A stretch of DNA of 32,000 nt, from positions 300,001 through 332,000 of the forward strand of contig NW_008806285.1 of NCBI RefSeq assembly GCF_000400465.1, written 5' to 3'. Positions 1-32,000 of this stretch are shown here, piece by piece. A program made the position numbers and the translations under genes. This DNA is from Wallemia ichthyophaga EXF-994. Its lineage: Eukaryota > Fungi > Basidiomycota. Below the pieces are notes generated by a model. The model did no database searches. It saw nothing but the letters and a program-made list of their open reading frames with translations, and was not told where the DNA came from. The number at the start of each line of letters is the position of its first letter. Position 1 is the first letter of the stretch.

Positions 1-656
1 AACTGTCGGTCAAGTATACCAAAGCTGCTGTCTTACCAATGGTGTCTGACCTCAACGATGGTGTCTTCCTATTCAAATATCCTACTTTACATATCTGCTG
101 TTCCCTCAGCATTGCTGCTCATCCCATCTTTAACAGACAAGCATCTCTTCAATCGTGATGATGATTCGGAAATATGAGACAACCATGAGCTGTCACAACG
201 AGCATGCATTCATGAGATGGCATGCATTCCCGAAATGTATTCTTAGTAGCTACTCCACAAAGAACAGTGATCACCGATGATACGCTCTCTCTACGCGCTC
301 ATCCCGAAATCCACAATCACTATATCAATTTCACGCCATCTACAACGCACACAAATTCACAATCAAAATTCGAAAAGGGAGAATCAATGTGAACGTTACA
401 GTGACACTCTTTCTGCACGATCATTTCAAAATCCGCAATCGCCATACCAATGTCACGCAATCTCAATGCACACATTCTTGGGAAGAAGCAAATTCATTTG
501 AGAGCACAGGTATTATTTTATTTGCGCAAGAATTATCTAAGCAAGTCATAGTAAGCAATTAGTAAAATGAGAGCAAACCTTGGAAAGTTCTATGTCCTAT
601 AGAAGCGAAAAAGCAAATTAAAAAAGAGAGGAGGAATATAAGACTTCCTGAAAATC

Positions 657-2597
657 TTAAGCCTTCTTGGCTGCGTCTTCGTGCTGATCTGAAGCTTGAG
701 AGAACCTCTCACCATCCTCAAATCTCTTGTCGACGTTCTCGCCATTCTCATCATGATATGTATCAAGCTTGGCCGACTCCATGACATCCCTCCTATTTTC
801 ATAGCCAGGAGGTGTCCAAGCTCTGCTCTTCCATGGCTTCAAGCCATCGGTTGAGTACATTTCGTCTACTGCCTCAAGAGATAAACCGGCAGTCTCGTAG
901 AGGAAGAAGTATACGAAGACTGACGCAAATAAGTTACAGCCAGCGAAGACGTAACCATAGGCGAAGCCAATGTCACCAGTGATGAATGGTGAGAAGAACC
1001 CGATGAGGAAGTTCCATACCCAGTTTGATGCGGTGGCAATGGATGCTTGTCTGGCTCTGGTTCTCATTGGGAACGTTTCACCAGTGATAATCCAGCAGGC
1101 TGGACCCCAAGTAGTTGCGTAACTGGCAATGAACAAGCAAGCTGAGACAATCATGAGATTACCCATGCCCTCGTTCTGATCTGGTGGGCGAGCAACACCG
1201 ACGGAGGCAAAAATGAAGAGCCAAATCTAAAGAGAGATTAGCAATGGCTAATGGTATCTATAAACTACTCACGGCTGTAGAAAAGTCAGTAATATTCAGG
1301 GAGGAAGATTTTCATGACTTACATTGCCAAAGACCACCCCAGAAGAGAGGACGACGACGTCCAAAGTTCTCTAAGACGTAAAGTGATGCGAATGTGCAAA
1401 CGAAGTTGACGGCACCGAGAATGATTTGTGTGATGAACGAATCTGAGAGACCGACCGATTGGAAGATAGTGGCACCGTAGTAGAAGAAGTAGTTGGCACC
1501 AGTCAGCTGTTGCAGACTTTGCATCATCATACCAAGAAGCGTTCTGTAGACCAACTTCTTCGAGCCATGGTGACCAATGAAACACTCCACCCAGGACTGC
1601 CAGAATGGAGACTCAACTTGTCTTTCAATTTCAATACGGCCAGAAATCTCTAGGAAGTCGTGCTCGACAACGGTTCTTTCAAAGTCTGTCTCAGCACCTC
1701 TAATTCTCTCGAGCGCATGTCTTGCCTGTTCAGGCTTGTTGTTCTTCATCAACCAACGGGGAGATTCTAGCGCATCGTTAGTAAGGAAGGGTTGAAAACA
1801 TAAGTATTCACCTGGTAAGAGCCAGATACCACAACCGAGAGTGCAAGTTAACACGAAACCGAGACCGATAATGATTCTCCAACTCGCGGCGCTCTCTAAT
1901 TGACGAGTACCAATGCAGAAGCAGTATGACAGTAGAATACCGAAGGTGATTGCCAGTTGGTAACAAGCGACAGCCGTACCTGTTAAATGTGGTAAGATGA
2001 AGGCTTCCGTAGCTAGATGATAGTATTACCTCTGAAAGAGGCCACTACACACTCGGACATGTACATTGGTACAGCGGCGGACAACGCACCGACACCCAAA
2101 CCGGCAATAAGTCTACCGACAGCGACTTGCTGCCAGACAGTGAAGGCAGCCATTTGAACGATAAATCCAATGCTGACGACGATACACTCGATAGTCATAG
2201 CCCATCTTCTGCCGAGGTAGTCGGCAATAGGAGCACCAAAAAGAGCACCAGCAAGGGTACCGATGGAGAGCAAACTGACGATAAGACCCTTTCTGACTCT
2301 TGAAAAGTCCATATCACAGTTCAATCCGTTAGGATCACAGTTTGTACGAATGTCTGAGAACCGTTCGAGGAAGTCATCCATCAGGACGATGTCTGAGATC
2401 TGACCGGTATCGTAACTGTGGCAGTGTCAGCGGCTATGCACAAGTACAATAACTGTACGCACCCGAAGATCATCCCTCCGACGGAGCTGTGGGATTCGTC
2501 AGTTGGAGTGCGGAGACGGATGCGGGGCCTACGTTAAAATGGCAATGAAAATAGACACAATGCCCAGCGGTTGATTATTATACTTGATGTTGGTCAT
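657..2597 (-). CDS. Hexose transporter (MFS sugar porter family), paralog A; 7 exons
   Basis: Spliced model starts MTNIKYNNQPLGIVSIFIAILTSVGGMIFGYDTGQI. Introns at 2487-2532, 2416-2462, 1980-2029, 1767-1811, 1275-1322 and 1227-1272. Sugar-porter motifs DYLGRR, PESPRWL, QQLTGANYFFYYG, FGRRRPL, TWGPACWIITGETFP. Stop TAA at 657-659. Confidence 0.93.
1273..1274 (-). other. 2-nt micro-exon (CC) of hexose transporter A
   Basis: Minus strand reads CAA T|gtaagt..actgac..ctacag|CC|gtgagt..gctaat..tttag|ATT TGG. Including it gives WQSIWL, aligning to WQCVWL in paralog B. No other stop-free GT-AG solution was found. Confidence 0.75.
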
Positions 2598-2673
2598 TGT
2601 GGTTCTGGTTAAAGAGCAATTTGTCAGAATATTACAAGGAAAGCGCACATGCAATCCGTACCTGAGACGGCTG

Positions 2674-2681
2674 GTCACATG
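2674..2681. promoter_or_regulatory. RTCACRTG (Cbf1/bHLH-type E-box) upstream of transporter A
   Basis: GTCACATG lies 77 bp from the ATG, and a matching motif is at the same spacing in paralog B. Confidence 0.35.
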
Positions 2682-2803
2682 TCTGTTACGGAGCTACGGA
2701 GATCTATCCAAAATCTAGGTCCAACTAAATAAACTAATGTTAAAAAGTCTCATTATTTTTTTTGCGTTTTCTGGAACCCGCGGATCCACATTGATCTGCC
2801 CAT

Positions 2804-2815
2804 CTCCACCTCCAC
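2804..2815 (-). promoter_or_regulatory. Tandem SYGGRG (CreA/Mig1-type) glucose-repression sites, putative
   Basis: CTCCACCTCCAC equals two GTGGAG on the minus strand, about 210 bp upstream of a sugar transporter. The motif is short and could be chance. Confidence 0.25.
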
Positions 2816-3701
2816 AAGCTTAAGTGTCTGATAGCGGTATCTGACCGTATAGATAGCTTCTGATCTCTAAAAAAAGCTGGTCACAGTTTCGACCACGATC
2901 TCGTTCTCACTGGGCGTCATCAGATCCGTCGCTGTTTCAGATTGATTGACAGCGGACCGCTTCCGAAGTAACCTTACAAATCCAGTAACGTGACTTACGC
3001 TCACACCACCTCTTTAAAATCCATCATGTTATTTTGACTCAGCACTTTCGTCAAGAATCCGGAGGGTGTCAGGATGCGCTCTGATATGTGTCTAAGTTTG
3101 ACAAACTCTTCGACCTTTCCGATGAATTCTAGTGCGCTTGACTTGTCGTTAAAGGTTTTCACAAACAAGAATGGTAGATAGTATAAGCCATCGGGAAAGT
3201 ACTACCCACTACCCAATCCTGCACTCGCATCATCAGTATATCTCCAGACATTTTTTTCTTTTCAGGGCAACCCAACATCCTAGCATATAAAAGACTCAAA
3301 AAACCAAAACGTATGTAGTTTTCAAATATCCACAGACACGCACGTTCTCGTACTGCAAATCTAACGCTTCAAAATCGTTGTTTCACTCCAGTTGCAAGTT
3401 CAGTCTTCCTAAACACCTCAAGTCCAACGAAAAAAATTTCAATGAAATAAGTTTATTCGACATAATCTGAAAGTATTGATAGTACAAGAAGTGTATGGAT
3501 TTGCATGATAAAGTCTATTGAGATCTCATGATGGCAAATTGAAAGATGGAATCTGGCAAGTTAATAAGTAAGTGGTTGTTAGACATTGACGCAATCCTAA
3601 GAATGTTTTATCCTATAGAGATGAAATATTCCTTGAGAGTGAAAAGTGAATGAAAACGCGAAAAGAAAATCCTTTGCAGCTCATGCCTATTGAGCAGCAT
3701 C

Positions 3702-5512
3702 TTAGACCTTACGAGAAACATCTTGATGGCCTGATGTTTGAGAGACTCTCTCCTCATCATCATCGAATCTCTTTTCGCCATTGTCGGCATGATCCTTGTG
3801 GTACTGCTCAACCTTGCTTGTTTCCATGACTTCTCCTCTTGAACTGTAACCAGGGGGTGTCCATCCACCGCTTTGGTAAGCCTTCAAACCGTCGGTAGAG
3901 TACATCTCGTCGACTGCCTCAAGGGTCAAGCCGGCAGTCTCGTAGAGGAAGAAGAAGACGAAGAATGCTGCGAATAAGTTGCAACCAGCAAACACGTAAC
4001 CGTAACCGTATCCAATATCACCAGTGATGAATGGCGAAAAGAAGGAGATAAGGAAGTTCCACGTCCAATTTGAAGCAGTCGCGATGGCTGCTTGTCTGGC
4101 TCTGGTTCTCATTGGGAACGTTTCACCAGTAACAATCCAGCAGGCTGGACCCCAAGTAGTGGCGTAACTGGCAATGAACAAGCAAGCTGAAACGATCATG
4201 AGATCACCCATGCCCTCGTTCTGATCTGGTGGGCGAGCAACACCGACGGAAGCAAAAATGAGCAACCAAACACATTGCCAGAGACCACCAATGATGAGAG
4301 GCTTACGACGTCCAAAGTTTTCCAAGACGTAAAGTGATGCAAATGTGCAAACGAAGTTGACGACACCGAGGATGATTTGGGTGATGTAAGAATCTTCGAT
4401 ACCAACCGATTGGAAGATCGTGGCACCGTAGTAGAAGAAGTAGTTGGCACCAGTCAGCTGTTGCAGACTTTGAATAAACATACCAAGGAAAGTTCTGTAA
4501 ACCAACTTCTTAGTACCAGGATGGCCGGCGAAGCACTCCACCCATGATCTCCAGAATGGAGATTCGGTTTGTTGCTCCATCTTAATACGGCTGGCAATTT
4601 CAAGGAAATCATGATCGACGACTGTACTATCGAAGTCCGTGTTGACACCTCTGATTCTTTCAAGTGCACGTTTTGCTTCGTCAGGTTTGTTGGCTTTCAT
4701 GAGCCAGCGTGGTGATTCTGACATGATATCAGTATGAGTTAAGAAAGCCATTTAAGTATGCTCACCTGGAAGTAACCAGATACCACAACCAAGGATGAAG
4801 GTCAAAACCATACCAAGACCGACAATGATTCTCCAGCTGGCATCGCTATACAATTCACGGGTACCGTAGCAGAAACAGTATGCCAACAAGATACCAAAGG
4901 TGATGGCAAGTTGGTAGCAGGCGACAGCTGTACCTCTGAAGGCAGCAACGACGCACTCTGACATGTACATTGGTACCGCGGCAGAGAGGGCACCGACACC
5001 AAGACCAGCAATAAGTCTACCAACAGCGATTTGCTGCCAGACATGGAAGGCAGTGATTTGAACAATAAATCCGATAGTAGTGACGATGCACTCAATCGAC
5101 ATAGCCCATCTTCTACCCAGCTTGTCGGCAATTGGAGCACCTAAGAGAGCACCGCACAGGGTACCAATTGAGAGAAGACCGACAATAAGACCTTCTCTGA
5201 CTCTGGAGAATTCGTAGGTGGTGCAGTTCATTCCGTTGGCGTTGCAACCTTCGCGAATATCTGCGAAACGCTGGAGGAAGTCTTCCATGAGGAGCATGTC
5301 CGAGATTTGACCGGTATCATAACTAGAAGAGTCAGTGGCGACATCCTGGTCGTACAAGACCCTGTACACACCCAAAGATCATACCTCCGACGGAGCTGTA
5401 AGATTTGGTTAGCTGCGATATGCGGGGAGTGTGCGGGGGCCTACGTTAATAAAGCGATGAAGATTGTGACAATCCCCAGTGGCTGTCCATTTGCTTTAAA
5501 ATTTATAGCCAT
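3702..5512 (-). CDS. Hexose transporter (MFS sugar porter family), paralog B; 4 exons
   Basis: Starts MAINFKANGQPLGIVTIFIALLTSVGGMIFGYDTGQI. Introns at 5396-5444, 5323-5371 and 4718-4765. Same sugar-porter motifs as paralog A, with co-linear homology along its length. Confidence 0.95.
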
Positions 5513-5590
5513 CGTCGTAGTTGTTAAAGAAGAAGAACGAGCGATCGAAGTTTTACAAGAGGGGAATCCCAAATGCGGTACCTGAATTTG

Positions 5591-5598
5591 GTCACGTG
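5591..5598. promoter_or_regulatory. GTCACGTG (Cbf1/bHLH-type E-box) upstream of transporter B
   Basis: 79 bp from the ATG, within GTCAC-GTG-GTGAC. Position is conserved with paralog A. Confidence 0.35.
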
Positions 5599-6019
5599 GT
5601 GACTTGTCTCACGGAGTTCATCAAAATTGGTAACTAGATTCGACGGATTAGGAAGGAAGTCATTAAAAGCTCATTTACAAGCATCGGAATATCCTTATGC
5701 GTGGGCACTTGGGCGCACGCATCGCAGATACTTCCTTATTCGCGGGATTTTAGATGAGAGTCATGTGACGTCGTAGACCTTGCTACGTAAGCTGAATTAA
5801 CTGCAGAGCCTGAGGTAGATTCTAAGCGTTTATTTCCGCTGTTAATACAAGTCAATTATCTGTCACGTCCGCTAACATACCTTGCGAGGGACAAGTCGAA
5901 GATTCCGGTGAACTGTCGATATTTTCCAGTTTCTGGAATAATGCGTATTTATCAAATATTTTACTCGTACGCTCCCTGAACTCTGATATTTTCTGATCCA
6001 TGGACATGAACATCGGCAA

Positions 6020-6484
6020 ATGACATCAACATATGAGCTAGCACAATTCTTACGAGAAACTGGTCCAGAGCCATTGAGCAGCCCAAACAAATTACGTAAG
6101 ATGATCGATAAATATCGCTCCAAATCTTCCACGCAGCGGAGCACATTGCCGGCTATCCTTATCGATTACAAAGAATCCAGGGAAGAAAGTTTAGACGGGA
6201 GGGCCCCACGTGACACAAACATGTCGAATTCCACCCCTTTAAACCCCGCATCAAACCCCGCTAAATCTTTCCCCGCTGCCTCAAACATCACCCCAGTCAG
6301 TCTCACGCCATGCAATATAACAACGGCTTCGCACGACAAACTCGTGAACCTTGTGCACTGCGTTAACATAATCAAGAACGATCTGCTTAAGGAGCACAGT
6401 AGGCGGCTAGCAGCAGAGCAAAGGGCTTTGCGCGCTGAAGAACTTGCTAGGCTGGCACTGAATAGACTTTCTAGATATGAATGA
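6020..6484 (+). CDS. Hypothetical protein, 154 aa
   Basis: Uninterrupted ORF filling the gap between two genes. N-terminal YELAQFLRETGP segment, Ser/Pro-rich middle and a helical coiled-coil-like C-terminus (EHSRRLAAEQRALRAEELARLAL). No family recognised with certainty. Confidence 0.55.
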   Translation: MTSTYELAQFLRETGPEPLSSPNKLRKMIDKYRSKSSTQRSTLPAILIDYKESREESLDGRAPRDTNMSNSTPLNPASNPAKSFPAASNITPVSLTPCNITTASHDKLVNLVHCVNIIKNDLLKEHSRRLAAEQRALRAEELARLALNRLSRYE

Positions 6485-6676
6485 CTCTGTTAATACCCCG
6501 CTTGTATTAATACCACGAATCGCAATGCATTTAGCCTGATTATACGATATCTCTTCTAAGTTACTCAATCATCACAGGCCCGAACTCCGTGCACCAACCA
6601 GCACGGCCGTAAATAGTACAGCAGCGCTGAAGAAAGTGAAAATCATCCGAGTGCATTAATACAGCCTTTTGCTCTT

Positions 6677-8099
6677 ATGAACATCCAAAGATTGCCTCCT
6701 GAGCTGATACCCAATATCATCGAGCCACTTTCGGCCAACCCGAGGGACCTGCTGCCGGTGCTCACACTCAATAAGGAGTTCTCCCATGAAGCGTATAAGC
6801 AGCTGTATTCATTCGTCGCCCTCAGGCCATGGGAGCGACCCGACAAGCTGGTGGAGTTCTTCGACGCCATAAAGCACAACAGCGAGCTAGCGCACCTTGT
6901 GAAAAAGCTAGAGATACGATCCTTTCCCCGTCAGCTCAGCCACATCGAAAGAGTCCATCTCTACGACACATTGACGTCGTCACTCACCCATTTCACCAAT
7001 CTAGAGATCCTCAGCTGGACGCGAGCCATGACGCTCAGCACGGATATCCTATCAGTCGTTAGCACCTTACCTCGACTGTCAGAGCTGGAAATCAATTCCG
7101 GAAACGATATAAGATACGATGACATCTTCAAACCCACTCCAGCCCGATGGCGCACACTGCACACCCTGAAAGTTATCCTGCCTGATCGTAGCATAGCGCG
7201 CGCTTTGCGGCCATTTCTCCAGCAGCGTGGCCAGCAGCTGCGATCGCTGATGATATTGGCCAAAGAGAGCGGCGTGATTGACGATAAATACCTCAACAGC
7301 ATTGCGGGAAGCTTGACAAACCTCCATCAGCTCAGTCTTGGTGGATTGAAGCGCGTGACGGATAGATCTATCGTGAATATCCTCGTGCGGAACCCACACA
7401 TTACCTCACTGGCATTAGAATCGCTCAGCTTGACTAGCACTCACTGGGAAATTATTATGCCTTACCTCACACATCTCAGTGTGACATATAACTCTTCAGG
7501 CGTGCTGGATAAACTATTAGACGCTATTAGACCGAGCAAGTCGTTCAAGAGCTTCACTATATACTCGTCAGGGATGGACAGTCTGCCGTATCTGCCCGCG
7601 GAGTTTCTCGAGCGTTTGGTCAATATGCATTGCTATACATTGACGACACTTAGGGTAAGCGTATCTCTGCTTTGCCCGGATAGGACTAACAACATTTACA
7701 AACAGATACATCACGTCTTGGTTACTCAGGAGATGCTCACTAACGTATCCAACAAGTGCCCTCATCTCACCGAATTGGTGGTGCATCTCCCCATTGTAGA
7801 CACCGGCATTCTGATGAGCGAGTGTGCACCGAACTGGACCAGGCTTGAAAAGCTACATCTGCTGGGTGACTCCAGCACTGGTAAGGAGATACAGATGGAG
7901 CACCTCCTACCCTTCGTGGAGATATGCCAAAACCTCACACAAGTGGGATGGCGATCGCGGGTTTGGAAAGTTCACAGACATGGCCAGGATGTACGTCTAG
8001 ATCTGTACAAGCAGATTTATATTCCTAGCGTGTTTTCGGTGTGTACTGAGTACCCTACTAGACTTGTGACTCACGACACTCAAGGTTATTCGAACATGA
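6677..8099 (+). CDS. F-box / leucine-rich-repeat (RNI-like) protein
   Basis: N-terminal F-box-like LPPELIPNIIEPL..DLLPVLTLNKEF..EAYKQLY, then LxxLxL repeats (LTNLHQLSLGG, ITSLALES, LTELVV, LEKLHL). Introns at 7655-7705 (in-frame) and 8039-8084 give the C-terminus IPSVFSVIRT*. Confidence 0.75.
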
Positions 8100-8410
8100 G
8101 CTTGAGGAGGAGGATGAAGCCTTCGGTGCATGGAAGGATGAACACTGAGATAGCAATTTTGAACACAAGTTTTGCATATGCCCCTCACTGTACTATAAAG
8201 AATCATATATATATTCTAGGACATAGAATCGAAGATAAAGTTAATCATAATAATATACTTGTAATGTTCTCATTTTGAATGTCACTTGCTGAAAGACAAA
8301 GAAAACTTTCAATACACCAACCATAGATGGAGACCAGCTCTGCAAGGAATAAGGAGACCAGCTCCAATTAGCTTCTTTATGGCGCACACGACTTTTAAAC
8401 CCAATCACAA

Positions 8411-9777
8411 TCACACTTTACCTCCGTACATGTTAAAGTACTGACCCGGCTGTGGTCCCGGACCTGGCACCGGATAGGCAGTTTGTGGATGGGGCGAAGG
8501 AGTACCGCCATAAGGATGGAGGAGAGAAGCTTCGCTCTGCGCATGTGCCCAAGGAGGTTGAGGCGTCTGAGAGGAAGGAGGTGCTTCATTCGCGAATGGA
8601 TCTGCGTATGCATTGTCGCTATATCCAGCACCTGCTCCAGCATGTTCATCACTGTAATAGGCCATACCAGTGAGTGGATCAAAGTACTGCGGATGTGCTA
8701 CTCCACCGGCAGCTGCTGCTGCGTTTGGAGGCATAGGATAATCGCTATAAGGCGCGTATCCCATTGCACCCGGGCTGTTTGAACGCATTCCACCGATAGA
8801 GTGTGACGCGTTGGTTAGTGGCTCACCACCTAGACTCAAATCGTCATCTGTCTCGTTCGTTGGATGTGGGTTGCTGTAGCTGCTCTCCATCTCTATACCT
8901 GCACCACCGGTAGGGCGAGCAGGCAATGGCTGGAGTGCGGTTGCTGATGGTCCGTCTTCATCTCGCAATTGAGGCCATTTAATGTCGTCTGTTTCTGTGT
9001 CAGAATCTATCACCACTTAAGAACCCACTCACCACTGTTGTCCTCGTCGTCTTCGATATCTGCGTATCGTCTCTTCACACATCTCCAGATAACAAAGCCG
9101 GCGGCGGCTATCGCGGCAACACCTACGCCCACAGCGATACCAATGATACCACCTGTGCTCAAACCGTCTGATTCTTCACTCGATGCGTTGCCTGAGCCCG
9201 GCGAAGGCGTCTGCGTTACTGTCACCACATTTCCATTGTTTTTAGTTAAAAGGCTTGGTGATGGTGTTGAGCTGTTTTCACTCGCAGTCGACGCATTCGA
9301 GGCAGTGGACTGTGAAGAGGCAGTAGACTGCGATGAAGCAGAGGATTGTGATGAAGCAGAGGAGCGAGATGCGCTACTGCTGCTGCTGTTGGTATTATTG
9401 TCACTGCTGGTATTACCCTCAGACGGGCTAGAGTCGGTGCTACTATCGCCGCTATTTGATGAGCTACTGCTGCTGTCATTACTGCTGCTGCCACCATTAT
9501 CATTATTGTCGGTGCTGTTGTCGTTGTTGCTGTCTGAATTGTTATCGTTGTTGTTCGAATTATTGTGATTGTTGTTCGAATTATTGTCGCTGTTGTTCGA
9601 GCTACTCCCACCATTGCTGCTATCACCGTTGCTGCTATCACCGCCCGAACTATTATCGCTGTTATCCTGGCGTCTACTATTGTACAGAACAGGCAAAGGC
9701 GTCGGAGCTGCGAATGAGGATGCTGCTCCCACCGACAAGGATATCAATAATAGTCCTCCTAAGGTTTTTGGTTTCAT
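8411..9777 (-). CDS. Single-pass type I cell-surface protein, Ser/Asn/Asp-rich ectodomain (Mid2/Wsc-type sensor architecture)
   Basis: Signal peptide MKPKTLGGLLLISLSVGAASSFA, low-complexity S/N/D stalk, TM GGIIGIAVGVGVAAIAAAGFVIW then RCVKRR, and a Pro/Tyr-rich cytoplasmic tail. Intron from 9032 to 8989 (or 8995). An upstream in-frame alternative start exists at 9828. Confidence 0.8.
9299..9370. repeat. Degenerate 18-bp coding tandem repeat x4 (encodes S(A/T)ASSQ-type units)
   Basis: Units GAGGCAGTGGACTGTGAA, GAGGCAGTAGACTGCGAT, GAAGCAGAGGATTGTGAT, GAAGCAGAGGAGCGAGAT. Confidence 0.75.
9371..9670. repeat. Low-complexity trinucleotide-like tract (CTG/TTG/TTA-rich) encoding the Asn/Ser/Asp stalk
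   Basis: Runs such as ctgctgctg and gttgttgtt, recurrent TTGTTCGAATTATT and ccrttgctgctatca units. Confidence 0.7.
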
Positions 9778-9869
9778 TTGTGATTGCGGTGCAGGAGAAG
9801 GAGGTTGCGTGCCTCGCAAAGACCACAAAACTCAATGCTTGAAATAAGTTAAACATCCATTAAAATATA

Positions 9870-11253
9870 TTAAAAGCTTTTCTTTAGTTTCTCGTCCTCA
9901 TTTTCAATTAGATGCTCAGACTTTCTCCTCTTATTCGCGCGACCCTCTTCTTCGTTAGCTTCATTCGCTGCATTCGCTGCATTCTTATCGTCAGAATCAC
10001 TGTTATCACTCGTGTTATTTGTATTGCTGCTACCATTTCCACTTTCAAGTTGTGTTGTACTGCTCAGGGACACAGGCTCTTCTGCAACCTTGCCCTGCCC
10101 AGCGTCCAACTCATCGACAATACCAAGATGTTCCTGTGCAGTCGTTGGTTGCGGTGGTGGCTGAGCGTCACTTTCTCCATCGGCAGAATTGGTTCCTCCA
10201 CTCAAAGCTGCTGCTGCTGCTGCCGCTGCATTGCTACTACTGCTCGTCGGACTTGTTGGCCTGTTAAGATTCACATTCCCAAAGTCCTCTACATCAGCTT
10301 GGGTGTCTTGCATACTCAATGGAGATATTTCTCTGCTTGTCTTTCTATTAGCTAAAAACGGTATCGGTGAGAACATTGGGGTTGGTGGTGCGCTTGCCCT
10401 GCTTGAATGTGAGGGTGAAACATTCAATGCCGATGCATTGCTTAATTCAACTGAATCTAGAGGCACGGCGCCTTCTCCATTAAGGAGTCCACATGTATTC
10501 GTATTAGATGTACCTTCCATCGCCTTTATTTGTGCATCGAGTGATATTTTACCTGATGTCACCATTACTACTCTATGCAGCGCCCGCAAATATTTTCCAA
10601 CGGTTCTATACGAGCCTCTATCCTTGTTGTCATTGTATATAGCTAATTCGGATATTCGTTGTATCGTGAATGGAGGTTCACTGTTGATATTCCAATTCAC
10701 GTCAGCAACTCCTTGATCAGAATATCAACATACTCAACGAAATCCACTTCGATTATCTGCCAGATGCTATTGAACTCTTCAAAGGCTTCCTTCTCCGAAA
10801 CGCTCTCAACAACCGGTGCACGTTTCGGTCCAATCACAACAGCAGGTGTTTGTACTCGTGACTTGTCTGGAGACTGACTGTGTTCGTCACTTTGCCCGAG
10901 TTGTAGGTTATTGCCGCCGTCGGCTATATTGATCTCTGGCTCAGTTCTTGTGCGCGTATCGAGTTCGACTTTAGGTTTGTCCATCTCTCGGGTATTCTTT
11001 AGGTCATCGTGTTGGGTATTATGGCTAGTGTTGTCGTAGTACTTCTTTATATTCTGTGACGCGCAGTTTAATCTACTGTCTCCTGTCTCGCCGGCGACAT
11101 TCACTCACCTCCTGAATTCTCTCCTTAAGCGCCTGTCTAATAACATCCCACGACTGGCTATATATTGCTGCGTTAATGTCAAGCATTCAATACACCTCCA
11201 CCTCACCTCGGCTCAACGTTATCAGTCATCTTCTCCAATTCGCTCAACGACAT
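9870..11253 (-). CDS. PPP4R2: Protein phosphatase 4 regulatory subunit 2 (PPP4R2/Psy4 family)
   Basis: Splicing gives MSLSELEKMTDNVEPSQSWDVIRQALKERIQENIKKY...DFVDEPPFTIQRISEL...YRTVGKYLRALHRVVMVTS, containing the PPFTIQR / KYLRAL signature. Three introns; long disordered acidic tail. Confidence 0.85.
10207..10230. repeat. (GCT)n coding microsatellite, poly-Ala in PPP4R2
   Basis: gctgctgctgctgctgccgctgca encodes an Ala run on the minus strand. Confidence 0.7.
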
Positions 11254-11295
11254 GATGAAGGCAATAAACCAAGCCAGAATTCAACACATTCATTT

Positions 11296-14200
11296 CTAAC
11301 AAACATCAATAATACATGGCTTTGACTTGTAATCTTGTATTCTCTCCACTGATCTTCTAACGCGCTCGTCCCAGTCGATTGTCGCATCAACTATGTCATC
11401 AGCATACACTTCCTCTAATATCACCACAACTTCAACGCGACATTTTGACAATGGCAGTATTCTAACATGCTGCACAGTCTCCTCATCCGATTCAAGACGT
11501 TGGAGATGCGTCCATTCCGGTCCCTTAATAATCACGCATCCTTCCACACTCGCTTGGACTTTGTATTTCAACTTCATAAAGCGCTCACTTTTGTTCGCTA
11601 TGCGCAGCCTCAGTTGAGCTTCCTTTCCAATCACTATCTTGTCCCATGAACTCTGTGCCAAATCTATGTCTATATCATTTAGTTTAACCATCTCCAACAT
11701 CCTCCTGCTCAGCTTATGTTTGCGGAGGTTGAAGTTGAGGTTTCCAGCTCTTGGTGTGTCCGTCGTTGAGTCGGGTTCACGCCAAAATAGTCTCACATTC
11801 TTGTATAGCTCTTGACTATACCAGAATATCTCTCTCATGATCCTCTCCTTCTTCAGTGGTAGACTTGTTTGTGATACTGTAAACTGTCTCTCACAGAGAC
11901 TTGGTATGTTAGCCGTCGAAGTCGCTTCTCGTAGCTTCATTCTCCGCACAGGCAAAACAAGCCTTGCAGTTGAACCAGGCTGAACCAATCGACAGACTCC
12001 AAATTCGGTCATGTATTCCTCTTCTTCGTCTTCTTTGACTCTCTCCAATACCACTTCAAATGGAGTACCGAATGAATTTCGAATATCGACGATAAGCAGA
12101 AACTCCTTGGTATCTTTGTTGCTATTCTGGAGCAGCTGTGATTGCTCTATCAGGGGCAGATGTGGTGTACTAGGCTGCGTCATTTGTGTCGGAGTCATTG
12201 GTTGGCTGGCGCTAGCGCTGGGTGAATTAGGCCACAATCCGAAATAATCCTTCTGCTCCAACTCGGAGGCCTTCTCGACGCCTTCGAAAGGCAAAACAGA
12301 GATTTGTTGAGCTTCGAGCGTCTGTTGCACTGTTAATGACAGCGAGTAAACAAGCTGACGCGCGTAAATCTGTTCAGAGTCCTCGCTGTCACGACCATAC
12401 TCAACGATGATTGAACCCTGGTTACAACCCACTCTTCCATAGCAATATATATCTAAAACTGCTCTCCGTCTTGCTGGTATAGTTATTGCCGAGATATCGG
12501 TACAAGGTCTGAAGACAGGCTCGTGCGCGACCGTGTATTCCATCTCGTGCGTTTCAGTCAAACTACCCTGCTGCTCTTCTATAGCTGATAACAAACATTC
12601 CGTTGAGTTATCGCTGAATTTTATGTCGATGAAATCTACATCAACGTCCGACGTATTCTCTAGAATCAACTTGAGCGTCGTACTAATCGCGTTGTCAGAT
12701 AAAGCACTGAAGTCTATCAGACCCACCATTCTCCACTGTAAAGCATTAAAGCATGATGATTCATATTAGTCGCCGCAACGACGAGCGTTGGTAGTGAGTG
12801 AATTGCAGTAATATTGATATACTGGGGACTTTTCATACCTCCAGGAGCGCTCGTGAGAGTAGTCCTCCGGGAATCGTTCATAGAAGCAATGGTTGAGGAT
12901 CTACTAGACATACTCTGCCTTTGTAGAGATGGTGTACTGTTCAATGCCGAGCTCTTCATCTTGCTCCTCCGCTCTAATTTCAAACTCCGAGCTTTGCTCT
13001 TACGTTTCTCTTCGTCCGTGTTAGACAACGGGAGAATAATTTCCTTCGTCACCGTCCCTTTCATTCTCATTCTACATCCCAGTACTGTCAGTTGGCCCGT
13101 ACTCTGTACTAAACCTTTCAGTAGCAATGTCTGATATGAAACTGGTGCCAGACAGACGTCCATCTTCTCGCCCTCAAAGCATACACCCGAAGTGCTCAGG
13201 ACGTGTCAGTACCACCCAATATATTCGAAATATGACTTACATTAGCTCAACACCTTGTAGCTCTAGTGGGAATTTATAAGGATTATGCAGCGTTGCTGCT
13301 ATTTCTAACATCTCATTTTGTACAGTCATAGCCTGGATATAAATGTCAACTTACTCACGCAATCTTAACAAACTAACCTCTGCTATTCTCAAAGATCTTC
13401 TAGCTGGTGTGTTTGCAAGCTTTCGAATTGATGATCGCTGCGAGCTGTATGCAAATGGTATGGCATTTCCTGGTAGTCTTGGGGATGTTAAATGGAAGCG
13501 CGCTATTCTACGATAAACCCACGTTATAAGCTCCAGGCTGAGGAGTGGGTCAGGAACCCAAAAAGCGAGTTCAACAGTAGTGGTTAAACTCCGACGCAGC
13601 ACATCCAGTGCTGCAAGCATAATCTGAACAATTCTAACCTGCTCAGGAGCAGCTAGTGCAAAATAGAAATACCTCAACAATATAGCAGAATACTTGATTA
13701 TGGCATTAAAGTCGCCAATATGCTCTACGATAGATATGGCATCTCTGAGAAAGTTTCGCTGCATAGTAGTCCAATTAAAGCTATGCTCGAGCTCCTCTTT
13801 GAAACTATCCCTCGCTTCATTATCTTCGTCTCTATAAAGGTATCTAAACTGCGTGTCTATCCCGTAAACATCACAAACATCATCCAGAATCTTGACCAAC
13901 GATTCACTGTTGTCTTTCAATTGCCTCAGTACAACCTTTGGGTAAGATTCTTCGGTCTTAAGATCGTTCCGTGATGCTTCAAGTAAATCTGTACAGATAG
14001 CTACAACTTCCTGACGGAAATAGGCTGCCTTGCGCGCATAGCCGATGCTATCATGCGTATATAACAGCGCTATTGTAACCTTTAGCTGCTCCAATCTGTC
14101 TAATTGAAGTAGATGTGCTCCATGAGCCATTTCTGCAATCAATGAGATCTGAGATCTGGGCAAATGAGGCATCTTGTCGGCATGTTCCACTATCATATCA

Positions 14201-15292
14201 CGATCTGGCTGAGTTTCCAGAAAGACGGGCGAGCCTCCAATCACTAATGCATTTAAAGACTCATCATTCAGACCCCCACAAGCCCAAACTGTCAAGAGGA
14301 ATTTCGAAAACCTCAGGCACGCGCGGACGTAAGTCCTCACAGCTGTCAAGTTTGTATTGGAAACTGATAGATTGTTGATATTTAGACTTGAGTTTGAGGC
14401 GGGTGCACTACTAGATGAGGTCTGTAGCAGACGTTTATATGACGCTAAAGCGCTACTGAATTTGTCGTATATTGCAGCCCAAGGAGTTTCGAGTAATGCG
14501 TGGATGGGTATTTTTTCTGTTTTCTGCCAATATAGTAAAACCTGTGCAACCGCTTGGCATTCAATGGCGGATGCATGATGGAATGAGTCGACAGGTGCAC
14601 GTAGCTGCGACAAACTCTCGTTATAGTTTGCCAAACTCTCTTTTAGCCTGCCTGACATGAGAAAAAGATCGCCATAGAGCTTAGACTGTCTACCGTCGTT
14701 TTTGCGCCTCTCGCCTGCTGTTTCTGCAAACCAAGACAAAATGCTGCCGATGATATCAGCAATCAGGGTATTCAAGTAGAATGCGCTGTCTTCAACCAGC
14801 GCTAAATGAGAAGAAGGATTGTTAGCGGCTCTTTCACTGTCTCTAGGCTGGAATGCCCAGCAGCGCTGTATGGGTGGTTTGAGCGATGCAGGGAGCCCCA
14901 CGATGGTGTGATTGAACGCGTCGTTGGCTGTATCTAGAGAAGAATGCGAGGGACAGTCGACTACGCCAACCACAGCATGAAATTGGTCGCTGAACGCAAC
15001 CTGTGCGTCGTTGATGATGCTGTTAGGATTCGAGTGATAGTTGATGTGTATTGTGTGACTCGTCGGAGACAGCGGAGGAGGGTGAAATGCAGCTGTACAA
15101 ATAGCGTCAGGTGTACGTCTCTGTTGATCTCGAAGTCAACCCACAGAATCCTGGCACTTCAGATCCTTTCATCTGCTGGAAGCTGCTCAAAGCTTCTAAA
15201 GAGCTCTTGTAGACTGATTTACGTATGGGCTTGATTGGCACGACTAATATATTCAAGCATCCCGGCTGGATGAATCTCTCGCCATCTTTCAT
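11296..15292 (-). CDS. TRS120: TRAPPII complex subunit Trs120 / TRAPPC9
   Basis: N-terminus FIQPGCLNILVVPIKPI, AVVGVVDC, GRQSKLYGDLFLMSG, GYARKAAYF, VQNEMLEIAATLHNPYKFPL and DIRNSFGTPFEV match the family layout. ORFs 15107-15322, 13351-14973, 12717-13163 and 11296-12729 join through short introns. Start at 15292 is inferred. Confidence 0.85.
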
Positions 15293-15351
15293 CGCAGAGA
15301 GATAGTGGACGTCAACATCCAACAGAGATAGCAGAAATATTTTGTTGATAG

Positions 15352-15518
15352 TCGCGTTGAAATGTATGATTAGTCTGGCCAGACGCTCCTGTTATCGCTA
15401 GAAATCCCACCGAACCAGATGAACTAACCGTGCGCGTCGTGCGCGTGAATGTAGGCATTGTTAAGAAAAACACGCGATTAGGAAGAAACTAAATCATACT
15501 ATCACCGGACATACGCGT
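15352..15518. promoter_or_regulatory. Cluster of five MCB-like CGCG elements in the TRS120/CENP-A bidirectional promoter
   Basis: TCGCGT 15352, GCGCGT 15432, GCGCGT 15441, ACGCGA 15472 and a perfect ACGCGT at 15513. Confidence 0.6.
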
Positions 15519-15575
15519 CCCTTTACACATCACTTTCGCTTCGATCAATACCGTCATCATCAGTTGCTATCGAAA

Positions 15576-16200
15576 ATGGCTCGGATGAGAACAAAACCAA
15601 ATGGCGAGAATGGCGCGGAAGCACGTGAGTGACATTATTTAATGTTTACGTTATTCTAAGGCCAACTAGCTGGCGATCCAGCTACTAATGGTAATCGCAA
15701 TAGAGATCGCGACACGAGTGGTAGAGGCGGCCAGCAGTACGCAGAAAGGGGCGGAAAGAGTCTAAACGCCTACAAATCAACAGGAACCGGAAAAAGGCGG
15801 TACAAACCAGGTATGGCCGCGTTAAGAGAAATCAGAAAATACCAGAAGTCGACAGACTTGCTCATTCAAAAACTGCCTTTCTCTAGATTGGTATGGGCTA
15901 TCTAAGAGAAATCTCCTCGCTAACAAAATCAAGGTTCGCGAGATACACGAAGAATTTCTTAACACAGGGTACAGATTGGAGGAATTTCCTGCGCGTTGGC
16001 AGTCTTCCGCGCTACTATGCTTGCAGGAAGCTGCAGAAGCCTATCTTGTGCATCTGTTCGAGGACGCGTGGGTGTCACTAAACAAACAAAACGACGTCAC
16101 TAACGACAATGATAGCTATCTATGTACAATACACGCAAAGAGAGTTACTTTAATGCAACAGGATATACGTCTCGCTCGGAGAATACGCGGGCAGCAATAA
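15576..16200 (+). CDS. CSE4: Centromeric histone H3 variant CENP-A / Cse4 (about 162 aa, 4 exons)
   Basis: [87 protein letters not shown]. CenH3 hallmarks: RWQ instead of RFQ, extended loop 1 and a non-H3 N-tail. Introns at 15625-15669, 15891-15933 and 16068-16115. Confidence 0.93.
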
Positions 16201-16234
16201 TACAACATGTTTAAAGCATTCTAACGCATACATT

Positions 16235-17302
16235 TCATTTCCCGGCTTTGGCTCTGCGTTCGGCAAACCTCCTCTTGGCAGCGTCGATGGCAGACTCATC
16301 GTTACGTCTTTCGAGTGTCTTGGCTTGTTGGGTTTGTGTTGCAGATTTCTGCTGCTCTTCCTTCTCTTTCGTTAGGGACAACATCTGCTCCTCAACCATT
16401 TTACTGTGACGTTCTCTAATTGCAGCTTGTGAGGCGTCAGTACCCACTGCCTGTCTTTTGAATCCTGCTTCTTTGTTGTTTGAAGTTGGAAGAGATGGTC
16501 CTTGAGGAGCTCGCCTCTTCTTTCCTGCATTCAGACCCGCAGATAAAAGCTGGACTTTATCAACAGCCTGTCCTTCATCATCAATCTCAACATTGTTGCC
16601 TTTAGATTGAGCCTTCTTAAGCATTGAGTCTGAATCAATTTCAGTCTGCGAAGCAGGCGGCCGTATAACGTTTGATTTGTTTTCCTGTGCAGCTTTCATA
16701 GCAGCAGCATGCTCTTCCTCCTTATCGTCGAGTATACCGCGCATAAATGCTGATGCACCAGTTCCTCTGCCGTCTCTCTCCTTCTTTTCCCTGGCTTCTT
16801 CCTCTTCCTCCGCCAGTCTAATTTCCTCAAGAGTCTTCTTGTAGCCTTCGGTGACAAACTCTTCGGTGCCTTGATACTCATCACCTTCTCTTTCTCTAGT
16901 CTTTTGTATCATCTTCTCTTCAGCTCTACTTCTGTCGAGTTTGCGCTTTTCTGCAGCAACAGCCAATCCTTCAATGTATTTGGGTGCGCGTGTGCTGCTT
17001 TCTTTTTTCCGACTAGCCTCGACGGCCTCTCTGGCAGACTGCATCTGATCAAACACTTCGTCATACTCAAAAACACTATCGTCGAGCTTTTTGGCATCTT
17101 CCAGCTGCTTTGCTATCCTCGAGCTGGTTGCTTGGGCAGCTTGGGCTACCATTCCAGTACCCTTACCACCACTGCTGCTGCTGCTGCTCTTGGCGGGTGG
17201 CTTGAACCCGGAATCATCGTCGCTGTCATCGCTATCTTCCAGTATAGATTTTTTAGGCTTTTCCTTTGGCTGGTTGAGCCCACCACCTAGCTTGATATTC
17301 AT
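16235..17302 (-). CDS. Nuclear speckle splicing regulatory protein 1 / CCDC55 (DUF2040) family
   Basis: Intronless 355-aa ORF with DDSVFEYDEVFDQM, PKYIEGL...AEKRK..R..EEKMIQKTREREGDEY...EEFVTEGYKK and a C-terminal AKRRFAERR. Confidence 0.85.
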   Translation of the reverse strand: MNIKLGGGLNQPKEKPKKSILEDSDDSDDDSGFKPPAKSSSSSSGGKGTGMVAQAAQATSSRIAKQLEDAKKLDDSVFEYDEVFDQMQSAREAVEASRKKESSTRAPKYIEGLAVAAEKRKLDRSRAEEKMIQKTREREGDEYQGTEEFVTEGYKKTLEEIRLAEEEEEAREKKERDGRGTGASAFMRGILDDKEEEHAAAMKAAQENKSNVIRPPASQTEIDSDSMLKKAQSKGNNVEIDDEGQAVDKVQLLSAGLNAGKKRRAPQGPSLPTSNNKEAGFKRQAVGTDASQAAIRERHSKMVEEQMLSLTKEKEEQQKSATQTQQAKTLERRNDESAIDAAKRRFAERRAKAGK

Positions 17303-17334
17303 AGTCCTTCTTCAAGAAAACCGCCAACACTGCA

Positions 17335-17774
17335 ATGGGAAAACGCAAGGCAGCCAGGAAGCCAACGGGTCCGAAGAAGGACAAAACTACGCTGCCAAAA
17401 ACATTCGAGGTGTGTTGTGAGCAGCTCCTCTGCCACGCTTACACGCTCAGTGTCTTTTCTGTAGTCGCAACGATGCGGTACAAGTAAAACTAGATCAGAA
17501 GAACGGCATGGGCTATCTGAATTGCAAAGTCTGTAATATGAGATTCGAGTCGACTATAAATTGTAAGTTGTTGGGCGCAGAGCTATGGCCGTAAGCTCAC
17601 CATCGACAGCGCTCACTGCACCTGTTGATCTCTATCACGACTGGATTGTGAGTATCTCTGCCATGCTTTTGAACCTGCTCACGCTCGCAGGATGCTAACG
17701 ATGAGGTCAACTTCCCTCAGCAAAAGAAAAAGAGAGTGGAAGATAGGCCACCAGCCAGCGACGAAGAAGATTAA
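17335..17774 (+). CDS. ELF1: Transcription elongation factor Elf1/ELOF1
   Basis: Spliced MGKRKAARKPTGPKKDKTTLPKTFECLFC..CKVC..FESTINSLTAPVDLYHDWIDANDEV. Two CxxC pairs, three canonical introns, stop TAA at 17772-17774. Missed by the ORF track because the exons are short. Confidence 0.93.
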
Positions 17775-17856
17775 GTCATAAATTGAGAAGAAGAGTGTAC
17801 ACTAGCATCTTGTAGTTTGTATCAAAGAAGCATCGATTTCCATATTAAGCAACAAC

Positions 17857-18842
17857 TTAGAATCCATATACTTTGCTAGCGTTGCCGCGATTTGCTTTAC
17901 CCTGTGAAATCTTCTCTTCTAGTTCCGTTCGTTTGTTAACAGCTTCAGATATGAGCGAACTGAGTTGACCACGGGCTCTAGCTCCTCTGCCTTGCGGTCC
18001 ACTGACTTCGACGTGTTCCTGCGGCTTCTCAGCTCCCATTTGGGTTGGTCTCATCTGTTTCTGTATGTCCTTAGCATTCACATCCACTATATCCTTTCCT
18101 GATAATCCTTGCTTGCGCTTGCGTTCCTCCTCTTCCTCGGCCTCTACGTCAATACCCGCGTCTATCTGCCACTGACGTACTTTGGACTGATAGAAAGCAG
18201 GTTCATAAGATTCCCATTCACCGCTTGGTTTCCGATAATAACCTGGATATGGATCGTAGGGTGTAGGATCAGGTGGGACGTAATCTGGTAATTCGGGTGC
18301 AACGCTCATCTTGATCGCGCTTTGTGCTTGTGTTCTTAGCGTTGACGGCTTCTTGAATGTGCTTGTGGATGCTGAGAAGTACTTGAGCTTAATTCGAGCA
18401 CAATTGTACACTCACCACCTAACGAGAAGATATCAACGGGTGCTGAATGTTTGGAATTCCTGCTTGTGCTCGTACTCGATAGATCGGCATCCTTATCTTG
18501 TGTTGCTTCTTTATTGTGAAACTGTTGCTGCTTCTGCTGCTGGACTTGCGCTTTCTTTGGTGCGGGTAGCATACCCAGCAGGCCACTCAGACTATTTCCA
18601 TTCGAAGTGGAAGTACTGGGCTGTGGCCTTTTGCTAGATTCACCAACTAGAGCAGCCACATCATCGTCTTCGCTCTGCTTGCTTCTCTTGGCACTATCGG
18701 ACTTAATCTGGACGGGTGCTCTCTTTTGCCCAGTTGAAGGCTTTGGCAGAGAGCCAAAAAGACCGCCATTATTCCTTTGCTTCGGCTGCTCGACTTTCAC
18801 GTCCTCCTCGTCACTGCTGCTGCCGTAGTCTCCAACTAGCAT
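17857..18842 (-). CDS. Proline-rich protein PRCC family (splicing-associated / MAD2B-interacting)
   Basis: MLVGDYGSSSDEE start, FGSLPKP, VDIFSLG joined across one intron, and C-terminal RARGQLSSLISEA...ELEEKISQGKANRGNASKVYGF matching the PRCC C-terminal pattern. Confidence 0.8.
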
Positions 18843-18868
18843 GGTTGTATCGATTCAACGACTGCTAA

Positions 18869-19453
18869 ATGGCAAAAACAGCTCTGATTACTGTAGGATC
18901 TACGAAGTTCGATGGATTGATAAGCCAGGCTGTAGAAATTTCTCAAGCGCTGTCTAAGCAGGGCTATCACAGTCTCGTCATACAGCACGGCAAGTCCAAA
19001 CTACCGGAAGGGCTGCCCGGGAGCGTGAAAGAGACATTCGAATATTCTGATAGCTTGAGCAATTACATTGATAACGCTGATATCATCATATCCCATGCAG
19101 GTGCGCGCGTAAGCTGATAGCATCAATACTATCTGATTACTCAAAGGTACGGGGACGATAATTGAAGTTCTTAGGAGCAAGAAAACGCTTATAGCTGTGC
19201 ACAACGACAAATTGGCAGATAATCACCAGCGAGAACTGGCGCGTAGACTGTGCAGGCTGGGATACTGCATCCACAGCAGCGCTGAGTGAGTTTGTGTGTT
19301 TTATCAGCAGATAGAGTTTTAACAATCCTCAGAAATCTCATCGACACTATAAGCTCAATAAATCTGCTTGAATACACACCTACCAGATTTCCAGAATTTG
19401 CAGCTGACAGAGTCAGGCATTTCTTCGACAGCGAGGCGGGATTCCCTGTGTGA
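18869..19453 (+). CDS. ALG13: UDP-GlcNAc transferase catalytic subunit Alg13
   Basis: [25 protein letters not shown]|[23 protein letters not shown]. Two introns; ends [12 protein letters not shown] with TGA at 19451-19453. Confidence 0.93.
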
Positions 19454-19569
19454 TATATCTGGTACCCTATATAAACCCATTTCACTCTCATTGCCTTCAG
19501 CCGTCATTCCGGCCATTTCGTTGCTTGTACAATCCTTGATCCTGACGTCGACGTCGGTGCGCTGTAAAT

Positions 19570-21197
19570 ATGCAGGTCGTAGATGCGAAGCAGACGGCTT
19601 TAAGCAACACAAACGCCCTCGAGTACACGAGCAAAGAGAAAGCCTTGGAAAGTCTGCTCAGTGCCCCAGTCATCTTCCAAGAAGCCAGCAATCCAGCGAG
19701 TAAGGGATTGGGTATACCGAATGGCTATAAAGCAGTCAACGAGGAACTTAAGGTAAAACTTCATAACTCTTTTGCGATTTACTCACACATCTCATCTCAT
19801 AGGCTACACCAAAAGAAGAACAGCCGTACTCTCCATCCAAAGCCAGTCCTGCCGCATCTGAATCTGCATCTGCATCCAATTCCGCCACGACGAGTGCTGC
19901 TGCATCTCCGGCTACTAAGCCTTCTGCCAAAGATCTCTACCCATGGCCAATCGCACCAGCTTTTCCCAAAGGCATCAACAATGTCGGCAAAGGGTTGAGG
20001 AACGTTGGAAACACGTGTTTCTTGAACAGCACGATGCAGTGCTTACTACACACACCCTCCCTGATGAACTTCCTCCAATCACAGCATGCCAAAGGTAGAC
20101 CCGACAAGAAGTTCTGTATGATCGAAGCACTCAAAGCCTGTGCAAAGAGCTCTTTCTCGGGCTCAGGTGGAAGTTATGCTCCAGCACCTGTGGTGAGAAA
20201 TCTCAAGGCCATCGCCAAACATATGACAGTCGGTCGACAGGAAGATGCCCAGGAGTTTCTTCGTTATGCCGCAGATGCACTGCAAGCTTCTTATCTCTCA
20301 AATTTCCCTAAATCAGCCAAAGGAAAGCAAGCCGAGACTAACCCAATACATAAAATCTTCGGCGGGAAACTTAGATCGAGAGTTCTGTGTCAGAATTCGA
20401 AACACGCTTCGGATACATTTGACACCTTTATGGATTTGAGTGTCAATGTTAAAGGTTGCAGCAACATACAAGAATCTTTCAAATCTTTCACTGCCCTTGA
20501 CAGACTCGAAGGTGCTAACAAATACAAATGCGAAAGTTGCAAGAAGCCAGTACCGGCTACAAAGCAATTCACGGTACATGAAGCACCGCAGTGTCTGACG
20601 GTGCACCTGAAGAGATTCTCACCATTGGGTCAGAAGCTAAACGGTAGTCTTGCTTTCGATGAGAACCTCGACATACAGAAATACATGAGCAAAGGGCAAC
20701 CATCACCCAAGTACAAGCTCTACGGTGTCGTGTCCCATTATGGAGGTAGTGCGAGGTCCGGACACTACATCGCGCACGTCAGGGCACCTAATGGAAGATG
20801 GTACGAGATGAATGACGATATGGTATCGCCCTCGAAACCCCCATTCGGATCTAAGAATGCCTACGTGCTCTTTTACGAGAAAGAAAGAAGTAGCACATTG
20901 AAAGATGCTGTCCAAAGCGCAACATCAGCCACTCCATCAAGTGAAAAGATATTAGGCAAGCGTAAGGTGAATGAAGATGGCTCAGAATCACCTCAGAAGA
21001 CACCGCTGAAGACGCCAGTACGCAACAAAATGCAAACCAAGGCACAAACGCCGGTAAGTGCGCCAGCACACAAACCCAGATTAGTATCATTCGATATGCC
21101 CTCATCAAACAAAGCAAAGAAGAGGAGAATGTCTATGCCATTTAACAAACGGGATACACCCTCAGATGATCTTGGATCTCCTGTTGTACGCCGTTGA
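19570..21197 (+). CDS. Ubiquitin carboxyl-terminal hydrolase (peptidase C19, USP36/USP42-like)
   Basis: Cys box GLRNVGNTCFLNSTMQCL, GRQEDAQEFL, LTVHLKRF, His box YGVVSHYGGSARSGHY..H..WYEMNDD, AYVLFY. Intron 19753-19802 joins the N-terminal exon. Confidence 0.9.
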
Positions 21198-21238
21198 TTG
21201 TATTTTTTTATTTGATAGATTATGGGTATTCAACTTGT

Positions 21239-22705
21239 TTAAACTACATGCTTTTCTATTCTAGATGTGTGGCTCGAAGTTGAGGGTGAGTGCTGATCGT
21301 TGTCGAACAAGACGTCCTCCTCCGCAGGGTGTTCTTGAGGACTATCAGAGGTAGATATCCGTGCAGCTTGGTTCGGTTGCTTGTTTGGTGTTTGTGATCG
21401 CGAGTGAACAGCAGAGCTAGCGTGAGATATTGAGCTTGATCTGGATTCAGACTGGGGGAGAAGGTTGTTCAGATGAGCATGGCCATGTCCGTCGGTTGGG
21501 CTGCCGAGTTGAGATGGAAGATCATCCAATGCATACTCGGAATCAGCCGCTGCAGACCAGATACGTCTGTGTCCATTAACAGCACTCCTAGCGCCTGAAA
21601 ATGGAAGTATCTTTTCCTTACCGATGTCTGCATTGGTAGGCAGACCGCCCGGATCTCTAAGATGCTCAGGAAGCAAGACGTAGAAGCAAGCAGTTGCTAA
21701 ACAGGCACCTGCAACTGCATCGACCAAGTAGTGATGACTGAGGTACATTGTCGCCCAGTACAGCCAACCTACATACGCCCAGTAGAATGCCTTGAATCTA
21801 GGGAAGAAGTGCGACAAGAAAAGCGCCTCTATAGTCGCTGAACCAGCATGCAGAGATGGGAATGCACCAAATACAAGTGGCGATGCACCAAATGCGGAAG
21901 AATATGAATGCGAGTGCATCAGTTCATCGATTCTAGCCAATCCAGCTGGGCTACCAGGAATGGAATAATCAGCTGGAAGCAATCCGTAAAGGAGTTCATA
22001 CCCTGAGTATTTCATCAGCAACGGTGCATCGTATCTCAAACTATACCCACAAGGAGGTGCGCAAGGGAAACTGACCTGCACAATAACACCAATGATGTTC
22101 ATTACACCAAATACGAAGCCCCAGAACTGCAAGGCGGAGTATGGCTTATGTCCATTTCTGTCAGCGCCGCCTTTGGCAGGTGCGTAGACCCACGCAACGG
22201 CGGCAATAACGAAGGGAACGACGTAGTGAACCAGTCCGTAAGGAAACCACGCGCATATATCCAGTATCCAATGTCTGTGCGTTGTAACCAGATTGCTGAT
22301 GTTGGCGCCATACCACACTGATTCTAACGTCGGCAGAATAGTAACATTGATTGTAGGTCTTACGGGCGTTGGTATGAAGCGTGCACAGAAAAACGTCATT
22401 AACCAACACAATATTGGCGTACCAGGAAGAAAGAACTGAGAAGTCACCGGAGTGATGATCAACCCGAAGTAAACGACAGGTATCAGCCATTTCACGAGAG
22501 GGATAGGAATTGACATCATTATAAAGCTCGGGAGCGCAATAAGGAAGTAAATTAACCACTGTATATCAAATTTACGCCATTTGTGTGTTTTGAGCTTCTC
22601 TACCGTTACTTTGGGTGACAAACCATAATCAAGTGATAAAAAGGCTGACTTTATGTCGCGTATTAAATTAGAGACGGGCTTTGGTGCTCTCAGCCCGATA
22701 CGCAT
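21239..22705 (-). CDS. AUR1: Inositol phosphorylceramide synthase Aur1
   Basis: ILPTLES, PFPYG-like WFPYGLVHY, APPW|YE restored by removing the in-frame intron 22003-22050, FGAFPSLH and LSHHYLVD catalytic motifs. Confidence 0.93.
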   Translation of the reverse strand: MRIGLRAPKPVSNLIRDIKSAFLSLDYGLSPKVTVEKLKTHKWRKFDIQWLIYFLIALPSFIMMSIPIPLVKWLIPVVYFGLIITPVTSQFFLPGTPILCWLMTFFCARFIPTPVRPTINVTILPTLESVWYGANISNLVTTHRHWILDICAWFPYGLVHYVVPFVIAAVAWVYAPAKGGADRNGHKPYSALQFWGFVFGVMNIIGVIVQVSFPCAPPCGYSLRYDAPLLMKYSGYELLYGLLPADYSIPGSPAGLARIDELMHSHSYSSAFGASPLVFGAFPSLHAGSATIEALFLSHFFPRFKAFYWAYVGWLYWATMYLSHHYLVDAVAGACLATACFYVLLPEHLRDPGGLPTNADIGKEKILPFSGARSAVNGHRRIWSAAADSEYALDDLPSQLGSPTDGHGHAHLNNLLPQSESRSSSISHASSAVHSRSQTPNKQPNQAARISTSDSPQEHPAEEDVLFDNDQHSPSTSSHTSRIEKHVV

Positions 22706-22741
22706 CGTCCTCGTTGTGGTGGTCGAGTCGTAAGAGTGGAT

Positions 22742-23693
22742 TCATTTTCTTTGAAATGCTATCGTACAAATTGTGCTGCCTTTACTTCCGCCAAAGGAGA
22801 ATGAAGGATGTTCTACGCTGGAATGATACGTAAACCCTGGGAGAGTGTATCGTCAGCTTTGTGCACGGGCTCGGGAAGTCTACTCACTGTCTTGGTTGAG
22901 GAAAGTTGATTTTATCTCTTCCTCCGTGAAGTTACACGATGTAATCAGAAGCTTACCGCCTTTTCGCACCAAGTCCGCGGCGTGCTTGGCATATAAAAGG
23001 CGGTTTGAGCCAGTCGATAGACAGATAGCGTCTGCATGATTAGATATGCGACTTTTGAACTTGGAATACCTACCAAATGTCCCTTTGTCCATCACGATGT
23101 CCCATTCACCTAGCCGATTGATCTGCTGTTGATCGAGTACATCTAACACGTCAAACGAGACTGCTTCACAGTCCTTGCCTCTGCTCTTGGCTATGTTGTA
23201 AGAAAGCTTAATAGAAGCAGGACTGTAGTCAACGCCCTTCAAATACTGGCCATCATAGCCGTTGCTAACCAATTCGAACAATAGATGACCGTTGCCGGTT
23301 CCCATACTACGAGCAGGGTTATTTCGTGATGCAGGAGATACCAAAAAGCTTACTCTAGCACACTCGGGCCACTCTCTTCAGGCGTTGCATTATCTAAAGC
23401 CCAATCAACCATCTTCTCGACGCTATCTTCACCGAACCTGGAGACTTGTGAGATGTCTTTCACTAGACATATCACTATTCTAACCATATTTCTCCCTCTT
23501 CACCTATCTCTTCAAAATTATTGACTTCCCGTCTGAAAGCCCGGTGAGCTCATACGACTGACGCACGCAGACGCAACCTACTCATATACATCATCCCAGC
23601 TATGCAAATTGAGTTTTAAGCGCTGATCAAATATCCCACTCACTGCTCCTTCGTTCCTAGCCTGGACGAAGGTAGATCTTCCACCTGGGCCAT
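22742..23693 (-). CDS. EFM4: Protein-lysine N-methyltransferase Efm4/See1 (eEF1A-KMT2/METTL10 family)
   Basis: Spliced MAQVEDLPSSRLGTKEHWDDVYEREVNNFEEIGEEGEIWFGEDSV..VLDMGTGNGHLL..GVDYS..DKGTFDAICL..LLITSCNFT..HPSFSFGGSKGSTICTIAFQRK*. Six introns. Confidence 0.92.
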
Positions 23694-23761
23694 GATCGTT
23701 TATTATCAAAGGCTTGTACAGAGTAAGAGCAACTATACATTGGTTTATACATAAAAGCACA

Positions 23762-26099
23762 TCAATCGATTTTATTTTTGGTTGCACGAAGTAGTGCGAC
23801 ATCCTGGAGTAGTGTTAGAGCAACAGTACGTAACCTACAAACTCACGTAATTCTGGTCCATCTTGTAGTTGGTATACATCTGTACTATTGTGAATTTCGA
23901 AGATAAGCATGAAATCTTCACTCACCCAAGGCACATCATTCTCACCATATTTTTCAACTGGCCTTTTATACGTGAGATACTCATCAGCCAATGCGTTACA
24001 GACCTTGTCGTCTCCGTACAATGGTAGGAACACGCCAAGCTCCCAATTAGTTATACTGAGACTGCCTGTCTTGGTGAATCTTCCCCATGCAGATGGTGTA
24101 AAGTTATGCGAGCCAACATAAACCCATCCGCCAGCCACATCCTTTTCAGTGACGCGTTCTGTTGTGTCAACTTCGGATTCCGTAGCGCTCGAATCAGTGT
24201 CTTCATCGGATGTGAATGTCACTTTTTCCTTGCCGTCCTTTGCCTTCTTCAATTTCCCAGCCATCTTGTTTTTAGTAACGGAATGTGTACGCTTTAGAAT
24301 ACCACAAATTGTCTTAGCATGCATGAAGATATTTCCACGCTTGCTCGGGTTTCTGTGCATTACGTCGCGTGGAAAGTCTGCATTAAGCCACTTTTTGGCA
24401 CTAATTGTGTCGTTAGCTTTGGTCGGTGTAATATCACCTCTTACTCCATGAACATGTTGCCTCCCATATCTGGTCCTCCCAAGTTCTCCTGGGCCATCTT
24501 TTTGGTAGGGAAAAGAATCTTGATAGGAGGCCATTTCTTGCTGTCCTCTTTCTTTTTGCTTTTAAGTGCAAGTGCATCGTCTTGTAATCCTGGTATGAGA
24601 TTAAAACGACCCGAGGCTGAGTTGTAGAACTGTCTGATATTAGATTGCGCGACTGCTTACAGCATAACCTACCTCCCTTCCCCAATGAGCTTTGTATGCA
24701 CCAAGCGAGCTACCTTGGCACTCTAAGTCAACGAACCATTCATGCTTTGCAGAGTCACCGCGCGCATCAATGAGGTCACCGTTAGCATCAACACCACATC
24801 CAGCCCCTCTAATCAGATCCGCGAGACGCGCATGTCCGACGCGCTTGATGTTGTCTACGCCTTTGTGCTCCCCGTTTATGCTAGCAACAAGGCGTGCTTT
24901 GGATCTTGAGAAGTCCCACTGACTTATCGCATTAACATTGGGCAATGGAATGTCATCCATTTCAGCAGCCACGCCCGACAGAGTGCTTTGTAGCTGTGAG
25001 TATTGACTTAGAAGCAGAATGCTCCTGCTCACTCATTCAATTTCAGCTTGTAGAGGAACCAACTCCAATCTGTTTCGAATGCCGATGCTTGCTTGCTGCT
25101 TGATCCATCTAAAGTATTTCCTTTTGGTGGAAAGTCTTGTATAAATAAAGTCTACTACGCGTTAATGAGGGCCATTTGGATTTGTTCAATACCCTACATT
25201 TTCATTTAACTTCCAGTCCATTTCAATGAAGTTTGCAGTTGTCACCAAGACTCTCATCCATCCATCAGTTGTAAATATCTAAATTTAGTGAGATTCGTGT
25301 AACACTCTTGCTATGACATAACTTACGATAGCGAACTACTTTAACTTAGAGAGGGTTTAAAGTCAAGTTAGGAAGTCTTACCTTCGCATGGTAAGTACCG
25401 CGTGCATCTACGTTGTGCATATACCAATTCCTTCAGATGTCGTCAGATCGAGATAACGGATACCGATCACTTACCTGTTGTTGACAGTTGAAGCGAGTTT
25501 GCTCTGCCTTAACATTAGTTCTAGAAATTATTTTCATAGTAAGGCGTACTGGTTGCGCGCAAATGACTTTTGCGTCGCCAAATAGCGGTATCATTAGCTC
25601 ATCTTGGCGGACATAGCTGGACATGATGACCAATTTGAGTCTATTGGGCTAGAATTAAGATGCGTCAATAGATACCACAGCACGAATCGCAGCGTACCTG
25701 TCCGAAACACTTGTTGATTGACCAAGAATTCTCATTTCTTTCGGTCAGGTAGTTGACAGTTTGCTTTACAACACCGTCGGGATACTTGTCTGCACCGCCA
25801 GTATTAGCTTGGGGCTGTTGCTGAGTAGAATGGTCGCGCTTGACGTGCTTGGCTTGTCGTTCCAGACGTTCAGCCTCAAGCTTCTTCCTCTCCTTTAAGA
25901 AATCGAATGGAGCGTTCTTGGAAGTTAACGTCGATTCTTTTGCCGAATTTGTCGCGTCATCTCCATTAACCATCTCTGGAACCGCAGATGGCTTTATTTG
26001 CTTCGGCGGGATGATTTCATCTGACTCATCTTGTGTACTGCCACGGTTTTCGTCTTCGCTATCTGAAATATTGATAACTTGTGCGCTTCTCTTGGACAT
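23762..26099 (-). CDS. TDP1: Tyrosyl-DNA phosphodiesterase 1 (phospholipase D superfamily)
   Basis: Two HxK catalytic motifs (GTYHAK..RVLVTTANF..DW and FMHAKT..WVYVGSHNFTPSAWG..ITNWELGV), plus LECQGSSLG. Multi-exon; the last exons give VPW|MYTNYKMDQNY|DVALLRATKNKID*. Confidence 0.9.
25327..25335 (-). other. 9-nt micro-exon (F-A-I) of TDP1
   Basis: aagtag|TTC GCT ATC|gtaagt links GTYHAK to IFTTDGWMRV in frame. Confidence 0.75.
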
Positions 26100-26159
26100 G
26101 GTCGCTACACAGATGACCGTGTACTCTTAAGAGATAACGACCAACATCTCGTAGATAGT

Positions 26160-27748
26160 ATGCGGTGGGCATTCAGGGCGAGCAGCCGCCTACTTCAAAG
26201 CAGAAACGTGTACAAGGAAATGCTGGATAGGGGGTTTGTGAAGGATGTTACGAGGTGAGTTTGCGCGCCAGATTGCTGGATGAGTGTCTGACGGGATTAG
26301 CGATCTTCTGGGCAGGCATCTCGAGAGCAGCAGAACAATTTATAGCGGCCTGGATCCTACCGCTGAGTCACTGCATGTCGGACATCTACTGCCTCTGCTC
26401 GCCTGCTTGCATCTTCATCTAGCAGGACATAGAGTGATTCCACTCGTATGTGCAGTTCACTGCTATTTGCTTCTCGAGCTAATCACGCGTAGATCGGCGG
26501 TGCGACTGGCTCAATAGGAGATCCGTCAGGAAGATCAACAGAACGTTCACTGATTAAGGCAGAGACTCTCGATAAGAACATAGCAACCTTAACAAAACAA
26601 TTGGGCGTTTTCTACGAGCGAGGTAGAGAATACGCGCGACATCACGCCCTTTATGACTCTACAATCGGGGAAATAAGTGTCTTAGACAATAAGGAATGGT
26701 TAGCGAAGCTCTCTTTACTAGAGTTCCTGTCGACTACCGGAAAATTAAGCAACATTGGACCTATGCTGGCTAGAGATTCAGTGAAAAATCGCTTGGCCAA
26801 AGGTATCTCGTACACCGAATTCACTTATCAGCTACTCCAAGCTAGAGACTTTGAGCATCTCTTCACCAGCCACGAATGTACAGTGCAGATTGGTGGTAGC
26901 GATCAATGGGGGAACATAACCGCTGGCGTTGAATTGATCAGGCGCGTCACCTCAGATGAAACTACTCAAGATAAGGCTTTTGGATTAACATTACCGCTTC
27001 TTACAACAAGCAGTGGTGATAAATTTGGTAAAAGCGCTGGAAATGCTATTTGGTTAAACTCCTCCCTCACTTCTGTCTTTGACTTCTATCAATTTTGGCT
27101 CAAGACACCTGATGCGGATGTGGAGAGGTTCCTCAGGCTGCTCACTCTTGCTCCGTTGAGTGATATTGAGCAACTCATGGAGCAGCATAAAGTAGGTTTT
27201 GCACTTTTCTTTTCTATCACCTAACGCAAGTGAATTAATTAGGTTGTACCTGAACAAAGATCTGCTCAGCGGCGGCTTGCTGAAGAAGTAACCACTTTGA
27301 TTCACGGGAGTTAGTCTGTGAACTAATCAACTACTCACTTCTAACCCTAAAAATAGGAAGTGGACTGGAAATTGCACGCATAGCCACGGGTGTTCTGTTC
27401 GGAAAAGACTTGTATGCACTCAAGACACATCAGGTCGTAGCTGCATTCGAAAATGATTCTCGACTAGTAAGGAAATTACGCAGTGATGTAGTAGGCCAGC
27501 GTCTGACACGAGTGTCAACATTTGGTCGGACTGTAAAATCGACATGTGAGTGACTATTAAGAGTATAATGGAACAACTGACACTTAGTAGCACAAGCCAA
27601 AACACTCGTTGCTTCAGGAGGAGTATACGTCAATGGTGAAAGGATGACAGATGTCAACAGAACACTGACGGAGGAAGATATCATAGACAATCACCTGATC
27701 TTCATCAGAACTGGCAAATCATCGCATTTGATTATACACTTAGACTAA
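26160..27748 (+). CDS. MSY1: Tyrosyl-tRNA synthetase, bacterial-type, mitochondrial
   Basis: Arg/Ser-rich presequence-like [30 protein letters not shown] (HIGH), [49 protein letters not shown], and a C-terminal S4-like GGVYVNGER. Five introns. Confidence 0.93.
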
Positions 27749-27798
27749 CATTATCATTATGCATACAAAATAATACAATCAATTTAAGATCATTGTCA

Positions 27799-28872
27799 TT
27801 ATGGTAGCATCCCACGCGTGCCCATTTGAAGAGTCTGTAGCAACTTTTTCCACAAACTATCACTCCTAGCTAGTCTTTCTCTGATTGAACGAGCTGCATT
27901 AGCATTATCTCGCCGTCTGTTAGCAAATAAGACTGCCAAGATAAAGATTAACAAAGGTGGTAACACTCTAGGCAGAATTTCTTTCAAAGGGTTTAATAGC
28001 ATCATGAGCTTTGCTGTGGTAGTAAGCTGCTTCGGACTGTTTCGAGCCATTGGTTCGATTGGTGGTGTCTTGGCATGCTCAGTCATTTGCGAGCGTATTT
28101 CAAGATGCTGAGGTAGAGTTGCAGAAGTTGTAGGGTTTGCTGCAGGTGACCTTGATGCCACTGTAGCACTATCGGGCTTCCCTCTCGTCTTCAATCTGGC
28201 AGGTGTTGCTGTATACGATGATCCGTTGGAAGAAGATCTGGATAGACTTGGTGTTGACGGCTCAGTGACTGTAGAGCTTTCTGGTGTGCTTGTGCTTTTC
28301 TCCTTGCTCGTTGCTTCTTGTAAGTCTGCGAGCCGTTGCAGCAATACCTAAATGATGTCAGCTTAATTAGTTCCAGTTTATTTATAACGAACCTCATTTT
28401 CTGGTCCACCACTCGAGGAGGAAAGCAAGAAGTCTCGACTCACTTCCCACTCGCCAAATTCTGGCAGTATGATGAACGCATATACGTCCCTGACTTTGAT
28501 ATAATCCTGATCTGCGTTGCTAGCACTGTAAAGCCATTCCTCAGCTTCCAGCTTGGCTTTTTCCAATTGATCCAGCCTGATTATAGCGAGCAGAAGCGCC
28601 GACTGCGAGCCACCCGGTAATTGACCGTCTATACGGGAATGAGAAAGACGGATGAGAAAATCGACAAATTGAGAAGTGGTGTATCCAAGCTGAGTGTAAT
28701 CTGACTTTTTATCATTATTCAAGTAGAGCGTAAGCCAACAAGTGAGCTCTAGTGATAGCAGCTTGTTTAATAATCCCGTGCTGTTGGCTCCTGGATAGCA
28801 AGCAGCGACGGTGTCCAAGCATCCAGTGAAATTCTTATTGAGAAGCTGCTTGGATGCTTTGTTGTATGTCAT
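27799..28872 (-). CDS. Tail-anchored peroxin, fungal Pex26-like (putative)
   Basis: Two ORFs join via a canonical intron (ENE|VLLQRL). YIKVRDVYAFIILPEFGEWEVSRDFL resembles the fungal Pex26 LxxLHVLPRxxEWxYARxF block from memory. Ser/Thr/Pro linker, C-terminal TM VLPPLLIFILAVLFA + NRRR and a short luminal tail. Confidence 0.55.
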
Positions 28873-28913
28873 TCGACTTGTTCTGACTCAACGTCGACGA
28901 AGACAACGAAGAG

Positions 28914-31545
28914 ATGGCCACACCAAGTTTGATTCCATTGGTGGATACAACACCGAGCAAAGATTTGTTGTTAAGCGCCGCAAGAATTACTCCTGTCCTA
29001 GTTCCATCTAGCAATCTCAGCAACACCGTCTCTACCATCCCAAAGTCATCCAGCTACTACGTCTTAGTAGCAGACGATGAGAGCTTAGACAGCGCCATTA
29101 GTTACCTCAATAACGGCGCATCAGCTATCTTCGCTTCTGTCGAATTGGCTGACAGATGTATCTCTGCTGGCGTCCCTTCAGAAAAGCTCTATGCGGTCTC
29201 TAGCAGCACTGATATTCCAGAGGATGTCCTCAAAGGCATCAAAGGTGCCCTTATCAAGATTTCTGGCGTAAATTCAGCCACCCAACTTCCGAAACCAAAG
29301 GTTACTCTCTACTTAGACGAATCTAAGATTATCCCAACCGAGAAGACAGTTGCTTCCTTACACAAGAGCAATGCTGCGCTTGCGGTGCCACTATCTCAAC
29401 TCACCAACGACGCCACATCCTCATCCAAGTTGAACATCACAAACGCATTCTTGGCACCAATCACGACCGATAGACCAGATGGTTTGTTCAGCACCATCGT
29501 GTCATCCTACCTTCACGGTGGAAAGTCATTAGGATTGTGCTATTCATCAAAGGAGTCAATAGAAGAATCCGTCAGAACAGGCAGAGGTGTCTACCAATCT
29601 CGCAAACATGGATTATGGCGCAAAGGAGAAACAAGTGGTGCTATCCAAGACGTCGTTAAGATCGACCTAGATTGCGACTCTGACTGTCTCAACTTTGAGG
29701 TCATTCAACATGGCGCTGGGTTCTGTCATTTGGACACGCCAACTTGCTTCGGTCAATTGAGCGGCTTAGCTGCTTTGGAAGAGACTCTTGTTTCACGCCA
29801 CCGATCAGCACCCGAGGGTAGTTACACTAAGAGACTGTTCAACGATGAAACTCTTCTCAGATCAAAGATTATGGAGGAAGCTGATGAGCTATGTGCTGCA
29901 AAATCCCAAGAGGATGTTGCATTCGAGGCAGCCGATTTGATTTACTTTGCATTAACAAGATGTGTCAGCAAGGGTGTCAATCTCGCAGATATCGGTCATG
30001 CATTAGACAAAAAAGCTGCTAAAGTATCGAGACGACCAGGAAATGCTAAGCCTAAATATCTTGAGCAGGCTCAAGCTAAGATTACCCCAGCTCCTGCACC
30101 ATCGACCACCCAACAACCTCAACCAACATCATTTGGTAACGATTTGATTAGAATGCGCAAGACTAAGCTGGACGGAATTGCCGAAGAGGAGCGCCTGCAG
30201 TTGTTGCGTAGACCTGTATTGAACTCAGGCGCAATGATTGATCGTGTCAGACCAATCGTTGAAGGTGTTAGTACTAAAGGTGACAAGAGCTTGCTTGATT
30301 TCATTGCCAAGTTAGACAAGGCAGACCTGAAGTCGCCTATTGCACGTGCGCCATTTGAGGAGCCAACAATCCAACAAGATGTCAAGGAAGCAATTGATAT
30401 CGCTTATGAAAACGTACGTAAATTCCATGTTGGTCAAGCAGAGAAGGAGCCTTTAGTCGTTGAAACCATGCCGGGTATCGTTTGTCAAAGGTTCGCTAGA
30501 CCAATCAGCAGGGTTGGTCTGTATGTGCCAGGAGGTACAGCAATCTTGCCCTCCTCTGCTCTCATGTTGGGTGTACCAGCGCAAGTAGCAGGATGCAAGG
30601 AAATAGTATTGGCAACTCCGCCAAAACCTGATGGCAGCATTGCACCAGAAGTACTCTACGTCGCAAAGAAGGTCGGCGCGTCTGCCATTCTCAAAGCAGG
30701 AGGTGCACAAGCCGTAGCAGCTCTCGCTTATGGTACAGAGACAGTGCCAAAGGTTGACAAGATTTTTGGTCCTGGTAATCAATGGGTTACCGCCGCTAAG
30801 ATGTTCGTATCGACGGATGCTGACGCTCAAGTCGCTATTGATATGCCTGCTGGTCCATCGGAAGTACTGGTTATTGCTGACAAGACAGCCAATGCTTCCT
30901 ACGTTGCCAGTGACCTTCTTTCACAAGCTGAGCACGGTGTCGACAGTCAAGTTGTGCTGGTGACGATCGATCTCAGTGAGAAGGAGATAGATGACATTGA
31001 GAAAGAGGTTGAACAGCAAGCTAGAAAGCTGCCACGTGTCGATATCACCAGAATTTCGGTATCAAAGAGTTTAATCGTATCAACTAGTGACGTCAAATCC
31101 GCATTCGATTTCTCGAATGATTACGCTCCTGAGCACCTCATTCTTCATATTGACAGTGCGTCTGAGAAGGTGCCGATGGTCGAAAATGCTGGTAGTGTGT
31201 TCGTTGGACAATACTCTCCAGAGAGGTAAGTGTTCCGGCTATACCTGAAGCCAGCTGACTTCGCTTATAGTTGCGGTGATTATGCATCTGGCACCAACCA
31301 CACACTTCCAACAAACGGGTTTGCTAGACAGTATAGTGGTGAATACAGTCAAATCTCTTATGAATCAGTCTAACACGAAAATAGGTGTAAACACTCTTTC
31401 ATTCCAAAAGCACATTACTTCACAAGAACTTACTAAGGAGGGATTAGATAAATTGGGGCCAGTTGTCGTAAAATTAGCTGAATGTGAAGGATTACGCGCG
31501 CACGCCAATGCCGTACGAGTAAGACTCGGTATGCAATCACCATAA
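28914..31545 (+). CDS. HIS4: Trifunctional histidine biosynthesis protein (PR-AMP cyclohydrolase / PR-ATP pyrophosphatase / histidinol dehydrogenase)
   Basis: [28 protein letters not shown] (HisI); [25 protein letters not shown] (HisE); [42 protein letters not shown]|[15 protein letters not shown] (HisD). Two 3' introns. Confidence 0.96.
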
Positions 31546-31594
31546 ACGCATGCAAGTATCTATGTTATTGTTCAATTCTATATTATAAATGGAT

Positions 31595-32000
31595 TCAAAA
31601 CTTATGCTCCTCCCCTATTAAAAGTTCTAGCTCGTCCATCCGTTGCTCTACAGCCATTTTTGCAACTTTTGTTTGATCCGCCTTATCTTTCAATTTTTGG
31701 AGATAGTTCTCGTCTGGTACTCTATAGAACTTGAATCTCTCCCACCATTTGTGAGTGACTGGTTCTTCAGGTGCCGGTTGAGGTGGTCGTTCGACAATAC
31801 GCATGTGGTTTTCTTTGTCTTCTTCTTCTCTGTCTCTCCTTTTCAGCAAATAATTAATCCGCTGCACTCGCACCTCGTTAGCTACTGCTTGGCCCGTCGA
31901 ACAAACCAAGACTGCTGTTATCACACCCGGGATAACACCTGCTCTACCGCCTTGAAATTATTAGTTTGCTGTGTATTGTGTGATAATCACCCACGAAGAC
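31595..32000 (-). CDS. Partial (5' end outside the window) conserved fungal membrane protein, possibly Tim17/22/23-like
   Basis: The last exon follows an acceptor (ctaataatttcaag) and reads GRAGVIPGVITAVLVCSTGQAVANE...WWERFKFYRVPDENYLQKLK..coiled coil*. The family guess is from memory of GxxxxIPG motifs. Confidence 0.45.

Follow-up and report, generated by a model that had tools for sequence, protein, structure and literature searches.

A probable two-nucleotide exon in sugar-transporter genes of the halophilic fungus Wallemia ichthyophaga

How can a sugar-transporter gene be read through a point at which two complete sets of splice signals follow each other with two nucleotides in between? 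The question is raised by gene A of Wallemia ichthyophaga, located at 657..2597 on the minus strand of the window, i.e. the whole 32-kb stretch of DNA that was analyzed. In our splice model, gene A consists of seven exons, at 2597-2533, 2486-2463, 2415-2030, 1979-1812, 1766-1323, 1274-1273 and 1226-657 (stop included), which join into a single open coding sequence of 1659 nt for an MFS sugar porter of 552 aa. The predicted protein matches the Pfam profile PF00083 (Sugar_tr) over its full length (profile positions 2-452 of 452) with 422 bits, above the curated cut-off of 22.3, and thus belongs to the sugar porter family. Its best-matching database proteins come from W. ichthyophaga itself, and the nearest named relatives of this putative transporter carry annotations as hexose or glucose transporters of fungi.

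Gene A does not stand alone. A paralog, B, 76% identical to A, lies in tandem at 3702..5509 on the same strand. The chromosomal order is B - A - C in other strains, with a further paralog, D, after C in the reference strain EXF-994, and all four genes encode sugar porters. The remainder of the window contains ordinary housekeeping genes.

Splice signals and reading frame at codon 363

All the features of gene A described here are on the minus strand. Exon 5 (1323..1766) ends with TGG CAA T, and its final T is the first base of codon 363, which we place, assuming the family's usual topology, in the transmembrane helix after the conserved GRR loop. Next comes intron 5 (1275..1322), a phase 1 intron of 48 nt with the donor GTAAGT, the branch motif ACTGAC (1290-1285, branch A at 1286) and the acceptor CAG. 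The two nucleotides CC (1273..1274) provide bases 2 and 3 of codon 363, T + CC giving TCC for serine. They are followed by intron 6 (1227..1272), a phase 0 intron of 46 nt with the donor GTGAGT, the branch motif GCTAAT (1242-1237, branch A at 1238) and the acceptor TAG. Exon 7 (657..1226) starts with ATT TGG and comprises 189 codons and the stop; on the same assumption about topology, it presumably encodes the protein from the rest of the site-carrying helix to the last helix and the C-terminal tail. Read in one piece, the site is ...CTC TTC TGG GGT GGT CTT TGG CAA T, then GTAAGT...ACTGAC...CTACAG, then CC, then GTGAGT...GCTAAT...CTTTAG, then ATT TGG CTC TTC...

Two full sets of splice signals, each with a GTRAGT donor, a CTRAY branch motif and a YAG acceptor, were thus verified around CC, and the distance from the branch A to the acceptor is 11 nt in both. 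Since the remaining four introns of gene A measure 45-50 nt, introns 5 and 6 are normal-sized, and a single intron of 96 nt would be about twice the normal length. We also searched for the composite pattern as a whole (donor, branch motif, YAG, exon of at most 12 nt, donor, branch motif, YAG), which occurs once on both strands of the 32-kb window against 0.005 occurrences expected in Markov-1 random sequence. The sequence-only reading of this DNA had already described introns of 48 and 46 nt enclosing CC, and its coordinates and signals were matched exactly on re-reading.

With CC included, the gene A protein reads GRRRPLFWGGLWQ-S-IWLFIFASVG. In the intron-less homologues, exactly one residue separates WQ from the hydrophobic run in five cases out of five: WQ-C-VWL in paralog B, where the site has no intron and the DNA reads TGG CAA TGT GTT TGG (Cys codon at 4274-4272), WQ-G-VFL in the W. 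ichthyophaga paralog F, WQ-G-AWL in the W. mellicola ortholog of paralog E, WQ-A-LWL in Coprinopsis cinerea and WQ-S-AWL in Heterobasidion irregulare. An uninterrupted 552-aa product with this homologue-like spacing is obtained only from T + CC + ATT. Skipping of CC, which joins the outer donor to the outer acceptor and takes out 96 nt, shifts the frame and leads to a stop after 22 codons, so that the remainder of the site-carrying helix and every later helix would be lost. When all single GT/GC-AG introns were enumerated for gene A, every stop-free product missed at least 15 conserved residues. The alignment of WQ-S-IWL with WQ-C-VWL of the paralog, the frameshift that truncates the C-terminal transmembrane helices upon skipping and the failure of the other nearby acceptors, tried by hand, had all been put forward in the sequence-only reading, and each is borne out by these data.

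The enumeration was made for the five loci that share the site (see below). The stop-free single-intron alternatives are those chosen by the public gene models, and each of them removes residues from a conserved helix or adds residues to it; the sole single-intron solution without any change in length, at locus C, swaps conserved sequence for intron-encoded residues. Comparison with the Sugar_tr profile points in the same direction: the micro-exon model of gene A scores 422 bits vs 376 and 345 for two public models (a gain of 46 and 77 bits), and the same correction gives 388 vs 377 bits for D and 396 vs 392 for E. Arithmetic alone cannot separate the retention of CC from that of any other two nucleotides; it is the splice-signal logic alone that does so.

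It was anticipated in the sequence-only reading that annotation would miss such an exon, and indeed, of the 17 different public models that were examined for the proteins of A, C, D and E (one of them partial), drawn from the EXF-994 reference and the strains of a population-genomics set (21 strains), none is correct at the site. The errors at the site all fall within one transmembrane helix. For gene A, the EXF-994 model (P0001, 525 aa) carries a 27-residue deletion and is otherwise identical to our 552-aa model, while P0002 and its relatives have a frame-shifted false exon ending in GVVFGN. Insertions of 9 and 14 residues of translated intron are found in P0007 (paralog E), P0174 (C) and P0004 (D), deletions of 8-11 residues in P0184 (E), P0005 and P0182 (both C), and a truncation in P0180 (C). 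The value of the present analysis is therefore mainly practical, as it corrects the annotation of four sugar-transporter genes of W. ichthyophaga; the errors at the site are passed on to any study of the transporters of this model halophile, be it of their repertoire, selection or structure. The limits of splicing as they are known are left unchanged by the 2-nt exon of gene A.

The same intron pair at related loci

The related loci were fetched after three W. ichthyophaga paralogs turned out to have odd public models at exactly the position of the site. Paralogs C, D and E display at the same codon a gap of 96-98 nt with the same anatomy as in A. A further locus, on a contig from the assembly of run SRR25399871, shares synteny with E; its protein is 83% identical to that of E and dS between the two is 1.26, and the locus therefore comes from a different Wallemia taxon. 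The double intron is thus present at the same codon in four further loci, which answers the call of the sequence-only reading to look for it in relatives.

At this codon, gene A reads CAA T, GTAAGT..CAG, CC, GTGAGT..TAG, ATT, which gives TCC (Ser). Paralog C (L005) reads CAA A, GTGAGT..CAG, GT, GTGAGT..CAG, ATT, giving AGT (Ser), and paralog D (L001) CAA A, GTGAGT..TAG, CA, GTGAGT..AAG, ATT, giving ACA (Thr). In paralog E (L002), we find CAG T, GTGAGT..CAG, TT, GTAAGT..TAG, GTT, giving TTT (Phe), and in the E ortholog (L006) CAG T, GTTAGT..CAG, GT, GTAAGT..CAG, ATC, giving TGT (Cys). The interiors of the introns have diverged among the five loci and the exon dinucleotides differ as well (CC, GT, CA, TT and GT). 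In the five-locus alignment, the columns of the splice signals are invariant in 20 cases out of 28, vs 7 out of 69 for the other intron columns (Fisher p = 5e-9), and the invariant set takes in the acceptor just before the dinucleotide, the donor just after it and the branch motif of the upstream intron. A single-intron model leaves the conservation of these three elements without a reason. Because A, C and D are rather closely related to one another, the five loci count as about three or four independent lineages. Such an exon can persist for long without any constraint on its own sequence (CC, GT, CA, TT); since this sequence varies freely, its recognition must depend entirely on the flanking introns.

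Selection was assessed on the downstream exon in the frame that exists only with the two added bases. In this frame, dN/dS is 0.09-0.15 at dS 0.6-1.6 for the pairs A/B, A/C, A/D, C/D and E/E ortholog; the downstream exon is under strong purifying selection. Variation among strains was looked at for gene A. In four further closely related strains, its coding sequence has 14 SNP sites, all 14 synonymous and 7 of them downstream of the micro-exon, and the 96-nt stretch is without any difference in these four independently assembled genomes. In a divergent lineage (L017, L018), 66 of 1941 positions differ and the reading frame stays open. The 50 changes in coding sequence are 39 synonymous ones and 11 replacements, the latter looking conservative (e.g. 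I/V, S/T, D/E). The double intron of this lineage shows two changes, one turning the donor GTAAGT into GTGAGT and one inside intron 5, and CC is kept.

To place the intron pair in the history of the family, a neighbour-joining tree was built from 299 ungapped columns running from ESPRW to the end of the conserved core. Bootstrap values are 100% for the Wallemia clade, 98% for A+B+C+D, 100% for C+D, 100% for E with its ortholog and 91% for the E group including W. mellicola; the node joining A and B (40%) is not supported. The deepest split within Wallemia has the double intron on either side, with A, C and D on the one and E and the E ortholog on the other. The simplest reading of these sequence comparisons would be a single origin before the expansion of the family, predating the duplications that gave A, C, D and E. 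In homologues from Agaricomycetes (Coprinopsis and Heterobasidion), looked at for the origin of the pair, no intron was found at the site. In B, F and the syntenic W. mellicola ortholog of E, both introns are gone and exactly one codon is left. On the simplest reading, the two introns would have been lost together on three later occasions, in B, in F and in the W. mellicola ortholog, and the pair would have been kept under selection in five lineages. Joint losses of this kind fit cDNA-mediated intron loss, in which the template would have been a correctly spliced mRNA with three bases at the site.

Splicing of the intron pair and rival explanations

Altogether, five independent lines of evidence, all of them indirect, argue that the exon is genuine: the frame and spacing, the Pfam score, the architecture common to five loci, the purifying selection and the three precise losses. 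We conclude that CC at 1274-1273 on the minus strand is very probably a constitutive 2-nt internal exon that would be present in the mature mRNA. Its splicing would involve two short introns of the ordinary U2-type GT-AG class, 48 and 46 nt long, each recognized across itself. Such intron definition is well established in fungi whose introns are short. Only 2 nt separate the acceptor of intron 5 from the donor of intron 6, so that U1, which binds from -3 to +6 of intron 6, would overlap with the AG of intron 5. One intron is therefore most likely removed after the other, and consecutive splicing by intron definition had also been supposed in the sequence-only reading. Either order of removal would yield the same product and the sequence imposes none, because the flanking context of each site is near-identical before and after the removal of the other intron. 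The mature mRNA would then read ...TGG CAA TCC ATT TGG..., codon 363 (Ser) being assembled from T + CC and followed by ATT.

This model makes precise predictions at the RNA level. The inclusion junction of gene A is expected to be GGCAATCCATTTGG (longer form GGTCTTTGGCAATCCATTTGGCTCTTC), and skipping would yield GGCAATATTTGG (longer form GGTCTTTGGCAATATTTGGCTCTTC). The inclusion junctions predicted for the paralogs are TTATGGCAAAGTATTTGGTTGC for C, GGCAAACAATTTGG for D (longer form TTATGGCAAACAATTTGGCTGC) and GGCAGTTTGTTTGG for E (longer form ATTTGGCAGTTTGTTTGGTTAA). The exact 552-aa product is absent from a collection of 15 billion proteins, a 133-aa query spanning the junction retrieved no Wallemia transcript-derived fragment from the protein collection, and the protein clusters of the paralogs hold genome-derived models only. 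A search for the 21-nt spliced junction in JGI metagenome contigs gave two exact matches, both in unrelated sequence and due to chance. Chance matches to a 21-mer are plausible at the size of this contig collection. As to expression, paralog C, which carries the same double intron, is expressed and induced at 30% NaCl, with RPKM rising from 9.2 to 52.7 (supplement, PMC3849046). The published table of differentially expressed genes lists C and a fragment of F among these genes and not gene A (PMC3849046).

One could assume instead that the first GT is exonic and that one intron of about 94 nt with non-canonical ends (AA, GA or TA...AG) is removed, so that the junction of gene A would be GGCAATGTATTTGG and its protein would read WQ-C-IWL (TGT). 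Under this proposal, the reading frame is kept with a sense codon at each of the five loci, and gene A would have the same cysteine as B. However, it requires AA-AG, GA-AG and TA-AG introns, which belong to no known splice class, in spite of a perfect GT[AGT]AGT at the canonical donor of five loci out of five. It also leaves unexplained the invariant internal YAG-NN-GTRAGT with its upstream branch motif, as well as an intron twice the size of the others in gene A. We thus regard it as very improbable. The 2-nt exon and this proposal predict different codons in A (TCC vs TGT), D (ACA vs AGT) and E (TTT vs TGT), and the same codon in C and in the E ortholog, two loci that consequently do not discriminate between them. 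Another explanation would be that a single 96-nt intron is removed and that gene A is a frameshifted pseudogene or contains an assembly error. The outer donor and acceptor are both good, and gene predictors did favour single-intron solutions. Nevertheless, the downstream exon is under strong purifying selection precisely in the frame that depends on the two added bases, the strain SNPs in the coding sequence are synonymous without exception, the 96 nt are identical in four strains, the divergent lineage keeps both the splice signals and CC, and four other loci have the same architecture. Selection, strain SNPs and the divergent lineage effectively refute a pseudogene or an assembly error, and we hold this explanation to be extremely improbable.

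Going back to the constitutive 2-nt exon, one would also wonder whether it could be skipped in a regulated manner, e.g. in response to salinity or sugar supply, and thereby act as an expression switch, much like the regulatory off-switch that the sequence-only reading considered possible. Skipping would join two good sites and, with a stop 22 codons on, yield a truncated, out-of-frame transcript that is probably unstable. The transcripts of paralog C respond to salt, and Trichoderma Xlr2 provides a described example of a regulated micro-exon (PMC11121469). On the other hand, the sequence of the micro-exon is not conserved, no conserved intronic element is conspicuous beyond the core splice signals, and three relatives manage without the introns. 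TopHat is unable to place a 2-nt exon. The published W. ichthyophaga RNA-seq analysis, which used this program and was blind to such an exon, counted one exon-skipping event genome-wide (PMC3849046). The frameshift itself is a consequence of skipping and not evidence for regulation. We consider regulated skipping, as an addition to the constitutive exon, to be unlikely. A broader form of the idea, which we regard as quite unlikely, is that the 2-nt exon would serve as a splicing checkpoint responsive to salinity or carbon in the tandem sugar-transporter family of W. ichthyophaga, the most halophilic fungus known. If this were true, inclusion would lead to a functional transporter and skipping to a frameshift and transcript decay, which would explain why so fragile an arrangement has persisted in five lineages from a time before W. 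ichthyophaga and W. mellicola separated.

Relation to known micro-exons and adjoining introns

The exon of gene A adds to an already documented kind. The long-read annotation of Coprinopsis cinerea contains 13 exons of 1 nt, 57 exons of 2 nt (in 50 genes) and 27 exons of 3 nt, whose omission creates premature stops and which automatic annotators overlook (bioRxiv 10.1101/2024.05.10.593147). Single-nucleotide exons are known from Arabidopsis APC11 (PMC4674806) and Fusarium CYP621A (PMC12940212) and are confirmed by RNA reads. The remark in the sequence-only reading that exons of this size are near the physical minimum is therefore roughly right, but needs to be tempered, as 1-nt exons are known and 2-nt exons are not rare in basidiomycetes. 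The 2-nt exon of gene A is well supported by comparative data. It is not surprising to a specialist; what is notable is that it is shared by a family of paralogs and that its sequence varies freely.

The ultra-short exons of C. cinerea resemble the present one in that they occur in the same phylum and among short introns. Whereas they were established from full-length transcript reads, the Wallemia case rests on comparative and selection evidence. It also differs in being found in Wallemiomycetes, in the sugar-porter family and in several paralogs, the homologues from C. cinerea and Heterobasidion being intron-less at the site. With APC11 and CYP621A, the likeness lies in a tiny exon between canonical introns that is needed for the frame and for motif spacing, is missed by pipelines, is supported by an intron-less relative and lies within a combined "intron" of about twice the usual length. 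To illustrate this, the 1-nt exon of CYP621A was argued from an intron-less relative and a double-length intron before reads confirmed it (PMC12940212). The base at stake in CYP621A is a conserved G inside AGGGT, whereas the Wallemia exon has 2 nt that vary freely and the encoded residue is variable.

A parallel can also be drawn with two arrangements in which introns are removed consecutively. In the spliceosomal twin introns (stwintrons) of filamentous fungi, one intron sits inside another and breaks up one of its splice motifs; the two are removed in consecutive reactions, with no bases left between them. The Wallemia pair is similar in that two short introns are in immediate contact and would be removed one after the other, but both are intact in the unspliced sequence and the mRNA needs the two bases that separate them, so that the pair is not a stwintron. 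Recursive splicing at the zero-length exons, or ratchet points, of Drosophila proceeds stepwise at sites where AG and GT abut, and keeps no bases. Here too, acceptor and donor lie side by side and a long stretch would be taken out in steps; yet AG and GT are 2 bases apart at five loci out of five and removing these bases shifts the frame, so that the site is not a recursive splice site either. With two sets of splice signals, an inclusion that is needed for both frame and spacing, and an architecture conserved while the introns themselves diverge, the CC of gene A has the features of a micro-exon, and it is with the 1-3-nt exons of C. cinerea, APC11 and CYP621A that it is best compared.

Errors in the public models of gene A and its paralogs

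The intron 3 of gene A, the seven-exon sugar-porter gene carrying the 2-nt micro-exon, lies at 1980-2029 on the minus strand and is partly translated in public population-genomics models. Indeed, in P0002, P0121, P0123 and P0124, which are protein models of gene A from population-genomics strains, the sequence of this intron has been read, giving FRATEAFILPHLTGTAV in place of FRGTAV. In addition, the intron 4 of the same gene is read through in P0122 and P0124. Altogether, these misreadings of introns 3 and 4 mean that the model errors are not limited to the micro-exon.

Gene A also possesses a short exon 2 (2463-2486, minus strand) of 24 nt, CTCCGTCGGAGGGATGATCTTCGG, which codes for part of SVGGMIFG and is flanked by introns of 46 and 47 nt. 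Errors around this exon also occur in some of the public models available for paralogs B and C, two related sugar porters: among them, P0003 displays an insertion of GVLYDQDVATDSSS near the exon 2 equivalent and P0005 a false N-terminal stretch.

Intron content of paralog B

Of the introns of gene A, paralog B (3702-5509, minus strand) retains counterparts of 1, 2 and 4 and is devoid of 3, 5 and 6; the two introns flanking the micro-exon (5 and 6) are jointly absent from this paralog.

Other genes in the window

Two long ORFs on the minus strand (11296-14973) match positions 840-1189 and 253-633 of the TRAPPC9/Trs120 profile, and presumably constitute a single gene split by an intron. The ordinary chromosomal context of the region comprises a trifunctional histidine-biosynthesis gene (28914-31229, plus strand) with PRA-CH, PRA-PH and histidinol dehydrogenase domains, ORFs matching a ubiquitin C-terminal hydrolase, a PAP2-family phosphatase and a Tdp1-like fragment (19995-24534), and an ORF matching PPP4R2 (9870-10700). 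At a threshold of E <= 1e-5, the 533-aa ORF at 6677-8278 (plus strand) matches no Pfam family. An ORF with an NSRP1_N domain (nuclear speckle splicing regulatory protein 1) is found at 16235-17302 on the minus strand; this splicing-related gene is close to the micro-exon site by happenstance, and no connection with the micro-exon is implied.

Expression of paralogs C and F

Beyond the edge of the window, directly downstream of gene A, lies paralog C (GME3193_g, EOR00421). It has been reported to be up-regulated in 30% NaCl vs 10% NaCl, with an RPKM rising from 9.2 to 52.7 and a log2 ratio of 2.5 (supplement, PMC3849046). A fragment of paralog F, a relative lacking both introns at the micro-exon site, likewise appears in the up-regulated list of that supplement (PMC3849046).
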